From the NCBI GenBank assembly GCA_020845475.1, contig JADLFN010000046.1, positions 12,997-76,996 of the forward strand: a DNA stretch of 64,000 nucleotides. The letters run 5' to 3'. The DNA comes from Planctomycetota bacterium (GTDB taxonomy: Bacteria; Planctomycetota; UBA8742; UBA2392). The notes below the pieces were generated by a model that saw only the letters and a program-made list of their open reading frames with translations, did not search any database and was not told where the DNA came from. The position numbers and the translations under genes are program-made. Shown piece after piece: positions 1-64,000 of the stretch (its first letter is position 1; each line of letters starts with the position of its first letter).

Positions 1-282
1 CTGCACCTTCTTGCCATCGGGCCCGGTTTGCGGCGTAACCAGTTGCATGCCCAGAATCTTCTCGGCGTGGGCGCGCACTTCCTGCGCATTCTTGGCCAGC
101 TTCACGCCGCCGCCCTTGCCGCGCCCGCCCGCATGAATCTGCGCCTTGACCACGCACAAGTTGCCGCCGAAATCCTTGGCAATCTGCACGGCTTCATCCA
201 CCGTGTAAGCGACTTTGCCATTGAGCAGCGGCACGCCGTAATTGCGCAGAATGTCCTTGGCCTGGTGTTCGTGGATTTTCAT
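1..282 (-). CDS. sucC: succinate--CoA ligase beta subunit, N-terminal 94 codons (gene runs off the window start)
   Basis: Reverse-strand ATG at 282-280. Hand translation [64 protein letters not shown]... is the canonical SucC ATP-grasp N-terminus. The + ORF 28..297 is its antisense shadow. Confidence 0.9.
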
Positions 283-357
283 GGCTCGGTCCCGTAAAGG
301 CGCGGCATTGTGGTTAGGCCGCGCCCGTTTCGCAAGGCTTTGAACACGCGGCAACGG

Positions 358-461
358 CAATGACCAATAACCAATGTTCAATGAGCAATGACAAGTGATC
401 AGCGCTACTCAAGATTCATTCAATTGAGAATTGGTCATTGAACATTGGTTATTGGTCATTG
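358..461. repeat. perfect 27-bp inverted repeat (358-384 / 435-461) built from TGACCAA-type heptads, 50-nt loop
   Basis: caatgaccaataaccaatgttcaatga at 358-384 is the exact reverse complement of tcattgaacattggttattggtcattg at 435-461. The left side reads as heptads TGACCAA TAACCAA TGTTCAA TGAGCAA TGACAAG TGATCAG (361-402). It lies in the coaD-sucC spacer. Confidence 0.9.
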
Positions 462-469
462 GCGTTCAG

Positions 470-991
470 TCACTTCTTGCCTTTACTATGGCTGCCTACC
501 TGTGCGTGCAGTTCTTTGCGTTTGGTCTTGAGGGCCGCGAGAACGGCGGGCGGCACGAACCGGCCCACGTCGCCATCGAGTGCCGCGGCTTCGCGAATCA
601 ACCTTGACGATATGAAGCTCTCCTCGAGGCTGGCGCACACGAACACCGTTTCGATCTCGGGCGAGAAGGTGCGATTGGCCAGCGCCATCTGCACCTCGGC
701 CTCGAAATCAGAGAACGTTCGGATGCCGCGCAGAATCACGCGCGCACCCTGCTTTTTCACATAATCGACGACCATGCCCTCGAAAGTCTCCACTCGTACG
801 TTCTTGATGCCCTTCGTAACCGTGCGCAGCAACTCCAGCCGCTCCTCCAGGCTGAACAGCGGCTGCTTGGAGATATTCACCGCGCAAGCGACCACCAGTT
901 CGCCAAACAACTGCGCGCCACGCGAAATCACGTCGAGGTGGCCATTGGTCACCGGGTCAAAGGTGCCCGGGTAGATCGCGATATTGCGCAT
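470..991 (-). CDS. coaD: phosphopantetheine adenylyltransferase
   Basis: MRNIAIYPGTFDPVTNGHLDVISRG... (T/HxGH nucleotidyltransferase motif). Start moved from the ORF-track 1048 to the internal ATG at 991, where homology begins. Confidence 0.9.
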   Translation of the reverse strand: MRNIAIYPGTFDPVTNGHLDVISRGAQLFGELVVACAVNISKQPLFSLEERLELLRTVTKGIKNVRVETFEGMVVDYVKKQGARVILRGIRTFSDFEAEVQMALANRTFSPEIETVFVCASLEESFISSRLIREAAALDGDVGRFVPPAVLAALKTKRKELHAQVGSHSKGKK

Positions 992-1119
992 GAATGAAAC
1001 CCCTGTGAGGCCGTGAGAATAGCGCCGCAACACGCGCCGTGAAATCATCGGGTTTTGATTTGCATATTTGTTGTTTTAGGTTATCTTTGTATTTGTGTTG
1101 TTCTTTACAGGAGAGTGCC

Positions 1120-1494
1120 ATGGACAACCAACCCATCATTGACGCCTCGGTTCTGCGCGGCCTTGTTGAGATCGCCGGTGACCAGCCCCAGGCCCTGCTC
1201 GAAGAGCTTTTCACCCTGCTGCTGGAATCGGGGGAAGTGCAGGCGGCCACGATCCGCACCGCCGCGCCGGACGACTTCAACGCAATCACGCGCGCGGCGC
1301 ACACGCTCAAAGGCGCGGCCGGCAGCGTGGGCGCAACGCAAGTGGCCCGCATTGCCGGGCAGATTGAGTCACAGGCCAGGCTGCTTCAGTTGGGGCCTTG
1401 GCAGAACATGGCCGACGAACTGCAACACGCGCTGGCGCGCCTGCGTGACGCGGCCATCGCCCTGGGCTACTACGCGGCCGCAAAAGCGGTTTGA
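1120..1494 (+). CDS. stand-alone histidine phosphotransfer (HPt) domain protein
   Basis: AAHTLKGAAGSVGA phospho-His motif in a ~124-aa helical protein. ATG at 1120 is preceded by aggagag. The stop overlaps the next gene. Confidence 0.8.
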   Translation: MDNQPIIDASVLRGLVEIAGDQPQALLEELFTLLLESGEVQAATIRTAAPDDFNAITRAAHTLKGAAGSVGATQVARIAGQIESQARLLQLGPWQNMADELQHALARLRDAAIALGYYAAAKAV

Positions 1495-1505
1495 ACGGTG
1501 ATGCC

Positions 1506-2507
1506 ATGAGCCTCCTTGTCGTTGACGATTCGGCTGTCAACCGCCGCGTGCTCGAGGCCACTCTGCGCGTCGAGGGCTTTGCAGCTGTGCACAGCGCCGA
1601 CAGCGCCGAAGAGGCCTTCCGCATTCTTCGCCTCAACGAGCGCGTCAAGAACACCGACATTGAAATCGTGCTCATGGATGTGCTCATGCCCGGCATCGAT
1701 GGCTTTGAGGCGTGCCGCCGCATCAAACAGGCACCCGAATTCGCCGACCTGCCCGTCATCATCGTCACCGCCATGGCCGAGCGCGACAGCATCGAAGCCG
1801 CGTTTGAGGCCGGCGCCTCCGACTACATCTCGCGCCCGATCTCGCGCGTAGAGCTGCACGCGCGCCTCAAGCTGGCCCTGACCGTGCGCCGCGAAAAAGC
1901 CGAGCGCCAGGCGCGCGAAGCCGAACTGCTCGAAATGTCGCGCAAGCTCGAGGCCGCCAACCGCCAGTTGCTTGAACTTTCGCGCACCGATGCCCTCACC
2001 GGCGTGGCCAACCGCCGCAGCTTTGACGACACGCTCGAACTTGAGTGCCGCCGCTGCCGCCGCGCCACGCACAAGATCACCGGCCCCGAGCACCTCTCAT
2101 TACTCATGATCGACGTCGATCACTTCAAGGCCTACAACGACCTCTACGGCCACCCCGGCGGCGACCGCGTGCTTACGCGCGTGGCCGCGGCCATGAAAGC
2201 CGCGCTGCGCCGGCCCAGCGATTTCATCGCGCGCTACGGCGGCGAAGAGTTCGCCGTGATCCTGCCCGAAACCTCGCCCGAGGGTGCGCTCATGGTCGCC
2301 GAGCGCCTGCGCGAGGCCGTGGAGGAACTCGGCATCGCCCACGCCCAGAGCAGCGCCGGGCCCCACGTCACCGTCTCGATCGGCGCGGCTTCAAGCAACA
2401 TGCCCGAGGCCCTGGGGCTGATGCTCGCCGCGGACAACGCGCTTTACGAGGCCAAACACGCCGGCCGCAACCGCACGCACGGCGTAAGCTGCGAGAGCGT
2501 TGTATAA
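1506..2507 (+). CDS. response regulator receiver + GGDEF diguanylate cyclase (PleD/WspR-like)
   Basis: MSLLVVDDS...VLMDVLMPGIDG receiver motifs. GGDEF domain with RYGGEEFAV active site and LLMIDVDHFKAYND. An alternative TTG start at 1491 overlaps the HPt stop (TTGA). Confidence 0.9.
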   Translation: MSLLVVDDSAVNRRVLEATLRVEGFAAVHSADSAEEAFRILRLNERVKNTDIEIVLMDVLMPGIDGFEACRRIKQAPEFADLPVIIVTAMAERDSIEAAFEAGASDYISRPISRVELHARLKLALTVRREKAERQAREAELLEMSRKLEAANRQLLELSRTDALTGVANRRSFDDTLELECRRCRRATHKITGPEHLSLLMIDVDHFKAYNDLYGHPGGDRVLTRVAAAMKAALRRPSDFIARYGGEEFAVILPETSPEGALMVAERLREAVEELGIAHAQSSAGPHVTVSIGAASSNMPEALGLMLAADNALYEAKHAGRNRTHGVSCESVV

Positions 2508-2509
2508 AA

Positions 2510-3097
2510 TCACGCAGCGAGCGCGCCGTAGCGCGTTCGCAACGCGACCGGCTGGCGCGCAAGCACGGCCTGGATTGACTCTGAGTCATTCAACTCCAGC
2601 GCGGCTACGAACTCGCGGCGATCAGCCTCGCTCAATTGCGGCAGGAGCTCGCGCAGCAGTGCGTCATCGCGTTTGGCGGTTTGCGCGGGCAGGCCTTCCG
2701 TCAGGGCGTTGAGCAGCGTGCGCAGCTCGTCATCGTTGGCGGGCTCGGAGGCGTTGATGACCTCGTTGATCTCGAGCCGGGCCTGCATCATGATTTCTTC
2801 TTTGCGGTCGATGTAGCGCAGCATCAAGTTGACGTGCAGGCGCTGCTCGGGCACGGAAACGAGCGGGCGCTCGCCCTTTTCACGCCATGTCACTTTCGGG
2901 TTTTCACGCAGGCGGCGCGAGTCATCCTCGCGGCAGCGCTTGGCGCCGTCGAGGGTGTCATCGACGATGGCGATGAGTTTTTCCAGCGCGCGCCCGCCGC
3001 GCTGCAGGTAAAGCTTTTCGACCGCGCCCTGGATTATCTGCTTGCGCCGCACCGCACGCAGGAGGTCGCGGCCTTCACGAAGTTGCGAGTTGGACAT
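2510..3097 (-). CDS. hypothetical protein, 195 aa, charged and helical
   Basis: Long ORF with ordinary composition, convergent with the GGDEF gene. No motif recognised. Confidence 0.55.
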   Translation of the reverse strand: MSNSQLREGRDLLRAVRRKQIIQGAVEKLYLQRGGRALEKLIAIVDDTLDGAKRCREDDSRRLRENPKVTWREKGERPLVSVPEQRLHVNLMLRYIDRKEEIMMQARLEINEVINASEPANDDELRTLLNALTEGLPAQTAKRDDALLRELLPQLSEADRREFVAALELNDSESIQAVLARQPVALRTRYGALAA

Positions 3098-3150
3098 GAG
3101 AGTCTCCCAAAGGTTTCCGGAAGACTATCATGCGCTGCGACAGCGCTTGG

Positions 3151-3163
3151 GGGGACTGTCCCC
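3151..3163. repeat. solitary GGGGACTGTCCCC palindrome
   Basis: Exact 13-nt palindrome in the 3098-3735 spacer. The same unit occurs four times inside aroA (62175-62281). Confidence 0.85.
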
Positions 3164-3316
3164 GCCTCAACTGCCGAAATCGACGAAGCAATAGAAAGAA
3201 GAGACCGCCATCTCGATGGTGTTTCCGTTGCACGAAACCTCTGCGGCACGAGTAAAGACAGAGCCCATCGCGGCAGCAATTGTCACTACCCTCGTTTCGA
3301 GAATACCGATGTTGGT

Positions 3317-3547
3317 GGCCCTGAAAGGGCCAATCGCCAATAGCCGGGGGTGGCGCGAGCCGTTAGGCGAGCACAACCCCCGGTTCGCCAAGCCTGATTT
3401 TTCAAGCCCCGCAGGGGCGTTCGGAATTGGCGGCCAACCCGGTCGCCTTTTCAGGGCTCTAAATAGGATTGGGCGTGTTCCGGGGGTTCCTTCGTCGCTC
3501 ACGCGACTCAGTCACCCCCGCTATTGACGATTCGGCCTTTCAGGCCG
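3317..3547 (+). repeat. hairpin-dense ~235-bp repeat, copy A (second copy inverted at 26298-26535)
   Basis: Starts with the ggccctgaaagggcc hairpin, then aatagccgggggtgg..gcgagc..caacccccgg, gccccgcaggggc, cggtcgccttttcagggct, ..cacccccgctatt, and ends with cggcctttcaggccg. Aligns block by block with the reverse complement of 26298-26535. Confidence 0.8.
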
Positions 3548-3735
3548 AACAACCGTCTGTGCTCAGAAGGTGCGGGTAATGACAAGCGCGTAAGCGATGG
3601 GACCCCGCGCCCGGCGTCCAGCAACCACGCAAATGCGAGCGCTAACTGTTCCTGAACGCAAAGTCCAATCGCACACCCGATGGGCGCTGGTGTCCAACGT
3701 TTTTCGCGGGCGCGACTTATGCGCGCGGACGGATG

Positions 3736-4824
3736 TCACTGCCCATCTTTGAAGGCGGTGAGCGCAAGCGTCTGGCCGTCGCTCGTTTCAGCCTTGATCA
3801 AGAGGCCGGGGATATCCGTGGACATCCAGTAAGTGCGCTTGCCGTCGAACTGGACCCACTTGCGCACCTTCCATTTCTTGCCCGCGGCTTCGATTTCTGT
3901 TTCGGCGTCGTCGCTCAGTTTGCAGCGCGTGGGTTTGCCCAGAGACGGGTCCGTCAGGTCGAGCGTTTCTTCCTCGCTGCCGTCGGGTTTGACATTGCCC
4001 TCGTCGTTGAGCTGCTCGACGACGAGCGTGGCCTCGTTGTCCTTCACTTCCTTCACGGTGTAGCGAACACTGCGCGTGACGTCTTTGTCGCCGCGCTTTT
4101 CTGTGCCGCTGAAAGTCCACGAGCGGCCCGGCTTGCGATAAACGGCGTTGTAATCGGTGTCGTCTTTCTTGGGCGCGTCGGGGTTGACGTAAGCCGCGCA
4201 CTCGGCCTCTTGGAATGTGTAATTGAAGGGCTTGAGCTGGCCAATAATCTTCGCGGCAGGATCCTTCCAGTTTTCGGCAGGGTACTCCCATGCGTCCGCA
4301 AGCTCAGATTGCGTAAGGTAGTCAGCGGCGCCCTCCGACCACGCAACGAGCACACCCTTCTTGCCGTAGTTGTTCCAGTTGCGCGAATCAAAGGCGAACA
4401 CCACGGTGCGCTTGCTGCCCTTGAGGTTTAGCGCGGCGTTCAACATCTCGGCCTTGGGCGACGTGTATGAACAATGGCGTTGCTCTAGCTTGCCGTTCTC
4501 TTCATCGAGCCATTTGCCATCGGAGGGCGTGTCGCCCGGGATCGATGCGAGCGAGGCCAGCTTGCCGGCAAATTCGGCGTCCAGCACTTGTTGCTTCAGA
4601 CATTCGCTCCAGAACGCGCGGCCCGCGGCATCCTTCATCGCCCTGATCTTGTTCTTTTTCTGAACCTCGCTCATGGACAATTCGAGGGCACGCTTCAGCT
4701 CGCCCAGGTTCTTCTGATCAAACAGGCTCGACGAAGCAAACATCTGCGCCTTGGCGACGCCCGTTGAAACACCAACCAGGGCGATTGCCAGCGCGACCGT
4801 GAACAGGGCTTCTTTCCAGGACAT
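3736..4824 (-). CDS. secreted hypothetical protein (362 aa), member of the recurrent C-terminal beta-module family
   Basis: Start at ATG 4824 after aaggag. Signal peptide MSWKEALFTVALAIALVGVSTGVAKAQ. C-terminus ...IEAAGKKWKVRKWVQFDGKRTYWMSTDIPGLLIKAE..LALTAF resembles the tails of 53789..54757, 54847..56190 and 56303..56866. Confidence 0.75.
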   Translation of the reverse strand: MSWKEALFTVALAIALVGVSTGVAKAQMFASSSLFDQKNLGELKRALELSMSEVQKKNKIRAMKDAAGRAFWSECLKQQVLDAEFAGKLASLASIPGDTPSDGKWLDEENGKLEQRHCSYTSPKAEMLNAALNLKGSKRTVVFAFDSRNWNNYGKKGVLVAWSEGAADYLTQSELADAWEYPAENWKDPAAKIIGQLKPFNYTFQEAECAAYVNPDAPKKDDTDYNAVYRKPGRSWTFSGTEKRGDKDVTRSVRYTVKEVKDNEATLVVEQLNDEGNVKPDGSEEETLDLTDPSLGKPTRCKLSDDAETEIEAAGKKWKVRKWVQFDGKRTYWMSTDIPGLLIKAETSDGQTLALTAFKDGQ

Positions 4825-4911
4825 GAGACGCTCCTTTTCGCCAAGTCTATTGCTTGGGCGTGGTCTGACTCGCCTTCCCAACCTCATTGCATCAGCGGCA
4901 GGATGCCGCAG

Positions 4912-4967
4912 CTACTTCACTGCTTCTCTCAGTGCCGTGATGAACTGTTGCCAGCCGGCCATATAGC
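4912..4967 (-). pseudogene. orphan remnant of the last ~17 codons plus stop of an SRPBCC/AHSA1-type gene
   Basis: Reverse strand reads ..YMAGWQQFITALREAVK*, against GYLAGWQQFIAALKEAVKK* at the true end of the 921-aa gene. 48/53 nt identical between 4915-4967 and 5619-5671. An in-frame TGA lies just upstream of the remnant. Confidence 0.8.
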
Positions 4968-5014
4968 TCGCGTCTCAAACACGGTCGGATGTCCCTCGCA
5001 CGAACGTCCCTTTG

Positions 5015-5617
5015 TTAGCCACGACGTACATTTTTCGGCGGCCTCAAAGACTGCCACACTTTGAACGCGACGCTCAGCGTCGCTGGCTTGTCTGCGTATC
5101 CTTGCAAGTGGCAATAAGACTTGGGGCCGACCGAAAACGCATAGAGGCAGTACTGGACGCCTTTGCCGTTTCTTTCGCGCTGGTAGTAGGCATAGCGCCA
5201 CCCCCATCGCGTAGCTTCTACGATATCTCCGTAGCCGCGCCGATCTTTGGCGCGATATTCCGATATCAACCAACCGAGCGCGTCTTCCGGCGAGCCCAAC
5301 GGTAGGTTTCGCTCGCTCCAGTAGCCCAAGGTCAGGCCCTTTCGCCCGAAGCAGACTTCAGGCCAGCCCTCGTCGTTCATGTACTTGAACTGCACCGGAA
5401 GAAAAAGCTTCCAGCCGTCGCGGAGTTTCAGGTGACCTTGAATGGTCTCGACCGGCCAATTGCGCTTTCCTCTTTTCACGGCGGCCTTGCCTTCCGGAGT
5501 CTTCGTCCACGCAAAGAAAGCTGTCAACGCCCGTAGCTGCTCGCCTCCAGGCGGAGCGTGCAGGCGAAGGAGCTCTTTTGGGTATCCTTTTGGTCCATTT
5601 CGTCTGTATGTGCTCAC
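5015..5617 (-). CDS. hypothetical protein, 200 aa, Trp/Tyr/Gly-rich
   Basis: GTG start overlaps the TGA of the upstream gene (GTGA). Normal coding composition, no recognised motif. Flanked by the direct repeats described above. Confidence 0.6.
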   Translation of the reverse strand: MSTYRRNGPKGYPKELLRLHAPPGGEQLRALTAFFAWTKTPEGKAAVKRGKRNWPVETIQGHLKLRDGWKLFLPVQFKYMNDEGWPEVCFGRKGLTLGYWSERNLPLGSPEDALGWLISEYRAKDRRGYGDIVEATRWGWRYAYYQRERNGKGVQYCLYAFSVGPKSYCHLQGYADKPATLSVAFKVWQSLRPPKNVRRG

Positions 5618-8379
5618 TTCTTCACTGCTTCTTTCAGCGCCGCGATGAACTGTTGCCAGCCGGCCAAGTAGCCTGCGCGGTCTTCCTGGCCCTTTTCATC
5701 TGTGGCGTTGGGGCCGTGGCGAATCACCAGCCGCGCTCCTTTTTCGGTTTTCTCGAAGGTGCAGTGCACCTCCAGCGTGGGCGCTTCTTTGGGTGTTTCG
5801 TTCCAGCGCCAGGTGAACACGAACTTCTTGCCCTCTTCGAACTCTTTGACCGTGCCTTCCAGAATCCAGTTCTGCTGCTTCCAGATCGCGCGGTATTTGC
5901 CCCCCACCTTCATTTCAATCTCGGCCTCGGGCGGCCACCACTTTGTTAGCAGCTCGGGCTTGGTGAAGTAGTCGTAGAGCTTTTCGGGCGTGGCGCCTTC
6001 GAACTCGGCCTCAAGTTCGAGCCATTCCTTGGTGCTCGCGTTGGTCTCTTTCATCGCGGGCTCGGGCTTTTTGAACAGGTGCTTCGTTGATTGCATCGAG
6101 AGCACCTGCACCAGGTTGCCCCAGTTCACGCGCACGATTTCGCGCGCGTTTGAAACCCAGAGCGTGAGCTTGCGCTTTTCATCGTTGGGCTTGGTCACGT
6201 CCACGCGCCAGCACGCAAGCTCTTTGCCGTCCCAGGTGATCGTGTCCTTGTGCATTTCGAACTTCATCTCGCCTTTGTCAGCAAAGGCGTTTGCTTCGTC
6301 GAGTTCGCGCCGCGTCCAGGTTTCGCCCTCGGCCAGCGGCATCGTGGCCGCGAGCATGAAGCCCATGTAGGGCAGGGCGTCGTCGGGCGTCGCGATTTCA
6401 AAGGGCTGCTGCTTGCCGTCTTTGGTGCGAGTGCCGCGCACTTTGCCTTCGCTGCGCTCTCCCTCGCACACCAGCTTGCCGCCGGCGCTGTAGCTTGAGC
6501 GCACAAAGCCGCGCTGTTTGTCCACGGCCAGCGCGCGTTCCTCTTCGTAGCTGCCGCCGGTGTGGGCGAGCTTCATTTCCCATTCGATGTTCTGGCCATC
6601 GTCGTGGGTTTTCACCACCATCCGCGCGTAGCCCTGCGCTTTGCCTTTGTCGTCTTCCATGCGGTACCAGAACTCGCCCTGGCGCATCGGGCCTGCTTCC
6701 GGTTTGGGCTCGGGCACGTCGGCGGCGCGCTCGAGTGTGACTTCGAACTTGTAGGCTTTCTCGGCATCGACCTTGAACGCGATCTGTTGCGAGCGCCAGG
6801 GGAACTGCGAGGGCGTCCATTGGTCGGGGGCGGGATGGTTGTTGGCGTTGGCGAAGAAGCGCAGCTTGAAGGTGGCGCCCTTGAGCGTGAGCGGAATCAG
6901 CGCCAGGCCCTTTTCGCGCAGCACGCGGTTCACAAACGGATCAGGGAAAAACGGGCCGCGCCGGCCGCCTTCGGGCAGTTCAAGTTCCACCTCGCACATG
7001 GCGGTGTTGCACATGCTGCCGTCGGGGTATCTCACGCTGCCCACGGCAAAGGGCAGGGCGTAATCCATGGTGATTTTCTGGCGCTTTTCGGCGCTCACTT
7101 TCACCTTGCCAAGCAGCACCGTGCCCCGCTCGATGTAAACGCTGTAATCGCCGGCCGCAAGCCCGACAAAGCGCGCGATGCCGTGTTCATCCGTGATCGC
7201 GCGCAGTTCAAAGGCTGCGCGCAGGTGCGTGATTTCGGGGTCGTCCAGCCGGTTTGCCTGGATCAGCACATCGGTGCCGAGCACGGGCAGCTTCATTTCG
7301 GCTGTCTGCACGCCCAGCTCAAGCCAGATGTCGTCTTGCCCGAACAGCGACCATTCCACGGGCTTGCCCTTGAGCGCGGCATGGCTCAAGCCGCGCTGCA
7401 CGTGCATGACGCCCTCGGTCTGGCGTGGGCGGATGATGGCGGCGAATTCGCCGGCGTCGATGTTGACCAGGCGAAAGCGGAACTGGCCCGCGGGCAGAAC
7501 GGGATCGCCCTCGACGGCTTCGTCGTCGCGGAATTCGCCGTCGGATGTCACGTTGTTGAGCTGGCGCAAGAAAGCGTTCGTATAGAAATCAATGCGGCTG
7601 ACCACGGGCTTGCCGTCGCGCGCGTCAATGACGCGGCCGGTGATCTGCGGGCCGGGGGCGATGCTGAAGTCCTTGATCGTATCCGCGAACAGATCGACGC
7701 GTTGCACAATGCCGCTGCAATAAACCCAGCGGCCGTCGGTGCGGTCCGTCCATACGGCCCAGAGGCGATAAAAGCCCGCGGGCGTTTTGAACTCGTAATT
7801 GCCATCGGCGTCGCAGCGCGTGGGAAGGGGTTCGTCAAACACACGCATGGAGCCGTCCTGTCGCACGTCCAGCGGTGCCAGGAACACGGCGCAGCCGTTG
7901 TCAACGGCTTTGCCGCCGGCGGCAAGCTTGATGGCGCCCTTGAGCGTCACATTGACGTTGGGCCGGACCTTGAGATCCCAATTCTCGGCTTGCGCGAATT
8001 TCATGGAGGCAATCGCGACGTTGGACCAGGAATCCGGGATCACGAAATCGCCATAGGCGAACACGCGAAGCTGCGCGACCTTTTTGCCCAGCTCAATGCG
8101 GTAGCGGGCGTTGGCATCGCTGTCGAGGTCTTTGCTTTCGCTGGCGCCGTCCTCCAGTTTCGCAAGCACGAGCAGCCGGAAGTTTTTCAGGGGCTGCTCG
8201 GTGCCCAGCGTGCTCACGCTGCCTTCCACAACGCGCAGGCCCGCTTCGCCTTCATCGGCGAACTTGACGCTCGAAGGTGCTGCCTTGCGCGCGGTCTTGG
8301 GTTGTTCCACCGGCGCCTGCGCGCAAAGCGGGGCCAAGAGAATGAAGGCAGCAACGGCGAAGAATAGGCGGATAAGCAT
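5614..8379 (-). CDS. secreted 921-aa multidomain protein: beta-sandwich repeats + recurrent beta-module + C-terminal SRPBCC (AHSA1-like) domain
   Basis: Signal peptide MLIRLFFAVAAFILLAPLCAQAP. N-terminal half resembles carboxypeptidase-regulatory-like beta-sandwich repeats (GRVIDARDGKPV, DYSVYIERG). The last ~140 aa, PEKLYDYFTKPELLTKWWPPEAEIEMKVGGKYRAIW...LVIRHGP...AGWQQF, is typical of Aha1/SRPBCC. Confidence 0.8.
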   Translation of the reverse strand: MLIRLFFAVAAFILLAPLCAQAPVEQPKTARKAAPSSVKFADEGEAGLRVVEGSVSTLGTEQPLKNFRLLVLAKLEDGASESKDLDSDANARYRIELGKKVAQLRVFAYGDFVIPDSWSNVAIASMKFAQAENWDLKVRPNVNVTLKGAIKLAAGGKAVDNGCAVFLAPLDVRQDGSMRVFDEPLPTRCDADGNYEFKTPAGFYRLWAVWTDRTDGRWVYCSGIVQRVDLFADTIKDFSIAPGPQITGRVIDARDGKPVVSRIDFYTNAFLRQLNNVTSDGEFRDDEAVEGDPVLPAGQFRFRLVNIDAGEFAAIIRPRQTEGVMHVQRGLSHAALKGKPVEWSLFGQDDIWLELGVQTAEMKLPVLGTDVLIQANRLDDPEITHLRAAFELRAITDEHGIARFVGLAAGDYSVYIERGTVLLGKVKVSAEKRQKITMDYALPFAVGSVRYPDGSMCNTAMCEVELELPEGGRRGPFFPDPFVNRVLREKGLALIPLTLKGATFKLRFFANANNHPAPDQWTPSQFPWRSQQIAFKVDAEKAYKFEVTLERAADVPEPKPEAGPMRQGEFWYRMEDDKGKAQGYARMVVKTHDDGQNIEWEMKLAHTGGSYEEERALAVDKQRGFVRSSYSAGGKLVCEGERSEGKVRGTRTKDGKQQPFEIATPDDALPYMGFMLAATMPLAEGETWTRRELDEANAFADKGEMKFEMHKDTITWDGKELACWRVDVTKPNDEKRKLTLWVSNAREIVRVNWGNLVQVLSMQSTKHLFKKPEPAMKETNASTKEWLELEAEFEGATPEKLYDYFTKPELLTKWWPPEAEIEMKVGGKYRAIWKQQNWILEGTVKEFEEGKKFVFTWRWNETPKEAPTLEVHCTFEKTEKGARLVIRHGPNATDEKGQEDRAGYLAGWQQFIAALKEAVKK

Positions 8380-8471
8380 GGAGCCTCGCGTTTCGTCTCA
8401 CAGTTATACGAAACGCCTGCGGCGGCGCGGAGTTCATTCGTTGTGCTAAACTGGGCGCAGGGAGAACTGCC

Positions 8472-8840
8472 ATGGCCTCGCCCGACTACAAAATGAATAT
8501 GGACGTGAAGTTTGACTTTCTCCAGCTTGTGGACGTGGACAAGCTGCAGAAGGCCGCCACGCCCTGGTTCAACCAGACGCTCGTAAAGGTAAATGATTGC
8601 GTGGTGCGGCTAGGCGTGATCGAGGGCGAGTTCCACTGGCACAAGCACGACAACGAGGACGAGTTTTTCTACGTAGTGGACGGAGAGCTCTGGATCGATG
8701 TCGAAGGCAAAGAGAGCGTGCTCTTGAAACCCCAACAGGGCTACAACGTGCCGCGCGGCATTGTGCACAGAACGCGCGCACCCAAGCGCACGGCCATGCT
8801 GATGATTGAGAAGAGTTCAGTGAAGCCGACGGGCGATTAG
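8472..8840 (+). CDS. cupin domain protein
   Basis: GEFHWHKHDNEDEFFYVVDGEL...GYNVPRGIVHRT, a two-motif cupin signature. Confidence 0.8.
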   Translation: MASPDYKMNMDVKFDFLQLVDVDKLQKAATPWFNQTLVKVNDCVVRLGVIEGEFHWHKHDNEDEFFYVVDGELWIDVEGKESVLLKPQQGYNVPRGIVHRTRAPKRTAMLMIEKSSVKPTGD

Positions 8841-8855
8841 ATGCCTGTCTTGCGC

Positions 8856-9293
8856 TTAGGGCCGGATCCAACCCAAGATTATGTCTCTTTCATCGACCAC
8901 GATTGCCCAACTCGTATCGCTCGGTGAGAATGTCTGGATATCAGGAAGGACGCCCACAATCTGGCGGATGGCATAAGCCGCTTGCGAGTCGGAGTTCGAT
9001 TTCCAGCGGATCTTGCGGAAATACTTGTCGTCGGTTTCTGACCGCCACTGTTCAATCTCGGCGGGATTGCGGGCGATGAAACTCTCTTTCAGCCGCTCGA
9101 GGTTGTCCGTCGTGTAGCCTCGAAGCGTGCGCAGCAGGGCGCTGAACGTTCTTGGCTCTTCCGCCAAGGCATTTTCCATGTCAGAAGTAGTGAGGGCTTC
9201 AGACCCAGTAAACGCGCAAGCAGTGAGGCTGCAAAGAAGGGTCAGCATGAACGCAAAGGTGGCTAAACGGCAGAGCAAGCTGCACCCCCTCAC
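8856..9293 (-). CDS. putative lipoprotein, hypothetical
   Basis: N-terminal hydrophobic segment with lipobox LCSLTAC. No other motif. Confidence 0.6.
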   Translation of the reverse strand: MRGCSLLCRLATFAFMLTLLCSLTACAFTGSEALTTSDMENALAEEPRTFSALLRTLRGYTTDNLERLKESFIARNPAEIEQWRSETDDKYFRKIRWKSNSDSQAAYAIRQIVGVLPDIQTFSPSDTSWAIVVDERDIILGWIRP

Positions 9294-9322
9294 GTCAATT
9301 GCGTTGATACTCCCAAACGCCT

Positions 9323-9505
9323 TTAGGCGGCGGACTTGCGCCGCGAGGCGAACATCTTCTTCACGAATTTCTTGCCCAGCACCTCAGCTTCTTTGAGCAC
9401 TTCTTTTTTTTCCTGCATGGTCATGGAATTCCACCAGCGGTTGCGAGCGTGGTTGTAAGTCTCGCCTGGCTTCCAATCGATCTTCTTTTCTGACTTCTTA
9501 GCCAT
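9323..9505 (-). CDS. small Lys-rich protein (60 aa), candidate partner of the PIN gene
   Basis: MAKKSEKKIDWKPGETYNHARNRWWNSMTMQEKKEVLKEAEVLGKKFVKKMFASRRKSAA. The ATG at 9505 overlaps the PIN stop codon (9498-9500) by 8 nt. The upstream part of ORF 9323..9667 overlaps the PIN gene and was discarded. Confidence 0.45.
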   Translation of the reverse strand: MAKKSEKKIDWKPGETYNHARNRWWNSMTMQEKKEVLKEAEVLGKKFVKKMFASRRKSAA

Positions 9506-10001
9506 GACCAATAATCTCCGCGTGCCATTGTAACAATGAAACGGCCCGAAGTGCGCCCAGTTCGTTTTCGTACGCCTTCGCTTGTTCAACGGCGAACGCA
9601 TGCAGCTTCGCAACAAAATTGCTCTCTTCCGCACTAACGATGTACTCCGCACCCATTGATGCTGCAATCAAGGCATGCAAAGCATCTGCTTCATCTAGTG
9701 AAACTCGCTTGGCGAGCACGATTGCGGGCTCCAAGAGATCGTCGAAGTTGAACATGGTCCGATAAACATGACGGGGTTGTGGAATTACGCGTTCAATTCT
9801 CTTGCGGACAAGCTCATTCCTGAATCCCATTATCTCGCGATCCACCAAACCGGAGTGGACCAAACGCAACATGCCCAGCCTTACGAATCCAAGTAGGCTC
9901 TGGGCTTCGGCGGCCAGTCTACGTTGGTGCGCGTCACCGCCTCGAGAGGCGGCGTAACCGTAAACGTTGCTATCAAGATAGAAAATCGAACCCAGCGGCA
10001 T
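9498..10001 (-). CDS. PIN-domain protein (VapC-like nuclease fold)
   Basis: IFYLDSNVY (first acidic motif), ..DREI.., EADALHALIAASMGAEYIVSAEESNF (PIN C-terminal motifs, with the last Asp replaced by Glu). Region visibly more AT-rich than its neighbours. Confidence 0.65.
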   Translation of the reverse strand: MPLGSIFYLDSNVYGYAASRGGDAHQRRLAAEAQSLLGFVRLGMLRLVHSGLVDREIMGFRNELVRKRIERVIPQPRHVYRTMFNFDDLLEPAIVLAKRVSLDEADALHALIAASMGAEYIVSAEESNFVAKLHAFAVEQAKAYENELGALRAVSLLQWHAEIIGHG

Positions 10002-10010
10002 CTCTAACCC

Positions 10011-11357
10011 TTACTTCGCCAGCAGCTCCTTCTCGATGTAGCTGGTGTGCACGGTGCCATCGATGAAACGTTTGTCGTTCATGATGCGCAGGTGCAGGGG
10101 TGCGGTGGTCTTGACGCCCTCGACGCGGAGCTCGGTGAGCGCGCGCTTCATACGGGCGATGGCCTGCGTTCTGTCGGGCGCGAACACCAGCAGCTTGCCG
10201 ATCATTGAATCGTACGTCGGCGGAATCGTGTAGCCCGCTTCGATGTGCGAATCCCAGCGCACGCCAGGCCCGCCGGGGATGAACACGCGCGTGATCTTGC
10301 CGGGGCAGGGGCGGAAATCGTTGTCCGGATCCTCGGCGTTGATGCGGCATTCAATCGCGTGGCCGCGCACTTCGACATCTTTTTGCGAGAAGGGCAATTT
10401 CTCGCCCGCCGCAGCCATGATCTGGGCGCGGATCAGGTCCGTGCGCGTCACGAGTTCGCTCACCGGGTGCTCCACCTGGATGCGCGTGTTCACTTCCATG
10501 AAGTAGAAGTTGTTCTTCGCATCAACCAGGAATTCGCACGTGCCCGCCGTGGTGTAATTCGCGGCCTTCGCCAGCGTCAGCGCGGCTTCGCCCATTTTCT
10601 TGCGCAGCTCGGCGGTCATGATCGGCGAGGGCGCTTCTTCGACAAGCTTCTGGTGGCGGCGCTGCAAGCTGCAGTCGCGCTCGCCGCAGTAAACGAAGTT
10701 GCCGTGCGTGTCCACGATCATCTGGATTTCAACGTGGCGCGGGCGCTCAAGATATTTCTCGACGTAAACGCTGTCATCCTTGAACGCGATTGAGGCTTCG
10801 CTCTTGGCCTGCAAGAATCCCTGCACGAGCGCGATTTCGTTGTGCGCCACGCGCATGCCGCGCCCGCCGCCGCCGGCGGCCGCCTTGACGATCACGGGGT
10901 AGCCGATGTTGTTGGCAATCTCGACGGCCTGCTCTTCGCTTTCGACGTTCTCTTTCACGCCCGGCAACATGGGCACACCCACGCGGCCCGCGACTTCGCG
11001 CGCGGACGTTTTGTTGCCGAGCAGGCGAATACTTTCAGGCGAAGGGCCAATGAACGCGATGCCGGAGCTGCGGCAGACTTCCGCAAAATGCGCGTTCTCG
11101 CTCAGGAAGCCGTAGCCGGGGTGGATGGCGTCAACGTCAGTCACCTCGGCGGCGCTCATGATGCGCGAGATATCGAGGTAACTCTTGGCGCTGGGCGCGG
11201 GGCCGATGCACACGGCCTGGTCGGCCAGCTCAAGGTAAGGCGCGCCACGGTCGGCTTCGGAGTAAATGCACACGCAGGCAATGCCCATCTCGCGGCAGGC
11301 GCGAATGATGCGCAGGGCGATTTCACCACGGTTGGCAATGAGGATTTTTGAGAACAT
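10011..11357 (-). CDS. accC: acetyl-CoA carboxylase, biotin carboxylase subunit
   Basis: MFSKILIANRGEIALRIIRACREMGI..., full-length ATP-grasp biotin carboxylase, 448 aa. Confidence 0.97.
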   Translation of the reverse strand: MFSKILIANRGEIALRIIRACREMGIACVCIYSEADRGAPYLELADQAVCIGPAPSAKSYLDISRIMSAAEVTDVDAIHPGYGFLSENAHFAEVCRSSGIAFIGPSPESIRLLGNKTSAREVAGRVGVPMLPGVKENVESEEQAVEIANNIGYPVIVKAAAGGGGRGMRVAHNEIALVQGFLQAKSEASIAFKDDSVYVEKYLERPRHVEIQMIVDTHGNFVYCGERDCSLQRRHQKLVEEAPSPIMTAELRKKMGEAALTLAKAANYTTAGTCEFLVDAKNNFYFMEVNTRIQVEHPVSELVTRTDLIRAQIMAAAGEKLPFSQKDVEVRGHAIECRINAEDPDNDFRPCPGKITRVFIPGGPGVRWDSHIEAGYTIPPTYDSMIGKLLVFAPDRTQAIARMKRALTELRVEGVKTTAPLHLRIMNDKRFIDGTVHTSYIEKELLAK

Positions 11358-11363
11358 GGGGTA

Positions 11364-11391
11364 GGTCGTCGGTAGTCGGTCTTCGGTCGTC
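11364..11391. repeat. heptad array GGTCGTC GGTAGTC GGTCTTC GGTCGTC (left arm of the inverted repeat bracketing the four-helix-bundle gene)
   Basis: Four tandem 7-nt units. The reverse complement matches 11813-11840 at 24 of 28 positions. Confidence 0.85.
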
Positions 11392-11406
11392 AGTACACTT
11401 CTGCGA

Positions 11407-11793
11407 TCATCTCTCTTGGGCCAGTTTTTTCTCCTGCCAGCGGATCAGCCCATTCAGCAGGCGGCCGACGGTACTGCACATCTCCTTCGCACCTTCAAAG
11501 CCAGTCGCGCCCACATACCCAAGCCGATGCGCGATGAAGAGTTGTGTCTCAACCTCCATCAGTGAGCCATAAGCAATATTCAAGTGCCTCAGGAACTCCC
11601 TGCCGGAACCCGATTGCGCTCGTCCTTGACCCTCACTCACGTTTGACGGAATCGAAACGGCCGCGCGACGAATCTGAGAGGTCAGGCCGTAAAGTTCTGT
11701 CTTCGGCCAAGTCTGGGACGCACGATAGATCAGCTCCACCAACTCAATTGCCTTCTGCCAAGCCTCCAGGTCTTGATGAGATTTCGCTGTCAT
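11407..11793 (-). CDS. four-helix-bundle protein (23S rRNA intervening-sequence protein family)
   Basis: MTAKSHQDLEAWQKAIELVELIY...QIRRAAVSIPSNVSEGQGR...EFLRHLNIAYGSLMEVETQL is the family signature. Start moved to ATG 11793; the ORF-track extension to 11976 overlaps accB. Confidence 0.85.
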   Translation of the reverse strand: MTAKSHQDLEAWQKAIELVELIYRASQTWPKTELYGLTSQIRRAAVSIPSNVSEGQGRAQSGSGREFLRHLNIAYGSLMEVETQLFIAHRLGYVGATGFEGAKEMCSTVGRLLNGLIRWQEKKLAQER

Positions 11794-11812
11794 AAAGCAG
11801 CCTGTCTTTTCC

Positions 11813-11840
11813 GATGACCGACGACCGGCTACTGACGACC
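11813..11840. repeat. heptad array GATGACC GACGACC GGCTACT GACGACC (right arm)
   Basis: Four tandem 7-nt units complementary to 11364-11391 (24/28). Confidence 0.85.
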
Positions 11841-11843
11841 GCG

Positions 11844-12302
11844 TTACGCCGGCTTCACCAAAAACAGCGGCTGGCCGTATTCGACCGACTGCCCGTTCTC
11901 GACCAGAATCGCGGCGATCGTGCCTTCCATTTCCGCCTTGATCTCGTTGAACACCTTCATGGCCTCGATCATGCACACCGTGGTGTCCTTGTTCACGGCG
12001 TCGCCTTCTTCCACATAGCTGGGCGCTTCGGGGTTGGCCGCGCGGTAGAACGTGCCCACCATCGGGCTCTTGATCGCGATCGTGCCCGCCGGCTGCGCGG
12101 CCGCCGCAGGTGCGGCCTGAGCCGCCTGGCCCGCCGCCGGCGCAGGTACGGCCGCCATGGGCGCCATGGCGGGCATCACGCGCATGCCGCCGTCGTATTT
12201 CTTTTTCAGGCGGATCTTCTTGGCGTCTTCGACCAGCTCGACTTCGAGCAGGTCGTTCTTGTTCATCAGTTCAATGAGACGATTAATCTCGTCCAGGTCC
12301 AT
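11844..12302 (-). CDS. accB: acetyl-CoA carboxylase biotin carboxyl carrier protein
   Basis: Ala/Pro linker followed by ...VCMIEAMKVFNEIKAE (biotinyl-Lys motif EAMK). Confidence 0.95.
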   Translation of the reverse strand: MDLDEINRLIELMNKNDLLEVELVEDAKKIRLKKKYDGGMRVMPAMAPMAAVPAPAAGQAAQAAPAAAAQPAGTIAIKSPMVGTFYRAANPEAPSYVEEGDAVNKDTTVCMIEAMKVFNEIKAEMEGTIAAILVENGQSVEYGQPLFLVKPA

Positions 12303-12430
12303 GGTAAGCCTTTCGGAACAGGGCGCGGACTGTAGCGCCCACTAACCCATGCGGCAAGAGCGTAGGTTTTCCTGCCCACAAAGCCGCAATCCAGCGTTTA
12401 ATGGGCCGGGACCACCTAACCGAGGATTTC

Positions 12431-14728
12431 GTGAAACGCACTCTTTTTGCCGCCGGCCTTGCCGCCGTGATTGCCCTGTGCCTGACCATCTCCAGCAGCG
12501 CCCAGGAACAACCCAAACCCGCCGAGCCCACGCCCGAGCAGCCCAAACTCGCCCCCGTACCCACGGGAGAGAAAACCGCCCAGGGCCTGAAGTTCACGGT
12601 GCCATACAAGCGCGGCGAGGGCAGCCTGGTATTCTCGCGCCAGAACGGCTATCTGCGCGTGGATGCCGACGTGCGCCTGCTTTACAACGCAGGCGACGGC
12701 CAGCGCAGCACCGGCAGCGGCGTGGCGCTTGCGCTTTCGGTGGACGGTAACAACGGTCGTATCCTCGTGAGTTACCCGTCGCCCCTGTGGTTTTTCGCGC
12801 AGCAGCCGCCGCCGTTCCGCCTTGAAAAGTCCTACTCCAAGACCAGCGATCCTTCCACGATCGCCTCGGGCAATTCTTTTGCCGCCCAGAGCAGCCTCAA
12901 CTTTCTCGATCACTGGACAACCACTTTCTGGGTTCAGTTGCCGCGCGTGATCATTCCCGGCAACACCCCGGATTTTCCGGCCGATGTCTGGCGCGCCGCG
13001 TTCCATGCCGGCGACGAATCCATGCACCAGACGCTGCCCGAGGGCGTGCACGTTCAAAATCCTGCGCAAGCGCCCGAGCGCATGATCACGTTCAGATTCA
13101 GCGAGTTGCCCGAGCGCGAGAAACTCGCCGAAGACCCGATTGCCGCCGTCAACAAGCGCGAGGAGAGCATTCACAAAGAGGTAATGTCCATTCTCCAGTT
13201 GGTCATGCTGCCGCGCAACGCAAGCCAGGCCGATATCGACGCCGCATTCGTAAAAGTGCTCAATGCCTGCAAAGCGCTGTCCAAGACCTACCCGGACCTG
13301 CTTCTTGCGCGCCACATTGCCTGGCAGTTCGCGCTGCGCATGGTGGGCAAGGCCGAGGTTGATCCCATTGCACTACTCAAGGATTACGTGGATGCCTGCC
13401 CCAGCCAGTGGAACATCCAGACCACCTACATTGATTCGCTGATCAACGCCGGGCGCAAGGAAGACGCGCTCAAGCGCATGCGCGAGCTGCTTGAAAGCGG
13501 CCTGGGCAAGGGCTTCCCGCCCGCCGAGGTGCGGCTCAAGCTAGATCTCGCGCCGCGCTTTGTCGATGCCGGCGAAGTCGAAACGGCCATGTCGCTTTAT
13601 GAGTCAGCGCTGGGCAGCGAAGTGCTCAAAACCGACCTGCTCATGCGGCTGCGCGCGCACGCGGGTGCGGCCAACATCGCCGCCAAGCTGGGCAAAACCG
13701 AGCTCGAGCAAAAGCTCATGGAAATGCCGCAGGCCGAGCCCGCCCTGAGTTTCAACGACGTGCGCCCGCTCGTTGAATACACGCGCATGCTGTTCCGCAT
13801 CGGCTATGAAGATTACGCAATCCGCGCAGTGCGGATTTTGTGCAAGTCCAAGTGGCTCGCGGGCAACCCGGGCGTGCTGGCGCAAACCCAGATTGACTGC
13901 GCCGATGGCCCCAGCCCCAAACCCGAAGATGTTGACGGCCTGCTCGACACCAACTACGGCGCACCTTTGGCCTATGAACTGTTCGAAGCCGCGCTGAATA
14001 GCGGCGCCTTCAAAGATAAAGACATGGCCCGCTTTGGCTGTTATGTGGGTATGGCGCGCGCCATGGAAGCGCAGGGTGATTTCAAGGGCGCGATTGCCGT
14101 GTACAACAAATTGCTGGAGACGGAGAAGGCCAAGCTCACCGCTGAACAGGCAGCGGGGGTAAAACAGTTGATGGATTTTCAGTCCAAGGGCCTGGCACAG
14201 TGGGAGGACGAGCAGAAGTACCTCGCCGAGGACGCCCAGAAGAAGAACCCTGTGCTCACGCTCGAAACCACCAAGGGCACGATTGTCGTTGAGCTGTTCG
14301 AGGATGACGCGCCCAACACCGTTGCCAGCATCGTGAGCCTGACCCAGAAAAAGTTCTACGACGGCCTGACCTTCCACCGCTTCGTTTCAAGCTTCGTGAT
14401 CCAGGGCGGCGACCCTTCCGGCGACGGCACAGGAGGGGCAGGCTACGCGCTCAAGAGTGAGGTCAGCCGCCGCAACCACTTCATGGGCAGTTTCGCCATG
14501 GCCTGCTCAAGGCCGCGTGCCAACACCGAGGGCAGCCAATTCTACATCTGTACCTCTAACGGCCCCAACGTGCTCAACCTCAGCGGCAATTACGTGGTGG
14601 CCGGGCGCGTGGTCAAGGGCCTCGACGTAGCGCAGCGCCTGCGTGCGGGCGACCGCATGACCAAGGTGACGGTCGATAACCTGCGCGACCATGAATACAA
14701 ACCCCAGACGCTGCCTTCCGGAAAATAG
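12431..14728 (+). CDS. secreted helical-repeat protein with C-terminal cyclophilin-type peptidyl-prolyl isomerase domain
   Basis: C-terminal FHRFVSSFVIQGGDPSGDGTGG...GSFAMA...TEGSQFYI cyclophilin motifs. GTG 12431 (VKRTLFAAGLAAVIALCLTISSSAQE signal peptide) follows gaggattt. The ORF track starts at 12401. Confidence 0.85.
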   Translation: MKRTLFAAGLAAVIALCLTISSSAQEQPKPAEPTPEQPKLAPVPTGEKTAQGLKFTVPYKRGEGSLVFSRQNGYLRVDADVRLLYNAGDGQRSTGSGVALALSVDGNNGRILVSYPSPLWFFAQQPPPFRLEKSYSKTSDPSTIASGNSFAAQSSLNFLDHWTTTFWVQLPRVIIPGNTPDFPADVWRAAFHAGDESMHQTLPEGVHVQNPAQAPERMITFRFSELPEREKLAEDPIAAVNKREESIHKEVMSILQLVMLPRNASQADIDAAFVKVLNACKALSKTYPDLLLARHIAWQFALRMVGKAEVDPIALLKDYVDACPSQWNIQTTYIDSLINAGRKEDALKRMRELLESGLGKGFPPAEVRLKLDLAPRFVDAGEVETAMSLYESALGSEVLKTDLLMRLRAHAGAANIAAKLGKTELEQKLMEMPQAEPALSFNDVRPLVEYTRMLFRIGYEDYAIRAVRILCKSKWLAGNPGVLAQTQIDCADGPSPKPEDVDGLLDTNYGAPLAYELFEAALNSGAFKDKDMARFGCYVGMARAMEAQGDFKGAIAVYNKLLETEKAKLTAEQAAGVKQLMDFQSKGLAQWEDEQKYLAEDAQKKNPVLTLETTKGTIVVELFEDDAPNTVASIVSLTQKKFYDGLTFHRFVSSFVIQGGDPSGDGTGGAGYALKSEVSRRNHFMGSFAMACSRPRANTEGSQFYICTSNGPNVLNLSGNYVVAGRVVKGLDVAQRLRAGDRMTKVTVDNLRDHEYKPQTLPSGK

Positions 14729-14779
14729 GAAATTCCGCGCGGCCTTTTGCTAATCAGGTTTGACCCTACGGAGAATGCC

Positions 14780-15457
14780 ATGCTGACCAAAGCCACGCTC
14801 GCGTCGCTGCTTTCACTTGCCCTGCTCGCCTGTGCCGCGCCCAGTATCAGGGCCGAGGATCCGCCGGCCACCAAGGGCGACAATGCCACGCGCATCGCCG
14901 ACCTCGAAAAGGAAGTCGAGCAGCTCAAGAAAGATAAGGAAGCGCTGATCAAGCGACTTGCGGATTTCGAAAAGCGTCTGGCCAAGCTCGAGAAGGGTGG
15001 CGGCATCGGCGACATCAAGGCGACCAAGAATTTCGACGAAGCCATGGTGCAGCTCGACATCAGCGAGGCCGAGAAGAGCGCCATCCGTGACGCCATCAAG
15101 AAGTGCAAGAAGGCCCAGGTCGAAACGCTGGAGGTGCCCACCAAAGACAAGCGCATCATGGCTGAGGAACTGATCGACGTGTTCATCAAGATGCAGGACA
15201 GCCCGGACAAGGCGCAGCAGGAACTCCAGCAGTTGTTCATTTTCCTGAGCACCGAGAAGGTGCCCGGCGACGAAAAAGGCCGCACCTACGTGCAAGTGAT
15301 CGAGGATCACAAAAAGGTGATGCGCGCCGCGATCCAGAAAATCCTCTCGCCGGCTGACCAGCAGCGCCTGACCGCCTGCCACGGTGACTGGAGCGAGTTC
15401 GAACTGGGCGAGGACGATCCCTTCACGATTCTCTATATCGCGCGGATGAACAAGTAA
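14780..15457 (+). CDS. secreted coiled-coil protein, tandem paralogue 1
   Basis: Signal peptide MLTKATLASLLSLALLACAAPSIRA. The C-terminal ~150 aa align with the next gene (SEAEK..D.I.K.KK...LEVPT.D.R...E.ID.FIK...KVPGD..GRTY..IED.KK...IL.P.DQ..L...H.DW..F...DPF). Confidence 0.75.
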   Translation: MLTKATLASLLSLALLACAAPSIRAEDPPATKGDNATRIADLEKEVEQLKKDKEALIKRLADFEKRLAKLEKGGGIGDIKATKNFDEAMVQLDISEAEKSAIRDAIKKCKKAQVETLEVPTKDKRIMAEELIDVFIKMQDSPDKAQQELQQLFIFLSTEKVPGDEKGRTYVQVIEDHKKVMRAAIQKILSPADQQRLTACHGDWSEFELGEDDPFTILYIARMNK

Positions 15458-15469
15458 CCCGGAGAAGCC

Positions 15470-16372
15470 ATGCGCAAAGCCCTGCTGGTTGCATTGCTGC
15501 CGCTGACCCTTGCCGGCTGCCAAGATCAAAGCGAAGTGGACAACCTGCGCTCGCAGCTCGCCAAGACCAAACAGGAATTGGCCGACGCGCGCGAGGAATC
15601 GCGCTCTGACAAGTCAGAGCTGCAGGCACGCATCGCCCGCCTCGAAGCACGCCTGGGCAAAGACTCCGCACAGGCAGGCCAGCCCACGCTGCGCGAGGAA
15701 CTCGACGCGCTCAGAACCGAGGTCAGCGCGGCCAGGAACCCGGAAGAGAAAGCCGCGCTGGAAAAACGCATCGCAGCAGTTGAGGGCCGCGTGGAGAAGG
15801 TCAAAGACGAAGCCGTAGAAGAAGCCCGCAAGAACGTGCCGGCAGGCAGCACGCCCGCCATGGATGAAGACAAAATCGCCGAACTCGCGGCCAAGAAGAT
15901 CGCCGACTCGCAGCCGACCAAGGATTTCAGCCAGGCCATCGCCCGCCTCAACGCCAGCGAGGCCGAAAAGCAGGCCGTGAAGGACGAAATCATCAAGAGC
16001 AAGAAAGAGATGCTCGAACTGCTGGAAGTGCCTACCACCGACGGCCGGCGCTTTGGCGAAGAGATCATCGACATCTTCATCAAGGGCGCGGCTACTGGCG
16101 AGAAACAGGACGGCGCGTTCATGAATGTGCTGGCCGACCTAAACAACACTAAAGTACCCGGCGACTCACAAGGGCGCACCTACTTCCAGATGATCGAAGA
16201 CATCAAGAAGCGCAACCGCGAGAACGTCGGGCGCATCCTCAAGCCCGAGGATCAGGCCAAGCTCGATGCCGCGCACAAGGACTGGACGGATTTCGACGGC
16301 ATCGAGGGCGACCCGTTTACGGATCTCTACATGCAGCGCCTCAAGAAGTACCAGGAAGAGAACAAGAAGTAG
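15470..16372 (+). CDS. lipoprotein with coiled coil, tandem paralogue 2
   Basis: Lipobox LTLAGC. Long coiled coil, then the same conserved C-terminal domain as 14780..15457. Confidence 0.75.
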   Translation: MRKALLVALLPLTLAGCQDQSEVDNLRSQLAKTKQELADAREESRSDKSELQARIARLEARLGKDSAQAGQPTLREELDALRTEVSAARNPEEKAALEKRIAAVEGRVEKVKDEAVEEARKNVPAGSTPAMDEDKIAELAAKKIADSQPTKDFSQAIARLNASEAEKQAVKDEIIKSKKEMLELLEVPTTDGRRFGEEIIDIFIKGAATGEKQDGAFMNVLADLNNTKVPGDSQGRTYFQMIEDIKKRNRENVGRILKPEDQAKLDAAHKDWTDFDGIEGDPFTDLYMQRLKKYQEENKK

Positions 16373-16393
16373 CAGGCATTGTAAGCTGCTGCC

Positions 16394-18427
16394 ATGCAGC
16401 CCTTGCTTCAACCCTTGACCGAGACCATCTCCGTCTCGCGCCGGCTCTACGAGCCCCTGGCGCGCCTTGGGCTGCACCGCGTCATCGATTTGCTGAACCA
16501 CTTCCCGCGCGGCTACAGTCAGCGAACCAGCATCCGTGATCTGAAGCCGGGCATGCACGCCAGCATCGTGGCCAAGGTGCTCAACGCGTCGAACAAGGCC
16601 ACGAAAAAACGCCGCATGAAGATCACGGAAGTGACGCTGGATGACGGCACGGGCGTGCTGAAGGCCGTATTTTTCAACCAGCCCTGGCTTGTCTCGCGAT
16701 TTCAGGTGGGCGCGGCGCTGCGGCTTACAGGGCCCGTCGAGCACGAGTACGGCTCCTGGAGCATGAAGCCCTATGGCTGGGAATTCGCCGATCCCAAGGG
16801 CGAAGAGGACAAAGGGCTGGTGAGCGAGTATCCGCTGGTGGAGGGCATCGCCAGTGAGGACATCACCGGCTTGCTCAACCTCGCGCTGCCCAGGTTCGCG
16901 GCTTTGATTCCTGATTTTCTTCCGCCTGAACTCGGCGCGCGTCTGCGACTGATGCCGCCGGAGAAGGCATACAAGGCCGCACACGCACCGGAGAACAAGA
17001 AGCAGCTCGATGCGGCGCTGCTGAGTCTGAAATACCGCGAGTTCTTCCTGCTGCAAGTCGGGCTGAAGCTGTCGCGGCGCGATGAGATGAAAGATGCCGC
17101 GCTCCAGATTGCCGTCGATGACGACCTGCGCTCGCGCGCGCTCAAGTATTTCCCCTTTGAAATGACGGGCGCGCAAAAGCGCGTCTGCGAGCAGATGGAA
17201 GGCGACCTCACGCGCGCAGGCCGCATGCAGCGCCTGCTGCAAGGCGATGTCGGCAGCGGCAAGACAGCCGTGGCATTGTTCGCCAGCCTGCTGATGGTGG
17301 GCAACGGCTTCCAGTGCGCGTGGCTGGCGCCGACGGAAATTCTGGCGCGCCAGCACTTCGCCAATGTTTCGCGCTATCTCAAGGGCACCAAAGTTCGCAT
17401 CGAGCTTTTGATCGGCGGCATGAAGAAAAGCGAACGCAGCGCCATGCTGGGCGATTTGCAGTTTGGCAGGGTGCACATCCTGATTGGCACGCACGCGCTG
17501 CTCGAGCCCGACGTGAAATTCAGCAAGCTCGGCCTGTGCGTGATCGATGAGCAGCACAAGTTCGGCGTCAATCAGCGCGCGGCTTTGCGAGAGAAGGGCA
17601 ACCGCCCCCACCTGCTGGCCATGAGCGCCACGCCCATTCCGCGCACGCTTTCCATGACGCTCTATGGCGGTCTTGACGTGTCAATCATTGACGAGCTGCC
17701 GCCCGGCCGCAAACCCGTGCGCACGGAGTGGGTGCATCGCTCGCGGGAAGCCGCAGCGTTCGAGAAGATCCGCCGCGAGGTAGCCGCGGGCGGGCGCGCC
17801 TATTTCATCTATCCGCTGGTGCAGGAGACGGAGACGGTCGACGCCAAGAGCGCCATCGAATTCGCCGAGCGCCTCAAGAACGAACATTTCCCCGAATTCA
17901 GAGTCGGTCTGGTGCATGGGCAAATGCCGGGCGATGAAAAAGACAAGATCATGGAAGCGTTCCGGCGCGGCGACATTGACGTGCTGGCGGCGACAGTCGT
18001 GGTCGAGGTTGGCGTTGACGTACCCGAGGCCAACGTGATGGTGGTTGAGAACGCCGAGCGCTTTGGCCTGGCGCAACTGCACCAGTTGCGCGGCAGAATC
18101 GGGCGCGGCCAGCGCCAGAGTTTCCTGTACCTGTTCGGCGACCCGCGCACGGAGCCTGCAATCAAGCGGCTCAACGTGCTGTGCCAGACCAACGATGGCT
18201 TCAAGATCGCTGAAGAAGACCTCAAAATGCGCGGCTTTGGCGACTTCGCCGGCACACGCCAAAGCGGCGTGCCCAAACTACACGCTGGCGATTTCGAGAA
18301 AGATCTCGACGCCCTCGTGCAAGCCCGAAAAGACGCGGCCAACTTCGCCGACAGAATCGACGAACAGGCCATTCGCGACAATCTCGAATTGCACTTCGGC
18401 AAGGAGTTCCGGCTGCTGGGCGCGTGA
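16394..18427 (+). CDS. recG: ATP-dependent DNA helicase RecG
   Basis: Wedge/OB N-terminus, then helicase motifs GDVGSGKT and DEQHKFGV, and ...QLRGRIGRG. Confidence 0.95.
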   Translation: MQPLLQPLTETISVSRRLYEPLARLGLHRVIDLLNHFPRGYSQRTSIRDLKPGMHASIVAKVLNASNKATKKRRMKITEVTLDDGTGVLKAVFFNQPWLVSRFQVGAALRLTGPVEHEYGSWSMKPYGWEFADPKGEEDKGLVSEYPLVEGIASEDITGLLNLALPRFAALIPDFLPPELGARLRLMPPEKAYKAAHAPENKKQLDAALLSLKYREFFLLQVGLKLSRRDEMKDAALQIAVDDDLRSRALKYFPFEMTGAQKRVCEQMEGDLTRAGRMQRLLQGDVGSGKTAVALFASLLMVGNGFQCAWLAPTEILARQHFANVSRYLKGTKVRIELLIGGMKKSERSAMLGDLQFGRVHILIGTHALLEPDVKFSKLGLCVIDEQHKFGVNQRAALREKGNRPHLLAMSATPIPRTLSMTLYGGLDVSIIDELPPGRKPVRTEWVHRSREAAAFEKIRREVAAGGRAYFIYPLVQETETVDAKSAIEFAERLKNEHFPEFRVGLVHGQMPGDEKDKIMEAFRRGDIDVLAATVVVEVGVDVPEANVMVVENAERFGLAQLHQLRGRIGRGQRQSFLYLFGDPRTEPAIKRLNVLCQTNDGFKIAEEDLKMRGFGDFAGTRQSGVPKLHAGDFEKDLDALVQARKDAANFADRIDEQAIRDNLELHFGKEFRLLGA

Positions 18428-18841
18428 TCACGCCGCCTTTTTCAGCGTTGGGCTTAGCCGCCCGCGAAGTGTTCTGCGGGCCCGTGATCCGCCACTCGCG
18501 GGCTGGTGCGGTGTTGAGCGGATAAGGCCTCTGAAAAGTTTGGGTTGTGCGCCCACCAAATCCATAAGCCGGAATGCCGCGCCATCAGGAGTACGCAACC
18601 CCTGTTCCCATGCCTGAATGGTCTTTACCGAAACGTTCATGCATTTGGCAAACACCACTTGAGAAAAGCCAAGCCTGTTGCGCAACTCGGCAATCTGCGT
18701 TGCTGCAAGTTTGGGAGCGGGCGAAGGCAACTCAATGTCAATGCGGCGCAGCGTGACCTGGCCCTTGGCCCAGGCTACCGCCTCCCTCAGCCCTTCCACA
18801 ATGGCATCGCCGAGCGATTCGTTTTTCTCGGACTTTTTCAT
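18428..18841 (-). CDS. XRE-type HTH antitoxin (HigA-2-like)
   Basis: LGFSQVVFAKCMNVSVKTIQAWEQGLRTPDGAAFRLMDLV HTH. Start overlaps the toxin stop by 4 nt. Carries an unusual ~35-aa basic C-terminal tail that abuts the recG stop. Confidence 0.75.
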   Translation of the reverse strand: MKKSEKNESLGDAIVEGLREAVAWAKGQVTLRRIDIELPSPAPKLAATQIAELRNRLGFSQVVFAKCMNVSVKTIQAWEQGLRTPDGAAFRLMDLVGAQPKLFRGLIRSTPHQPASGGSRARRTLRGRLSPTLKKAA

Positions 18842-19175
18842 TGGCTCGACTCCCCACGCCTTGCGTACTCTGCCTTGAACTCGCGCGTCAACTGCACTGC
18901 AAGCCGTTTTGCTTCGGGCGAAAGATCAGCAGTTACGTTCTTGTTGTAGCCGGCAATCATCAAGAAAAGGCTTGGTTCCTCAACGTAATAGTAAATGATC
19001 CTTGCACCGCCACGCTTGCCCTTGTTTTGGCCGCCCACCGCAAAACGCAACTTCCTAACTCCGCCGCATCCAGGAATGAGTGCCCCGGCGTAGTGCCTTC
19101 GGCAAGCAGCTTTTGCAACTCAACGTACTCTTCATCTGACAGCTCCTCTGTCACCCACCTCGTGAAGCGAGACAT
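18838..19175 (-). pseudogene. HigB-2/RelE-like toxin gene interrupted by a 1-nt frameshift
   Basis: N-terminal frame MSRFTRWVTEELSDEEYVELQKLLAEGTTPG, C-terminal frame (A)LIPGCGGVRKLRFAVGGQNKGKRGGARIIYYY...YNKNVTADL. The two frames join if one G is added to the GGGG run (plus-strand CCCC, 19083-19086). Confidence 0.75.
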
Positions 19176-19227
19176 TTCAAGAAACCCAGCCGTCACGCTC
19201 TATCCTACAATGTAGTAGACGACGCTG

Positions 19228-19671
19228 CTACCGGGGACTCTCCGATTTCACCAGCTTGTCGGCCAGCACCCAATCCACACTGCCGTCGGTGAAATACTCG
19301 CGCTTCCAGATAGGCACGTCGTGCTTGATCAGCTCGATGACTTTGCGGCTGGCTTCGTAGGCGGCGGCGCGGTGATGCGAGCCGGCCACGACGCACAGGG
19401 AGGCATCGCCAATCTGGTGCAGGCCGGTGCGGTGGATGATGACGAGATCGGGCAGCTTGAATTCTTCGGCGACTTCGCGCGCGATTTTCTGCAGCTCTTT
19501 GAGCGCCATGCCAGCGTAAGCTTCGTAGTAGATGCACTGCACAGCGCGGCCCTGATGGTGATTGCGCACGGTGCCCAGAAACACGAGATACGCGCCATTC
19601 TCCGGCGCCTTCAGCTCGGCCAGCAGCGCGTTGACGTCAATGGGCTTCTCGGTCAGTCGGGCTTCAATCAT
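19228..19671 (-). CDS. moaE: molybdopterin synthase catalytic subunit
   Basis: ...AYLVFLGTVRNHHQGRAV..YYEAYAGMA...HRTG...GDASLCVVAGSHHR...IKHDVPIWKREYF. Confidence 0.9.
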   Translation of the reverse strand: MIEARLTEKPIDVNALLAELKAPENGAYLVFLGTVRNHHQGRAVQCIYYEAYAGMALKELQKIAREVAEEFKLPDLVIIHRTGLHQIGDASLCVVAGSHHRAAAYEASRKVIELIKHDVPIWKREYFTDGSVDWVLADKLVKSESPR

Positions 19672-19901
19672 TGCTGCACGCCTTCCGTGGCAATGTGCAG
19701 CGCGACAACCTTGCGCAAGTCGATGACAAATTCGTCGGGGCCGCTTTCGCCGGGCACGACTACCGTCAGCACGTGGTTGCCCGCCCCGCCGAGAAACTTG
19801 TTGTAAGCATCGCGCGCGACATCGGCGGCCTTGGTGTCCATGGCCTCAATGGCCAAACCCGCGCCGCCTTCAAATAGAAATCTCAATGACTTCGCTGCCA
19901 T
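19668..19901 (-). CDS. small hypothetical protein (77 aa) translationally coupled to moaE
   Basis: MAAKSLRFLFEGGAGLAIEAMDT...VIDLRKVVALHIATEGVQQ. Its TGA overlaps the moaE ATG (ATGA). The ORF-track N-terminal extension to 19979 is a translation of the heptad repeat and was discarded. Confidence 0.5.
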   Translation of the reverse strand: MAAKSLRFLFEGGAGLAIEAMDTKAADVARDAYNKFLGGAGNHVLTVVVPGESGPDEFVIDLRKVVALHIATEGVQQ

Positions 19902-19925
19902 TCGTGTCCTTCGTCTTTGGTTGGG

Positions 19926-19967
19926 CGATTGTCGATTGCCGATTGCCGATTGTCGATTCGGAATTGC
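19926..19967. repeat. tandem heptad array CGATTGT CGATTGC CGATTGC CGATTGT CGATTCG GAATTGC
   Basis: Six consecutive 7-nt units in the spacer between the M50 protease stop (19996) and the small ORF start (19901). No inverted partner seen nearby. Confidence 0.85.
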
Positions 19968-19995
19968 TGCCGGCGTCACCGCTGAGATTCGTCAA

Positions 19996-21069
19996 TCACG
20001 CCTTCTTGTCTTTGTCCTTCATCATCTCGCCGGCGGCCTTGATGCCCTGCCTGGCAAACCAGCCCGCTCCCTTGCCCGTAAGCTTGGCGACAGTCCAGAG
20101 CGCCGTAGCCGCGTTCTTTGCTGCCGCCACTTTCTCACCCATGGTGGGGCCCTTGGCTTTCTCTTCTTCCGGACGTCCGCCGCTGACGACTTCGGCGTCA
20201 ATCAACGACAACTTCTCGCGCGCCTTGGGCTCGAATTCCGGCGGCGGGCCGACGACCTCCTTGGCCGCCTCACCATAGGCGCGCACGCGGCGCACTTCGG
20301 CCCAGCCATAATAGATGCCCATGGCGGCCAGCAGCAGCATCACGAACTGGTAGAGCAGCAACGTCGAAAGCGGGCTTGTGGATGGATCATTGTATTGCGA
20401 TGTCAACCCGACCAGCCAGCCTCGCAGCGTCAGCAGCAGCACCGAAACGCCGGCGCTGATCAGCCACAGGCCGTGGCTGATTTTCACTGCGCGCTCGGTG
20501 CCCTCCACAAAGCCAAGTCGCGAGGCAAAGAAGCCGCGCACAGCGCGCGCGCCATCCATGGGCCAAAGCGGCATCAGGTTGCCAAGCGCAACAACGAAAT
20601 TGAGCAGCGAAAGCGTGGCCAGAAAGCCGCTCCAGGTGGCCAGCGATGCCTGGCTCAAAATCGGCGCGGCTTGGCGCTGGCTCAGCGCCACGATGACGAA
20701 GGGCGACAACAGCACACCGATGACGGCGTTGACGGCCGGGCCGGAGAGCGCAATCAGCGTTTCATCGATGGGCTTGGCACGTTTGGCCTCAAAGAAAGTG
20801 AAGCCCACGAAAGAAAGCATGATCATGCGCGGCCTGTGCCCGCGCAACTTCACCATGGCTGCATGGCCGGCCTCGTGCAGGAAGATGCAGAACAGCAGCA
20901 CGCACAGCAGCACCAGGTGCGCCACGGCCGCCCAGGTGCCCACGCGCGAGCGTGAAGCATCTTCGAGGCTGAAAAGGAACAGCAGGCCAATCAGCACCAC
21001 CACGTACCAGTCGAGGCGCAGTTCCACGCCAAACCAGCGGCCGAGATAGATGGTGGGTCTGAACGTCAT
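19996..21069 (-). CDS. site-2 protease family (peptidase M50) membrane metalloprotease
   Basis: IFLHEAGHAAMV (HExxH) in a TM helix, and ...NLMPLWPMDGARAV (second metal-ligand motif). Multiple hydrophobic segments and a Lys-rich C-terminal tail. Confidence 0.85.
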   Translation of the reverse strand: MTFRPTIYLGRWFGVELRLDWYVVVLIGLLFLFSLEDASRSRVGTWAAVAHLVLLCVLLFCIFLHEAGHAAMVKLRGHRPRMIMLSFVGFTFFEAKRAKPIDETLIALSGPAVNAVIGVLLSPFVIVALSQRQAAPILSQASLATWSGFLATLSLLNFVVALGNLMPLWPMDGARAVRGFFASRLGFVEGTERAVKISHGLWLISAGVSVLLLTLRGWLVGLTSQYNDPSTSPLSTLLLYQFVMLLLAAMGIYYGWAEVRRVRAYGEAAKEVVGPPPEFEPKAREKLSLIDAEVVSGGRPEEEKAKGPTMGEKVAAAKNAATALWTVAKLTGKGAGWFARQGIKAAGEMMKDKDKKA

Positions 21070-21151
21070 GGCACTAGTTACCCGTTCTCAGAGCGCAGTT
21101 CCAAGGGCAGCACGCACAAGCATTAACGCTGCCCCAACTTAAGGCAGTCCA

Positions 21152-21172
21152 CTGATAATTGATAACTGATAA
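21152..21172. repeat. short heptad array CTGATAA TTGATAA CTGATAA
   Basis: Three 7-nt units immediately upstream (gene sense) of the M50 gene and 5 nt from the stop of the lipoprotein gene. Confidence 0.7.
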
Positions 21173-21176
21173 ACGG

Positions 21177-21599
21177 TTAGCTGCCGGTTTTCGCAGACGG
21201 TTTGGCTTTGGGCTTTTCGCCGTCGGCGGCGGGCTTGCTGCTTTGAAGGCCCATGCGCGCCTTCCACTCCGCCATGCGCGCCTGGCGGCGCAATTCCTGG
21301 CGCGCCTCGGCACCCTGAAGCGGCCGTCCTTCGCTGTCCACCGTCAGGTCCTTGCTCATGGGCTTTTCGCCCAGCTTGCGCTCGGAAATGTCTTCGCTCA
21401 GGTGAGGTTTGATCGCCGCGTTGTGCTGCGGGTGGGGCTTGACCCAGCTCTTGTCGGGGTGAACGCCGTCCACACGCGCGGGCTCAACGTAGCCTTGCGG
21501 CGGCGCACCCTGCACGCGCGCAATACCCGGCCCGGACATGCCGCAACCCACGCTGAAAATCAGCGCCGCTATCGTGAACAAAAGAGCGACAATGCGCAT
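21177..21599 (-). CDS. putative lipoprotein, hypothetical (140 aa)
   Basis: MRIVALLFTIAALIFSVGCG lipobox, then a low-complexity charged tail. Start moved to ATG 21599. Confidence 0.6.
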   Translation of the reverse strand: MRIVALLFTIAALIFSVGCGMSGPGIARVQGAPPQGYVEPARVDGVHPDKSWVKPHPQHNAAIKPHLSEDISERKLGEKPMSKDLTVDSEGRPLQGAEARQELRRQARMAEWKARMGLQSSKPAADGEKPKAKPSAKTGS

Positions 21600-21674
21600 G
21601 AAGCAGCCAAGCGGGGCGTGCGGGGAGGCTCTGATGTTACCGGCCGGGCGGCAAGTCGTCAATGCGGCCAAACG

Positions 21675-22412
21675 CTACTTCTTGCGCTTGCGCTGGGCGG
21701 CCACGGGGTCGCGGATTTCGGCGGTTTCGACTTCGGCCTCGTGGAAGCGGGGCAACTGCTGGCGCGCGTAGTCAACCAGATCCTGCGGCGCGTCATCGGA
21801 GAAGCGCAGCGAGCCCTTCCTGGTCACGGTCAGGTTGCACTTGCCGCTGGGCAGCTTGAACGACAGCGTCACGCCCTCAAGCTGGTCGGAGAACTTCTCG
21901 CACAGCTTTTCCCCTTCGCGCACGTCGAGCACCTTGAAGCCGCCGGTGCAGGTCATGTTCTCGCGCGCCAGGTACTCCTTGATGCGCATGGCGCGGATTT
22001 CGTTCTTGTTGTAGGCGTGCTGCAGCTCGAACACGTAATCCTTGATGTTGATGTTCAGGTCCCCGAATTCGACGCTGACGTCGGGCAGCGAGTCCAGCGC
22101 CTCGAAGAGCGAGTTCAACTCGCCGCGGCGTTCCTCAACGCTCACCAGCCCGTGCTGCAGGTCGATGTCAAACTTGCACTCCGCCAGCGACTCGACCTTC
22201 TCCTCAATGGGCTTGAGCGTCTTGCGATCGATGCCCTTCTGCTTGCTGGTCTTCACGTAGTAATACTTGCCCAGCGCGCGCGACGGCGCGTTTTCGCCCA
22301 GCACAAAGCCGCGCTCCATGCGCGCTTCGTAGTTGAGTTCTTCCATGGCGCGGCGCATGGCCTTGAAGGAATCTCCGCTGGTGACGAGAGCTTTGAAATG
22401 GAATGAGCGCAT
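21675..22412 (-). CDS. hypothetical cytoplasmic protein, 245 aa
   Basis: Well-formed ORF with balanced composition and a basic C-terminal tail (AAQRKRKK). No motif recognised. Lies downstream of the HEAT-repeat gene on the same strand. Confidence 0.65.
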   Translation of the reverse strand: MRSFHFKALVTSGDSFKAMRRAMEELNYEARMERGFVLGENAPSRALGKYYYVKTSKQKGIDRKTLKPIEEKVESLAECKFDIDLQHGLVSVEERRGELNSLFEALDSLPDVSVEFGDLNINIKDYVFELQHAYNKNEIRAMRIKEYLARENMTCTGGFKVLDVREGEKLCEKFSDQLEGVTLSFKLPSGKCNLTVTRKGSLRFSDDAPQDLVDYARQQLPRFHEAEVETAEIRDPVAAQRKRKK

Positions 22413-22544
22413 GAAGTAGGTCCCGTGTCGCGTGTGCCGAGTTTGCCCGAAAGAGCAGACAGATAACGAACGCCACTGCGCACTTGAAGCGCCAAGGCAT
22501 CAAAGAATTGCTGACTGTGGAGATGTGGAAAACCGACACGGTCT

Positions 22545-25151
22545 CTAGCGCGCGGCGCCAAGCGGCTTGAGGCGGCGCCTGATATCGGCACGCTGGTTTT
22601 CTGACAGGTGTTTTGCGTCGCTCAATTGTTCAAGCCAGGCGCGGGCCAGGTGTGACAGAGTGCGTTCCTTCATCGTGTCAAACAGCGCTTCGACCACCGC
22701 GCGGCGCGCATGCTCGGCGTCGATGGGCTTTTCGCCGATGCGCCTGCGGCACGCGATGAGGAACATGGTCTCGAGAATCTGGCGCCGCTCAACGATCTCG
22801 GGCTCCTGCTCGGCGCTCAGGCGGCGCAGCAATTCCTGCATCACGTTCTGCAGGATGCGGTCGAGGCGCTCGCTGCCCTCATTCTTGGCCGCGATCTGGC
22901 CCAGCACCTGCATGATCGGCAGCAGGTAAACGCGCTTGGCCAGCATCTCGGCGATGTCGTCCACAACGCCTTCATCTTCACGTCCGGAAAGCGCAACCTG
23001 CCCCAACAGGCGGCCAAGCGTGATCACGCTCGCCGGCGCCCAGATCATCTTGTAGGCCGTCACGTCGCGCCAGAACTGCGTCAGGTCGGCCAGCACTTTC
23101 TGGTAGAGCCCCTTGGGCGTTTTGCCCGCACCGAGCATGCGGCCCAGACCTTCCAGCACGCGCGGCACCATGTCGGTGTAGGCCGTGGTCTCGCGCCCGA
23201 ACTCCAGCACGTCTTCGCCCTGCTCGTTCTTCTTGAGTTTGCCCCCCACCGCCGGCAGCGCGCGCTTGAGGAAGCTGAGCAGCAAGTGGCCGATTTCAAT
23301 GCGCTCGCGCCCGTTCAGGCTTTCGCCGGCCGCCAGGTAGCCCATGGCGTCGATCACGTCGTAAACCGCGCTCGACTTGCCAACATGCGTGCGCAGCAAC
23401 TTGCTGATCTCGCCCGCCAGTGGCTCCGAAACCTGCTGGTGCGCCGCGATGCGCGCACACGCGATATACAGCGGGCCGCGTGTGGGAAAACTCTGCTCCT
23501 CAGATTCGATCAGCGCCCGCAATTGCCCAACAAGCTTCTCAAGTTCCTTGCGCGCGATTTTCTTGTCGTGCTCGACGACATCGGGCAGAAGCGCCGCCGC
23601 CGTCAAGCGCGTAATGTCGTAGGAAGATTCCATGATGCCGCGCGTCAGGGGCGCAATCGCGGCGCGCCCGCAGCGGCGCAGTGCGTTCTGCAAGAGCTCA
23701 ATCTGGCGCTCAAAGCGGAACGTGTGCAGGTCGGCCATGAAGTTCTCGGCCGCGACGCGCTTTTCATCTTCACCCAGGTAATCGTGCTCAAAGAAGCCGG
23801 ATTCCAGCAGCACCACGCGCACCGCCACCGATGCCGCAGGGTAGGCCGCAAGGCAGGCACGCGCGGCTTGCCGGCCGGAGTCCCTGGCAAGCTGCCCCTC
23901 GCGCATCATGCTGCCCAGCAGGTTGACGATGCGGCCCTGGCCGGTTTCGTCGGCTTTGGGCAGAGCTTCCACCAAGGTGGGCACAGCGCGCTCTTTGAGC
24001 GAAGTCAGCGCACCGACACAGGTCTGGTAACTGCGATCGAGGTCGCTGCCGCTCTGGATGCCCGCAACGAGGCGGCGCAGGACACGATCCTCGGCCGCGC
24101 CTTCGAGGTCGAAGCGGCAGATGAGGCCCAGAGCGAAAAACTGCAGCGCGCTCTGCGACGATTCTTCCACGGCCGTGATGAGAAGCTGGTTGGCAAGCTT
24201 GCGGTCGTGCCTGTAAAGCGCGGCATAGACCTCGCGCATGGCGTCCTCGTAGACCGCAAGCTGCACCTGCGCCAGATCAAAGAGCTGCTTGTGCAGCGTC
24301 AGCGGAAAATCGCCCAGCTCAGCAGTGTTGCCCAGTTTCATCGCCAACAGGCCCAGGCATGCCAGCACCAGTTCGCGCGGCTCGGACGAGCGCACAAAAC
24401 CCGCCGCCACGGTCAGCGCCAGCTTCTGCTGGGCGCCATCGAGGCGCGCAAAGATCTGCCCGATGTTCGAGATGGCGACGGTGCGCTCGGCCAGGCTGCC
24501 GGCGGAAGCCCTGGCCACGTTCTCTGTCAGCGCGGCATCGAGCCCCAAGGCCCCCAGCGCGCGCGCGGCTTCGGCGCGAACTTCGGCGTCTTTGTCACGA
24601 AGCGCCGCCAGGAAGAGCTGAAGCTTGTCTGCGGGCTTGAGGTTCGCGAGCCAGAGTTTGCGCACGGCCTCAAGGCGCTTTCCCTGGTCGGCGCTGGTGA
24701 GCAAGTCGAGTTTGAGCCGCGCAACTTCATCGGCCCCGAGCAGCTTTGCGGCTTCAGGCGCGCCAATCAGCGCCGCAATGCCGCCCGGCGCCGCCACCGC
24801 CAGCGCCTTGGCGGGGTCGGCAGCGGTGTCGTCGGACTCTTCAGCAAGGCAGAGCACTTGCCGCTCGCCATGCTTGCGCAGCGCCAGCGGATTCTCAGTG
24901 AAGAAATCCTTGTCCTGCTTGGTTGAAAGCGCCTTGAGCGCCTTGGCGTCAAGTGCTTCGGCGGCGTCGAGCAGCGCCTTGGAAAGCAGCAGGTCTTCGA
25001 GCGGCTTGCCGTCTTCGTCGCAGGAGAACTCAACGAGCGATTCCGAGAGCAGCAGTCCCTTGCGCGCCAATGCGCCCACGCGCGTGACAAAACGCCGCGA
25101 AGCGCCAAAGCGCTGCACCAACGAGTCGAATTCATCCTCAATGATGCGCAC
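22545..25151 (-). CDS. 868-aa all-alpha HEAT/armadillo-like repeat protein, hypothetical
   Basis: HEAT-like units such as LRDKDAEVRAEAARALGALG. Leu/Ala-rich helical repeats throughout; no catalytic motif seen. Confidence 0.7.
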   Translation of the reverse strand: MRIIEDEFDSLVQRFGASRRFVTRVGALARKGLLLSESLVEFSCDEDGKPLEDLLLSKALLDAAEALDAKALKALSTKQDKDFFTENPLALRKHGERQVLCLAEESDDTAADPAKALAVAAPGGIAALIGAPEAAKLLGADEVARLKLDLLTSADQGKRLEAVRKLWLANLKPADKLQLFLAALRDKDAEVRAEAARALGALGLDAALTENVARASAGSLAERTVAISNIGQIFARLDGAQQKLALTVAAGFVRSSEPRELVLACLGLLAMKLGNTAELGDFPLTLHKQLFDLAQVQLAVYEDAMREVYAALYRHDRKLANQLLITAVEESSQSALQFFALGLICRFDLEGAAEDRVLRRLVAGIQSGSDLDRSYQTCVGALTSLKERAVPTLVEALPKADETGQGRIVNLLGSMMREGQLARDSGRQAARACLAAYPAASVAVRVVLLESGFFEHDYLGEDEKRVAAENFMADLHTFRFERQIELLQNALRRCGRAAIAPLTRGIMESSYDITRLTAAALLPDVVEHDKKIARKELEKLVGQLRALIESEEQSFPTRGPLYIACARIAAHQQVSEPLAGEISKLLRTHVGKSSAVYDVIDAMGYLAAGESLNGRERIEIGHLLLSFLKRALPAVGGKLKKNEQGEDVLEFGRETTAYTDMVPRVLEGLGRMLGAGKTPKGLYQKVLADLTQFWRDVTAYKMIWAPASVITLGRLLGQVALSGREDEGVVDDIAEMLAKRVYLLPIMQVLGQIAAKNEGSERLDRILQNVMQELLRRLSAEQEPEIVERRQILETMFLIACRRRIGEKPIDAEHARRAVVEALFDTMKERTLSHLARAWLEQLSDAKHLSENQRADIRRRLKPLGAAR

Positions 25152-25166
25152 GCGCCGCCCTTCGTT

Positions 25167-26234
25167 ATGATTCGCGAGATGCTAGACGACCTGCTCAAGA
25201 GCCGCAACGTGGTGGTGCGCGCCCCCAACGCCCTGGGTGATCTCATCATGGCCACGCCGGCATTCGCCCGGCTGGCGGCGCACTTCGGCAAGGAGCGTCT
25301 TTCGCTGATCTGCCTGCCGGCGGGCGCGCAACTATTGCAGGGAAACGCCTGGTTCAAGGAACTCATTCCCTACGACCGAGCCAAAGCCCACAAAGGTTTC
25401 ACCGGTGGCCGCAGATTCGTGAAAGAACTGCGCGCGCGGGATTTCGACCTGGGCATCATCCTGCCAAACAGCTTTGGCAGCGCGTGGCAGATGCTGCGCG
25501 CGGGCGTGAAAAAGCGCGTGGGCTATTTCAAAGAGGGCCGGCGCTGGATGCTGCACGCGGGCCGCAAGCGCGAAACCGACGCGCGCGGCAAGTTCGTGCC
25601 CAAGTACACCGGCGCTTACTTCATGGATTTGATTGACACGCTCGGGCTGCCTCCGGGACCAATGGTTCCCAGCCTGCCCGTAAGCGGTGATGAACGCTCG
25701 CGCGCGGCTGCATTTCTCGCCGAACGGAAGATCGCGCGCGGCCCGCTGGTGATTCTCGCGCCCGGCGCTGCGTTCGGCCCCAGCAAGCTCTGGCCTGCGG
25801 AACGCTTTGCCGCCGTAGGCGACGCGCTGCGCAAAGAGGGAGCCAGCGTGCTCATCAGCTATGGCCCCGGCGAGGAAGAAACGGTAGCCGCGCTGCAAAA
25901 GGCGGCCGCGCCCTTTGCGACCAGCGAGGGGATTGGGCTGAGCACACTTAAGGCGGTGTACGAGAAAGCCACGCTGGTGATTTCGAATGACACGGGGCCA
26001 AGGCACATGGCGGTGGCGCTGGGCAGACCGGTCATCACGCTCATGGGCCCCAACGACCCGCGTTACTCAGAGTTCGCAGGCGAAAAGGGCGAAGTCATCC
26101 GTGTATCCGTAGATTGCAAGCCCTACGCGCAGCCATGCCAGTTGAAGGAATGCCCGATCGATCACCGCTGCATGAAGGGCATTGAGATCGGCCGTGTGCT
26201 GGCCAGCGCGCGCCAGTGGCTAGGAGCCCAATGA
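25167..26234 (+). CDS. glycosyltransferase family 9 (LPS heptosyltransferase-like)
   Basis: ..VRAPNALGDLIMATPAF.. N-terminus, ..ILAPGAAFGPSKLWP.., ..LVISNDTGPRHMAVALGRPVITLMGP.. are typical of GT9 WaaF/WaaC-type enzymes. Confidence 0.85.
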   Translation: MIREMLDDLLKSRNVVVRAPNALGDLIMATPAFARLAAHFGKERLSLICLPAGAQLLQGNAWFKELIPYDRAKAHKGFTGGRRFVKELRARDFDLGIILPNSFGSAWQMLRAGVKKRVGYFKEGRRWMLHAGRKRETDARGKFVPKYTGAYFMDLIDTLGLPPGPMVPSLPVSGDERSRAAAFLAERKIARGPLVILAPGAAFGPSKLWPAERFAAVGDALRKEGASVLISYGPGEEETVAALQKAAAPFATSEGIGLSTLKAVYEKATLVISNDTGPRHMAVALGRPVITLMGPNDPRYSEFAGEKGEVIRVSVDCKPYAQPCQLKECPIDHRCMKGIEIGRVLASARQWLGAQ

Positions 26235-26297
26235 GCCTCGTGCGAAAGCGCATGGTTATCTGCACAAGACACGTACCTGATTTTTGACCGGCAGTGT

Positions 26298-26535
26298 GCC
26301 CCGTAGGGGCCTAACGGCAATAGCCGTGGGTGGAGCGAGTCCGACGAAGTCGGACCAGCGAAACCCACGGAAAACGCGCCCAAGGGTCAAAGCCCTGAAA
26401 GGGCGACCGGAATTCGCGAGTACCTCCCGGTCGCCCTTACAGGGCTTGGTTTCTCGTGCGCGGCACACCGGGGGTTGCGCTCGCCGTTTCAGGCTCGCTC
26501 CACCCCCGGCTATTACCGCTTGGCCCTTTCAGGGC
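26298..26535 (-). repeat. hairpin-dense ~235-bp repeat, copy B (inverted relative to copy A at 3317-3547)
   Basis: The reverse complement begins gccctgaaagggccaagcggtaatagccgggggtggagcgagc..gcgagcgcaacccccgg and ends gcccctacggggc, collinear with copy A. Confidence 0.8.
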
Positions 26536-26646
26536 AATATTCATCCGGCAGATCCCAGACCAATCACTTGAGTAGAGACCTTTTCAGAAGCGCGAAAGCC
26601 GGGTGTGGGTTCTTTGCTACTCCTAGCGCTGCTGCCCGCTGATTGA

Positions 26647-26883
26647 TTACTTTCTACGAGTCGGCGAAGCATGAAACCGGGACTGGAACAACCAGTACTT
26701 GCAGTGCTTGTCGCCATTTATCTTGTTCAATCGCGCGGTCTCTTGAACAGCTACTTCTTCGTTCTCGTAAACCTTGACTGCGGTGATTCCAAAACCCAAG
26801 TCTTCGACAGGAAACTGGTCCTGTCGAACGACCACCCAGATGTGCGGGTTCTTGCTGTGGGGGATTGATTTTTGCGTGGCCAT
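26647..26883 (-). CDS. small hypothetical protein (78 aa)
   Basis: MATQKSIPHSKNPHIWVVVRQDQFPVEDLGFGITAVKVYENEEVAVQETARLNK... Visibly AT-richer than its surroundings. Last gene of the mfd-side string. Confidence 0.5.
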   Translation of the reverse strand: MATQKSIPHSKNPHIWVVVRQDQFPVEDLGFGITAVKVYENEEVAVQETARLNKINGDKHCKYWLFQSRFHASPTRRK

Positions 26884-26948
26884 TCACGAATCCCCGTTTT
26901 CTTCGGCCCTTGTTCCCGATTCCCGGCCCCCGCGCTTCCGCGCGGGGC

Positions 26949-27206
26949 TCATTGCGGGGTTTCTGATTTCTTCTCGTCTTCAGCCTGCAGCATGGCCCGC
27001 ACTTCTTCAAGCGTGTGGTGCAGCTTCAGCAACTCGATCTTGCGGATGCGGTCGAACACTTCTTCGCCGTAGAGGCGATGGCCCGAGGGTGTGCGCTCGG
27101 CAGGTTTGATCAGCCCCAGCATGGTGTAATTGTGGATCGTCTGCCTTGAAAGCTTGGTGTGGCGCATGATCTCGCCGACCTTGAACAGTTTTGGCGGTGC
27201 GCCCAT
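26949..27206 (-). CDS. short MerR-family HTH protein (85 aa, no effector domain)
   Basis: FKVGEIMRHTKLSRQTIHNYTMLGLIKPAERTPSGHRLY, followed by a coiled-coil helix. Confidence 0.8.
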   Translation of the reverse strand: MGAPPKLFKVGEIMRHTKLSRQTIHNYTMLGLIKPAERTPSGHRLYGEEVFDRIRKIELLKLHHTLEEVRAMLQAEDEKKSETPQ

Positions 27207-27216
27207 GGCGTTCCCT

Positions 27217-28356
27217 TTATCTGGCGATTAGCCTTGAGGGCACTATCACCGCCCGCTTCAACAGCGCGCGCTGTACTTTGCCGATGTTCGCATCCAGCTT
27301 CGCGCGCTGCAGCTCGGCCAGCTTCGTTGACTGCCACTGCGGGTCGTCAAACGCAATCGCCTCACCTTCACGCTTGCTGAACAACTGCAGCAATTCATAG
27401 CCTTCAAACTTCAGCTCGTTCTCTTCATAGGGCGCCATGCCCGCAATCTCGGAAATGCCGCCGCGCTCGGGCAAGCTCAGCACCAATTGGTAAGCCGTGT
27501 CATCGAGGTCAGCCTGCGATTTCGCGATTGTGCGCTCCCCCAACACCACCTTCAGCCCGATCAGCCCCATCTGCTTTTCCAGGATTTTCAGGCCCGCAGC
27601 CGCGCTTTCGAGAGACTCGCCTGCGCGCGCGCGGCCCTGCGCATCAACCAGCGCCTCGAACAGTTTCCTCTTTTCGCCAAAGGCGGCATTCACGGGGAAC
27701 ACCACCTTGAGTGAACGATAATCAATCTGCGTCGCGTTCTTGTTCACCTTGCGGTCGTCGTTGAAGGCCTTGCGCAGCTCTTTGGGTGAAACGTTGAGCG
27801 GGAAATAAACACTCAGGGGATATTCGGTGGGCACCGCGCCCTGGCCACCGGCCATCACGTAAATCATCTGCTGCTGGATGACTTCCGTGCGCTTGCGATC
27901 GCGGTACTCCGAGGGCGTGATGCTGTATTTCTCCTGGAGATAATTGGCCCAGGCGATTTCGTCGCCGTCGGCGATGCCCTTTTGCGAGCGCTCCTGCTTG
28001 ATCAGCGCGCGCACATCGGACTCGCGAATGTTGGCATCGGCGCGCACCTTACGAGCCTCATTGAGCAGCAGGCGGTTGATGATGAACACTTCAATCTGGC
28101 TGTAAACGATCGCGCGCTCGATTTCCTGGTCTGACACGTTGTCGGGAATGCGCCGCACCTGGCGCATCGTGCGCACCTCAATGGCCAGATCAAGCTTGCC
28201 GATCACGTCCTGATAGGTAATCGGCGTGCCATCCACCACGGCCACGATTTCGTTCGAGCCTTCACTGAGGCGCTCGCCTTCAGCAAGCGCGGCCAGGGGC
28301 AGCATCAAGGTCAGCGTGATGGCGGCAATCAGTCGAGTCATGGCGGCAGGTTGCAT
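27217..28356 (-). CDS. secreted SurA-N-terminal-domain-like chaperone protein
   Basis: Signal peptide ..LIAAITLTLMLPLAALAEG. IVAVVDGTPITYQDV...ERAIVYSQIEVFIINRLLLNEA resembles the SurA/PpiD N-terminal chaperone domain. No parvulin motif seen. Confidence 0.65.
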   Translation of the reverse strand: MQPAAMTRLIAAITLTLMLPLAALAEGERLSEGSNEIVAVVDGTPITYQDVIGKLDLAIEVRTMRQVRRIPDNVSDQEIERAIVYSQIEVFIINRLLLNEARKVRADANIRESDVRALIKQERSQKGIADGDEIAWANYLQEKYSITPSEYRDRKRTEVIQQQMIYVMAGGQGAVPTEYPLSVYFPLNVSPKELRKAFNDDRKVNKNATQIDYRSLKVVFPVNAAFGEKRKLFEALVDAQGRARAGESLESAAAGLKILEKQMGLIGLKVVLGERTIAKSQADLDDTAYQLVLSLPERGGISEIAGMAPYEENELKFEGYELLQLFSKREGEAIAFDDPQWQSTKLAELQRAKLDANIGKVQRALLKRAVIVPSRLIAR

Positions 28357-28372
28357 GAGTCGCGCAAAGGCG

Positions 28373-31300
28373 TCAAGCCTGAGCGACGCGCGAAAGCGCC
28401 TGCAGCAGGTTGCTCAGGAAGCGCAACTGATCCAGCGGCGCCTCGAGTCCTTTTCGCAGGGGCAGCGCGAGCGTGGTTTCATCGAGCACGCGAAACGACT
28501 TGCTGACCTTGTCCAGGCTTCGGTGCGCCTGCGGAGCCGAAAGCGCGCGCAATTTCAAATGGCCTTCCGCCTTGGCCACGCTGGTGATGCCAAGCCGCGC
28601 CAGGCGCGTGCGCACCATGGCGGCCGTAACCATATCGCCGAGAACGCGCGGCGGCTTGCCGAAGCGATCAGAGAGTTCGCGCGTGAGGGCCTCGGCTTCT
28701 TCGTGGGAGCCGATGCGCGCCATGCGCCGGTAAACCTCCAGTCGGCGGCGCGGCGAGGGGATGTAATCCTCGGGCAGGCGCAAATCGAGTCCCAGTTGCA
28801 GCGAAGTATCCACGTCGGGCGCGACGGGCTGGTTCTTCAGTTTGCGCACCGCGCGTTCGAGCAGCCGGCAATAGAGATCATAGCCGATGCTGGCAATGTG
28901 CCCGCTTTGCTCAGCACCCAGCAGGTTGCCCGCGCCGCGCAGCTCGAGGTCGCGCATGGCGATTTTGAATCCCGCGCCAAGCTCGCTGTGGCGCATGATC
29001 GCCTGCAGGCGTTTGGCGGCGAGCTCGGGCACTTTGGCGTCGTCGGGCAGCAGCAGATAGCAAAAGGCCTGCTGGTGAAAGCGGCCCACGCGCCCGCGCA
29101 ACTGGTGCAGCTCAGCCAGGCCGTACATGTGGGCCTGGTCAATGAACATGGTGTTGGCGCTGCGCACATCGATGCCGCTTTCAATGATCGTGGTGCACAC
29201 CAGCACGTCGATCTTGCGCTCCATGAAGCGCAGCATGACTTCCTCGAGTTCGCGCTCTGCCATCTGTCCGTGGCCGATTTCGACGCGCGCGTCTGGGCAC
29301 AGGCGCTGCACGCGCTCGGCGATGATCTGGATGTCGTAAACACGGTTGTGCACAAAGAACACCTGCCCGTCGCGCGCCAGCTCGTGCGCAATCGCTTCCT
29401 TGATCTGGGCGTCATTCCAGTGCGCAAGCTTGGTGATGACCGCGTGGCGTTCCAAAGGCGGCGTGGTCAGGCTTGAGATGTCGCGCAGCCCGACCATGGC
29501 CTGGTGGAGCGTGCGCGGAATCGGCGTGGCGCTGAGCGTGAGCAAATCCACGGTCTTGCGCAACTGCTTGAGGCGCTCTTTGTGCTCCACGCCAAAGCGC
29601 TGCTCTTCGTCAATCACCACCAGGCCAAGCTCTTTGAACTGCACGTCTTCGCTCAGGAGACGGTGCGTGCCAATCACGATATCGACCTTGCCCTCGGCCA
29701 GCGCGGCTATCACCTTGCGCTGTTCGCCATCGGTACGAAAGCGCGAAAGCAGTTCAATGATCACCGGGAAATCCTGCATGCGCTCACGGAACACCAGCAG
29801 GTGCTGCTGCGCCAGCACCGTCGTGGGCACGAGCACGGCCACCTGCCGGCCCTCCTGCACCATTTTGAAAGCGGCGCGCATGGCAAGCTCGGTTTTGCCG
29901 TAGCCCACGTCGCCGCAGAGCAGGCGATCCATGGGTTTCTTGCCCATCAGATCCTGCTTGATCAGCACCGTGACCTTGGCCTGGTCGGGCGTGTCTCGAA
30001 ACGGGCACTCGGCCTCGAATTCGCTCTGCTCCTGCGTGTCAGCGCCGCAAGGGTTGCCGCTTTCCTGTGCGCGCAGCGCCTGCACTTCGAGCAGATTGGT
30101 GGCCAGTTTGAGCACGGCTTCCTGAGCGCGCATCTTTTTGTCGCTCCAGGCCGCGGTGTTGTACTTGCTGAGCCGAGGCACTTCGCCGCGCGCGCCGATG
30201 TATTTCTGCACGACGTCGGCATTGCTCACGGGCACATGCAGCGTCAGGCCGTCGTCGAACTCGAGCGCGAGGAATTCGCCCTTGGTGCCCTCGCGCGAGA
30301 GCGTCTCCATGCCCTTGTAGCGCGCTATGCCGTGCGCGAGGTGCACCACGTAATCGCCGGGTTCAAGATCAACAAAATCATCGAGCACGTCGCTGGAGGC
30401 GCGCACGGTTTCGCCCTCAACGGCAACGCGGCGGCGCAAGCGGCCCAGCAACTCGTGCAGGCTGAGCAGCGCGATTTTCTCAGCGGCGAATGCGCGCCCC
30501 CCGCCGATGTCGCCGTCCAGCAGCTCAAGCCGCGCACTTGCGATCACGCCCTGCGCCTTGAGGCTTTCGCGCGCGAGCTTCATTTCGTGCTCGTTGCCGC
30601 AGAACAACGCCACCGTCACATTTCCCTCGTCGAGCGCCTTGAGCAGCGTAGCCACGCCGGCGTAGCCCTCCCCCAGCGCCAGCGGCGTGCTCATGTCAAG
30701 CGAGCGCGGCTGTGCGCCTGAATCGAGCACGAGGCCGGGCCGAGAGAGCGCATCACTGGCAATCTTCAGGCGTTTGGCGGCGTGCGCATCGTGGGTGAAA
30801 CTCGCGATGGCCGAAAGCCGCGACTGGCAGCGCGCGGGCTCGATGACGATCAACGACTTGGGGCCCTCCACATAATCTAGCAGCGTGGCCTTGACCGTTT
30901 TATCGAGCGCGACCAGTGCAAAAGCCGCGGCTTCGAGCGACTCGGTGCTGCGCTGCGTCAGCGGGTCAAAGGCGCGCACGCTTTCAATCTCGTCGCCGAA
31001 CAGCTCAACACGATAAGGGTGGCGCGCGCCATGGGGAAACACGTCAATGATGCCGCCGCGCCGCGCGAATTGCCCCGGTTCTTCGGCCTGGTCGCCGCGC
31101 GTGTAACCCGCGGCCACGAGGCGTTCGAACAACGGATCGGTCTTGAGCTTCTGCCCCGGCACAAAGGAAACGTTGGCGCGGGCGATTTCGGAGGGCGCGG
31201 GCACGGCATCGAGCAAGGCGCCCACGGGTGCGATCAGCACGCGCACACTTTCGCCGCGCGCGTCGAGGCGCGAGAGCAGCGCTGACCATGCCGCTGCGCG

Positions 31301-31540
31301 CTCGGAATCGCTCACTTCCAGCGCCGGCGCCAGCAACACGCCCAGATCGGGAGTCAGCGCCTGCAAGTCGAGCGCAAGTTCTTCGGCCATTTCGGGCCCG
31401 GCCGTGATGCACAGGCGCAGGCCTTTGCTCTTCGCCAGCGAAGCCGCCAGCGCCACGGAAATCCCGCAGCCCGAAAGGCCTCCAAGCGCATCCTTGAGTT
31501 GCGCGCCGACCTGCTTGAGGAGTGTTGCTACGGTGGCCAT
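28373..31540 (-). CDS. mfd: transcription-repair coupling factor
   Basis: 1055 aa. CarD/TRCF domain (GDYVVHLAHGIARYKG), helicase motifs GDVGYGKTE and DEEQRFGV, and the TRG region. Confidence 0.97.
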   Translation of the reverse strand: MATVATLLKQVGAQLKDALGGLSGCGISVALAASLAKSKGLRLCITAGPEMAEELALDLQALTPDLGVLLAPALEVSDSERAAAWSALLSRLDARGESVRVLIAPVGALLDAVPAPSEIARANVSFVPGQKLKTDPLFERLVAAGYTRGDQAEEPGQFARRGGIIDVFPHGARHPYRVELFGDEIESVRAFDPLTQRSTESLEAAAFALVALDKTVKATLLDYVEGPKSLIVIEPARCQSRLSAIASFTHDAHAAKRLKIASDALSRPGLVLDSGAQPRSLDMSTPLALGEGYAGVATLLKALDEGNVTVALFCGNEHEMKLARESLKAQGVIASARLELLDGDIGGGRAFAAEKIALLSLHELLGRLRRRVAVEGETVRASSDVLDDFVDLEPGDYVVHLAHGIARYKGMETLSREGTKGEFLALEFDDGLTLHVPVSNADVVQKYIGARGEVPRLSKYNTAAWSDKKMRAQEAVLKLATNLLEVQALRAQESGNPCGADTQEQSEFEAECPFRDTPDQAKVTVLIKQDLMGKKPMDRLLCGDVGYGKTELAMRAAFKMVQEGRQVAVLVPTTVLAQQHLLVFRERMQDFPVIIELLSRFRTDGEQRKVIAALAEGKVDIVIGTHRLLSEDVQFKELGLVVIDEEQRFGVEHKERLKQLRKTVDLLTLSATPIPRTLHQAMVGLRDISSLTTPPLERHAVITKLAHWNDAQIKEAIAHELARDGQVFFVHNRVYDIQIIAERVQRLCPDARVEIGHGQMAERELEEVMLRFMERKIDVLVCTTIIESGIDVRSANTMFIDQAHMYGLAELHQLRGRVGRFHQQAFCYLLLPDDAKVPELAAKRLQAIMRHSELGAGFKIAMRDLELRGAGNLLGAEQSGHIASIGYDLYCRLLERAVRKLKNQPVAPDVDTSLQLGLDLRLPEDYIPSPRRRLEVYRRMARIGSHEEAEALTRELSDRFGKPPRVLGDMVTAAMVRTRLARLGITSVAKAEGHLKLRALSAPQAHRSLDKVSKSFRVLDETTLALPLRKGLEAPLDQLRFLSNLLQALSRVAQA

Positions 31541-31647
31541 ACAAATACGTCCGCGAGGCGCGAGCCGTTTGGCCCCGCCCTCCTGGTTATCTCACCTCGT
31601 CACGGGCAAGAGGCCCGTGACCCCGCAGGCACGATGCCTGCGCCACA

Positions 31648-32361
31648 TTATGCGCGCATGTCCTGAATGCGGCGGCAATATGGGCAGCGCACTACCTTGT
31701 TGCGCGCGCGCACTTCGCTGACGTGCTGTTGCGTGAGCTCGCCCGCGCAGCCAAGGCACTCGCCCGGCTTGACCAGGCAGATGGCGCTGCCGGGGTTCTG
31801 CCGGTTGGCCACCTCATATTGTTCGCGCAGGCCTTCCTCCACGGCCGCCACGATCGGGGCGCGTGCCAGCGTGTGTTGATCGATGATCGCCTGTTGCGCC
31901 GCAATGATCGCGTTCGACTGCCTTTCCAGCCCGGCAAGTTCCTCCGCGATCACAGCCTGCTTCTTCTTCAACTCCGCCAGGCCTTTCATCGCACCTTCAA
32001 TCTGCTCCAGGCGTTCGAGGCCGCGCGTTTCGATTTCATCGAGGTGGCCGCGCTCTTTGGCCAGGGCAGCGGTCACGTTCTTGATCTGCGCTTCGCTGGT
32101 CGAGGTGCCGGATTGCGCTTCGAGCTGTGCGATGCGCTGCTCGAGGCGCTTGAGTTCGGCCTCGTCGTCGCGCTCGGCGCTGCGCAACTTGTCGATCGCG
32201 GCCTGTGCGTTAGCGGATTCTTTCTGTGCGGCTGCAAGCTTGACTCTGGCGCGGTCAACCTCGGCTTTGGCACGCGCGATTTCTTTCTGTGCCGCGACCG
32301 TGGGCTCATCGTGCGATCGCAGTTGCCAGAGCAGGTCAAGGGATTGTGCGAACGTGGACAT
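31648..32361 (-). CDS. coiled-coil + C4 zinc-ribbon protein (COG1579 / CT398-like)
   Basis: Long Ala/Glu/Gln coiled coil, then CLGCAGEL...VVRCPYCRRI zinc ribbon. Confidence 0.8.
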   Translation of the reverse strand: MSTFAQSLDLLWQLRSHDEPTVAAQKEIARAKAEVDRARVKLAAAQKESANAQAAIDKLRSAERDDEAELKRLEQRIAQLEAQSGTSTSEAQIKNVTAALAKERGHLDEIETRGLERLEQIEGAMKGLAELKKKQAVIAEELAGLERQSNAIIAAQQAIIDQHTLARAPIVAAVEEGLREQYEVANRQNPGSAICLVKPGECLGCAGELTQQHVSEVRARNKVVRCPYCRRIQDMRA

Positions 32362-32386
32362 GCCAGTGTTATAGCCGAGAACGACG

Positions 32387-32412
32387 CAGGGGCGACAACT
32401 ATGTCGCCCCTG
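32387..32412. repeat. CAGGGGCGACA-acta-TGTCGCCCCTG palindrome in the rpoD 3' spacer (possible terminator)
   Basis: 11-bp perfect arms with a 4-nt loop, 25 nt after the rpoD stop. Same arm sequence as the 28-nt palindrome inside aroA (61939-61966). Confidence 0.8.
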
Positions 32413-32436
32413 CGGTGGACGTATTCCTGCCTGCGG

Positions 32437-34398
<1,962 letters not shown>

Positions 34399-34518
34399 TG
34401 GCTTGCTTTCTGTCTTGAAGGGGGCCCTGTATAGGAAGGGAACCCGCCTAGCCCAACTATTTAACGAAAACCGTCTAACTAACTTTCACGCGAAACGGCA
34501 TTTATCGCGCAATCATGC

Positions 34519-36303
34519 CTACGCCGGTCGGCCACTGCGCTTCTCAGGGCGCGTCTTCGACTTCCTCAGGGCCTCCAGACTCGTGCGATCGGCTGTCTTG
34601 GCCGGGCCTTGGGCAAAACGCTTCAATTCGTCCAGCAGCGCTTCTTGCGATTCCCGCATGCCCTCCGCCCCCTGGTTGACCGGCACGTCAACCAGTTTGA
34701 GCACTTCCTCGAGTTCGGCGCGGCCCGCTTGCTTCAAATGCGGGTAAAGCGAGCCCGGCACAACGCTGCCGTGCTCATCCCAGGCGTTGAGCAGGGCGAT
34801 GTACAGCTCGCGCAGGCCTTCATTTGCAAACACCACCGCGTCAAGAACTTCACTCGCGGCGGGCAACAACTGGGGCTGACCGAAGAGATCCGCGACCAGA
34901 CGGCGCTCGTACGCAACCTGGCCGCCCTGCACACCGCGAACCGCGCCGCTTGCCGTCACGCGCGGCTCGCTGCGGGATTCCTCACGCTGCTCACGGCGTG
35001 CCAGCTGGGCCGCGGCGTCAGCCACAACCAGGGCAATCTGCGATTCGCGCAGCTTTAGCGCCGTCGCGGCATAACTAAGGTAGCGGCCGCGCAGGCGTTC
35101 ATCTTCAACACGCGCGAGCAACTCAGCGATCTCGGCGACTGCGCCCGTAACTTCGGCAGGACGCGAAAGGTTGTAGCGCGAGCGCACCATTTCGAGTTTG
35201 AAGTCAAACGCGTCGCGCTGGTTCTTGAGCACGGCTTCGAATGCTTCAGGGCCTTCGGCGCGCAGCAAATCAAAAGGATCCATGTCGCCGGGGATGATCG
35301 CCACTGTGGCATCAGCGCCGGCTTCAAGCACGATGTTCAAGCCACGCTCGGCGCCGGCAATGCCCGCAGCGTCGCCGTCGAGCACGAGCGAAATTCCGCT
35401 GCCATATCGCCGCAATAGCTGCACCTGTTCCGCCGTCAGTGCCGTGCCCAGCGGTGCCACCGCGTTGTCAAAGCCCGCTTCGTGCGCGGCAATGACATCG
35501 GTGTAGCCCTCCATAATCAGCGCACGGCCATCTTTCTTCATGCGCTGACTGCTCGCGAGCTTGTCGAGGCCGTAGAGCAATTTGCTCTTGGAAAACAGCG
35601 GGCCTTCGGGCGAGTTGATGTACTTTTGCGTCTTGGCATCGGGGTCGAGCAGACGGCCGCCAAAGCCCACAATGCGGCTCTGCGCGTCGTGAATGGGAAA
35701 CGTGACGCGGCCACGGTAGAAATCATAGGTGCGGCCGCTGTCGTTCTTGCGCGCAACGCCACTGGCCAAAATGGCTTCGAGGTCCTTGCCGCGTTCGAGC
35801 AGCAGATCAGTCAGCTTGCTCCATTCATCGGGCGCATAGCCAATGCCCCAGCGCTGGGCAACGTCGCCATCAAGGCCGCGCTGCTTGAGATAGTCGTTCG
35901 CCGCGGGCGAGCGCTTGAGTTCGTGCAGGAAATACTTCTGCGCCAGAGCGAGAATCTCGAAGGTTTTGTCGCGCAGCGAGCGATCCTGCTGCGAAGGCCC
36001 GCCCTTTTCGTAAGCGAGCTGCAGGCCGGCGCGCGCGGCCAGTTTCTCGACGGCCTCGGGAAAGGCGAGCTTTTCGAACTTCATGACGAAATCGACAACG
36101 TTGCCGTGCTCCTTGCAGCCAAAACAGTAGTACATCTCGCGCGAGGGCGAGACGGAGAACGACGCAGATTTTTCCTGATGGAAGGGGCAGCAGGCCCAGA
36201 AATCCTTGCCGCGCTTTTCGAGCTTCACGTATTGCTCGATCACAGCGACAATGTCATTGGCCCTGCGCACCTCTTCGATGCTATCGCGTGATATCAGTCC
36301 CAC
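34519..36303 (-). CDS. dnaG: DNA primase
   Basis: Zinc finger CPFHQEKSASFSVS..YYCFGCKEHGN and TOPRIM EGYTDVIA. Sits upstream of rpoD as in the classic macromolecular-synthesis operon. Confidence 0.95.
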   Translation of the reverse strand: MGLISRDSIEEVRRANDIVAVIEQYVKLEKRGKDFWACCPFHQEKSASFSVSPSREMYYCFGCKEHGNVVDFVMKFEKLAFPEAVEKLAARAGLQLAYEKGGPSQQDRSLRDKTFEILALAQKYFLHELKRSPAANDYLKQRGLDGDVAQRWGIGYAPDEWSKLTDLLLERGKDLEAILASGVARKNDSGRTYDFYRGRVTFPIHDAQSRIVGFGGRLLDPDAKTQKYINSPEGPLFSKSKLLYGLDKLASSQRMKKDGRALIMEGYTDVIAAHEAGFDNAVAPLGTALTAEQVQLLRRYGSGISLVLDGDAAGIAGAERGLNIVLEAGADATVAIIPGDMDPFDLLRAEGPEAFEAVLKNQRDAFDFKLEMVRSRYNLSRPAEVTGAVAEIAELLARVEDERLRGRYLSYAATALKLRESQIALVVADAAAQLARREQREESRSEPRVTASGAVRGVQGGQVAYERRLVADLFGQPQLLPAASEVLDAVVFANEGLRELYIALLNAWDEHGSVVPGSLYPHLKQAGRAELEEVLKLVDVPVNQGAEGMRESQEALLDELKRFAQGPAKTADRTSLEALRKSKTRPEKRSGRPA

Positions 36304-36378
36304 TCGCCGTCCGCCGTAGTCTCAGAGCCAAGCCCAGCCATAGTCCTATATTTGCAAGCGCGGAAGTGTACCACACGC

Positions 36379-36496
36379 TTGTCAAGTCGTCAAACGAAGC
36401 GTGTCAAGTGCCTCGTGGTGAATTTGTTGTAACCTGCATTAGAAGCGATGGTTAGGCGTTTACGAGTGGTCAAGCCCTTGGCGGTGCCTGTCAAGT
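36379..36496 (-). promoter_or_regulatory. cluster of TGTCAAGT motifs (ACTTGACA on the gene strand) upstream of dnaG
   Basis: Exact TGTCAAGT at 36380-36387, 36402-36409 and 36489-36496, plus TGGTCAAGC at 36467-36475. GTCAAG cores start at 36381, 36403, 36469 and 36490, giving two pairs spaced 21-22 bp. The gene-strand form contains TTGACA. Confidence 0.5.
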
Positions 36497-36524
36497 CCTC
36501 GCGGGGAAGGCTCCGCCAAATGAT

Positions 36525-36553
36525 CGAAACCGGCAGACGGGCCGCCGGTTTCG
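36525..36553 (-). terminator. 10-bp GC-rich hairpin just 3' of tRNA-Glu
   Basis: cgaaaccggc / gccggtttcg with a 9-nt loop, 8 nt downstream of the tRNA 3' end. Only a weak T-tract follows. Confidence 0.4.
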
Positions 36554-36560
36554 TGGTGTT

Positions 36561-36637
36561 TGGTACCCCTAACCGGATTCGAACCGGTGTCTAAGCCTTG
36601 AGAGGGCTTCGTCCTGGGCCAGCTAGACGATAGGGGC
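36561..36637 (-). tRNA. tRNA-Glu (anticodon CUC), CCA encoded
   Basis: Reverse complement GCCCCTATCGTCTAGCTGGCCCAGGACGAAGCCCTCTCAAGGCTTAGACACCGGTTCGAATCCGGTTAGGGGTACCA. It folds as a cloverleaf: anticodon stem AAGCC/GGCTT, loop CTCTCAA, T-arm ACCGG-TTCGAAT-CCGGT. The D-arm matches the tRNA-Glu type. Confidence 0.9.
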
Positions 36638-36746
36638 GAAGTTGTAGCCGCGCCTGCTGCGGCGGTAATCCAAGGCGAGGGAAGCTAACAACGCACGCCA
36701 AACCGTCAAGCACTCGCGCTAAACGTGCCGCGATCGAGAGATTCGG

Positions 36747-39578
36747 CTATTTCGTGTCCGTTTCGCCCTGGGGCATGAGCTTGTTGATCACTTCTGCCAC
36801 GCGTGTGGCGGGCAGTGCGAAGTTGCGCGTGCGGTCGCTGCGGGCAAGATTGAAGCCGACGATGTTCCCTTTGATGTCAATGATCGGGCCGCCCATCTGT
36901 CGTGGCGTAAGCAGCGCATCGTGCTGAATGCAGGCGCCAAAGCGATCGCAGCGAATGTTGATCGGACCCTTGTGCTGCGCATCGTTCGGATTGGGCGGCG
37001 CCTCCATCTCGGCGATTTCGACTTCAAGCGTCAGCGGCTTTCCGCCGCGAAGAAGTTTCAGCTTCATCTTGTCGCCGATCTTGTGCGCGTTGACGGCGGC
37101 GTTGAGTTCATCCATGGAACTGATGGGTTTGTCGTCGGCCTCAAGAATGATGTCGCCATCGCCAATGCCGGCAAGGTCCGCCGCGCTGCCATCGCGCACA
37201 GCACTGACTTTCAAGCCGGTCTCGGCGGGCTCGCCGGCCGCAACTCCGAGGTCGGGCTTGCCTGTGCCCTGCGGTTTTTGCTCCGGGCCGGCGCCGCCGC
37301 CGCCGGGCATGTCTTTGCGCGCTCCCAGAGTGACTTTCAATTTCTGGCCGGCTTCGCCGCGCTTGATTTCGATTTCCACAACTGCGCCAGGCACCTGCCC
37401 GCGCATGAACGCCATAAACGCATCGCGCGAAGCCATGGCAGCGCCATCGATCTTGACAATGATATCGCCAACTTTCAGGCCGCCCTTTTCAGCCGGTTGG
37501 CCCGCCGTCACGGCCGTAACCTTGACGCCTCCGGGCGCGTCCTCCACACCTACGCCCATGACCGCGTCGTTGGGTAGAGGGCGCGCGTTCTGGTCTGTGT
37601 CGTAGGGCGGCAGGGCCACAAATCCGTAGCCCACCACCTTGCCCTTTTCATCCAGCGTGCCGACCAGCGATCCGACCGCGGGAAACTCCTGCGCATCAAA
37701 GCGAACCACGCTCACCAGCGTGGACGCGGCTTTCAGCAGCGCGATATCCGTGCGCGGATCCTGCGCCACAAGTGTGGCCTCCATAGGCGTACCGCTGCGT
37801 CCGACGAGGGTAATCTTTTCGCCTTCAATCAGCTCACTCGCCTTGCAGATCAGGTAACCCTTGGCGTGCACGGCCGTGGCAAACGTAGCCTGTTTGCCCT
37901 TCTGCTTCACACTGAACACAGCGTCCTGGTGCTTGGCGGTTATCTTTTCCCATAGTTTGAGCAGATTGTCCGATTGCTTGAACACGCTCGTGGCCGCACC
38001 ACCCGTGTCTGACCCGCCCATTTCCAGCGGCACGGTTTCGACGGTGTAGCCGCGTTTGACGGAGAGCTGGATCGGGGTGCGGGCATCACTGGTGAAGAGC
38101 GCGTTGGCGAAGTCGATCGTGGTCTTGACCTTCACGCTGCCCACTTTGGTGATGACGTCGTTGACCTTGAGACCGGCCTTGTAGCCAAGCGAGTCCTCGG
38201 CGACCTCGCAGACCTGCGCGCCGCCCGAAGAAATGACCTTGATGCCCAGAGGAGGCAACGTGAGCTTGATTTCGGGCGCCTTCTCTTTCTTGCGCGAGAC
38301 TGACACAGCGGCCTCGCTTAGGCCCTCGAACAGCAGCGCATCGACATAGTCCTGGGCGCCGGCGATTTTCTTCTTTCCAATCTTCTGGATGATGTCGTCC
38401 TTGCGCAGGCCGGCTTTGTCGGCGGGCGAACCGGGAATAACCTCGCTGACACGCACGCCGCTGCTCACACGCACACTCAAGCCCAGCATGGGCTTGACCT
38501 TGGCCTTGGCGCACAGGTCTTCGACCGCGAGGTAATCCTTGCGCTGGCGCAGGCAATCGAGGTCGCTGTCCTTGCGCACGTGGTCAATGTCGTCCCAGCC
38601 GGCCTCCACGCTGGCCTTGAACAGCTCGACTGCCTTTTTCTGGGAGGCGTCTGCCTGCGCGCCCTTCTGTTTGGTCGAGAGCATGGAGTAGATGCAGGCG
38701 AGGTTGTAAAGCACGCCCTCATCGAGCCCCTTCTTTGAGGCAAAGGGCTGCACCAGCTTCTCGGCCTGCTCGAAGTTCTTGCCGCCGTGGGCTTCCATGG
38801 CCTTGCCATAGGCCTCGCGCTCTTCATCTGTCAGACCGTCGCTCTGGACACCGCGACCAAAGCGCGGCTGGCCGCGCACCGGGTGCAGGCACTTCTTCTG
38901 CTTCATTTCATCAAGTTCGAGCTTGAACATGGCAACGGGAGTGGCGTTGTTGATGCGCGCATCCATGCCATGGATGGACTGGTTAATGCCGACTTGCTTG
39001 CCGGAAAGATCAAACGTGGGGCCGCCGGAATCCCCGTGGATCACGGGTGTATCCATGGTGATGAAGCCCTGTCGGTTCTTGGACAGCAACACGCGGCCGC
39101 AGCGCACCACGGCATCGCGCCCTTTTTCCACGCCAAGGGGGTGGCCCATGGAAATGAGCCACTGGCCGTTTTTCACTTTGTCGGAGTCGCCCAGTTCAAC
39201 GAAGGGGACTTTCTTGCCCTTGGTGTCGGCCTTGATCAGGCCGAAGTCCATGGCCATGTCGGTGCCATAGACGGTGCCTTCGAACTCTTCGCCGCCATAG
39301 GCAATGATCCTGCACTTGACGTCAGGTTTTACTTCGCATACGTGTGCGCAGGTTGCAATCCAGCCGTCGGCGGAGATGAAACTGCCCGAGCCGCTGGAGT
39401 TGCTCATGCGCACGCCGACTACGGCGGGGCGCAGTTTCGTCGCAAGCTCCTGCACGGTTTTTTCAAGTTTGGCGAAATCCTCGAACGTGGAAACGCCGGC
39501 ATCCTGAGCCTGCGGAGCCTGCAGCGAGAGGGCGCACAGCACTGCCAACAACAGGATTGCCGGGGCCAGCTTATTCAT
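36747..39578 (-). CDS. 943-aa secreted HtrA-like serine protease with several PDZ domains and a second, apparently inactive, protease-like domain
   Basis: Signal peptide. Active domain with ATCAHV (His), DFGLIKAD (Asp) and GDSGGP (Ser). Several PDZ-like GLKVGD/GLRKDD units. The C-terminal IQHDALLTPRQMGGPIIDIKGNIVGFN mimics the Ser motif but has Met at the Ser position. Confidence 0.85.
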   Translation of the reverse strand: MNKLAPAILLLAVLCALSLQAPQAQDAGVSTFEDFAKLEKTVQELATKLRPAVVGVRMSNSSGSGSFISADGWIATCAHVCEVKPDVKCRIIAYGGEEFEGTVYGTDMAMDFGLIKADTKGKKVPFVELGDSDKVKNGQWLISMGHPLGVEKGRDAVVRCGRVLLSKNRQGFITMDTPVIHGDSGGPTFDLSGKQVGINQSIHGMDARINNATPVAMFKLELDEMKQKKCLHPVRGQPRFGRGVQSDGLTDEEREAYGKAMEAHGGKNFEQAEKLVQPFASKKGLDEGVLYNLACIYSMLSTKQKGAQADASQKKAVELFKASVEAGWDDIDHVRKDSDLDCLRQRKDYLAVEDLCAKAKVKPMLGLSVRVSSGVRVSEVIPGSPADKAGLRKDDIIQKIGKKKIAGAQDYVDALLFEGLSEAAVSVSRKKEKAPEIKLTLPPLGIKVISSGGAQVCEVAEDSLGYKAGLKVNDVITKVGSVKVKTTIDFANALFTSDARTPIQLSVKRGYTVETVPLEMGGSDTGGAATSVFKQSDNLLKLWEKITAKHQDAVFSVKQKGKQATFATAVHAKGYLICKASELIEGEKITLVGRSGTPMEATLVAQDPRTDIALLKAASTLVSVVRFDAQEFPAVGSLVGTLDEKGKVVGYGFVALPPYDTDQNARPLPNDAVMGVGVEDAPGGVKVTAVTAGQPAEKGGLKVGDIIVKIDGAAMASRDAFMAFMRGQVPGAVVEIEIKRGEAGQKLKVTLGARKDMPGGGGAGPEQKPQGTGKPDLGVAAGEPAETGLKVSAVRDGSAADLAGIGDGDIILEADDKPISSMDELNAAVNAHKIGDKMKLKLLRGGKPLTLEVEIAEMEAPPNPNDAQHKGPINIRCDRFGACIQHDALLTPRQMGGPIIDIKGNIVGFNLARSDRTRNFALPATRVAEVINKLMPQGETDTK

Positions 39579-39685
39579 GGTCGTGCTCCACGCGCCTGCA
39601 CTAACAACGGGTATGTGTAGGTTAGGTAGAAGATGTTAACTTCCCGCTTACAACAAAACGTACTGTCAACCAGAGAGAATCGCCC

Positions 39686-40123
39686 GTGACCACAGTCTAC
39701 CTGATACGCCACGCCGAAGCCTTGGCCCGCGAGGACTGGAGCGAAGACGACAAAGACCGCCCCTTGACCGAAAAGGGCGAAAAGCAGGCGCTGGCACTGG
39801 CCAAAACGCTTGCCAAGTGCGGCATCAACGAGATTCGCACCTCGCCCGCGACGCGATGCCGCGAAACTGCCGCGCCGCTCGCATCCGCGTTGAAACTTTC
39901 ACTGGTGGTGGATCCCGAACTGGCGGAAGGCGGAGCCGCGCTGAGGCTTCGCTTTGCCGGCCCCAACTACGCGCTGTGCTCGCACGGCGACCGCATTCCC
40001 GCAACGCTGGATGAACTTGGCATCAAGTGGGAAAAGTGCAAAAAGGGCAGTGTCTGGGTTGTCGGCTTTGACAAGACGGGCAGGGTCATCAAGACTGACT
40101 ATCTCGCGCCCGACGACCGCTGA
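39686..40123 (+). CDS. histidine phosphatase family protein (SixA-like)
   Basis: VYLIRHAEA (RHG motif region) ...SPATRCRETA... CSHGD. GTG start. Confidence 0.75.
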   Translation: MTTVYLIRHAEALAREDWSEDDKDRPLTEKGEKQALALAKTLAKCGINEIRTSPATRCRETAAPLASALKLSLVVDPELAEGGAALRLRFAGPNYALCSHGDRIPATLDELGIKWEKCKKGSVWVVGFDKTGRVIKTDYLAPDDR

Positions 40124-40232
40124 ACGCCGGCATGACGTTGCCGTGAAACTGGCAGCACGTTGAATGGCTTTTGAATGGGCGCAAGCGCGCCCGTTCTCGT
40201 TACACTATGAGAGAGGACTGTCAGGAGAGGCC

Positions 40233-41885
40233 ATGCTTTCACGTGTGAACGCGACTGTACTTGCTTTGGCCGCGATGCTCGTCAGCTTGGCGGTTGTTCC
40301 CGCTGAGGCCAAGATCAACAAAGCGGAACAAGCCCAGAAGTGGGCAGTGTGCGAAAAGCTGCTCAAAGATCCCAAGTGCGACATTGACTCGCAGGTGGAC
40401 AGCGTAAAGACACTGACCGGTGTGGTGGACTACGAAATTGCGGTCAAGCTGCTGGGTTATTGGGAAGCCTGCGACAACGGCGGAGTCGTGGAGCGCGACG
40501 CCAAAGGTAAGCCCAAGCCGCCGGACAAAGACGCTCGTCCCAAAGGCGCGCACAAGATCGCCATGGAGATTCTAAAGCAGGTGCGCGGCATCACCGAGCC
40601 TGAAGAGACCCTGAAATTTTCCAAGGACGTGCTGGACAAGAACAAGTGGCCGCTGCGCGTGCGCACGGCGCTGTTTGACACCATCGCCGCCAACGCTTCT
40701 GCCAATGCGGACTGCATGGCGTTCATCATGAAGTCGGCCAAAGAAGTGCCCGATGTAGACGTGCGGGTGCTTGCAATTTCGTCGCTGGTAGCCCACGCCG
40801 ACGCGACCGGCGTTTACGATCTGGCTTGCAGCGCGCTCAACGACAAAAGCTGGCGCGTGCGTGACGTGGCCATCGACCTGCTGTTGGCCTGCGCCTCGAG
40901 CGACAAAGACCGCGCGATTCTGGCGCTGATTAATCGCCTCGCGATCGAACAGGGCAAGCTCAAGCTGACGCTCTCCAAGGCGCTGGCCAAGTTGACCAAC
41001 GAGACGCTGGGCACCGATTCCAACGCCTGGGTGGACTGGTGGAAAGAAAAGAAGCGCGCCGAAGCCGGCCTGCCGCCCAAGAAAGAAGACAGCGGCAAAG
41101 GCACGGCAGTAAAGAAAATCTTCGATACGGAGACGTTCTCAGACCGCTACATTTTCGTGATTGACGCGTCGGATTCAATGACACGCAAAATCACACCCGA
41201 AGAACTCGAGAAGCTCAAGAAGGCCGTGACCGGCGAGAAGAAGGGCGACGACAAACGCCGCGACCTCGACTGGAGCAAAATTTCGTGCAAACTTGATCTT
41301 GCCCGCGAAGAACTGATCCGCTCGCTCGAAATCCTCGATCCCAAGGTCGCGCGCTTTACGATTATCTCGTTCAAAGACGACATCTCCATCTGGAGCGACG
41401 AACTGCGCCCCACCGAGCCCAAGATCGTGGGTGAAGCGGCAACCTGGCTGCGCGGCTTGAGCGGCAAGAACAAAACGAACATCTCCGGCGCCATGGATTC
41501 CGCATTTGACATGTGCGAGAAGATTGCGGGTGTGGATCCCGCCAAACTGCAGAAGAAGGAAAAGGGCGTGGTCACCGGGCCGCACCCTGACGACTACGTG
41601 CCGGACACGATCTTCCTTTACAGCGACGGTTACGCCACCAGCGGCAAGTACGGCGCAAGCACCGACGAACTCAAGGCCATGGCCAAGGGCAAGGATCTGG
41701 CCACGGTTTATCGCGGCATCATGACCGATTACTTGTCCTATGTGCGGGACCGCAACCGCATCTTGAGGCTGTCAATCCACACCGTAGGGGTCGGCTTGCA
41801 GGATGACTGGTTCCTGGGCAACCTGGCCAAACAGAACGATGGCAGCTATCTGGCCCTGGCGCGGGAAAAGCACGAGTCGAAGTAG
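40233..41885 (+). CDS. secreted HEAT-like repeat + von Willebrand factor A domain protein
   Basis: ATG 40233 after aggagagg. Signal peptide MLSRVNATVLALAAMLVSLAVVPAEA. HEAT-like DVRVLAISSL / SWRVRDVAIDLL. VWA MIDAS motif YIFVIDASDSM. Confidence 0.8.
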   Translation: MLSRVNATVLALAAMLVSLAVVPAEAKINKAEQAQKWAVCEKLLKDPKCDIDSQVDSVKTLTGVVDYEIAVKLLGYWEACDNGGVVERDAKGKPKPPDKDARPKGAHKIAMEILKQVRGITEPEETLKFSKDVLDKNKWPLRVRTALFDTIAANASANADCMAFIMKSAKEVPDVDVRVLAISSLVAHADATGVYDLACSALNDKSWRVRDVAIDLLLACASSDKDRAILALINRLAIEQGKLKLTLSKALAKLTNETLGTDSNAWVDWWKEKKRAEAGLPPKKEDSGKGTAVKKIFDTETFSDRYIFVIDASDSMTRKITPEELEKLKKAVTGEKKGDDKRRDLDWSKISCKLDLAREELIRSLEILDPKVARFTIISFKDDISIWSDELRPTEPKIVGEAATWLRGLSGKNKTNISGAMDSAFDMCEKIAGVDPAKLQKKEKGVVTGPHPDDYVPDTIFLYSDGYATSGKYGASTDELKAMAKGKDLATVYRGIMTDYLSYVRDRNRILRLSIHTVGVGLQDDWFLGNLAKQNDGSYLALAREKHESK

Positions 41886-41931
41886 GCTTTTCTCCTGCAT
41901 CGCATCGAGCTTCATGCGCTAGAATCAGCGC

Positions 41932-42411
41932 ATGAAGCTCGATCAACGTCAGGTGCGCAACATTGTCGCAGGCGGCGTGCTGCTGCTGCTTGTGATCCTG
42001 GTGATGTGGTGGTTTGGCGTGTTCGAGGCCAAGGGCAGCGACGAAGACCAGATCCGCCGCGTAACCGAGCATGCGCAGTCAGAATTCAACGACCACGACT
42101 GGGACGATCTGCTGCAATATTGTCTCGTCGAGCCAGACACACCGCAGCGCCGCAAGCAATGGGTCGATAGCGTACCGCGCCAGGCCAACGGCATCCGCAT
42201 CATGAGCATCATGCACACGCAGCCATTGAGCGTGCCCGTGGGCGCCGTCACCTACGAAAGTGAGATCAGCATCGTGGCGCAGCCGATCATCGGCGCCACG
42301 CGCATCGAAGTGCCCAAGGGCAAGCTCTATTACGTGAAGAAGAACGGCGTGTGGCTGATTGACCTGGAAAAGAGCGCGCCCAACTTCGGCGTGCCCGTGC
42401 CGCCGCGCTAA
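41932..42411 (+). CDS. membrane-anchored hypothetical protein (159 aa)
   Basis: N-terminal TM segment IVAGGVLLLLVILVMWWFGVF followed by a small globular domain. No motif recognised. Confidence 0.6.
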   Translation: MKLDQRQVRNIVAGGVLLLLVILVMWWFGVFEAKGSDEDQIRRVTEHAQSEFNDHDWDDLLQYCLVEPDTPQRRKQWVDSVPRQANGIRIMSIMHTQPLSVPVGAVTYESEISIVAQPIIGATRIEVPKGKLYYVKKNGVWLIDLEKSAPNFGVPVPPR

Positions 42412-42569
42412 GCGGCCTTTTTGCGATCCGCCGGCTTCTTGGCGCGCAGGGAGGTGACCTTCGTGTACGTAACCTTCATAGGCCGCGGCTTGATGACAAA
42501 TTTCTTGCCATCTTCCGTGTAGCCCCAGGCGGAAAACATTGCCTGCCGTTTGGAGCTGGATTTGTTCAT
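42408..42569 (-). CDS. small basic ORF (53 aa), not in the ORF track
   Basis: Hand translation MNKSSSKRQAMFSAWGYTEDGKKFVIKPRPMKVTYTKVTSLRAKKPADRKKAA*. GGGAG lies 8 nt upstream. The ATG overlaps the TGA of the upstream reading frame (ATGA). The 3' end overlaps the stop of the convergent 41932..42411 gene. Confidence 0.4.
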   Translation of the reverse strand: MNKSSSKRQAMFSAWGYTEDGKKFVIKPRPMKVTYTKVTSLRAKKPADRKKAA

Positions 42570-42709
42570 GCCGCTGCTCCCAGGATTACGTCTCGCTCCT
42601 CGATGATGATGTTATCAACCAGTACCTGTACACGGTAGGGCCCCGCAGACAAGTCCGATCCACCCTGGACAAATGCGCATTGCAGGTACGGGATGTTCTG
42701 AGGTACGAG

Positions 42710-42913
42710 TTATTCGGGTGAAAAGTCGCAGCGTTCGCCGTCAGGACCCAGCAGTAACGCACGCAGCAACACACCTTGGTGAAGTTCGCGAATCTCGCAG
42801 AAGACATCGATTGAGTTTGACTCGAATTCGATTCCTGGATGTGTGAGGACGTACCCACCCTCGGCGAGCGTCGCCTCCTCGCAAACTACCATGGATTGCA
42901 TGGACGGATTCAT
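42710..42913 (-). CDS. small hypothetical ORF (67 aa) immediately after mraY; the frame continues past an in-frame TAA
   Basis: MNPSMQSMVVCEEATLAEGGYVLTHPGIEFESN...GPDGERCDFSPE*. The same frame continues LVPQNIPYLQCAFVQGGSDLSAGPYRVQVLVDNIIIEERDVILGAAA* down to 42566. Confidence 0.45.
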   Translation of the reverse strand: MNPSMQSMVVCEEATLAEGGYVLTHPGIEFESNSIDVFCEIRELHQGVLLRALLLGPDGERCDFSPE

Positions 42914-42922
42914 ACAGGAGTC

Positions 42923-44125
42923 CTAGCGGCTCACCAAGACATCGACTACGTTCCTGCTGGTGTTCTTGGTCTTTTCACGAGACTGCTCGTCAGTCCTTTC
43001 CGGCAAACGCACGAACGTTGCCGCCAGTGCCAGCCCCACGAACGCGCAGGCGCAGGCTGCCGCCACGAAATGCTTCGTCACCTTGGTTTCGTGCCAGCCG
43101 CCAAACTGGAAATGATGGTGCAGCGGCGCGCAGCGGAAGATGCGTTTGCCGTGTGTCGCTTTGAAATACCCCACTTGCAGCATGACGCTGAGCGCCTCGA
43201 CCACAAATACGCCCCCCACCACCGCCAGCAACAATTCAAGCCGCGCCAGCACCGCGATGAAGCCGAGCAAGGCTCCTAGCGACAGGCTGCCCGTGTCGCC
43301 CATGAACACCTTGGCCGGATGGCGATTCCAATAGAGGAAACCGAGCAGCGCGCCGGATGCCGCGCAGCCCAGCAGCGCGGCTTCCAACGAAAGAGAAGAC
43401 GCGCTGCCGAATGCTGCGATCAACGCCGCGCCGCCGGCCATTGCGTAAAAGGCGATGCTGCCCGTTCCGCCGGCGAGGCCATCAAGTCCGTCAGTGAGGT
43501 TGTAGGCATTCCCCGCGCCCACGATCACGAAGGTGCCCAACGGGATCATCCAAACGCCAATGTCCACGTTTGCAAATGGCAGCACCAGCACGCGCCCCTC
43601 TTCACCCACCAGCCACCAGGCGCCCGCCGAGGCAGCAACCGCGATCACGGTTTGTGCGCCCAGCTTCACCTTGCTGCTGATGCCGTCTTTGCCCCGCTTG
43701 GTGAGTTTGCAGTAGTCGTCGTACAGGCCCAGCGCCGCATTGCCCAGTACCACAAAGGCGGCCAAGCCAAGCGCGCTCCAAACGCGCACGGGATCAAAAC
43801 CCATCAGTGTCATGGCGGCACCGCCCAGTGCGATCACGAACAGCCACGCGGGAACGATGAACGCTCCGCCCATGGTGGGCGTGTTCTTCTTGTCGGCATG
43901 CAGCATGCGCAGATAGTCGCTGGCTTTGCGCTGTTCGCCATCATTGATCTTGCGCTTCACCAGCCACGGAATGACCAGCCGGCCCGCAGCCGCGCACGCA
44001 ATGGCGCTCAGCGCGCACAGCAATAGCGCCATCACGAGCATGATTACAGCCGACTCGGGGTCGGCGATCGCGAGCAGTGTTGACATGTCAAGCCTCTCAG
44101 GAAGCAATCGAGTCGGGAAGCGCAT
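42923..44125 (-). CDS. mraY: phospho-N-acetylmuramoyl-pentapeptide transferase
   Basis: ..GNAYNLTDGLDGLAGG.., ..FMGDTGSLSLGALLG.., ..PLHHHFQFGGW... An alternative start MSTLL at 44086 would remove the overlap with murF. Confidence 0.95.
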   Translation of the reverse strand: MRFPTRLLPERLDMSTLLAIADPESAVIMLVMALLLCALSAIACAAAGRLVIPWLVKRKINDGEQRKASDYLRMLHADKKNTPTMGGAFIVPAWLFVIALGGAAMTLMGFDPVRVWSALGLAAFVVLGNAALGLYDDYCKLTKRGKDGISSKVKLGAQTVIAVAASAGAWWLVGEEGRVLVLPFANVDIGVWMIPLGTFVIVGAGNAYNLTDGLDGLAGGTGSIAFYAMAGGAALIAAFGSASSLSLEAALLGCAASGALLGFLYWNRHPAKVFMGDTGSLSLGALLGFIAVLARLELLLAVVGGVFVVEALSVMLQVGYFKATHGKRIFRCAPLHHHFQFGGWHETKVTKHFVAAACACAFVGLALAATFVRLPERTDEQSREKTKNTSRNVVDVLVSR

Positions 44126-45587
44126 CGCCCACTGGCAATTCGCGCAACGTCGGGCGCAATGAGCGCACGGCCACAGTCGTTGCGAACTTCAGGCGCAGCG
44201 CCTGGGTAATGCGCTCAAGCTTCATGCCATGGCTGCCCTTGAGCAGCACGATGTCGCCCTCGCCCAGTTCGCGCATGAGTTCGGCCGCGGCTTCGCCGGC
44301 ATCGCGACAGCGCCAGACAGCGCCGTGTCCGCGGTTCTCAAAGTGCTCTTCCAGCGCGTCGGCGATCACGCCCGTGCTTTTTCCCACCGTTAACACGAGG
44401 TCGGGCGCAACCGTGGTGGCAAAGGCGCCAACTTCGCGATGGAGGCGCTCACTGTGCCCACCCAGCTCCAGCATGTCGCCAAGAACCGCCACGCGCTGGC
44501 CTTTGCACGGGAAGCCAGCGAGCGTTTTCAGCGCAGCACACATGCTGGCCGGGTTGGCGTTGTAACTGTCATCGATCACGCCTACACCGCCGAACTGGCG
44601 GTACTCCAGCCGGTGCGGCGCAGGCTCAGCCTCGCGCAACGCGGCCTGCATGTCGCGCATGTCCACGCCGCTGACCCAGCCCGTCGCAATCGCCGCCAGC
44701 GCATTGAGCACGTTGTGCCGGCCAAGCAGCGGCAGATCAAACTCATAGCGATCATTGAGAGTGAAATGCGTGCCTTCGCGATCCATTTGAATGTTGCTCG
44801 CGCGGATCTCGCAGCGGTCGTCCGTACCGTAGCTCACGATGCGGCAGCACGCACGCGTAGCCGCGCGCACGCAGCGCACGTCGTCATGGTTGACAATCGC
44901 GATGCCGTCGCGCGGCAGCGCCTCCAATAGCGCCGCTTCTTCATTGAGTACGCCATCGAGGTCGCCCAGGCCCTGCAGGTGCTCTTCGGAGATGCTGGTA
45001 AGGACCGCGCAGCGCGGCTTGGCGATCGCAGCCAGCCTGGCAACTTCGCCCAACTGATTTGTGCCAAGTTCGACCACCGCAAAGTCGTGGCGCTCGCTCA
45101 ACCGTAAGAGCGTAAGCGGAACGCCAATCAGATTGTTTTCGTTCGCGTGATTTTGCAGCGTCGTGAAGCGTCGATTGAGCACGGCAAAACACAGTTCGCG
45201 CGTTGTGGTTTTGCCGTTGCTGCCGCCGATGCCGATCACGCAGGCCTTGAGCGCCTGCACGCTGGCCGTGGCCAGGTGGCCCAGCGCAACCAGAGTGTCG
45301 GGCACAATGATCGTAGGCACCGTGGGCGTGAACCCCTGCGGCAGGCGTTGCGTAACGAGTGCACAGGCGCCGCGCTTTTGCGCGGCTTCAAGGTAACTCG
45401 CGCCATCGAAGTTCGGGCCGGTAAGCGCGACGAACACGTCGCCCGCTACAAGCGTGCGCGAATCGGTCGAGATGCCGCGCGCCCAAAGCAATGCCGCGCG
45501 CTGGCTGTCGGAGCTGTCAGCGCTGGGGCGCAGCGCCCACTCTCCACCCATGGCAAGCTTGATTTCTTTGACGCTCATTTCACGCAT
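44097..45587 (-). CDS. murF: UDP-N-acetylmuramoyl-tripeptide--D-alanyl-D-alanine ligase
   Basis: Mur ligase P-loop GIGGSNGKTTTRE. Position between murE and mraY. Confidence 0.93.
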   Translation of the reverse strand: MREMSVKEIKLAMGGEWALRPSADSSDSQRAALLWARGISTDSRTLVAGDVFVALTGPNFDGASYLEAAQKRGACALVTQRLPQGFTPTVPTIIVPDTLVALGHLATASVQALKACVIGIGGSNGKTTTRELCFAVLNRRFTTLQNHANENNLIGVPLTLLRLSERHDFAVVELGTNQLGEVARLAAIAKPRCAVLTSISEEHLQGLGDLDGVLNEEAALLEALPRDGIAIVNHDDVRCVRAATRACCRIVSYGTDDRCEIRASNIQMDREGTHFTLNDRYEFDLPLLGRHNVLNALAAIATGWVSGVDMRDMQAALREAEPAPHRLEYRQFGGVGVIDDSYNANPASMCAALKTLAGFPCKGQRVAVLGDMLELGGHSERLHREVGAFATTVAPDLVLTVGKSTGVIADALEEHFENRGHGAVWRCRDAGEAAAELMRELGEGDIVLLKGSHGMKLERITQALRLKFATTVAVRSLRPTLRELPVGDALPDSIAS

Positions 45588-45589
45588 GG

Positions 45590-47089
45590 CTAGGCCTTCA
45601 CTTTTTCGCGGCGGCTGCCGGCGGCGGAATTCCAGTGTTTGGCGAGAGCAGCGGCCGCTTCTTCACGGTCGTCGAAGTGCGCCGTGCGATCTTTGAAAAT
45701 CTGGTACGGCTCATGGCCCTTGCCCGCAATCAGCACCACTTCACCAGGCTTGGCTTCGCGGATGGCGAGTTCGATTGCGTCACGGCGATCCACTATTGCA
45801 TCCACCGGACGTTTCTGCGGCGGGATGCCCGCGATGATCTGCTCAAGAATCGATTCGGGCGCTTCGCTGCGCGGGTTGTCGCTGGTCACGATCACGCGAT
45901 CGGCGATGGCGGCCGCTATCGCACCCATCTTCGGGCGCTTGGTGCGGTCGCGGTCGCCGCCGCATCCGAACACGCACGTCAGGCGCTGGCCGGCGCAGAC
46001 TTCACGCATGGTGCCCAGCACGTTCTCCAGCGAATCGGGCGTGTGCGCGTAATCCACAAACACCAACGGGCCGTTGGAACACGGCACGCGCTCAAGACGC
46101 CCGGGTGCGCCGCGAAACCTCGCAACCGCACTTCGAATGCCCTCGATGGGCAACTCCAGTGCAAGGCCCAGCCCGATACATGCCATCAGATTCATGGCGT
46201 TGTAGCGACCGGTGATGATGCTCTCAAAGCGCTCGACGCGGCCTCGGAAATGCACGTCAAAGCTCATTCCGCCTAAGGCCATGCGCAAGTCGGTCAAGCG
46301 CACATCGGCCTTTTCGCTTGTTCCGTATCGAAGCACCGGCCCGCGCGCGCGCGCGCACATGCGATCGCCGTGGGGATCATCCATGTTGATCAGTGAAATC
46401 CCGGGGCTGTCCTCGAAAAGGCGCGCCTTGGCGTTAAAGTAGGAATCGAAGTCGATGTGATAATCCAGGTGATCGTGGCCCAGGTTGGTGAAAATTGCGC
46501 CCGCAAAGGGAATACCGGCGACGCGATCCTGATCCAGGGCATGGCTGGAAACTTCCATGGCGCACGCGCCCTGACCACGCGCGCGCATCTCCGCCAGCAA
46601 ACGCTGCACTTCCAGGGCGCTGGGAGTTGTCATAGCCGCGACGCGATGCTCGCTGCCCACAATGTTCTCGACCGTGCCGATCAGCCCGCAAGACACCCTG
46701 CAAGCCTCGAAGATCTCCCGCATGGCAAAGGCCACCGTGGTCTTGCCCTTGGTTCCGGTCACGCCGACCATGCGCAGATTCTGCGCCGGCTGACCATTGA
46801 ACAGAGCGGCCAGGTGCGCAAGCGTGCGGCGCGGCTTCTCGCTGACCAGTTGCGGCAGATCGATCGGCAACTCGCGCGCAACCAGCAAAGCTTTGGCACC
46901 CGCGGCGATGGCCGCCTCGACAAACTGCGTGCCATCGGCCTTCGTGCCCGGCAGCGCGGCAAACACTTCGCCTTTGCGCACTTTTCGGCTGTCGTCGGTC
47001 ACCCCCACCACTCGGCTCTGGCGGTTGTTGACCACGCGCAACGTGGGGTCTTGACTCGTCAAGTGCTTGGCAATCGTATCGAATCGCAT
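45590..47089 (-). CDS. murE: UDP-N-acetylmuramoyl-L-alanyl-D-glutamate--2,6-diaminopimelate ligase
   Basis: GVTGTKGKTT P-loop and ...DYAHTPDSLE.., ...GCGGDRDRTKRP... motifs. Confidence 0.93.
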   Translation of the reverse strand: MRFDTIAKHLTSQDPTLRVVNNRQSRVVGVTDDSRKVRKGEVFAALPGTKADGTQFVEAAIAAGAKALLVARELPIDLPQLVSEKPRRTLAHLAALFNGQPAQNLRMVGVTGTKGKTTVAFAMREIFEACRVSCGLIGTVENIVGSEHRVAAMTTPSALEVQRLLAEMRARGQGACAMEVSSHALDQDRVAGIPFAGAIFTNLGHDHLDYHIDFDSYFNAKARLFEDSPGISLINMDDPHGDRMCARARGPVLRYGTSEKADVRLTDLRMALGGMSFDVHFRGRVERFESIITGRYNAMNLMACIGLGLALELPIEGIRSAVARFRGAPGRLERVPCSNGPLVFVDYAHTPDSLENVLGTMREVCAGQRLTCVFGCGGDRDRTKRPKMGAIAAAIADRVIVTSDNPRSEAPESILEQIIAGIPPQKRPVDAIVDRRDAIELAIREAKPGEVVLIAGKGHEPYQIFKDRTAHFDDREEAAAALAKHWNSAAGSRREKVKA

Positions 47090-47115
47090 GTTTGTTCCTA
47101 TGCGGCGCAGCCGCG

Positions 47116-49023
47116 CTAGTCCCTGGCAGGCTTCACATTGGCTTCAACGCTTCCGTCGCCGAGGTCGGGCAGTTCGGGCGGGGTTTCGGCCACCCCCAGG
47201 TACTTGAGCGTGCGCAGCGTGATGCGCGACATCGTGGGCGCCGCCACCGTTCCGCCGAAGTGCAGAATCGGATAGCCCCACTTGTTCAGGACTTTGGCCC
47301 GCGCCTCATTGACAACTACGATGACGCTGATGCGGGGGTTGTCCGCCGGAGCGTAGCCGACAAACGAGCAGATTTTGTCCGGGCTGTACTGGCCCTGTTT
47401 GACTTTGTGCGCCGTGCCGGTCTTGCCCGCGATCTTGTACTCGGTGATCGACGCGGATTTTGCAGTGCCCTCAGCGCTGACCACCCGCTTGAGCGTTTCA
47501 TTCATCAGGTTGCGCGTCACGTCCTCGCTCAAGCCTGTGTCGCACAGAATCTCGGGCTGGCGCTCGTACAGAACTTCGCCATCAATCGCGACAACCCGGC
47601 TGACTACAAATGGCTTCATCATTTTGCCGCCGTTGGCAATCGCGTTGAACGAGTTGAGCATCTGCAACGCAGTGACCTGGACCTCGTAGCCCATGCAGAT
47701 TGAAGGGATGCTGCTGCCGATACTCCATTGAGGGAGCGGGCGCAGGCGACCGGGACTCTCGCCGAACTGCGGTCCGCCCACGTCAAAGCCGGTACGGCGG
47801 CCAAAGGCGCAGGCATCGAGGTGCGCGCGCAGACGTTCGGGGCCGAGCAGCAGGCCGATGCGTGTCATCTGCGTGTTGCTCGACTTCACCAGGCCCACAT
47901 CAACCTGGGCGCCCCAGCGGCCGTCGGGCATCTGCACCAGGCAGTTGGCGGGAATGGGGTGTGTGCCGTCGCTCACCGCCTTGCGCCGACCCGGAACTTT
48001 CAATTCGGGCGTGTAGGGCAGAATTGAGTCCGGTGTGAGCAGCCCGTTCTGGTATGCGCCGCAAACGATCAGCGGTTTGAACATCGAGCCCGGCTCGAAG
48101 GCATCCGTGATTGCAATGTTGCGCCGCCCGTCAGGTGAAGCACCGGGGTTGTTGGGATCAAACGTCGGGTAATTCGACATCCCCAAGATGGCGCCTGTGT
48201 GCGTTTCCATGACCACGATCGCAACACTCACGGGGTCCCACTTGTCAACGCAGGCCTTGAGTTCTTCTTCCACGATGGCCTGGATGGCGGCGTCGAGCGT
48301 CAGTTCGACGTTAGCGCCGTCGATGGCAGGCTCGATCAAATCGTCTGCGCCGGGAACGGCGCGGCCCAGCGCGTCAACCGTGACAACGCGCCTGCCCGGC
48401 TGCGGCATGAGCATGCCATCGAGCAGACGCTCCACGCCTTCCTGGCCGGCTTTGTCCGAGCCGACGAACCCGACGATGTGCGGCGCGAAGACGCCTTGCG
48501 GATACTCGCGCGTTTCTATCGCGCGCAGCTCGACGCCGGGCAGGTTTCCGGCTTTGCACGCCGCCTTGATGGCTTCGGCCTGCGGATCGCTGATCTCGCG
48601 GGCGACACTGTAGTAGTACTTGTCGGCGCGGCGGTTGAGTTCGAGTTCGAGGCTTTTGGCAAACGCATCGTCACGACCGAGCAGCGCGGCCAGCCTCGCC
48701 GCCAGTGTCTGCCGCTGCGCAGCGGGCACGGCGCGCGGGTTCACCACAACGGTGTTGCCGGAGAAAGTGCTGCGCGCCAGCGCCACGCCATCGCGCGTGA
48801 GAATGGCCCCGCGCTCACCGGGCAATGGAATCGTGCGCGTGCTGTTTTTGTCGCGCTGAGCCTGGTACTTTTCGTGCGCGAACACCTGAATCGAGAACAG
48901 CCGGCCGCACAGGCCGGTGATGACGATGACCACAAACCCCAGAATGTACAACGCCCGACGACGCGGCGAGGGCACGCCTCTGCCCGGCTGCATGAACCAT
49001 TGAAGCCAGCTGGCCATGGTCAA
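47116..49023 (-). CDS. ftsI: penicillin-binding protein, transpeptidase (FtsI/PBP3-like)
   Basis: N-terminal TM anchor. SxxK (GSMFKP), SxN (KSSN) and KTG (GKTGTA) motifs. Confidence 0.9.
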   Translation of the reverse strand: MTMASWLQWFMQPGRGVPSPRRRALYILGFVVIVITGLCGRLFSIQVFAHEKYQAQRDKNSTRTIPLPGERGAILTRDGVALARSTFSGNTVVVNPRAVPAAQRQTLAARLAALLGRDDAFAKSLELELNRRADKYYYSVAREISDPQAEAIKAACKAGNLPGVELRAIETREYPQGVFAPHIVGFVGSDKAGQEGVERLLDGMLMPQPGRRVVTVDALGRAVPGADDLIEPAIDGANVELTLDAAIQAIVEEELKACVDKWDPVSVAIVVMETHTGAILGMSNYPTFDPNNPGASPDGRRNIAITDAFEPGSMFKPLIVCGAYQNGLLTPDSILPYTPELKVPGRRKAVSDGTHPIPANCLVQMPDGRWGAQVDVGLVKSSNTQMTRIGLLLGPERLRAHLDACAFGRRTGFDVGGPQFGESPGRLRPLPQWSIGSSIPSICMGYEVQVTALQMLNSFNAIANGGKMMKPFVVSRVVAIDGEVLYERQPEILCDTGLSEDVTRNLMNETLKRVVSAEGTAKSASITEYKIAGKTGTAHKVKQGQYSPDKICSFVGYAPADNPRISVIVVVNEARAKVLNKWGYPILHFGGTVAAPTMSRITLRTLKYLGVAETPPELPDLGDGSVEANVKPARD

Positions 49024-49340
49024 CCTTTCTTCTTTTCCGGCTTGGCCTTGGCAGCGGATGCTTCAGTCTTGGGTTTGCCGGGCTTGGCCGGCTCTTCTTT
49101 GAATTCAGGCGGGACGAGTGGGATGCCAAGTTCCTTCACGCGCTCCCAGAGCCGGCTTGGGTTCTGCGCTTCTTCGTGCTTCTTGTTGAGCACGCGGATC
49201 TGCTCGTCCGTCTCGAGAATCTGCTTTTCGGTCTTGCCGATGTGGTAGTTCACGCTGCGGATCTGCAGCTGCTGCGCGACCACGATGCCGCCCAGCCCCA
49301 CAAAGAACAGCAGCGCGCAGATTGAAGTTGAGAGATTCAC
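49020..49340 (-). CDS. ftsL: FtsL-like cell division protein
   Basis: 106 aa. One TM segment (ICALLFFVGLGGIVVA), a short coiled coil and a Lys/Pro-rich tail. Positioned between rsmH and ftsI with a 4-nt overlap with ftsI. Confidence 0.7.
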   Translation of the reverse strand: MNLSTSICALLFFVGLGGIVVAQQLQIRSVNYHIGKTEKQILETDEQIRVLNKKHEEAQNPSRLWERVKELGIPLVPPEFKEEPAKPGKPKTEASAAKAKPEKKKG

Positions 49341-49343
49341 GTT

Positions 49344-50267
49344 TCACCTGTGGTGCTTGCTGCGCCGCACGTTGGACTTTGTGACGACTTCGCCCCAGAC
49401 AAACGCGCGCAGCTTGGCACTGCTTGCCCTGGGGTTTAGAGCCACTTCTGCTTCATCGGCGGTTATTGGCTTGCGCTTGAGCGTTCTTCCCAGCCCTTCG
49501 CGCTCCCATTGCGCAAAGCGCTGCTTGACGATGCGGTCTTCAAGCGAGTGAAAGCTGATCACGCAAACAACTCCGCCGACACCCGTGTGCGTCGGCACGG
49601 CATCGAGAGCGCGAGTGAGTTCACCCATCTCATCGTTCACCGCGATGCGAAGAGCCTGGAATGTGCGTGTGGCGGGGTCGATACGCTGGCGGCCTTTGGG
49701 ATAGACGCGCCGGCAGATCTCGGCCAGTTGACCTGTCGTTGAAAGCCGAGCCGCGTCACGTTCGCGCACGATCGCTTTGGCGATCGGCCAGGCCAGCTTC
49801 TCCTCGCCGAATTCACGCAGCAATTGAGCGATCTCGGGCGCATCCTTGCCCGCAATAAACTCCGCCACGGACAGTCCCATGCTTGAGTCCATCCGCATAT
49901 CGAGCGGCCCGTCAGCCCGGAAGCTGAAGCCGCGCGCCGGCGAATCAAGTTGAAGGCTGGAAACACCGAGATCCAGCAGTAGCCCGTCTACACGCTCAAG
50001 GCCCAGTTCGCGGATGCAATCAGGCCACGATCCGAAGCTCGCGTGGCGGAGAGTGGCACGGCCGCTTCCTCGCAGACGCTCAGTTGCACGCGAAAGCGCG
50101 GCATCGTCTTTATCAAGCCCGATGATCCGTGTCCGAGGGTGGGCATCGAGGATGGCCTGGGCGTGTCCGCCCAGTCCGACGGTGCCGTCCACGACAACTG
50201 CGTCGTTGCGAAGTCCGCTAAACGCTTCAAGCACGGCTCCGACAAGGACGGATATGTGCTCGGCCAT
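49344..50267 (-). CDS. rsmH: 16S rRNA (cytosine1402-N4)-methyltransferase
   Basis: HISVL...VVDGTVGLGGHA...DLGVSS.QLD...ISFHSLEDRIVK motifs. Confidence 0.95.
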   Translation of the reverse strand: MAEHISVLVGAVLEAFSGLRNDAVVVDGTVGLGGHAQAILDAHPRTRIIGLDKDDAALSRATERLRGSGRATLRHASFGSWPDCIRELGLERVDGLLLDLGVSSLQLDSPARGFSFRADGPLDMRMDSSMGLSVAEFIAGKDAPEIAQLLREFGEEKLAWPIAKAIVRERDAARLSTTGQLAEICRRVYPKGRQRIDPATRTFQALRIAVNDEMGELTRALDAVPTHTGVGGVVCVISFHSLEDRIVKQRFAQWEREGLGRTLKRKPITADEAEVALNPRASSAKLRAFVWGEVVTKSNVRRSKHHR

Positions 50268-50271
50268 GAGC

Positions 50272-50529
50272 TCACGCGGCCACCGAGATCATCCGGGCGC
50301 TTTCACGCGCCTCGGCCTTGTCGAGCGCGCGGATCAAGCCCATGACGTGCTCGGAGAATTCAATGCCGCCGACAAACTTCTGGGCGCGCTTGAGCAGCGA
50401 TTGGCAGCGGCGGATTTCGTCGCGCTTCTCCAGAAGCTGGAGGTCGCTCAAATCGCCGAGGTTGGGCAGCAGGGTTGCCACGGCGTTCAAGCCGTTGGGA
50501 TCATGCTGCTCGTTGAAGTTGAAATCCAT
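50272..50529 (-). CDS. hypothetical 85-aa protein inserted between mraZ and rsmH
   Basis: MDFNFNEQHDPNGLNAVATLLPNLGDLSDLQLLEKRDEIRR... GC-rich third codon positions. GGGGA lies 7 nt upstream of the ATG. The stop is 5 nt before the rsmH start. Confidence 0.65.
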   Translation of the reverse strand: MDFNFNEQHDPNGLNAVATLLPNLGDLSDLQLLEKRDEIRRCQSLLKRAQKFVGGIEFSEHVMGLIRALDKAEARESARMISVAA

Positions 50530-50781
50530 TTACCGTCCCCTTGTCTTTGAAGCAAAGCACGGCCCGACCGCGCAAAGCGCGTTTCGTTGCGTGCCGGAAG
50601 TTGGTCAGCTCTGTGGTGTGGCGCCGTTGCGCGCGGCGTCTCGCGGTCGGGCATATCGCGGCCGACGGGCGCCAGCTTTCGCTGGTATCGGTTGAGTGTG
50701 CAGCGGAACTTCACTCAATCCGAAAATGGTTTGCGGCATGCGGTCAGCGGAACATGCAAAGCCTCACCCGCATACCGCTGA

Positions 50782-51273
50782 CTACTTGCTGCTACCCTGC
50801 AACTTGGCTTCTTCGTATAGCCTGGCGACCGCGGCCGGATCGAGATCCTCCAAATCCAGTTGCTGCGCCGATGTCTTCGCTTCTTCCGGGCTGTAAACAA
50901 GCAAGTGGCCCCCTCGACCGCTCACTTTGAGCTCGCCCTTGAGCCGCGCCCAGGCCACATGGCTGGCCGGCAAAAGCACTCGTCCCTGTTTGTCGCATTC
51001 GCACCACTCAAATCTACCCAAGAGCGCCTGGCGCTTGCGTTGCTCCGCATCCGGCAGCCCTGAATCCCCCGCGAGCTCATGCATGCGCCGCTCGCCGCTT
51101 TCTTTGTCAAAAACTTCAAGGCTCCAGAAATCGGGCCCGGGACCTACCAACAGGACAACCGTTCCATCCGGCGAAGGCGGCAACTTGCTGCGAAACTTTG
51201 CGGGCAAGGTGATCCGGTTCTTCGCGTCGATGATGGTCTGCGCTTCCCCGATATAGCGCGAACCCATGGTCAT
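50782..51273 (-). CDS. mraZ: division/cell wall cluster transcriptional regulator MraZ
   Basis: Two SpoVT/AbrB-like halves, with DAKNRITLPAKFR and DKQGRVLLPASH motifs. Confidence 0.9.
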   Translation of the reverse strand: MTMGSRYIGEAQTIIDAKNRITLPAKFRSKLPPSPDGTVVLLVGPGPDFWSLEVFDKESGERRMHELAGDSGLPDAEQRKRQALLGRFEWCECDKQGRVLLPASHVAWARLKGELKVSGRGGHLLVYSPEEAKTSAQQLDLEDLDPAAVARLYEEAKLQGSSK

Positions 51274-51299
51274 TGTGTGGCACCTGCAAGGAAGTTACT

Positions 51300-51336
51300 C
51301 CACTTTGCCCCACTTGTCCATTTATCGGCCCCACTT
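51300..51336 (-). promoter_or_regulatory. candidate MraZ operator: phased AAGTGGGG/AAGTGGAG repeats upstream of mraZ
   Basis: Plus-strand CCACTT at 51300, CCCCACTT at 51308 and CCCCACTT at 51329. The CCACTT cores are 10 and 21 nt apart and lie 27-63 nt upstream of the mraZ ATG. MraZ is known to bind phased GTGGG-type repeats. Confidence 0.5.
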
Positions 51337-51407
51337 TTCCTGATTTTTTTTGACTTTTTCGCTCGGAGCCGGTTCGGCGTCGCCACTCCACTGCATGTAG
51401 GACTTAC

Positions 51408-52517
51408 ATGATGTTGTCACTACATATCGCGCGTTTTTCAGTTACCGACACACTTATCCACGTCATGCCGTGGCGACTTCGGCACCCCAAATCGCAATTT
51501 TTCTGCCGCGCCGACATGCAAACTCACCCACCTTGCGCCACTTCATGGCATATTCACGCAAAACCCGCTTGGAGAGCGGCTTTGAAGCACTTTGCCGACC
51601 GTTTGCTCGACGCCATCGCGCGCAAGAAAGCGCCCGTGTGTGTGGGCTTGGATCCGCGCCTGGACTGGGTTCCAGAGGAATTCTTCGTTGCAGCATTTGA
51701 ACAGCACGGGCGCTGCGACACAGCTGTGCGCGCGGCGGTGCGCGCGTTCTGTATTGAGGTGATCGATCTCGTTGAACCCTTTTGCCCCGCGATCAAGCCG
51801 CAAGCCGCTTTCTTTGAGGCTTTGGGGCCGGCGGGCCTGACGGATTTTGCGGCGGTTTGTGCCCATGCCCGAGCGAAGCACCTGCTCGTGATCGCCGACG
51901 TCAAGCGCGGCGACATCGGCAGCACTTCAGAAGCCTATGCGCAAAGCCTGTTTGGCGGCGCGCAGACACGGGGCATCGATTTGCCCTCGCTGAACGTGGA
52001 TTGCGCCACGGTCAACCCCTACCTCGGCGCTGATGGCGTGACGCCCTTTGTAGAAGCGGCCGCCAAGGCCGGCGGCGGAGTCTTTGTCCTTGCACGCACC
52101 AGCAACCCGGGCAGCGCGCAGTTCCAGGAACTAACTCTCACCCTTGGCGGCACCGTGGTTGAACAGGTTGCGCAGCGGATCAACGAATGGGGCGCGCCTA
52201 CCGTTGGCGCCTGCGGCTACTCGCACGTCGGGGCCGTGGTTGGCGCTACGCACGCTGATGCGGCCAGGCTGATGCGCCGGCTGATGCCGCGCGCGCTGTT
52301 TCTGGTGCCGGGATATGGCGCGCAGGGTGGTTCACTGGAGATCATTCGTTCGTGCTTCGGCGCTGACGGCAAGGGCGCCATTGTGAACTCTTCGCGCGGC
52401 GTGATGCACGCATATGCGCAGGGCCCGCTCAAAGATTACGGCGTGGGCCGCTGGCGCGAAGCAGTCGTTGAAGCCGCCAGATCGCTGCAAAGTGAAATTG
52501 GCGGATTGGTGGCCTGA
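51408..52517 (+). CDS. pyrF: orotidine 5'-phosphate decarboxylase, type 2
   Basis: ..KKAPVCVGLDPRLDWVP.., ..LVIADVKRGDIGST.. (catalytic Lys). The real start is probably downstream of 51408: ATG 51513, or in-frame TTG 51582 giving MKHFADRLLDAI... Confidence 0.88.
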   Translation: MMLSLHIARFSVTDTLIHVMPWRLRHPKSQFFCRADMQTHPPCATSWHIHAKPAWRAALKHFADRLLDAIARKKAPVCVGLDPRLDWVPEEFFVAAFEQHGRCDTAVRAAVRAFCIEVIDLVEPFCPAIKPQAAFFEALGPAGLTDFAAVCAHARAKHLLVIADVKRGDIGSTSEAYAQSLFGGAQTRGIDLPSLNVDCATVNPYLGADGVTPFVEAAAKAGGGVFVLARTSNPGSAQFQELTLTLGGTVVEQVAQRINEWGAPTVGACGYSHVGAVVGATHADAARLMRRLMPRALFLVPGYGAQGGSLEIIRSCFGADGKGAIVNSSRGVMHAYAQGPLKDYGVGRWREAVVEAARSLQSEIGGLVA

Positions 52518-52612
52518 ACTTGCGGCCTGTTCAACCGTTGATATTCAGGGCCCGCGGCTTGCGCGTTTTCGTTTTCGGGGGCACACTGCCGTCCCCAATG
52601 GAGGTTTCAGGA

Positions 52613-53719
52613 ATGACCAGGTTCCTTTCAGTTTGTGCGCTGGCGTTGCTCGCGCCGGCGTTGCTGGCCGACACCATCGGCTACATGGCCAACAAGAATC
52701 TCCAGCAGGAGAACAACGTCGAGATCACGGCTTGGTCCTGGAAGCAGGTGGATTACACCGCCACGATCGAGAAGACGGACAGCAAAGGCGACCTGAAAGT
52801 AGAGAAGGTCAAGAAGTCGGTCGCACGCAAGGATGTCGTAACGCTTACGCGCAGCTCCGAAGGCGGAAGCATGAGCGAATCATTGTTCCGCGCGTTGAGC
52901 GAATTGGGCAATGATCCGCAAGCCGCCATTGAAGCGCTGGATGTGGAAGCCAAGACCGCGACTTCGCCGTTGAACAAGGAAGAAGCCAGGTTCCGCATTG
53001 CCGGCTATTTCGCCGCCAACGCCAACCGGCAGAGCGCAAAGTTCGCCGCCGACAAACTGCGCGAATACCTTACCGCTTACAAAGACGGCTACTTCATCGG
53101 CGAGGCCTACACGCTGTTGGGCCGCATGCAGTTGCTCGGACGCGACAACGATGGCGCGCGCGCCACTTTCAAGGAAATGGTGCGCCTTGGCCCACCCTTT
53201 GACGCAAAAGCCAACCAGGCCCGTGGCGAACTTGAGCTGAACCTGGGCAAGTACGAAGACGCCCTGGGTGCGTTCCGCGACGCGGCCAAGAACGCGGGAG
53301 CTGACAAGGCGCTCAAAGCCAAAGCTGACGCCTACGCCTCCTGGGCACTCTACGCCAACAAGAAAGTTGACGAAGCCAAGGGCATCGCTGAGCCGATCAC
53401 CAAGGACGAGTCCATCAACGACGAAGTCAGCGTTGATGATGAAGCCGCGCTGGCGATTGCCTATCGCGTGCTCGGAGATTGCATGCTGGACAGCCAGTCG
53501 TTCGAACGCGCCTATGACGCGCACATGCTGGCGGCCTATTATGCATGGTGGGTAGGCGGCACGACTGAAGGCTACTCGCTGGCCCAGGCCTATTTTGCAG
53601 CCAAGAAGCTTGAGAGCACAGACGAGAAGTTCAAGGATCGCGCTGAAAAGCTGCGCACAGCGCTCGAGGCCGGTTACCCGTCGGAACTCAAGCGCGTGAA
53701 CGACAAGCTCAAGGGCTGA
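52613..53719 (+). CDS. secreted TPR-like helical repeat protein
   Basis: ATG 52613 after ggagg. Signal peptide MTRFLSVCALALLAPALLA. Helical repeats with a TPR-like pattern (GEAYTLLGRMQLLGRDNDGARATFKEMV). Confidence 0.7.
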   Translation: MTRFLSVCALALLAPALLADTIGYMANKNLQQENNVEITAWSWKQVDYTATIEKTDSKGDLKVEKVKKSVARKDVVTLTRSSEGGSMSESLFRALSELGNDPQAAIEALDVEAKTATSPLNKEEARFRIAGYFAANANRQSAKFAADKLREYLTAYKDGYFIGEAYTLLGRMQLLGRDNDGARATFKEMVRLGPPFDAKANQARGELELNLGKYEDALGAFRDAAKNAGADKALKAKADAYASWALYANKKVDEAKGIAEPITKDESINDEVSVDDEAALAIAYRVLGDCMLDSQSFERAYDAHMLAAYYAWWVGGTTEGYSLAQAYFAAKKLESTDEKFKDRAEKLRTALEAGYPSELKRVNDKLKG

Positions 53720-53745
53720 TGGACTGGTGCATCGCGAAATGAAAC

Positions 53746-53775
53746 AGGGGCGCCAGATGGCGCCCCTTTCGTTAT
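53746..53775 (+). terminator. bidirectional intrinsic terminator between convergent genes
   Basis: aggggcgcc-agat-ggcgcccct, a 9-bp GC stem followed by ttcgttat. The arm is related to the GGGGCG-type palindromes at 32387 and 61939. Confidence 0.7.
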
Positions 53776-53788
53776 GTACTGACCTCTG

Positions 53789-54757
53789 TTAGCGGAATCG
53801 AACGGCGATGAGTTCTGTAGTCGTGGTCTTGTCTCCGTCCTTGAGTTCGGACTTGGCCACGACGCCTTCGGCGGTCAACCATTCTTTCTTCGTTGCCTTG
53901 CCTTCGGTGGTATCAAAGCGTGAGCACAGTAGCTCGCCGGCGGGCACGGTGATCTTTTCGCCCGTGGCGGCGGGCTTGGCGTAGCGCTTGGCCCAGTCTT
54001 CGTTGCTCAGAGAACCGGCGGTGGGCTTGGCATCCGCCAATGGCTTACCGTCTTTGTCGCAGGGTGTATCGGAGAACGTCGCGATCTTGCCGTCATATCC
54101 CTCTGCTTCGCGGCGCGTGTAAGTTTCGCCCGCGGGCGAAACATTCTTGAACACCGCCGTGTTGCCTGCCGTCGTGTAGAACGTTGGAAGCGTGGGCGCC
54201 TTGTTCGAATCCGTGTTGACCGCGCCACTGAGGTAGCCTTCTTTCTTTGTGGAATCGCCGTAGTTTTTCAAAAACACGGAAACCTGTCCGCCCATCACCA
54301 TTTTCACATAGCCGCCGCACTTCACTTCTTTGCAGTAGTAAACCTCGTTGCTCAGCGCGCCGTTGGTCCAGGCCGCCACATCGCAACTCATCTTCACTCC
54401 GCCGTAGGTGATCTCCTTGCTTGACCAGTCCACCTGCATGTTGGTGGGCAGCGTGGCGGGCATCTTGATCATCCACCAATCGGCGGCTTTCTTGTCTTTG
54501 GGCGGATTGGCCTTGCCGTTGACCGTAAGCGTCTCCGTGAGCGTGACTTTGTCGCCATTGATGGCCTTGACTTCGACGCGGCGGAAACTGTCCTTGGCGA
54601 ACTCGTACTCCACCCAGTCGCCCACCTTTGCCGTCGCGCAGGTGTTCCAGCCGTCCTTGAATTCGGTGCCTTCGGGCCTGCCTGCCGCGCTTGCGTTTAC
54701 GGTTGCCAGCGCCAGCACACACAAAGCCGCGCACCATGCCATGCTCATCCGCAACAT
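53789..54757 (-). CDS. secreted hypothetical protein (322 aa) with two copies of the recurrent beta-module
   Basis: GGGAG RBS. Signal peptide MLRMSMAWCAALCVLALATVNASA. Modules EITYGGVKMSCDVAAW...GGYVKMVM and ITVPAGELLCSRFDT...EWLTAEGVVAKSE..ELIAVRF. Confidence 0.75.
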   Translation of the reverse strand: MLRMSMAWCAALCVLALATVNASAAGRPEGTEFKDGWNTCATAKVGDWVEYEFAKDSFRRVEVKAINGDKVTLTETLTVNGKANPPKDKKAADWWMIKMPATLPTNMQVDWSSKEITYGGVKMSCDVAAWTNGALSNEVYYCKEVKCGGYVKMVMGGQVSVFLKNYGDSTKKEGYLSGAVNTDSNKAPTLPTFYTTAGNTAVFKNVSPAGETYTRREAEGYDGKIATFSDTPCDKDGKPLADAKPTAGSLSNEDWAKRYAKPAATGEKITVPAGELLCSRFDTTEGKATKKEWLTAEGVVAKSELKDGDKTTTTELIAVRFR

Positions 54758-54846
54758 GTGAGTCTCCCTTGCCTCGCGTCATTCTAGCCTGAGCGCAACT
54801 TCAAGACAGCCCGGCGGAAGCGATGCCCGATTTCCGGCAGCTCCGC

Positions 54847-56190
54847 CTACTGCAGTTTCAACTCGGTAACTTCTTGCTGCATGTTGTAGCCCTCGGACTC
54901 GTTCAACATGCGCAGCGTCAGGCCGTGGTGCATCCACATTGTATGCTTGTTGTCCTTGGAATCGCGCGATTGCTTCAAACATTGAAACGTGCCCGCTGAG
55001 GTAAAGATCCGTTCCTCGATTGGCTCATCGCCCGCGTGCGGCCTGAGCGTGGCCTTGTTCAGAGGCGTGGTGGATTCCTGCGCATACATCTGGCGCCCCG
55101 TCTGGTCGAGCGAGCTGTTGCGATAAGTGGACTGGTTTTCGGTCACGGCCGTCACTTCCATGCGCTGGTAGGAGGTGCTGTCGCCCATGCGCCGGCCGCC
55201 GAATCGATAGGTGTTGCGCAACGTGAACAAATTGCCCTTGGTGCGGTAGAACTTCATTTCATCGTGGCCGGTGTAGAACTCTTCCAGCACCATCTCACTG
55301 TTCGAGAGCGTCTTCTTCAGCAGCAGCCCGGGCCAATGCTTGCTGTAGAACTCGCTCTGGTTTGAGCCGCGCACTTCGATGCTCGACCATTTGATGCGCG
55401 CGACGTTGAGCGTGCCCTCGATGACGTCCTGGTCCTTGGCTTTTTCAGGCTTCTTCCACGGCGTGGATTTCTCGAAGTCGATCGTGATGGTGTCGCCCAA
55501 GTCGCCTTCCACGGGCTTCTTCTCTTTGTCGAGGTGGCTGACTTTCACCTTGGCACCCTCAATCGTGGATTCCACGACTTCGTGCACGAGGTAGCCGGTT
55601 TTCGGATTGGGCCCCTTGAGCTCTTCGTTCACGCGATAAACCCACTTGCGCCCGGCCATGCGGTAGAGCGTCCAGGCGTCGGGCACCCCCTCGTTGAATG
55701 AAAGCAAATCCAGCGTCTGAACGAAGTCAGCGCGCACAATGCGCTGGCGCACGATCAGCGCGGGAAACTTGGTGCTGCGCCAGGTTTGTTCGTGGCTGGC
55801 CGCGCTTGTGAACTCGGAGAGTGTGCACTCAAATGAAACGCCAGCCGCGGCTATGCGCGACTTGGGAGCATCCTTGGCGGGTGTGCTGGCGGCCTTGAGT
55901 TCATCGTTGAAGCGAAGGTCGCGCGCCTGGTCGCCGCCGGAGAGGAAGCCGTCTTTGTCGAGGAGCGAAGTCTTGACCGTGCACAGGTCTTCGTGAACGA
56001 GCGTGACTTCCTGCTTGCGGTATTCGGTTTGCGCGGGCTTGCCGCGATTCCAGGTGACCACGCGCGCAGTCCAGCTTCGGCCCACGAGCTTGTAGAGGTT
56101 GAGCACGTCAACGTCCGGCGCATCCTGTGCGGAGGGCGAAGCGACAAGGCAGAAGGGCAGTACAAGCAAAGCCGCGAGCAGGTAGCGCAT
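54847..56190 (-). CDS. secreted hypothetical protein (447 aa) with recurrent beta-modules
   Basis: ATG 56190 after ggaggtga. Signal peptide MRYLLAALLVLPFCLVASPSAQD. Modules AAGVSFECTLSEF...TWRSTKFPALIVRQ and FTSAGTFQCLKQS...MWMHHGLTLRMLNE...EVTELKL. Confidence 0.75.
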   Translation of the reverse strand: MRYLLAALLVLPFCLVASPSAQDAPDVDVLNLYKLVGRSWTARVVTWNRGKPAQTEYRKQEVTLVHEDLCTVKTSLLDKDGFLSGGDQARDLRFNDELKAASTPAKDAPKSRIAAAGVSFECTLSEFTSAASHEQTWRSTKFPALIVRQRIVRADFVQTLDLLSFNEGVPDAWTLYRMAGRKWVYRVNEELKGPNPKTGYLVHEVVESTIEGAKVKVSHLDKEKKPVEGDLGDTITIDFEKSTPWKKPEKAKDQDVIEGTLNVARIKWSSIEVRGSNQSEFYSKHWPGLLLKKTLSNSEMVLEEFYTGHDEMKFYRTKGNLFTLRNTYRFGGRRMGDSTSYQRMEVTAVTENQSTYRNSSLDQTGRQMYAQESTTPLNKATLRPHAGDEPIEERIFTSAGTFQCLKQSRDSKDNKHTMWMHHGLTLRMLNESEGYNMQQEVTELKLQ

Positions 56191-56302
56191 AGTCACCTCC
56201 AGAGAGAAACAGGCTAACGCAAAGGGCAGCGCGGCACAACGAAAGCAGGCCAAAAACGAAACCAGCCGCCCGAAGGCGGCTGGTTGGTGTTCTGCGATCA
56301 AA

Positions 56303-56866
56303 CTATTCGCACTTGAATTCAACAACTTCCATCGAGCTCTCGTAGCCTTCGCCCTTGCTCTGCGACTTCACGGGCATGCCCTTGTAGCTCCAAGACTTCG
56401 TGCCTGCAACTTCCGTAACGATGCACTCCAAGTCCTTACCGGCGACCGAGATCTTTTCCTTCTTGATCTCGACCTTCGGCGCACACTTCGGAGCCTCTCC
56501 GCCGGTCTTGGGCCACTCAGTGGTGGTCTCGGTCGGCGTCGTGTTCGCCATCGTCGTCTTCATGTCCTTTTCGAGCATCGTCATCTTCATCGTGTAGCCC
56601 TTGTCGTCCGACTTCGTGACTTCCATCTTCATGCCGGAGACAGTCTCGGTACCGCCGGCCTTTGACGTGTTCTTCGCAACGTAGTAGTTGCCAGCCTTCT
56701 TATAGAACGCCATCATGTCTTCAGCAGCCGGGGCGCAACCGCCGCCGCCACCCGCAACATTCGCCGCATTGGCGTCGCCGCCGTTGCCAGCAGGCTTGTT
56801 GCCACCGCACGCGACCGCGAAAATCGCGATCATCACCACAAACATCGCCAGAATGCTCTTGCGCAT
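56303..56866 (-). CDS. lipoprotein (187 aa) with one recurrent beta-module
   Basis: ATG 56866 after ggag. Lipobox IFAVACGG. C-terminus ISVAGKDLECIVTEVAGTKSWSYKGMPVKSQ...EVVEFKCE. Confidence 0.75.
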   Translation of the reverse strand: MRKSILAMFVVMIAIFAVACGGNKPAGNGGDANAANVAGGGGGCAPAAEDMMAFYKKAGNYYVAKNTSKAGGTETVSGMKMEVTKSDDKGYTMKMTMLEKDMKTTMANTTPTETTTEWPKTGGEAPKCAPKVEIKKEKISVAGKDLECIVTEVAGTKSWSYKGMPVKSQSKGEGYESSMEVVEFKCE

Positions 56867-57210
56867 CGTTTTGATCTCCAGGGTAAATAACCTTGAGCCA
56901 GAAATTTTGAACTGGTCGCCCGTCCGTCGGGCCAAGCCGACAAAAGCACAGCCTGTGCCAAGGCCTTTAGCCCGCTATTGTTAGTTTTGTAAACTGTTGC
57001 ACAGAAATGTGTTACGACATTTCCGTGTCTTTGGCATCCTCGCATTGCCAGCTAACGAAGCGTTGACACATGTAATGAAACGTGACACGCGGCCCCCGCC
57101 AAAAACCAACTTGCCGCCCCTCGCGTCAGCGGTCTCGCCGTTCTCCTTCTGGCGCGTGTGAATTCTGTTTCCATACTGAAAGGTACGAACACGATCCCGA
57201 ATCGCTCAAC

Positions 57211-57453
57211 ATGCCCATCTACGAATACAAACACGTGAAGGCCAAAGGCGAACTCTGCGACGACCTCTTCGAGGCCTTTCAGCGCGTGAGCGCCGAGCCT
57301 CTCACCAAGTGCCCCGTGTGCGGCAAGGCCGTAAAGAAGTTGCTTTCGCGCTTCGGCGGCGGCGTGGACAAGCTCGCACCTTCGCGCGTGCGCGAACTTG
57401 GCTTCTCGCGCTGGCACAAGCGCGACAAAGGCGTTTACGAGCGCGAGAAGTAA
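57211..57453 (+). CDS. FmdB-family putative zinc-ribbon regulatory protein (degenerate first knuckle)
   Basis: MPIYEYKHV... family N-terminus and CPVCGK second knuckle. The first CxxC is reduced to a single Cys (GELCDD). Confidence 0.7.
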   Translation: MPIYEYKHVKAKGELCDDLFEAFQRVSAEPLTKCPVCGKAVKKLLSRFGGGVDKLAPSRVRELGFSRWHKRDKGVYEREK

Positions 57454-57541
57454 AAGTCGTTACCCAGCCCCGTCTTCAATTGGGATTTGTCGATCCAACT
57501 TTGTAGATTGTACCTCCCTGCCTCGCCCCGAATGTTCTGAC

Positions 57542-58759
57542 ATGCGCAAAGTCCTGCTGCTCGTTCCGTTCCTTTTGCTCTCAGCCTGCGGCCCTGAAGA
57601 AGAAGGCGACGAACCGGGCGGGCCGGCCATCGAAGTTACGATTAACGCCCCCACCGCCGAACCTGCCGCGCCTACAAACGCCGCCATTGAACCCGCGCTG
57701 GCCTACGACTCTTCGCGCATTCACGTCGTTTACGCCCAGACTGATGGCGTGGGCAGCCACGATATCGTTTACAACTCCGCCATTGTCGGCGGCCCCTTTG
57801 GCGCACCGGCCACGATTCTCGCCAGCCCCGGGGCTGACAGTCGCAATCCACAATGCGCGCTCGATTCCACGGGCACACTGCACATCGTATGGGAAGAGGG
57901 CAACGCCCCCAGCCGCGACATTCATTACGCCACGCGCACATCCGGCGGCACGATCACGCCTGCCAACCTGACCAACACTGCGGGCTCTGACGAAAGCAGC
58001 CCGCGCATCCACATTGATCCCAGCAACCGCGTGCACGTGGTCTGGGAAAGCGGCGGTGCGGTGCTTTATCGCCGCAAGACCACCAGCTTTACCACCGCGA
58101 TTACGCTTCCGCACGTCACCGGCGGATCCACGGCGCAAAGCCCGGATGTATGCACGGATCTGGGCGAGCGCGTTTACATTACATGGTCTGAACAGGTCGC
58201 GGCTAACCGCAGCCTGCGCATCCTGCGCAGCGACGACAACGGCAGTAATTTCGGCGAAGTCAGTGTTAACGGCCTGGCCCAACGCGGCACGGTGGTCATG
58301 ACAGAGCCGCGCATTGAGGGCGGCCTCGATGGTGAAGTTTTCATGGCCTTCATCGGGCAGGACACCGGCGGCGACCGTGCCGTGTTTTCGTGCCGCACGG
58401 GAACCGGCGGCGCCAGTTTCAGCTCGCCCAAGCAGCTATACAACAGTACCACGGGCGGAATCCGCCAGCCCACGCTGGCCGTGTTCCGCCGCCCGGACGA
58501 TAACTTCACCGTCATGATTGCATTCTCGGACGGCACGCTAGTGGGCGGCAACGTGCTGATGTTTGCCAGCCGCGACAACAACTTCCACTTTCTGGGCGGC
58601 CCGCACAAGTTGAGCGAAACGTTCTGCCAGGCGAACACGTGCACGCTGCCCGCGATCGCACTCGACACCGATGATTGCGTAGCGGTGTGGATGGGCCAAC
58701 CGGCCGCCGGCGGTGTGGTGCGCACTTTCGCGCAAATCAACAAGTACACGCTGCCGTAG
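57542..58759 (+). CDS. lipoprotein with sialidase/BNR-like beta-propeller repeats
   Basis: Lipobox LLLSACG. Repeated blades IHVVYAQ.., LHIVWEE.., VHVVWES.., VYITWSE... One Asp-box, SDDNGSNF. Confidence 0.7.
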   Translation: MRKVLLLVPFLLLSACGPEEEGDEPGGPAIEVTINAPTAEPAAPTNAAIEPALAYDSSRIHVVYAQTDGVGSHDIVYNSAIVGGPFGAPATILASPGADSRNPQCALDSTGTLHIVWEEGNAPSRDIHYATRTSGGTITPANLTNTAGSDESSPRIHIDPSNRVHVVWESGGAVLYRRKTTSFTTAITLPHVTGGSTAQSPDVCTDLGERVYITWSEQVAANRSLRILRSDDNGSNFGEVSVNGLAQRGTVVMTEPRIEGGLDGEVFMAFIGQDTGGDRAVFSCRTGTGGASFSSPKQLYNSTTGGIRQPTLAVFRRPDDNFTVMIAFSDGTLVGGNVLMFASRDNNFHFLGGPHKLSETFCQANTCTLPAIALDTDDCVAVWMGQPAAGGVVRTFAQINKYTLP

Positions 58760-58978
58760 GGCATGAGAGATGGAGCGATTGTGCTGACGAGCCATCTCTC
58801 AATCTCTCCAGCGCTCCATCTCTCGTCACCGGCACACCCAAGACCTGCCGTAGATCGCAACACCTACACCCTTGCGCATGTCTAGCGACTTCCTATACTT
58901 TTGCGCTCATTCTTTAGGGCCTCAAGCTCGCGTTTTCCGCGGGCTTTCAAGATTGGCCCTGCCACGGAGCTTTACCGG

Positions 58979-60277
58979 ATGCCCACCGCCACGAGTGATG
59001 TTCTCGCCGAACTTGTTGAACGTAAGACGCCTGATGTCAAAGCCCTGATTGAGCTGCGCACGCAGCTCTTCCTTGATGCCGGGCTCAAGCGGCACGCGGA
59101 AGAAGCGCTGGGTTCCTGGACTGCTTCTCGCGAGCGCCAGGGTGTGCTGCTGTACCTCCTGGGTCAGGTGGAGCGCGCGTTGCAAGTGCTTGAAACCGAG
59201 GCCAGCCACGATTTCAGCAAGCACTTCCTGGGTCGCGCGCTGTATGAAGCCGGCTTTTATGCGCGCGCCGAGAAGTTGCTCACGCCTGAGTTCACCCAAT
59301 ACAAGACGCTCGAGGCGGGCCTGCCCTTGTTCCGCTGCCAGCTCGAGCAGGGCAAGCTGGAAGACGCCGAAAAGACGCTCAAGGCGCTCAAGAACGCTGA
59401 CAACTTCGACATCGTAGCCGCGCGCGGTGAGTTGCTGCTGCGTCAGGGGCGCCTTGCTGATGCGATTAAGGAAGTTGAGCACATCGCGGACGCCAATCCA
59501 ACGCACCGCGGCTTGAACTCGGTTCTTGGCAAGATTGCGCAGGTTGCCGGCGACGACGACACGGCGCGGCTGGCCTACGAACGCATTGTGCAGGTCAGCC
59601 CCGTGGCCGTGGACGTGCTGATCAACCTGGGCACGATTTACGAAGACGAAGGCAAATACGATTTGGCCGTGACGTGCTACGAAACGATTCTCAAGGAGTA
59701 TCCGCGCCACCCGCGCGCGCGCCTTTACCTGCGCGATGCGTTGTCCAGCCAGAACATGTTCTACGACGAGGATCGCGAGCGCAAGGAAGACAAGCGCATG
59801 CAGATCCTGCGTACGCCGGTGACGGATTTCGAACTGTCGGTGCGTTCGCGCAACTGCCTGGCCAAGATGAAGATCGAGACGCTCGGGGACTTGATCCTCA
59901 AGACCGAGAGCGAGCTGCTTTCGTACAAGAACTTCGGCGAGACCAGCCTCCAGGAAATCAAGAGTATCCTCGCGAGCAAGGGCCTGCGCCTGGGCATGCG
60001 CAAGGAAGATGCGCTTTCCTACATCCCGCCCGAAGATCAAAAGGGCGGCGCACCGGTTACCCCCGGCGGCGACGACGTGCTCGCGCGCAGCATCGACACG
60101 CTCGAGCTCTCCGTGCGCTCGCGCCGCTGCATGGAGCGCCTGGCGATCAAGACCATCGGCCAGATTTCGGCCAAAACCGAGGTCGAGCTTCTGGGCACGC
60201 CGAACTTCGGCCAGACTTCGCTCAACGAGGTCAAGCAGAAGCTGGCGGAGCTGGGCCTGTCACTTTCAGGCGCCTAG
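58979..60277 (+). CDS. TPR protein with two C-terminal RNA polymerase alpha-CTD-like (helix-hairpin-helix) domains
   Basis: TPR units in the N-terminal 270 aa. Then FELSVRSRNCLAKMKIETLGDLILKTESELLSYKNFGETSLQEIKSIL and LELSVRSRRCMERLAIKTIGQISAKTEVELLGTPNFGQTSLNEVKQKL, both matching the RpoA alpha-CTD signature. Confidence 0.8.
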   Translation: MPTATSDVLAELVERKTPDVKALIELRTQLFLDAGLKRHAEEALGSWTASRERQGVLLYLLGQVERALQVLETEASHDFSKHFLGRALYEAGFYARAEKLLTPEFTQYKTLEAGLPLFRCQLEQGKLEDAEKTLKALKNADNFDIVAARGELLLRQGRLADAIKEVEHIADANPTHRGLNSVLGKIAQVAGDDDTARLAYERIVQVSPVAVDVLINLGTIYEDEGKYDLAVTCYETILKEYPRHPRARLYLRDALSSQNMFYDEDRERKEDKRMQILRTPVTDFELSVRSRNCLAKMKIETLGDLILKTESELLSYKNFGETSLQEIKSILASKGLRLGMRKEDALSYIPPEDQKGGAPVTPGGDDVLARSIDTLELSVRSRRCMERLAIKTIGQISAKTEVELLGTPNFGQTSLNEVKQKLAELGLSLSGA

Positions 60278-60291
60278 GCTGTGATCAACCG

Positions 60292-60374
60292 GCGCAGGGA
60301 TGGACTGGATGTTCAGGATGGAAATCAATCCTGCTTATCCTGCTCATCCCTGCGCTTTTGTAGTTTTTGATTTT
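60292..60374 (+). terminator. intrinsic terminator after the TPR/alpha-CTD gene
   Basis: gcgcagggatg (60292-60302) pairs with catccctgcgc (60345-60355), with an inner caggat/atcctg helix. Followed by ttttgtagtttttgatttt. Confidence 0.7.
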
Positions 60375-60466
60375 GCTAAGGGTGTGTCAGTAAACCGCCG
60401 AATTAGTTCTATCCGGCCTTCGTCCGGTAAAACTTTTTCGTACCGTGCTGACATCGGGGATCGCCC

Positions 60467-61792
60467 TTGACCACCCTCGGAGCTGTAATGGAAGAAGCCC
60501 CAACCATGGCCGATCCTCAGGAAACCCGGGACGGGCGCGGCTTGGGCGTTGTCGATTTCGGCGTGTTGGCCGTGCGCAACGGCCTGTTGACCAACGAGCA
60601 GCTTGATCAGTGCCGCGTCAAACAGCAGGCCAGCGCCAATCTGGGCCACAACCTGACGCTGCAGCAGATTGTGCTCAACGAAAAGTTGATGTCGCCCGAC
60701 GACGTGCGCCGCGTCGAGAAAGCGCACGAGCAGCTCACGCGCGACCGCGAGAGCAAGAAGGACCTCAAGTTCAAGGGCTACGAGATCATCTCCACGCTGG
60801 GCGAAGGCGGCCTGGGCAGCGTGTTCAAGGCACGCCAGATTTCCATGAATCGCCTTGTTGCGCTCAAGGTGCTGCACAAGCAGTGGATTTCAGATGACGA
60901 GTTCCGCAAGCGCTTCGTGCTCGAGGCGCGCATTGTCGGCAAGCTCTCGCACCAGAACTTGATCCAGGTTTACGACGTCGGCAAAGAGGGCGACTACTAC
61001 TACTTCTCGATGGAGTACGTGGAAGGCCGCACCGTTGAAGAACTGATCCACGATTCTCCGCGCCGCCAGATGGAAGTGGGTCGCGCTGTTGAAATCATCA
61101 TCCAGGTTGTGCGCGCGATCCGTTATTACAAAGACTTCGACATCGTGCACCGCGACATCAAGCCCAGCAACGTCATGGTCACCAAGACCGGCGTCGTCAA
61201 ACTGGGCGACTTCGGCTTTGTGAAAAGCAAGCTCGACAAAGAGCTCGGCTTCGAAGGCATGGTGCTGGGCACGCCCGACTACATCGCGCCCGAGCAGGCC
61301 ATGGGCAAAGAGGGCGTGGATTATCGCGCCGACGTGTACTCGCTCGGCGCAACGTTCTATCACATGCTCACAGGCCGGCCGATGTACGACGGCACACCCT
61401 CAAGGGTCATGCTAGCCCACACGCGCGATGCCATGCCCGACCCGCGCACTTTCAGGCCCAGCCTCGGCGATGATGTGCTCGCGGTGCTTAAGCGATTGCT
61501 CGCCAAGAACCCTGACGACCGCTACGCCAACCTCGACAACCTCTTCGCCGACCTCGAAGCCCTGCTGGAACGCAACCGCCCCAAGCAGGTCGCCAAGATC
61601 GAAATCGGCAAAAGCAGCGTACTGCGCGCGCTCAAGATCGAGCAATCACGCCAAGGCGAAATGCAAGGCCGCGTAAAATCACTGGAAGAACGCGCACAAG
61701 CTGCGCTCGCCCAGCGCAACATGGCGCTGGCCGCAGCGGCGTTCATGGCCCTGGTGGCGTTGATTTGTTTCGTGTTGATCTTTGTGACGTGA
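60467..61792 (+). CDS. Ser/Thr protein kinase with an N-terminal GspE-N/MshEN-like motif and a C-terminal TM anchor
   Basis: GEGGLGSVFKA...ALKVL (ATP site), HRDIKPSNVMV, DFGF, APEQ. C-terminal hydrophobic helix AAAAFMALVALICFVLIFV. The start could also be an internal Met (MEEAP or MADPQ). Confidence 0.9.
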   Translation: MTTLGAVMEEAPTMADPQETRDGRGLGVVDFGVLAVRNGLLTNEQLDQCRVKQQASANLGHNLTLQQIVLNEKLMSPDDVRRVEKAHEQLTRDRESKKDLKFKGYEIISTLGEGGLGSVFKARQISMNRLVALKVLHKQWISDDEFRKRFVLEARIVGKLSHQNLIQVYDVGKEGDYYYFSMEYVEGRTVEELIHDSPRRQMEVGRAVEIIIQVVRAIRYYKDFDIVHRDIKPSNVMVTKTGVVKLGDFGFVKSKLDKELGFEGMVLGTPDYIAPEQAMGKEGVDYRADVYSLGATFYHMLTGRPMYDGTPSRVMLAHTRDAMPDPRTFRPSLGDDVLAVLKRLLAKNPDDRYANLDNLFADLEALLERNRPKQVAKIEIGKSSVLRALKIEQSRQGEMQGRVKSLEERAQAALAQRNMALAAAAFMALVALICFVLIFVT

Positions 61793-63179
61793 TCTTGTCC
61801 CAGTATTCCCAAAACCCCGGGAAGCTCTTGGTGACAACCTCGGGATGCTCGATCTTCAGCGGCGTTATTAATCCCGCGATGGCGAAACTCATGGCCATGC
61901 GGTGGTCCTCGTAAGTCTTGTTCAGGGGCGGGCGCCTTGTAGGGGCGACATATATGTCGCCCCTACCATCGATCTCCAGCCAGTCGGCGCCCGAACGGGT
62001 TGTCACGCCCAGTTTCGACAGCTCTTTGCAGAGTGCCGCGATGCGGTCGGTTTCCTTCACACGCAGCGTGGAAAGCCCCGTGAGCCGCGATGTGCCTTGC
62101 GCAAACGCGCACACCAAGGCCAGCGTCTGCGCGCAGTCGGGCATGGCGGACATGTCGGCTTCGATGGCACGCAAGGGGATTGTCCCCGCGTTTGGGGACT
62201 GTCCCCGTCTCGCGATTGAGCGCCGATGCGCATTCGTGATTTCTCGAACTGCGGGGACAGTCCCCTGCGGGGACAGTCCCCGAACACCCAACCCGTTCGG
62301 AAACTCTAGCACCTCGCAGCCCATGCGCTCTAACACATCCACGAAACGCACGTCGCCTTGAATATCTTGACGCGTCAAGCCATCGATCACGCACGTTGAG
62401 CCGCTGACCGCAGCCGCGCCCCAGAAGTAACTGGCCGCCGTGGCGTCGGGCGGGCATTCGTAGCGCTCGCAGCCGTAGGTTCCCGGCTTGACCACAAATC
62501 GCCGGTAGCCCTCGCGCTTGATGCACGAATCCGGCAGACCAAAAGCGCGCATCACGTTGAGCGTGATATCGACGTAGGGCTTGCTCACCAGTTCACCGCG
62601 AACTTCGATCGTGACGCCCATGCTCACCATGGGCGCCACGAGCAATAACGCCGAGAGAAACTGGCTCGAGACTTCGCCACTGAGCAAGCATGTGCCGCCG
62701 CGCAAACTTGCGCCCTCGATTTCGAGGGGCACGCAACCCGGCTTGCCTCTTTCGGTGATCTTGGCGCCCAGTTGCCGCAGCGCCGCAATCAAATCGCCCA
62801 TCGGCCGCTCGCGCATGCGCTTGTTGCCGTCGAGTATGAACCGCCCCGGCGTCACGCACAGAAGCGCGCAAGCGAAGCGAGTCGCCGTGCCAGCCGCGCC
62901 GGTGAAAATCGAAGCACGGCCTTCGCGGGCCGTGGCCTTGGGCCTGGCCGGCGGCTTGAGCTCCACATTCGCCCCGCGACCACGCACGCTCCAGCCCAGA
63001 TCCGCCAGCACATTGAGCATCAACGCTGTGTCATCGCCGGGCGAAAGATTCGAGAGAGAGCAAGGCCGGCCCGCCAAAGCCGCGCACACCAGCGCGCGAT
63101 TGGCAAAACTCTTCGACCCGGGCAGCGACAGCCGCACGTCAAAGGGTTGAGTGATGGGAGTGAGCGCGCGCGATTTCAT
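61743..63179 (-). CDS. aroA: 3-phosphoshikimate 1-carboxyvinyltransferase (EPSP synthase) carrying palindromic in-frame insertions
   Basis: LPGSKSFANRAL, ..MRERPMGDLI.., ..LRVKETDRIAAL.., ..YEDHRMAMSFA... The frame is intact across the repeat-derived segments at 62175-62276 and 61939-61966. Confidence 0.93.
   Translation of the reverse strand: MKSRALTPITQPFDVRLSLPGSKSFANRALVCAALAGRPCSLSNLSPGDDTALMLNVLADLGWSVRGRGANVELKPPARPKATAREGRASIFTGAAGTATRFACALLCVTPGRFILDGNKRMRERPMGDLIAALRQLGAKITERGKPGCVPLEIEGASLRGGTCLLSGEVSSQFLSALLLVAPMVSMGVTIEVRGELVSKPYVDITLNVMRAFGLPDSCIKREGYRRFVVKPGTYGCERYECPPDATAASYFWGAAAVSGSTCVIDGLTRQDIQGDVRFVDVLERMGCEVLEFPNGLGVRGLSPQGTVPAVREITNAHRRSIARRGQSPNAGTIPLRAIEADMSAMPDCAQTLALVCAFAQGTSRLTGLSTLRVKETDRIAALCKELSKLGVTTRSGADWLEIDGRGDIYVAPTRRPPLNKTYEDHRMAMSFAIAGLITPLKIEHPEVVTKSFPGFWEYWDKITSQRSTRNKSTPPGP
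61939..61966. repeat. perfect 28-nt palindrome GTAGGGGCGACATATATGTCGCCCCTAC inside aroA
   Basis: The first 14 nt are the exact reverse complement of the last 14 nt. Encodes part of GRGDIYVAPTRR in a loop that is longer than the corresponding E. coli AroA segment as I recall it. Confidence 0.9.
62175..62281. repeat. composite element of four GGGGA(C/T)(A/T)GTCCCC palindromes inside aroA
   Basis: ggggattgtcccc 62175-62187, ggggactgtcccc 62194-62206, ggggacagtcccc 62253-62265 and 62269-62281. Translated in frame as LSPQGTVPAVREITNAHRRSIARRGQSPNAGTIP. Confidence 0.9.
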
Positions 63180-63191
63180 GTTGGACGCGGC

Positions 63192-64000
63192 CTAGGCCAG
63201 CTCTGCCAGCTTCAGGTAGTTGGCGACGCACAATTCGGCCAGGCGCTCGCCATCGGCTTCCTTGATATCCGCGCCGAAGCTGATGCGGATGCAGCCCTGC
63301 GCGTCTTCCCATGAAAGCCCCATGGCACGCAAGACGTGGCTCGGGTCGGTTTCTCCAGGCGCGCAGGCGCTGCCAAGGCCCACGCAAAAACCCTGCTCGC
63401 CAAGCTCGATGCCCAGCGCCTGGCCCTCGATGCCAATGAAACTGACATTGCTGATGTTGGGCAGGCGCGGCGCACCCTCGCCGTTAACGCGGATTTTCCC
63501 GCCCAGCTTTTTCTTGAGCGTGGCTTCCAGCGCGTCGCGGATCTTGGCCACGCGCGGCCAGACTTTCTCGCGCTCGGCTTCCGCCAGCTCGAGGGCCAGC
63601 GTGATGCCGGCCTGTCCGGAAATGTCCTCTGTGCCGGCGCGATAGCCCCACTCCTGCGGGCCGCCCACGATCTGCGGCTCCAACCGATTGGTCATTTCGT
63701 TGTACAGCAGGCCCGTGCCGCGCGGGCCGCCGAACTTCGCACCCGCCAGCGAGAGCAGATCGCAGCCCATCTCGCGCGGCTTGATGGGTAGCTTGCCAAA
63801 GCCCTGCACGGCGTCGCAATGGAACTTCGCGCCGGCAGCGTGCGCAACCTTCGCGATCTCGCTGACCGGCTGGATCACGCCCGTTTCGTTGTTGGCAAGC
63901 ATGATGCTGACGAGCGCCGTCTTCTCCCCCACCAATTTGCGCAGCGCATTGAAATCGACGACGCCCTGCGGCGTCACCGGCGCAAACTTCACCTTGAAAC
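63192..64000 (-). CDS. cysteine desulfurase (NifS/IscS-like class V aminotransferase), C-terminal part; gene continues beyond the window end
   Basis: ..LANNETGVIQP.., ..FHCDAVQGFGK.., ..GSACAPGETDPSHVLRAMG (active-site Cys loop). The PLP-Lys region reads LAGAKFGGPRGTG rather than the usual SGHK. Confidence 0.85.
   Translation of the reverse strand, partial: FKVKFAPVTPQGVVDFNALRKLVGEKTALVSIMLANNETGVIQPVSEIAKVAHAAGAKFHCDAVQGFGKLPIKPREMGCDLLSLAGAKFGGPRGTGLLYNEMTNRLEPQIVGGPQEWGYRAGTEDISGQAGITLALELAEAEREKVWPRVAKIRDALEATLKKKLGGKIRVNGEGAPRLPNISNVSFIGIEGQALGIELGEQGFCVGLGSACAPGETDPSHVLRAMGLSWEDAQGCIRISFGADIKEADGERLAELCVANYLKLAELA

Follow-up and report, generated by a model that had tools for sequence, protein, structure and literature searches.

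We report a small gene enclosed by complementary repeat arrays between accB and accC of a Planctomycetota bacterium, in a window of 64,000 nucleotides, by which we mean the whole stretch of DNA that was analyzed. We hold it fairly probable that this element is a stem-loop cassette of the intervening sequence (IVS) type, which would have been gained recently, would be co-transcribed with accBC and would probably be cut from the mRNA by RNase III.

A four-helix-bundle gene lies between inverted heptad arrays in the accB-accC spacer

The accB-accC spacer is 486 nt long and nearly all of it is taken up by the cassette, whose four-helix-bundle (4HB) gene lies on the same strand as accB and accC. 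In the order of the mRNA, the features are the following.

11844-12302, minus strand: accB, biotin carboxyl carrier protein, 152 aa (PF00364, E 2.1e-23; ORF list)
11813-11840, minus strand: 5' arm (mRNA strand), four G-rich heptads GGTCGTC AGTAGCC GGTCGTC GGTCATC (inverted repeat; period-7 array; duplex energy)
11794-11812, minus strand: leader of 19 nt from the 5' arm to the 4HB ATG, GGAAAAGACAGGCTGCTTT (sequence)
11407-11793, minus strand: 4HB gene, 128 aa, PF05635 / TIGR02436, S23p/XCC0516-like and a remote Avd homologue (profile matches; PDB 2GSC)
11392-11406, minus strand: trailer of 15 nt from the 4HB stop codon to the 3' arm (sequence)
11364-11391, minus strand: 3' arm (mRNA strand), four C-rich heptads GACGACC GAAGACC GACTACC GACGACC (inverted repeat; period-7 array; duplex energy)
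10011-11357, minus strand: accC, biotin carboxylase, 448 aa (PF02786, PF00289, PF02785)

The cassette fits tightly between its neighbors, with 3 nt from the accB stop codon to the 5' arm and 6 nt from the 3' arm to the accC ATG. Each arm (11364-11391 and 11813-11840) measures 28 nt; the two are separated by 421 nt and are complementary at 24 of 28 positions (86%), which leaves a stem with 4 mismatches in 28. Tandem Repeats Finder called both arms as period-7 arrays, with 4.0 and 4.4 copies. An earlier note on this DNA had described a 486-bp accB-accC spacer with a 128-aa 4HB ORF between two four-unit heptad arrays that are reverse complements at 24 of 28 positions; all of its coordinates and sequences for this spacer were reproduced, those of the arrays by the inverted-repeat and period-7 calls. 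The same arm-ORF-arm architecture was found in 10 independent assemblies of this species, and the cassette is therefore not an assembly artefact.

The outer flanks read TAA-CGC before the 5' arm and TACCCC-ATG after the 3' arm, with no bases duplicated between them, so that no target-site duplication is visible at the cassette outer flanks. An insertion sequence or a MITE was rejected as a candidate, given the lack of both a target-site duplication and a transposase domain. No strong Shine-Dalgarno sequence was found in the 19-nt leader (11794-11812). A consensus scan of the cassette region gave no sigma-70-like promoter and a terminator scan gave weak terminator-like matches only, both scans being uninformative for a Planctomycete.

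The arms can form a strong stem around the gene

The bracketing of the 4HB gene by complementary arms is more than chance. The arm duplex had an energy of -38.7 kcal/mol vs -15.6 +/- 3.6 with one arm shuffled. When flanks were scored for inverted repeats, the 4HB gene reached 16, the maximum among the 51 other ORFs in the window was 9, and a score of 16 was attained just once when the same geometry was placed at random 3000 times. The expectation that the transcript could fold into a stem of about 28 bp around the ORF was borne out, as the terminal stem of the 516-nt RNA was present in both the minimum-free-energy and the centroid folds. The z-score of the whole-molecule fold was -0.05; this value is uninformative because the loop dominates, and the arm duplex energy was therefore used.

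The protein belongs to PF05635 and is under strong purifying selection

The 4HB protein matched PF05635 with 120.9 bits (cut-off 33.8) over profile positions 1-106 of 106 and TIGR02436 with 116.6 bits (cut-off 24), and its closest solved structure was PDB 2GSC (XCC0516; E 4.6e-25). The RxxxSxxxNxxE motif that is conserved in XCC0516 homologues (PMC3936711) was present as R43, S47, N51 and E54, residues that are invariant or nearly so in the homologue alignment and that align to 2GSC. The protein has a pI of 9.2 and a dN/dS of 0.05 vs its sister-species ortholog, and it is under strong purifying selection. The GC content of the 4HB ORF is 55% vs 62% in the flanks. PF05635 was the only domain matched, with no catalytic or transposase domain among the matches; PADLOC gave no defence-system match, and no second 4HB gene was found elsewhere in the 64-kb window.

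The PF05635 family is very large, with more than 8000 homologues among the matches listed in each search, and to our knowledge it has no known function despite solved structures. The homologue of the 4HB protein in diversity-generating retroelements (DGR), bAvd, binds nucleic acid. Given its homology with XCC0516 and bAvd, the 4HB protein probably assembles into a basic ring of five subunits and binds nucleic acid, its own heptad repeats being a possible target.

The kinship with bAvd raises the alternative that the gene is the accessory gene (Avd) of a DGR. The two proteins share a fold superfamily, both being basic four-helix bundles (pI 9.2 here) that form or, in our case, probably form a pentamer; homologues are listed under the Pfam family bAvd, and NF033474 (DivGenRetAVD) gave a weak match (E 1.2e-4). 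However, this match reached 22.4 bits vs a family cut-off of 80, the genes called in the 6 kb to each side include no reverse transcriptase, there is no template/variable repeat pair, and the gene sits inside a housekeeping operon. We give next to no credence to this alternative.

The cassette is present in the nearest sister species and absent from five close relatives

We compared the accB-accC site in related Planctomycetes, a check that the earlier note had proposed, and found both occupied and empty sites. Five relatives whose AccC is 83-93% identical have an accB-accC spacer of only 72-84 nt without a 4HB gene, and the gene order prolyl isomerase-accB-accC is kept in all five. In the sister species (L095/L096), by contrast, we found an orthologous cassette with a 4HB protein 91% identical. 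The nucleotide identity of the accC 5' end was 92% for the sister vs 79-85% for the empty-site relatives. In the sister (L095), the stem differs from that of the window by one compensatory change from G-C to A-T. Within this comparison, no genomes other than those of this species and its nearest sister had the cassette. Since the five relatives carry the short spacer, the simplest history would be a single recent gain in which the cassette replaced the resident spacer, and the distribution fits such a history. The import of a foreign accB-cassette-accC fragment by recombination was considered and rejected, as no drop in nucleotide identity was seen in accB or accC beside the cassette. No identical copies of the cassette were found at other sites, and among homologues that are not orthologs the nearest has an identity of only 62%.

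The empty sites themselves carry traces of heptads. Periodicity at lag 7 was observed in three or four of the five spacers (0.43-0.63), and four of the five fold as hairpins over most of their length. One of them (L098) holds a clear heptad hairpin without an ORF, GTCCGGC GTCCGGA GTCCGGA GTGCGGG ... TCGGGAC CCCGGAC CCAGGAC CCCGGAC. Lag-7 periodicity was also observed in L091, L097 and L094, being weakest in L094, whose fold consists of two short hairpins.

The cassette resembles the ORF-bearing intervening sequences of 23S rRNA

ORFs in 23S rRNA IVS were reportedly first described in 1993. The best point of comparison is the IVS of Coxiella burnetii, which reads CAGAAGA CAGATGA CAGATGA CAGAAAT-ATG, followed by the S23p ORF and then TCTGTCC TCAGTCT TCTGCCA TCTGTCT TCTG (PMC4990558, Table S3; our copy from the supplementary PDF has a one-base transcription error inside the ORF that leaves the arms unaffected). 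RNase III cuts within its 28-bp stem in vitro, at ends that were mapped, and its heptamer occurs in two or three copies depending on the strain (PMC4990558). The architecture of an ORF-bearing rRNA IVS, as claimed in the earlier note, was thus recovered in a published element with inverted-heptad arms of about 25-28 nt around an S23p ORF and a stem cut by RNase III.

The cassette has in common with the Coxiella/Leptospira-type ORF-bearing 23S IVS a PF05635 ORF in the loop, a size of about 430-480 nt and a sporadic presence among relatives. With the Coxiella IVS it further shares an inverted-heptad stem of about 25-28 bp, a purine/G-rich 5' arm, the same handedness and a GC content below that of the host. 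The two differ in several respects. The site is the mRNA of the accB/accC operon here and helix 45 of 23S rRNA in Coxiella, and the unit is GGTCGTC here and CAGATGA there. RNase III cleavage has been demonstrated in Coxiella, whereas here it is predicted, and the ORF is under purifying selection here whereas that of Coxiella seems to be decaying. Among the marks of an rRNA IVS, complementary termini, an S23p-family ORF in a loop with a heptad stem and sporadic presence were all found; insertion in 23S helix 9, 25 or 45 was not, as the element lies between accB and accC. At the gathering threshold, Rfam gave one tRNA only, and no rRNA, in the window. Judged from its sequence and layout, the cassette is the counterpart, in a protein-coding operon, of the ORF-bearing 23S rRNA IVS.

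A second close parallel is the XCC0516 locus of Xanthomonas campestris, whose product (2GSC) is a pentamer of four-helix bundles. The X. campestris and X. sacchari orthologs and the Dokdonella homologue all lie in the order aroQ-accB-[4HB]-accC. Their 4HB genes are flanked by four GGGAATC units and four GATTCCC-type units, and the accC ATG directly adjoins the 3' arm. The XCC0516 locus thus shares with our cassette a homologous protein, the position between accB and accC and four-unit inverted heptad arms next to the accC start codon; it differs in its GGGAATC unit and in that the arrangement is conserved across Xanthomonadales, vs a probable recent gain here. No description of the XCC0516 locus as a cassette was found in the literature searched.

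Heptad arms accompany 4HB genes across bacteria

A first subfamily was assembled by homologue alignment as 80 loci, drawn from genomes that represent species of many phyla, 79 of the loci being evaluable. Inverted arms with their strongest autocorrelation at lag 7 flanked 56 of the 79 4HB genes (71%), in Acidobacteriota, Planctomycetota, Chloroflexota, Hydrogenedentota and other phyla; clear arms were absent in 23/79. The arms of these 56 loci had a median length of 30 nt (range 14-142), and perfect pairs occurred in L013 (33/33) and L087 (31/31). As a control in the same loci, comparable flanks were observed for only 4 of 428 other ORFs (0.9%), one of the four being a divergent PF05635 gene. 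The arm-to-arm match score had a median of 17 within a locus vs 7 across loci. The 5'-arm units follow the consensus C/T-A/G-G-T/G-N-G/A-N, each locus having its own variant, and the G-rich arm was the 5' arm in 52/56. Since an inverted repeat reads alike on both strands, the G-rich 5' arm reflects a fixed handedness of the hairpin and not an effect of gene orientation.

A second subfamily was obtained with the divergent ORF of L026 as a metagenome query, giving 70 evaluable loci. Inverted heptad arms were found in 40 of the 70, with a G-rich 5' arm in 39 of these 40, and nearly all of the arms consist of GCGGATT, GCGGAAT or GCGGAGT. The earlier note had asked that other 4HB genes be searched for inverted heptad arms, and a majority of genes in both subfamilies carry them (56/79 and 40/70). 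This outcome and the empty sites of relatives speak for the note's reading under the refuting conditions that it had set itself.

The type of heptad follows the protein. Units differing by at most one base made up 76% of the pairs within the second subfamily vs 0% of the between-subfamily pairs. In the first subfamily, protein identity correlated with heptad similarity (rho = -0.34; 0/500 permutations as extreme), a correlation to which shared host ancestry may contribute, and the co-variation holds even at about 55% protein identity. Given arms that are specific to 4HB genes and a heptad type that follows the protein clade, arms and ORF behave as one evolutionary unit; on this comparative evidence, they travel or evolve together.

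These results bear on the alternative of an incidental arrangement, in which ordinary heptad arrays beside stop or start codons merely seem to bracket a small gene. In keeping with this alternative, ordinary genes do have single heptad arrays beside their stop and start codons (also PMC4679880), and the G-type class of arrays is complementary to the C-type class. It is already contradicted by the arm match by unit order (medians of 17 within a locus vs 7 across loci), by the specificity of the flanks (0.9% of other ORFs vs 71% of 4HB genes) and by the co-variation of heptad type with protein clade. We therefore consider it very improbable.

The cassettes share a characteristic setting. Typically, the co-directional stop codon upstream lies at -7 to +13 nt and the next start codon at most 25 nt away, these distances being approximate because greedy ORF tiling can favor a shadow ORF, as it did over the 152-aa accB. 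Other contexts were pdhA-pdhB and queD-queE, and accB-accC again in a Tepidisphaerales MAG (L057); among the sampled genome loci, the accB-accC position was seen in only 1/80. Cassettes were also found on contigs called viral. PF05635 genes have been noted inside cas operons, e.g. between cmr3 and cmr2 (PMC3936711), as would be expected of a cassette that inserts between the genes of operons. Together with the rRNA insert, the gene-in-hairpin arrangement in many phyla suggests one widespread, hardly described kind of cassette.

It is also conceivable that the 4HB gene or its hairpin has been domesticated and serves the expression of acetyl-CoA carboxylase, e.g. by setting the AccB:AccC ratio. 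Such a role would agree with the strong purifying selection on the protein, with the occurrence of the accB-accC site in this Planctomycete, in the Tepidisphaerales locus and in all Xanthomonadales sampled (X. campestris, X. sacchari, Dokdonella), and with arms of four GGGAATC units kept across Xanthomonadales families. Against it, the cassette is absent from five close relatives with syntenic accBC, the same type of cassette occurs at pdhA-pdhB, queD-queE, cmr3-cmr2 (PMC3936711) and in 23S rRNA, and accB-accC accounts for a single one of the 80 sampled genome loci. Overall, we judge a domesticated role improbable.

Heptad arrays also occur without a 4HB gene

In 720 kb of related loci, we counted 250 arrays with period 7 vs 1-19 for periods 5, 6 and 8-11, a difference of at least 13-fold. 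Heptad hairpins without an ORF, with loops of 2-130 nt, were common beside the cassettes. Three further arrays lie in the window.

355-466 (arms 358-392 and 430-462), no strand assigned: ORF-less heptad hairpin with GACCAAT-type and ATTGGTC-type arms and a loop of about 35 nt (fold -56.3 kcal/mol)
19917-19967, no strand assigned: single heptad array CGATTGC/CGATTGT of about 5 units in a spacer between minus-strand genes (period-7 calls)
21151-21172, no strand assigned: short array with ACTGATA (TAACTGA rotated) as its unit, three units long (period-7 calls; TAACTGA class, PMC4679880)

The near-perfect hairpin at 355-466 has a minus-strand gene on each side, and 3 nt separate it from the stop codon upstream; its handedness is opposite to that of the cassette and its unit is different. 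Its array at 430-462 is presumably a rotation of the cyanobacterial STRR2 unit TTGGTCA. No inverted partner was found for the array at 19917-19967, and the array at 21151-21172 lies 4 nt from the stop codon of an ORF on the minus strand (21177-21671). The earlier note had suggested that the arrays at 358-461, 19926-19967 and 21152-21172 are footprints related to the cassette. This suggestion held in part, as the arrays are real, fall into one broad heptad class with the cassette arms and have a parallel in the ORF-less heptad hairpins at the empty sites of relatives. It did not hold for the hairpin at 355-466, given its opposite handedness, nor for the arms of 4HB genes, which are no nearer to local ORF-less arrays than to those of other genomes. 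With at most one mismatch allowed, 4HB arms matched ORF-less arrays in 10% of cases at the same locus vs 9% elsewhere (51 same-locus comparisons), and the ORF-less arrays within one locus resembled one another.

Heptanucleotide repeats have been noted for decades as oddly over-represented in bacteria, without explanation. The cyanobacterial STRR heptad repeats are said to have been described by Mazel et al. in 1990. In Xanthomonas, 186 GGGAATC arrays and 70 convergent pairs have been reported, mostly with four units and with no mention of the 4HB gene, and GGGGATT repeats are described in Nostoc (PMC4692102). TAACTGA repeats lie beside start codons in Beggiatoaceae, cyanobacteria and Bacteroidetes and have no link to a protein (PMC4679880). 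The functions proposed for such arrays are G-quadruplex formation and post-transcriptional regulation, with no protein partner tied to them (PMC4692102, PMC4679880). The arms of the cassettes are like these families in being tandem 7-nt units, often about four of them, that are intergenic near stop or start codons and often form convergent inverted pairs; unlike the cassettes, the published arrays are described without an enclosed gene or a PF05635 link. The unit of our cassette (GGTCGTC / GACGACC) is none of the published heptad units. We found no paper in the literature searched that links PF05635 genes in general to inverted heptad arrays. Taken together, the comparisons tie the PF05635 family, broadly and specifically, to bacterial heptanucleotide-repeat hairpins, an association that is apparently undescribed.

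Such an association recalls REP/RAYT (REPIN) systems, RAYT being an HUH/Y1 transposase. In both cases, a single-copy gene lies between inverted copies of a short repeat, which for 4HB genes is also the dispersed intergenic one in Xanthomonas, and the type of repeat co-varies with the protein clade. A 4HB protein that recognises, spreads or maintains heptad hairpins at the DNA level would make the gene-bearing hairpin the autonomous element and the ORF-less ones its derivatives. Several observations are in line with this alternative: the agreement between heptad type and protein clade, the abundance of heptad hairpins without an ORF in the same genomes and their presence at the orthologous empty site, the variable presence between close relatives, the low GC of the 4HB ORF relative to its flanks, the cassettes on contigs called viral and the binding of nucleic acid by bAvd. 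In Xanthomonas, moreover, the 4HB arms are built of GGGAATC, the unit of the arrays dispersed through the genome (186, with 70 inverted pairs). Such a match between arms and dispersed repeats did not hold in the 51 same-locus comparisons (10% vs 9%). Unlike RAYT, the 4HB protein is not known to carry a catalytic motif, PF05635 being its only match, and the repeats are tandem heptads rather than a single palindrome. No target-site duplication is visible, and the ORF-less hairpin of the window has another unit and the opposite handedness. A repeat-and-partner system of this kind seems to us unlikely.

Read-through transcription and RNase III cutting would account for a tolerated insertion

For the reading that we favor, an IVS-type cassette, we propose the following course. 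The cassette would be transcribed by read-through of the accB-accC operon. By analogy with the Coxiella IVS stem, its 28-bp stem would form in the RNA and be cut by RNase III, which would free the 4HB mRNA and put accB and accC on messages of their own. Such a separation of the messages would explain why an insertion is tolerated in an essential operon or in rRNA. The mismatches of the 56 stems comprised 50 G.U and 54 A.C pairs, i.e. no G.U excess, so that selection on a sense RNA helix is not visible. Arm complementarity is thus probably kept by a process at the DNA level, e.g. slippage plus arm-to-arm conversion, and not by selection for RNA wobble pairs.

On a wider scale, PF05635 proteins and heptad-repeat hairpins may form one pan-bacterial system, a proposal that we put forward tentatively. 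The protein would recognise its cognate repeats in DNA or RNA. The cassette would act as the autonomous member that invades operons and rRNA genes, and it would stay harmless there since RNase III would excise it from the RNA. The ORF-less hairpins and arrays (STRR, GGGAATC, TAACTGA; hundreds per genome) would be its non-autonomous derivatives. Were this so, the system would constitute a new class of element that moves or maintains itself with no conventional transposase. If the link is general, the puzzle of PF05635 function and that of the heptanucleotide repeats would be joined, and the rRNA IVS would be one landing site of a far wider cassette. Caution would also be needed in reading operon-embedded 4HB genes as functional partners, e.g. 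in cas loci. Xanthomonas campestris XCC0516, with its accB/accC position, GGGAATC flanks and crystal structure, offers a tractable system.

One observation speaks against the favored reading: the accB-accC position is occupied in three lineages, with conservation throughout the Xanthomonadales, which could mean a function tied to acc and not neutral tolerance.

accB-accC cassettes and the start of the downstream gene

The gene XCC0516, whose protein has been crystallised (PDB 2GSC), lies between accB and accC in loci of Xanthomonas campestris, X. sacchari and Dokdonella fugitiva (L099-L104 and L120), flanked by four GGGAATC heptads and by their complement. Its start codon is likely a GTG located inside the 5' arm. 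This layout, accB, then XCC0516 within GGGAATC arms, then accC, is kept across Xanthomonadales families. On the downstream side, accC in the window (spacer 11358-11363) and many other genes that follow cassettes start 0-25 nt past a C/A-rich heptad arm, and no recognisable Shine-Dalgarno sequence was found at accC or at many other genes starting just past cassette 3' arms. The 3' arm of the cassette may also be the region from which translation of the next gene is initiated.

The units of the window 3' arm are also those of a very long array (approximately 200 nt of GACGACC, GAAGACC and GATGACC units) observed in a Thiodictyon MAG (L038, 3737-4447), upstream of a gene for a four-helix-bundle protein (4HB; PF05635) and with further short hairpins on either side.

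Diversity of the cassettes

One related locus, L026, carries an additional hairpin 1.3 kb upstream of its first 4HB gene:

L026 2317-2766, second heptad hairpin, GCGGATT units

This hairpin encloses a divergent PF05635 ORF, which was missed by the profile made from close homologues. A single locus can therefore contain two subfamilies of cassette, each with a separate heptad type.

Relatives of the 4HB protein are encoded on 15 contigs classed as viral (IMG/VR, L105-L119), with heptad inverted arms in about five of them. Longer units were observed in the arms of two contigs, one with a regular 8-nt unit (L115, GGAACTAA) and one with mixed 7-8-nt units (L110, CGTTACA).

Other repeats in the window

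Three further heptad features lie between minus-strand genes:

355-466, near-perfect hairpin without ORF, GACCAAT-type and ATTGGTC-type arms
19917-19967, single heptad array without inverted partner
21151-21172, single heptad array without inverted partner

In the hairpin at 355-466, arms about 36 nt long enclose a loop of some 35 nt, with a folding energy of -56.3 kcal/mol. Its C-rich arm comes first, the reverse of the handedness seen in the 4HB cassettes. The array at 21151-21172 lies 4 nt from a stop codon, and its unit is a circular permutation of TAACTGA, a repeat known from Beggiatoaceae and cyanobacteria.

Separately, the palindrome GGGGAC(A/T)GTCCCC occurs in four copies at 62180-62290, two of which form a perfect 16-nt tandem (CTGCGGGGACAGTCCC, 2.1 copies, TRF score 66). 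The cluster may act as an operator or represent a REP-like element.

Follow-up and report, generated by a model that had tools for sequence, protein, structure and literature searches.

A conserved gene pair encoding a HEAT-like solenoid protein and a protein with a predicted RdgC-type fold in an uncultured planctomycete lineage

Three neighbouring open reading frames (ORFs) on a contig of an uncultured planctomycete (JADLFN010000046.1, assembly GCA_020845475.1) raise the question of whether they form one undescribed system and what such a system might do. They encode a large helical-repeat protein (the solenoid protein), a smaller protein (P245) and a lipoprotein (Table 1). The preliminary description of the window, which is the whole stretch of 64,000 nt that was analysed, had outlined a dedicated but unnamed machine, made of a scaffold, a small partner and an envelope-anchored component, with a very compact control region shared with the adjacent GT9 heptosyltransferase gene. 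It is treated here as an envelope or LPS-related machine co-regulated with GT9 (the envelope machine).

The locus and its conserved pair

The gaps between the three ORFs are 132 nt (solenoid/P245) and 75 nt (P245/lipoprotein), and the divergent GT9 gene starts 15 nt from the solenoid gene. These distances, along with the ORF sizes, the strand, the RKRKK tail of P245 and the lipobox, were as first described. The identity of the GT9 gene was supported by Pfam (PF01075, E 6e-36) and by a TIGR02195 score exceeding the cut-off. It had also been claimed that enzymatic motifs are lacking, and Pfam, NCBIfam, PADLOC and PHROGs indeed gave no enzymatic family for any of the three proteins. These searches returned HEAT_2, a 20-bit match to phrog_5850 (unknown function) and noise; the sole match to the PADLOC defence models was spurious (13 bits, a homing-endonuclease model). 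Judged from sequence comparison, the solenoid and P245 genes are real and under selection, since their N-termini and lengths are kept in dozens of relatives at 50-96% identity.

Table 1. Features of the locus, in positions of the window.
Feature	Position	Strand	Description	Evidence
Solenoid protein gene	22545..25151	-	868 aa, GTG start; HEAT-like alpha-solenoid, read as cytoplasmic	ORF, AF2, homologues
P245 gene	21675..22412	-	245 aa, C-terminus ...AAQRKRKK	ORF, AF2, Foldseek
Lipoprotein gene	21177..21599	-	140 aa; outside conserved unit	ORF, orthologue positions
GT9 heptosyltransferase II-like gene	25167..26234	+	Divergent neighbour	Pfam, TIGR02195
Solenoid N-terminal alpha/beta domain (aa 1-105)	24837..25151	-		AF2 secondary structure, phylum alignment
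Solenoid HEAT units (aa 149-209), core VRAEAAxALGxLG	24525..24707	-		Pfam HEAT_2, alphaRep/PBS-HEAT matches
Solenoid loop FGRETTAYTDMVPR (aa 651-664)	23160..23201	-		Invariance in alignments
Solenoid/P245 spacer with conserved DNA element	22413..22544	-		Alignment of 17 loci
P245 disordered C-terminal tail	21678..21731	-		pLDDT, homologue alignment

In every genome of the host family the solenoid and P245 genes lay side by side on the same strand. Checking the conservation of their neighbourhood, as had been proposed, we found the junction between them intact in all 22 species-representative loci (50-77% identity). The third gene fared differently. The lipoprotein reads from MRIVALLFTIAALIFSVGC, with a PROSITE-type lipobox and a Lys/Pro-rich tail (...GEKPKAKPSAKTGS), and its orthologues were present in 23 out of 25 genomes of the order. 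However, these were found on separate contigs or at a distance of some 700 kb, also within the same genus, and never adjoined the pair. A promoter-like site of the lipoprotein gene's own was seen at 21662-21634. A scan for terminators and promoters gave counts no higher than in shuffled sequence.

The short divergent junction with GT9 was confirmed, and the arrangement was kept in 21 of the 22 loci, the 22nd (L043) beginning within the solenoid gene. This junction speaks for the envelope machine, as does the presence of the lipoprotein gene, followed by an M50 membrane protease gene, downstream of the pair in this genome. However, in none of the related loci examined did a lipoprotein or an M50 protease gene stand beside the pair, and in other Planctomycetota GT9 was never found beside solenoid homologues, which limits the GT9 neighbourhood to the family. 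On reading their sequences, neither the solenoid protein nor P245 had a signal peptide or a transmembrane segment. Both are mildly acidic and read as cytoplasmic, and P245 has a predicted DNA-binding fold (see below). We found no evidence of an envelope role, and the envelope machine, already largely refuted by the neighbourhood data, is extremely unlikely. The unit that is left is a pair of genes for cytoplasmic proteins in one uncultured planctomycete lineage.

In most loci the pair lies within a conserved block of nine genes, among them those for SurA-like, MerR, GT9, CT398-like, RpoD and DnaG proteins. Because synteny extends over the entire neighbourhood (SurA-MerR-GT9-solenoid-P245-CT398-RpoD-DnaG), the adjacency of the two genes is by itself weak evidence. 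The main alternative is thus that the two genes have no functional connection and were kept together by block synteny among housekeeping genes in a slowly rearranging core, in which case P245 may still bind DNA. The phyletic ranges of the two genes are consistent with this. Full-length solenoid homologues were found in 101 of 401 Planctomycetota genomes and P245 in 22, and 79 genomes had the solenoid gene without P245. In the sister family, one genome (G265) carries both genes on different contigs and another (G029) has P245 alone; the two are not obligate partners.

The spacer between the genes also agrees with separate functions. At 17 aligned loci, with protein identities of only about 50%, the motif GTCAG-N6-TTTGA upstream of P245 (22500-22515) was invariant. 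It is probably the promoter or operator of P245 itself, to judge from its position and conservation, and P245 may therefore be transcribed on its own. RNAalifold found no consensus fold for this element and Rfam no match. Across the genome the motif had 10 matches against about 4 expected, only two of them upstream of genes, and thus does not define a regulon. Against mere synteny, the junctions flanking the pair were broken or carried insertions in several lineages, this genome included, while the inner junction was intact throughout. We regard unrelated function as a serious but somewhat unlikely explanation.

The solenoid protein and its linkage to recG

The AlphaFold (AF2) model of the solenoid protein (pLDDT 86.5) comprised an alpha/beta domain (residues 1-105), a disordered linker (108-129) and some 19 helical hairpins. 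These tandem hairpins, together with a HEAT_2 score past the cut-off, place the protein among the HEAT-repeat proteins. The HEAT_2 match was single (residues 149-209, 30.6 bits with the cut-off at 27.7, E 4e-7). HEAT_2 was detected at E<=0.01 in 34 out of 35 homologues, with the signature in just one or two units. The HEAT-like, all-alpha solenoid of the preliminary description is therefore upheld by the model as a solenoid, but its HEAT character is only partly visible in the sequence and its N-terminal domain is alpha/beta. Weak matches to DUF4158 in 6 of the 35 homologues were not recovered when 10 members were scanned again, and were dropped.

Residues V191, R192, E194, L199 and G203 were invariant in the alignment across the phylum, and the motif FGxSxRLxxRxGAL of the N-terminal domain was conserved at the same depth; this domain had no sequence match in PDB or Pfam. 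The loop FGRETTAYTDMVPR (FGRETTAYTD loop) comes after a small beta-hairpin insert and has low local pLDDT (53-60). Within the order, F651-T659 and P663-R664 were invariant, and P663 was so across the phylum. The loop is a candidate partner-binding site.

Foldseek matched the model to importin-beta, Kap121, CAND1 and SF3B1 (TM about 0.3, generic). With long eukaryote-type HEAT solenoids (importin-beta/karyopherins, CAND1, SF3B1, MMS19) it shares the roughly 19 hairpins, at a Foldseek probability of 1.0, and one unit with the canonical HEAT sequence motif. However, TM values were about 0.2-0.33 and identities 9-14%, and because of these low values the resemblance is considered generic; nothing in it indicates homology or a common function. 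Neither the N-terminal domain nor the FGRETTAYTD loop had a match in the searches run. A PDB search with the solenoid profile recovered designed alphaRep proteins only, via one HEAT unit (alphaRep/PBS-HEAT chains).

In another class of Planctomycetota, recG was immediately downstream of the solenoid gene on the same strand in 19 of the 21 genomes possessing both (5 families). The same order was found in one genome of a further family (f19) not listed in that class. No papers were found on Planctomycetes, HEAT repeats and RecG together. To our knowledge, no HEAT-type solenoid has been described that partners recombination proteins of bacteria, and DNA repair in Planctomycetota has been little studied.

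P245, its predicted fold and its relatives

P245 had no sequence match in Pfam, NCBIfam or PDB, and a profile of its wider family likewise found nothing useful in PDB. Neither P245 nor the solenoid protein falls in a named functional family, in line with the first suggestion of an undescribed system. The AF2 model of P245 (pLDDT 87.1, pTM 0.79) was matched by Foldseek to RdgC (PDB 2owl, E 6e-6, probability 1.0), RdgC of a second species, CENP-L, Iml3, CENP-N and RexA in PDB, and to phage proteins annotated as RdgC in the viral library BFVD. The query is a predicted model, and these matches had a TM of about 0.5 and large rmsd. The top PDB matches coincide with the published RdgC/RexA/Iml3 fold group, and by these matches the model is placed in that group, which is defined by two alpha/beta domains (a globular or centre domain and a base or dimerisation domain) superposable on RdgC. 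This fold is a shared scaffold for non-specific DNA binding; RexA, Iml3/CENP-L and Chl4/CENP-N dimerise and bind DNA without specificity, and Iml3 is 245 aa long (PMC11077077).

Five basic residues of P245 (K7, R34, K136, K160 and K186) were invariant within the order. Its C-terminal residues 228-245 had pLDDT <50. The tail, a conserved acidic stretch (FHEAEVETAE) followed by DPVAAxRKRKK, was kept in most of 36 homologues.

Like the P245 family, RdgC (PF04381; PDB 2owl, 2owy), the best structural match, is found in phage replication/recombination modules, and both proteins are soluble and mildly acidic overall. However, P245 is about 60 residues shorter, by size nearer the two-domain RexA/Iml3 form than three-domain RdgC, and has a conserved basic tail and a solenoid gene as neighbour. 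The PF04381 gathering score was reached neither by P245 nor by any of 73 members of its wider family, and a six-frame search of the order for Pfam-type RdgC found none apart from a contaminant contig. In hhalign comparisons the P245 profile did not significantly match that of RdgC (probability 0.7%, E 0.08) or of short planctomycete RdgC (E 0.04), although the RdgC profiles were narrow and a weak relationship may have gone undetected. The positive control, short planctomycete RdgC against RdgC, gave a probability of 96.8% and E 3e-10. Since these profile tests fail for P245, its family is separate from RdgC, and since the same test recovers divergent RdgC, the link between them is one of fold only, on a predicted model. 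P245 thus represents a small, separate and unnamed family with a predicted two-domain fold of the RdgC/RexA/CENP-L type.

The short RdgC homologues (205-230 aa, matching PF04381 positions ~18-160) were found in 61 of the 401 genomes, all of them other Planctomycetota, and did not overlap with P245 in the sample. They resemble P245 in length and phylum and probably have the same general role. They are genuine relatives of RdgC, whereas P245 shows no detectable relationship to them. In six genomes (G047, G159, G116, G121, G067 and G040) their genes and the solenoid gene were on different contigs.

Remote relatives of P245 adjoined genes for SSB, for Pol III beta with a DNA methylase and HNH, or for a PDDEXK nuclease (PDDEXK_GAPS4). 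Prophage copies lay beside a DEAD helicase, methylase and terminase or beside DnaB, and prophage paralogues were present in two sister genomes. Pfam searches of 73 remote relatives gave scattered single matches only. These phage-borne relatives, with the nuclease next to one of them, the prophage paralogues and the fold match to RexA would suit a role in phage exclusion or defence, with P245 as a DNA or phage sensor resembling lambda RexA. However, there was no PADLOC match of note, and throughout the family the pair occupies a constant site in the core genome and not a variable island. RexA acts with the membrane protein RexB, whereas the solenoid protein is soluble and no RexB-like partner is encoded here. 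A defence role is therefore very improbable.

The CENP matches raise another alternative, that the pair serves chromosome organisation or segregation and not repair, P245 being an abundant nucleoid-associated DNA clamp and the solenoid protein its organiser. In kinetochores the HEAT-repeat CENP-I stands beside the DNA-gripping CENP-L/N pair, which the two proteins loosely resemble. CENP-L, Iml3 and CENP-N were among the best structural matches of P245, but this resemblance is at fold level only: the RexA/Iml3 group shows no sequence similarity to P245, CENP-L/N act in a eukaryotic complex, and partners of CENP type are absent here. Abundance would accord with the upstream element of P245, with the GGAG ribosome-binding site ahead of it in relatives and with its third-position GC, the highest in the window, which places the gene at the 99.7th percentile genome-wide, in the company of ribosomal proteins and a SWIB protein. 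This last argument for high expression was rejected: third-position GC was extreme in this genome and not consistently in orthologues. The assembly is 77% complete and lacks EF-Tu, and therefore offers no proper codon-bias reference set. No par, smc or ftsK genes were linked to the pair, and the recG linkage of the solenoid gene favours repair. We consider a segregation role unlikely.

A possible role in recombination or fork repair

The DNA-binding fold of P245 and the linkage of the solenoid family to recG elsewhere both indicate DNA metabolism, an agreement that would be coincidence if synteny alone held the genes together. We tentatively favour a cytoplasmic DNA recombination or replication-fork module, in which the solenoid protein would act as a protein scaffold and P245 would bind dsDNA in the manner of RdgC. 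The lack of Pfam-type RdgC in the order, when other Planctomycetota have a short homologue, is counted in favour of this reading. Distant members of the P245 family occur in phage and prophage modules for replication and recombination. Probably, therefore, P245 originated in a phage and was acquired by the ancestor of the planctomycete order. It would then have become fixed directly downstream of the much older solenoid gene.

For P245 we infer dimerisation and DNA binding, and for the pair a physical interaction and the pathway. By analogy with its fold relatives, a P245 dimer would form a ring or horseshoe and bind dsDNA without specificity, and its acidic-then-basic tail (FHEAEVETAE...RKRKK) may be available for contact with DNA or a partner. 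The solenoid protein is read as a protein-protein scaffold or adaptor because it lacks catalytic motifs and is acidic overall. The pair would handle recombination intermediates or stalled replication forks, with P245 as an RdgC-like DNA-binding modulator and the solenoid protein as the platform coupling it, or RecG in other lineages, to further factors.

A bolder version is quite improbable. Here the two proteins would be a bacterial DNA-gripping complex of kinetochore fold types (CENP-I HEAT, CENP-L/N RdgC-fold), the solenoid protein would recognise the NLS-like RKRKK tail in the manner of karyopherins, and it would serve throughout the phylum as an adaptor bringing RecG (in one class) or P245 (in this order) to chromosomal DNA.

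If synteny alone explains the pair, what is left is two unconnected orphan families. Otherwise, the work would establish two protein families that are so far uncharacterised. The P245 family would add a fourth branch to the RdgC/RexA/CENP-L DNA-binding fold, common to phages and one planctomycete order, which sequence profiles do not see. The solenoid family, found in about a quarter of the sampled Planctomycetota, has recG or P245 as conserved partners, both indicating recombination or fork repair, and its linkage to recG makes the hypothesis testable in culturable relatives.

Conservation of a two-gene unit

The preliminary description had proposed a dedicated machine with an envelope-anchored component, encoded by three genes: that of an 868-aa solenoid protein, that of a 245-aa partner (P245) and that of a small lipoprotein. 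The three minus-strand ORFs, with gaps of 132 and 75 nt, were recovered as claimed, as were the basic tail of P245, the Lys/Pro-rich tail of the lipoprotein and the short distance to the divergent GT9 gene, which matched PF01075 and scored over the TIGR02195 heptosyltransferase II cut-off. Likewise, none of the three proteins matched an enzymatic family in Pfam, NCBIfam, PADLOC or PHROGs.

Coordinates of the features discussed, in the window unless a locus (L) or genome (G) label is given
Feature	Position	Strand	Remarks
Solenoid ORF, 868 aa	22545-25151	minus	
P245 ORF, 245 aa	21675-22412	minus	C-terminus AAQRKRKK
Lipoprotein ORF, 140 aa	21177-21599	minus	lipobox …IFSVGC, Lys/Pro-rich tail
GT9 gene	25167-26234	divergent	starts 15 nt from solenoid gene; PF01075; TIGR02195
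GT9/solenoid start-codon interval	25152-25166		relatives: L033-L054
M50 protease gene	19996-21069		downstream of lipoprotein gene
Non-coding element upstream of P245	22413-22544	minus	core 22500-22515
Rearrangement breakpoint	21100-21675		directly after P245
Sigma-70-like site	21662-21634		
CT398-like/RpoD/DnaG block	see remarks		upstream of mfd (31648-36303)
P245 prophage paralogues	G061, L024:5559-6524; G202, L023:5181-6206		321-341 aa
RdgC on G280:C21	L022, 255-1160		at contig start
Short planctomycete RdgC-like family	L088, L092, L095, L098-L103 (e.g. L095:1035-1712)		hhalign to RdgC 96.8%, E 3e-10
Solenoid locus of G008	L056, G008:C1:6486000-6502000		~34% GC
Solenoid-recG genomes	G213, G197, G375, G335, G362, G320, G405-G408, G420-G426 and others		e.g. 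L059:4770-9472

Conservation of the solenoid/P245 neighbourhood was borne out. In the family to which the window belongs (f1), every genome had the two genes adjacent and in the same orientation. All 22 species-representative loci kept the order GT9(-)/solenoid(+)/P245(+) (L043 begins inside the solenoid gene and does not show GT9), and P245 identity among them was 50-77%. The third member did not hold: lipoprotein orthologues were found in 23 of the 25 genomes of the order, never beside the pair. The distance was ~700 kb in the two assemblies that are nearly complete, and even genomes of the same genus had the lipoprotein gene on a different contig. The M50 gene adjoined the pair in none of the related loci compared. 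The conserved unit is therefore the solenoid gene plus P245, and the envelope machine, contradicted by these neighbourhood data, is essentially excluded.

Junctions around the pair were less stable across the 22 loci than the solenoid/P245 junction itself. The CT398-like/RpoD/DnaG block, the usual sequel to P245, was missing or displaced in the window genome and several others, insertions of up to ~3.9 kb separated it from P245 in other loci, and SurA/MerR were absent upstream in three. In the window genome a lineage-specific rearrangement breakpoint directly follows P245; the lipoprotein and M50 genes stand there in place of the block, which is convergent to P245 in most relatives. The sigma-70-like site after P245 may drive the lipoprotein gene. 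In nearly all relatives 15-48 nt separated the GT9 start codon from that of the solenoid gene, the exception being 523 nt in L039, and therefore each promoter must lie inside the opposite gene or the transcripts must overlap head to head. Outside f1, GT9 never adjoined a solenoid homologue.

The spacer between the paired genes contained a non-coding element conserved in at least 17 loci, although the proteins of these loci are only ~50% identical. It has the form TTTCCACA…TGTCAGCAAAcTTTTGA…CTT…GTCGCG…CTAC…GGAG…ATG, with GTCAG and TTTGA invariant and a block spacing that does not match a sigma-70 promoter. Neither an RNA fold nor an Rfam match was found for it, nor does the motif recur elsewhere in the genome. 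An additional operator-like inverted repeat, CTGACA-N8-TGTCAG, was present in some lineages. Since this conserved element separates the two genes, P245 probably has its own promoter.

Homologues of both proteins were found only in uncultured "Planctomycetota bacterium" MAGs, mostly from wastewater and anammox reactors to judge by isolate and record names; the window assembly itself is 4.27 Mb and 77% complete. P245 was present in 22 of the 401 sampled genomes of the phylum, comprising all 20 of f1 and both of the sister family f2. The solenoid family is far wider in range: it was found in 24 of the 25 genomes of the order, and full-length homologues (~850-950 aa, with a shared N-terminal motif) occurred in 101 of the 401 genomes, in many families. 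It also spans very different genome types within the phylum, because two single-contig genomes of one genus (G008 and G176, 9.3-9.5 Mb) each carry a clear homologue, at a low-GC locus in G008. In f2 the pair is unlinked, the genes lying on different contigs in G265 and only P245 being found in G029. These very different ranges, the unlinked state in f2, the element with its probable promoter and the fact that the entire neighbourhood is a conserved block all favour the strongest rival reading, in which the two genes are functionally unrelated and are held together by synteny only; we regard it as credible, if rather unlikely.

P245 as a separate family with a predicted RdgC-like fold

Sequence searches of Pfam, NCBIfam and the PDB found no match for P245. 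When 1.84 billion cluster representatives were searched exhaustively with a profile, only 90 clusters, mostly of 220-240 aa, reached E <= 1e-3, and none of the 73 family members scanned matched a common Pfam family. In the confident AlphaFold model, built with 36 homologues (pLDDT 87.1, pTM 0.79), the chain folds into two alpha/beta halves, and residues 228-245 form a disordered tail. Its Foldseek match in the PDB was E. coli RdgC (2owl, E 6e-6, probability 1.0, TM ~0.5), with further matches to a second RdgC (2owy), human CENP-L, yeast Iml3, CENP-N and lambda RexA; in a viral structure library several matches were phage proteins carrying an RdgC or recombination-associated annotation. RdgC, CENP-L, Iml3, CENP-N and RexA form one structural group, whose members dimerise into rings or horseshoes that bind DNA non-specifically (PMC11077077). 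The model thus makes an RdgC/RexA/CENP-L type of fold for P245 quite probable. A defence role of the RexA kind is very unlikely, as the pair occupies a fixed core-genome position and gave no PADLOC matches.

Membership in the RdgC family itself failed at the sequence level. PF04381 (the Pfam RdgC family) did not match P245, and hhalign of the 73-member profile gave E 0.08 against RdgC and E 0.04 against a divergent planctomycete RdgC-like family, whereas that divergent family, as positive control, was aligned confidently with true RdgC (see table). P245 is thus a separate family sharing the RdgC fold, as far as the predicted model shows. The short RdgC-like protein (205-230 aa) was found in 61 of the 401 genomes, outside the window's order, and aligned with PF04381 only over its N-terminal half, at positions ~18-160. 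Canonical RdgC was absent from the window's order apart from one match, on contig G280:C21, which is almost certainly bin contamination (58-99% identity to RdgC clusters, mostly from Comamonadaceae).

Distant P245 relatives adjoined SSB, a PDDEXK_GAPS4 nuclease, or a run of Pol III beta, DUF5131, DNA methylase and HNH genes. Two sister genomes carried prophage paralogues: one adjoined genes for a DEAD-box helicase, an N6/N4 methylase and a terminase, and the other had DnaB and a sigma factor nearby. Such mobile DNA-metabolism settings are consistent with P245 having originated in a phage and acting on DNA. The P245 gene had a third-position GC of 0.88, which was the window maximum and, among all ORFs of the genome, at the 99.7th percentile; its peers included a SWIB-domain protein and the ribosomal proteins L9 and S18. 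This bias would suit a nucleoid or segregation role for P245 and the solenoid, a possible but improbable reading; the bias is inconsistent among orthologues, where third-position GC was elevated but not extreme.

The solenoid protein and its linkage to recG

The reading of the 868-aa protein as a HEAT-like solenoid stood in the AlphaFold model (pLDDT 86.5), which showed ~19 helical hairpins; in the sequence only a single HEAT_2 unit was detected (residues 149-209). A small alpha/beta domain (1-105) and a disordered linker (108-129) precede the hairpins, and a low-confidence beta-hairpin insert is followed by the loop FGRETTAYTDMxPR, invariant in the order. Foldseek returned generic long solenoids (importin-beta, Kap121, CAND1, SF3B1 and MMS19; TM ~0.2-0.33), matches that say nothing about function. 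The protein is acidic, its homologues having a median net charge of ~-15, and, on reading of its sequence, has no export signal. DUF4158, which we take to be the N-terminal domain of Tn3-family transposases, gave weak matches in 6 of 35 aligned homologues (best E 1e-3; matching region not located).

In 7 of 32 sampled loci recG lay directly downstream of the solenoid homologue on the same strand. Within one other class (56 genomes), 21 genomes had both genes, adjacent in 19 of them and across five families; in G213 the solenoid stop and recG start are 2 nt apart. The same arrangement was found in one genome of f19, a family outside those listed for that class. The solenoid gene thus has two independent conserved linkages, to recG in one class and to the RdgC-fold protein in the window's order, and they point to the same biology.

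A possible role in recombination or fork processing

RecG remodels forks and branched intermediates. RdgC is a DNA-binding ring that restrains RecA, and it becomes important once PriA-dependent replication restart is impaired (work cited in PMC11077077). Because the two linkages converge with these roles, we tentatively favour a model, to which we give somewhat less than even weight, in which the pair would act in the cytoplasm in recombination or fork processing. In this model DNA would be bound by P245, presumably as a dimer, and the solenoid, in putative contact with P245, would serve as a non-catalytic scaffold.

Follow-up and report, generated by a model that had tools for sequence, protein, structure and literature searches.

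Small palindromic repeats are usually regarded as intergenic. The classic intragenic palindromic repeats are the Rickettsia palindromic elements (RPEs; Ogata et al. 2000, 2002, summarised in PMC10969869), which have as their own feature a conserved element of ~100-150 bp with a family-specific peptide. GTAG/CGTC REPs lie within genes of several species, including the PVC member Opitutus terrae, where their dimers encode 20-30 residues (Di Nocera et al. 2013, PMC3733652). REPINs are hairpin-forming REP doublets (Bertels and Rainey 2011, PMC3116915), almost wholly extragenic, present in tens to hundreds of copies and accompanied by a single-copy RAYT partner; small mobile sequences of the ERIC and RU types are found intragenically in enterobacteria (Delihas 2007, PMC2759123).

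The locus described here lies in a window of 64,000 nucleotides (the whole stretch of DNA that was analysed) from a Planctomycetota MAG, within the AroA gene of an essential class I EPSP synthase. We read its 107-nt segment, with a probability of roughly three in four, as a non-autonomous REP/REPIN-like palindromic repeat, comparable to RPEs, that is translated and tolerated in AroA. With REPs and REPINs it shares short GC-rich palindromic units and spaced inverted units that fold as one hairpin, and with RPEs an in-frame insertion at a fold-compatible position (the frame is kept in all alleles, and AlphaFold2 models a loop); the comparison with RPEs is one of architecture and in-frame placement, not of sequence relation. 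Its features in the window are as follows.

61743..63179, minus strand: aroA, an ORF for class I EPSP synthase, 478 aa (Pfam PF00275, E 4.9e-98; E. coli EPSP synthase in PDB, E 6e-83; catalytic motifs all there)
62175..62281, minus strand: whole palindromic element, 107 nt (2 palindromes, 46-nt core, 2 palindromes), left pair complementary to right pair
62175..62187, no strand given: outer palindrome with 1 mismatch, GGGGATTGTCCCC; coding strand GGGGACAATCCCC, giving GTIP
62194..62206, no strand given: inner palindrome GGGGACTGTCCCC; coding strand GGGGACAGTCCCC, giving GQSP
62207..62252, minus strand: 46-nt core, unalignable with the cores of orthologous elements (25 to ~90 nt)
62253..62265, no strand given: inner palindrome GGGGACAGTCCCC; coding strand GGGGACTGTCCCC, giving GTVP
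62269..62281, no strand given: outer palindrome GGGGACAGTCCCC; coding strand GGGGACTGTCCCC, giving GLSP
62175..62276, minus strand: extra-loop codons, AroA residues 302-335, peptide LSPQGTVPAVREITNAHRRSIARRGQSPNAGTIP
3151..3163: GGGGACTGTCCCC as a lone copy in non-coding DNA, at a distance of 54 nt upstream from the start codon (ATG) of the minus-strand ORF 2510..3097

A pattern search of the 64-kb window for the palindrome, GGGGACWGTCCCC, returns exact matches at 62194, 62253, 62269 and 3151, against 0.01 matches expected by shuffling and with four or more reached in 0 of 100 shuffles. The sequence-only reading had described four palindromes in aroA, a pair to either side of a 46-nt core, and the same palindrome once in non-coding DNA at 3151-3163. 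The layout stands and the non-coding copy is an exact match, but only three of the four copies in aroA are exact: that at 62175-62187 is neither an exact pattern match nor a perfect palindrome, because of its one mismatch. Because the left and right doublets are reverse complements of each other, the whole segment folds as a single long hairpin (RNA fold of 62175..62281, MFE -73.8 kcal/mol, z -5.8; DNA fold, -38.3, z -4.9), its complementary ends of 29-32 nt forming terminal inverted repeats. The GGGGACWGTCCCC palindrome is stop-free in all six frames, which read GDSP/GDCP, GTVP and GQSP/GLSP, each of them Gly-x-x-Pro. An independent assembly, GCA_030834465.1, from a strain 99.3% identical, carries an identical element at aroA, which together with related alleles in NCBI, ENA, JGI and Logan assemblies rules out an assembly artefact. 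The ~73 kb of the source strain that was read contains a single copy besides the four in aroA, so that in the DNA at hand the element is low-copy around aroA and not visibly abundant.

The alignment with E. coli EPSP synthase is interrupted exactly at the insert (query 290/336 against E. coli 287/301), where the insert had been placed from the sequence alone, and the translation then given for residues 302-335, from codons 62175-62276, is correct. The figure of 34 extra residues describes this span but not the net gain, which is ~32 residues relative to E. coli, 32 codons relative to the insert-free relatives L003 and L004, and 30 relative to the outgroup L147, lower than 34 since the insert took the place of a few codons native to the loop. 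The 34 residues are rich in Gly, Pro, Ser and Arg, and the tryptic peptides expected from them include GLSPQGTVPAVR and GQSPNAGTIPLR. EPSP_synthase (PF00275) is the sole Pfam domain in the protein, and the full set of class I EPSP synthase catalytic motifs is kept in the insert-bearing AroA. Substitutions among orthologues cluster at third codon positions, and aroA is therefore under purifying selection; judged by its sequence, the gene is functional. In an AlphaFold2 model (109 homologues; mean pLDDT 91, pTM 0.90), residues 301-335 form a coil flanked by strands 296-300 and 340-342, and pLDDT falls below 50 at 307-328; the prediction for the insert is a disordered loop that joins two beta strands.

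Among 109 AroA homologues this loop measures 3-7 residues in 101 and is long in 8, as expected of a lineage-specific segment: the long-loop homologues P0001, P0002, P0004 and P0005 have 28-49 residues, the decayed P0008 has 19 and P0009 has 9, and P0019 and P0038 have a loop of 17-18 residues bearing another palindrome. The insert site of the 62175..62281 element, here called site B, was compared in DNA from 8 close orthologues with 75-85% AroA protein identity to the window (BLASTP, gaps counted), from the further relatives L147 and L148, and from a more distant Planctomycetota orthologue, L149; synteny with the window is found in 11 of 11 relatives. The alleles at site B are listed here.

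Window: two-plus-two element with a 46-nt core
L001: two-plus-two element with a 25-nt core
L002 and L005: two-plus-two element with a core of ~90 nt
L006: only two copies, resembling a deletion product
L007: a degenerate form
L148: a probable decayed remnant (RGLFQSGIGPA vs RGLSPQGTVPA)
L008: a different insert, rich in hairpins
L003, L004 and L147: empty

None of these alleles breaks the frame or contains a stop codon, and the seven that are unlike the empty site in length (+96, +75, +141, +135, +6, +102 and +105 nt) all differ from it by multiples of three. Two apparent N-terminal truncations (P0012, P0013) were considered as frame-breaking inserts and rejected: in L007 the start is miscalled, with an in-frame ATG at 9842, and in L008 conserved N-terminal coding continues in frame upstream of the called start, where no in-frame start codon was located.

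The lengths bear directly on a suggestion made from the sequence alone, that the segment is taken out or bypassed in the RNA or the protein. It could act as an intron-like RNA, be passed over in translation or behave like an intein, and the mature enzyme would then not contain the 34 residues and would have the junction GVRG-LRAIEADMSAMPDCAQT. T4 gene 60 is a case of translational bypass, which the strong hairpin and the GGA codons on both sides loosely recall. Removal would not need length variants to be stop-free multiples of three, as all seven are, and for that reason it is the least likely of the rival explanations, with almost no probability left to it. Moreover, no stop codon follows any candidate take-off codon, an Rfam scan of 61400-63400 gives no relevant family, 34 aa is far below intein size and the EPSP synthase domain alone is detected, and the predicted fold accommodates the loop.

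The relatives provide a record of gain, loss and change at site B. L001 and L006 are 98% identical in aroA and have different site-B alleles; L004, the nearest relative of the window, is empty at site B; and the empty L003 and L004 are each nested among occupied lineages, and are therefore losses or products of allele exchange by recombination. Arm identity between alleles is 94-98%, compared with 67-76% for third codon positions, while the cores of orthologous elements differ in length and sequence and cannot be aligned. Inner-arm changes are paired in L001 (GGGGACTGTACCC/GGGTACAGTCCCC) and in L007 (GTGGACTGTCCCC/GGGGACAGTCCAC), such that the inner arms stay mutually complementary and each unit's own symmetry is lost. 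Strong hairpins (z -5.6 to -8.9) are predicted for the window and for L001, L002, L005, L006 and L007, which have the same palindrome type, and none for the empty and decayed alleles.

Neither the flanks of the element, GTGC and TTGC, which are not direct repeats, nor comparison with the empty sites of L003, L004 and L147 reveals a target-site duplication; native codons were replaced, not duplicated, and the occupied site does not equal the empty site plus an element. These observations raise the question of whether the palindromes arose in place, by template switching or foldback repair that lengthened a native quasi-palindromic loop sequence with no mobile element involved. The native sequence at the site in the outgroup L147 (AGGGGGTCC) is like half of the palindrome, and the native DNA at the AIEADMS strand just downstream of site B (GCCGACATGTCC) resembles it too. 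In L002, L006 and L007 an extra palindrome copy stands in place of that native strand (AIEADMS becomes SAGTVPCD), a replacement that probably reflects conversion into similar native sequence. The dissimilar cores would suit such an origin as well. Against it stands the recurrence of the identical 13-mer, once elsewhere in the window, and, with the two-plus-two architecture, at no fewer than 120 unrelated loci, which makes an independent origin in place unlikely; we regard this explanation as very improbable, and the repeat is better understood as an element that entered the gene.

Two GGGGACWGTCCCC copies within 31 nt occur at at least 120 loci (one genome per species) in many phyla; PVC groups are well represented, and Coriobacteriia, Actinomycetes, Acidobacteriota, Prevotella and others also appear. 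The flanks at these loci mostly lengthen the stem, and none of the 120 listed loci aligns to the DNA of the window. In metagenomes the doublet-core-copy pattern is present on at least 120 contigs; among the matches listed none is aroA, and four-copy elements, with spacings such as [4,27,4], are the commonest form. An intergenic two-plus-two architecture is found in another Planctomycetota MAG (L027), where the copy is non-coding because all frames contain stop codons, and where the outer ends are GTA-GGGG...CCCC-TAC. In-frame copies were identified in genes with Pfam matches for a MiaB-like enzyme (three doublets), MetRS, a class I tRNA synthetase, peptidase U32, AcrB, CobQ, a GT4 glycosyltransferase, RsmF, FolP, two FolC/Mur-type ligases, an FGE-sulfatase-type enzyme, a polysaccharide synthesis enzyme, Mfd, two radical SAM enzymes and a GTPase; the palindrome segment of MetRS aligns to a gap in solved MetRS. 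All-against-all BLASTP of the genes around the 120 palindrome loci gave no shared neighbour (e.g. a transposase) beyond generic families, and a literature search by the literal sequence gave NF-kB-type primer matches only, none on bacteria. Doublets on viral contigs are of the AC type at 4 loci, TC at 14 and GT at 2, with none of the CA, AG, TG or CT types; on these small numbers the AC and TC types, which are one paired A:T to T:A change apart, look favoured. The notion of a unique, universal 13-mer is tempered by the viral-contig doublets of the TC and GT types, and the presence of the 13-mer in many phyla may reflect convergence of unrelated repeat families, not one family.

Within aroA, site B is not alone. 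The sequence-only reading had recognised palindromes at this one site of the gene, correctly, and had missed two further variable sites that bear palindromes, here called A and C. Site C holds a second palindrome family, which has a counterpart elsewhere in the window.

61939..61966, no strand given: site C, perfect 28-nt palindrome GTAGGGGCGACATATATGTCGCCCCTAC in aroA, giving GDIYVAPT in a loop
32385..32414: CGCAGGGGCGACAACTATGTCGCCCCTGCG, a member of the site-C family in the intergenic spacer that runs from the stop of a sigma-70-like gene to the next gene's start

The site-C palindrome starts with GTAG and finishes with CTAC. L005 has at site C a variant, GTAAGGGCGCAGCATGCTGCGCCCCTAC, in which inner bases differ and pairing is kept, and it also has an intergenic copy of the family; the remaining orthologues have unrelated sequence at site C. 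At site A, after GLTRQ, L004 and L008 have a 45-51-nt insert with a GGGCTCCGGTGGAGCCC hairpin. In the more distant L149 (Planctomycetota JADJRK01) the site-B loop bears a doublet of another palindrome, GGGGTCWGACCCC, and site C a one-mismatch copy, and the AroA loops were therefore colonised independently. All palindrome copies at the orthologous loci are within aroA, with none in ~20-kb flanks, and ~15 neighbouring orthologous genes have no indel of 10 residues or more.

A rival reading is that the hairpin is a cis-acting element selected for its function in aroA, either as an mRNA structure that is cut by RNase III, affects stability or makes translation pause, or as an operator set for a palindrome-binding regulator. 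Arm conservation in excess of that at synonymous sites, the compensatory arm changes in two alleles, very stable stems of at least 29 bp, the use of the same two AroA loops by different palindromes in two lineages, the lack of comparable indels in the ~15 neighbouring genes and the position of the lone 3151 copy, at operator distance from a gene start, are all compatible with this explanation. It is nevertheless improbable, in that the element is absent from the close relatives L003 and L004 and decaying in L148 and L007, the core is unconstrained in length and sequence, and many genes unrelated to aroA, as well as intergenic regions, have the same architecture. As it contains no T-run, the hairpin is no intrinsic terminator, and hairpin-directed repair can produce concerted inverted repeats without selection. 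The proposal that a REP/MITE-like element landed in a surface loop and was retained because the frame stays intact has held up: the segment is lineage-specific, polymorphic and hairpin-forming, lies in a predicted disordered loop and has an architecture seen at many unrelated loci, orthologues across the phylum do not have it, the palindrome is found elsewhere too, and the AlphaFold2 coil at 301-335 between two strands agrees with the loop position.

If the 107-nt segment is such a repeat, its unit would be two inverted doublets of the 13-nt palindrome around a variable spacer, which, in some ancestor of the present Planctomycetota clade, would have inserted itself among the codons for a beta-hairpin turn of AroA. 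The insert would be transcribed and translated with aroA as a 34-residue disordered surface loop, which the enzyme would tolerate. Two properties would account for its persistence: the palindrome is stop-free in six frames, with a Gly-x-x-Pro reading that would fit a loop, and in an essential gene only lengths that are multiples of three would survive. What is maintained would be the nucleic-acid hairpin and not the peptide, the arms remaining complementary through paired changes, presumably by hairpin-dependent concerted evolution, and the core being free to vary. Recombination between repeats (deletion to two copies), decay and allele exchange between strains would make up its later evolution. 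Mobilisation would probably occur in trans, an HUH/RAYT-type single-strand transposase being the obvious candidate.

A wider reading, to which we give some weight although we think it unlikely, is that GGGG(A/T)CWG(A/T)CCCC palindromes form one cross-phylum class of hairpin elements pre-adapted to coding DNA, which repeatedly colonises the same tolerant loops (AroA, FolP, FolC, MetRS, Mfd and others), has its arms kept by hairpin-based copying or repair and spreads by conversion into similar native sequence. The GGGG(A/T)CWG(A/T)CCCC palindromes give Gly-x-x-Pro in every frame, and the AC type is stop-free in all frames. If this were true, there would be a source of loop diversity in essential proteins and a dedicated mobilisation mechanism, not many look-alike families.

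The feature is a new family and a new host for the known phenomenon of intragenic palindromic repeats. A small palindromic repeat here resides in an enzyme that is both essential and well understood, close relatives have alleles that are intact, shortened, decayed or empty, and this allelic series is unusually good material for the study of how elements enter and leave genes, of concerted arm evolution and of the loop length that an enzyme tolerates. Two palindromes in the same loops, and the in-frame architecture in folate enzymes, tRNA synthetases and repair proteins of other phyla, suggest that the phenomenon is wider than Rickettsia. Such inserts inflate apparent protein divergence and can mislead gene callers, as at the called starts of two orthologues, L007 and probably L008. 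AroA is the target of glyphosate, and loop variants are for that reason easy to test functionally.

Membership in one known family is not established, there being no clear GTAG tag at site B, no target-site duplication and no conserved cores. Like MITEs, the aroA element has terminal inverted repeats; unlike them, it has no target-site duplication, and the cores of orthologous and other copies are not conserved. ERIC and RU are likewise MITE-like repeats with open frames and occasional in-frame fusion to host genes, but they measure 100-170 bp with a conserved interior, whereas the aroA element is conserved only in its short palindromic arms. With REPINs it shares two inverted units and a spacer that make one long hairpin, conserved arms with a variable spacer, non-autonomy and the lack of target-site duplication; it differs in that a self-complementary 13-mer occurs twice in each arm and that many copies are intragenic.

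The GTAG/CGTC REPs come closer in their placement, with units and dimers of ~20-30 residues wholly within ORFs of known proteins and some genes struck more than once, and the site-C palindrome, bounded by GTAG and CTAC, is like GTAG REPs in this respect. The site-B palindrome departs from them: its units in the window have no unpaired GTAG tag, the inner units are followed by GTC (CCCC-GTC) and show CGTC only if a stem base is counted, and the centre of the palindrome is a single base, compared with a loop of 2-20 nt in the REPs. As with RPEs, short palindromic repeats stand in frame in unrelated housekeeping genes and also in non-coding DNA, and the extra segments are compatible with the protein fold, on the assumption that they are translated here. 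The host phylum is different from that of RPEs, the aroA element is built from inverted doublets of a perfect 13-nt palindrome around a core that varies, and the aroA loop is polymorphic among close relatives and has been independently colonised by a second palindrome type.

Site B of AroA (EPSP synthase), the loop in which 13-nt palindromes stand two and two around a 46-nt core, is one of several positions at which aroA varies through hairpin-forming DNA; a second repeat family occupies site C of the same gene, and some close orthologues carry an insert at a further site, A.

Window 61939-61966: site C of aroA, second repeat family, a perfect 28-nt palindrome beginning 5' GTAG and ending CTAC 3'.
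Window 32385-32414: intergenic copy of the site-C family, CGCAGGGGCGACAACTATGTCGCCCCTGCG.
L004:8495-8511 and L008:10651-10667 (syntenic orthologous loci): site A, the third variable site of aroA, after GLTRQ.

The site-C palindrome encodes the AroA loop GDIYVAPT, and because this loop is no longer in the window's protein than in other Planctomycetota, the palindrome represents a replacement and not a net insertion. At the orthologous locus L005, site C holds a variant palindrome whose inner bases differ yet still pair, and another member of the family is found at L005:42-69. The window's intergenic copy falls in the gap that separates the stop of a sigma-70-like gene (32437..34398, minus strand) from the start of the gene that follows. 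At site A the insert is in frame, 45-51 nt long (VEGSGGARESELRE...), and includes the hairpin GGGCTCCGGTGGAGCCC; it is found in L004, L008 and the homologous protein P0011, and is absent from the window's aroA.

Immediately downstream of site B, the aroA genes of three orthologous loci (L002, L006, L007) encode SAGTVPCD, the product of one more palindrome copy, in place of the native strand AIEADMS, which contains an Asp shared by 90% or more of 109 homologues.

The surroundings of aroA contain the following features.

Window 60467..61792, plus strand: Ser/Thr protein kinase gene, convergent with aroA.
L007:9775-9835: GGAGCTAGGGCCTCCGGCC...GGCCGGAGGCCCTAGCTCC, forming a long inverted repeat within the spacer that precedes aroA.
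L008:9404-9875: an additional ORF of 77 aa plus an unusual G-rich tract (ggggggggtggggtgggg), separating aroA from the aminotransferase gene.

The 3' ends of aroA and the kinase gene share 50 nt (window 61743-61792), an overlap retained at several orthologous loci. Upstream, the inverted repeat of L007 is an additional hairpin repeat type within the clade. The called start of L007 aroA is a simple miscall, with an in-frame ATG at 9842; that of L008, which may not be the true start, is in frame with the conserved N-terminus, and a nearby ATG at 9832 is out of frame. Elsewhere in the window, at 41904-41943, ATCGAGCTTCATGCGCTAGAATCAGCGCATGAAGCTCGAT forms a stem of 17 bp, all perfectly paired, closed by a loop of 6 nt; no longer perfect stem was found in the window.

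A more distant Planctomycetota AroA (L149:10001-11371) carries copies of GGGGTCWGACCCC at sites B and C, and at a fourth position (RALESRGGAPRDRGRGVHATN) an inserted GC-rich inverted repeat, GTCGCGGGGCG...CGCCCCGCGAC. Doublets, or neighbouring pairs, of the site-B palindrome also occur in an Omnitrophota MAG of 40% G+C, where a MiaB-like radical SAM gene (L031:4037-5377) contains three separate in-frame doublets.
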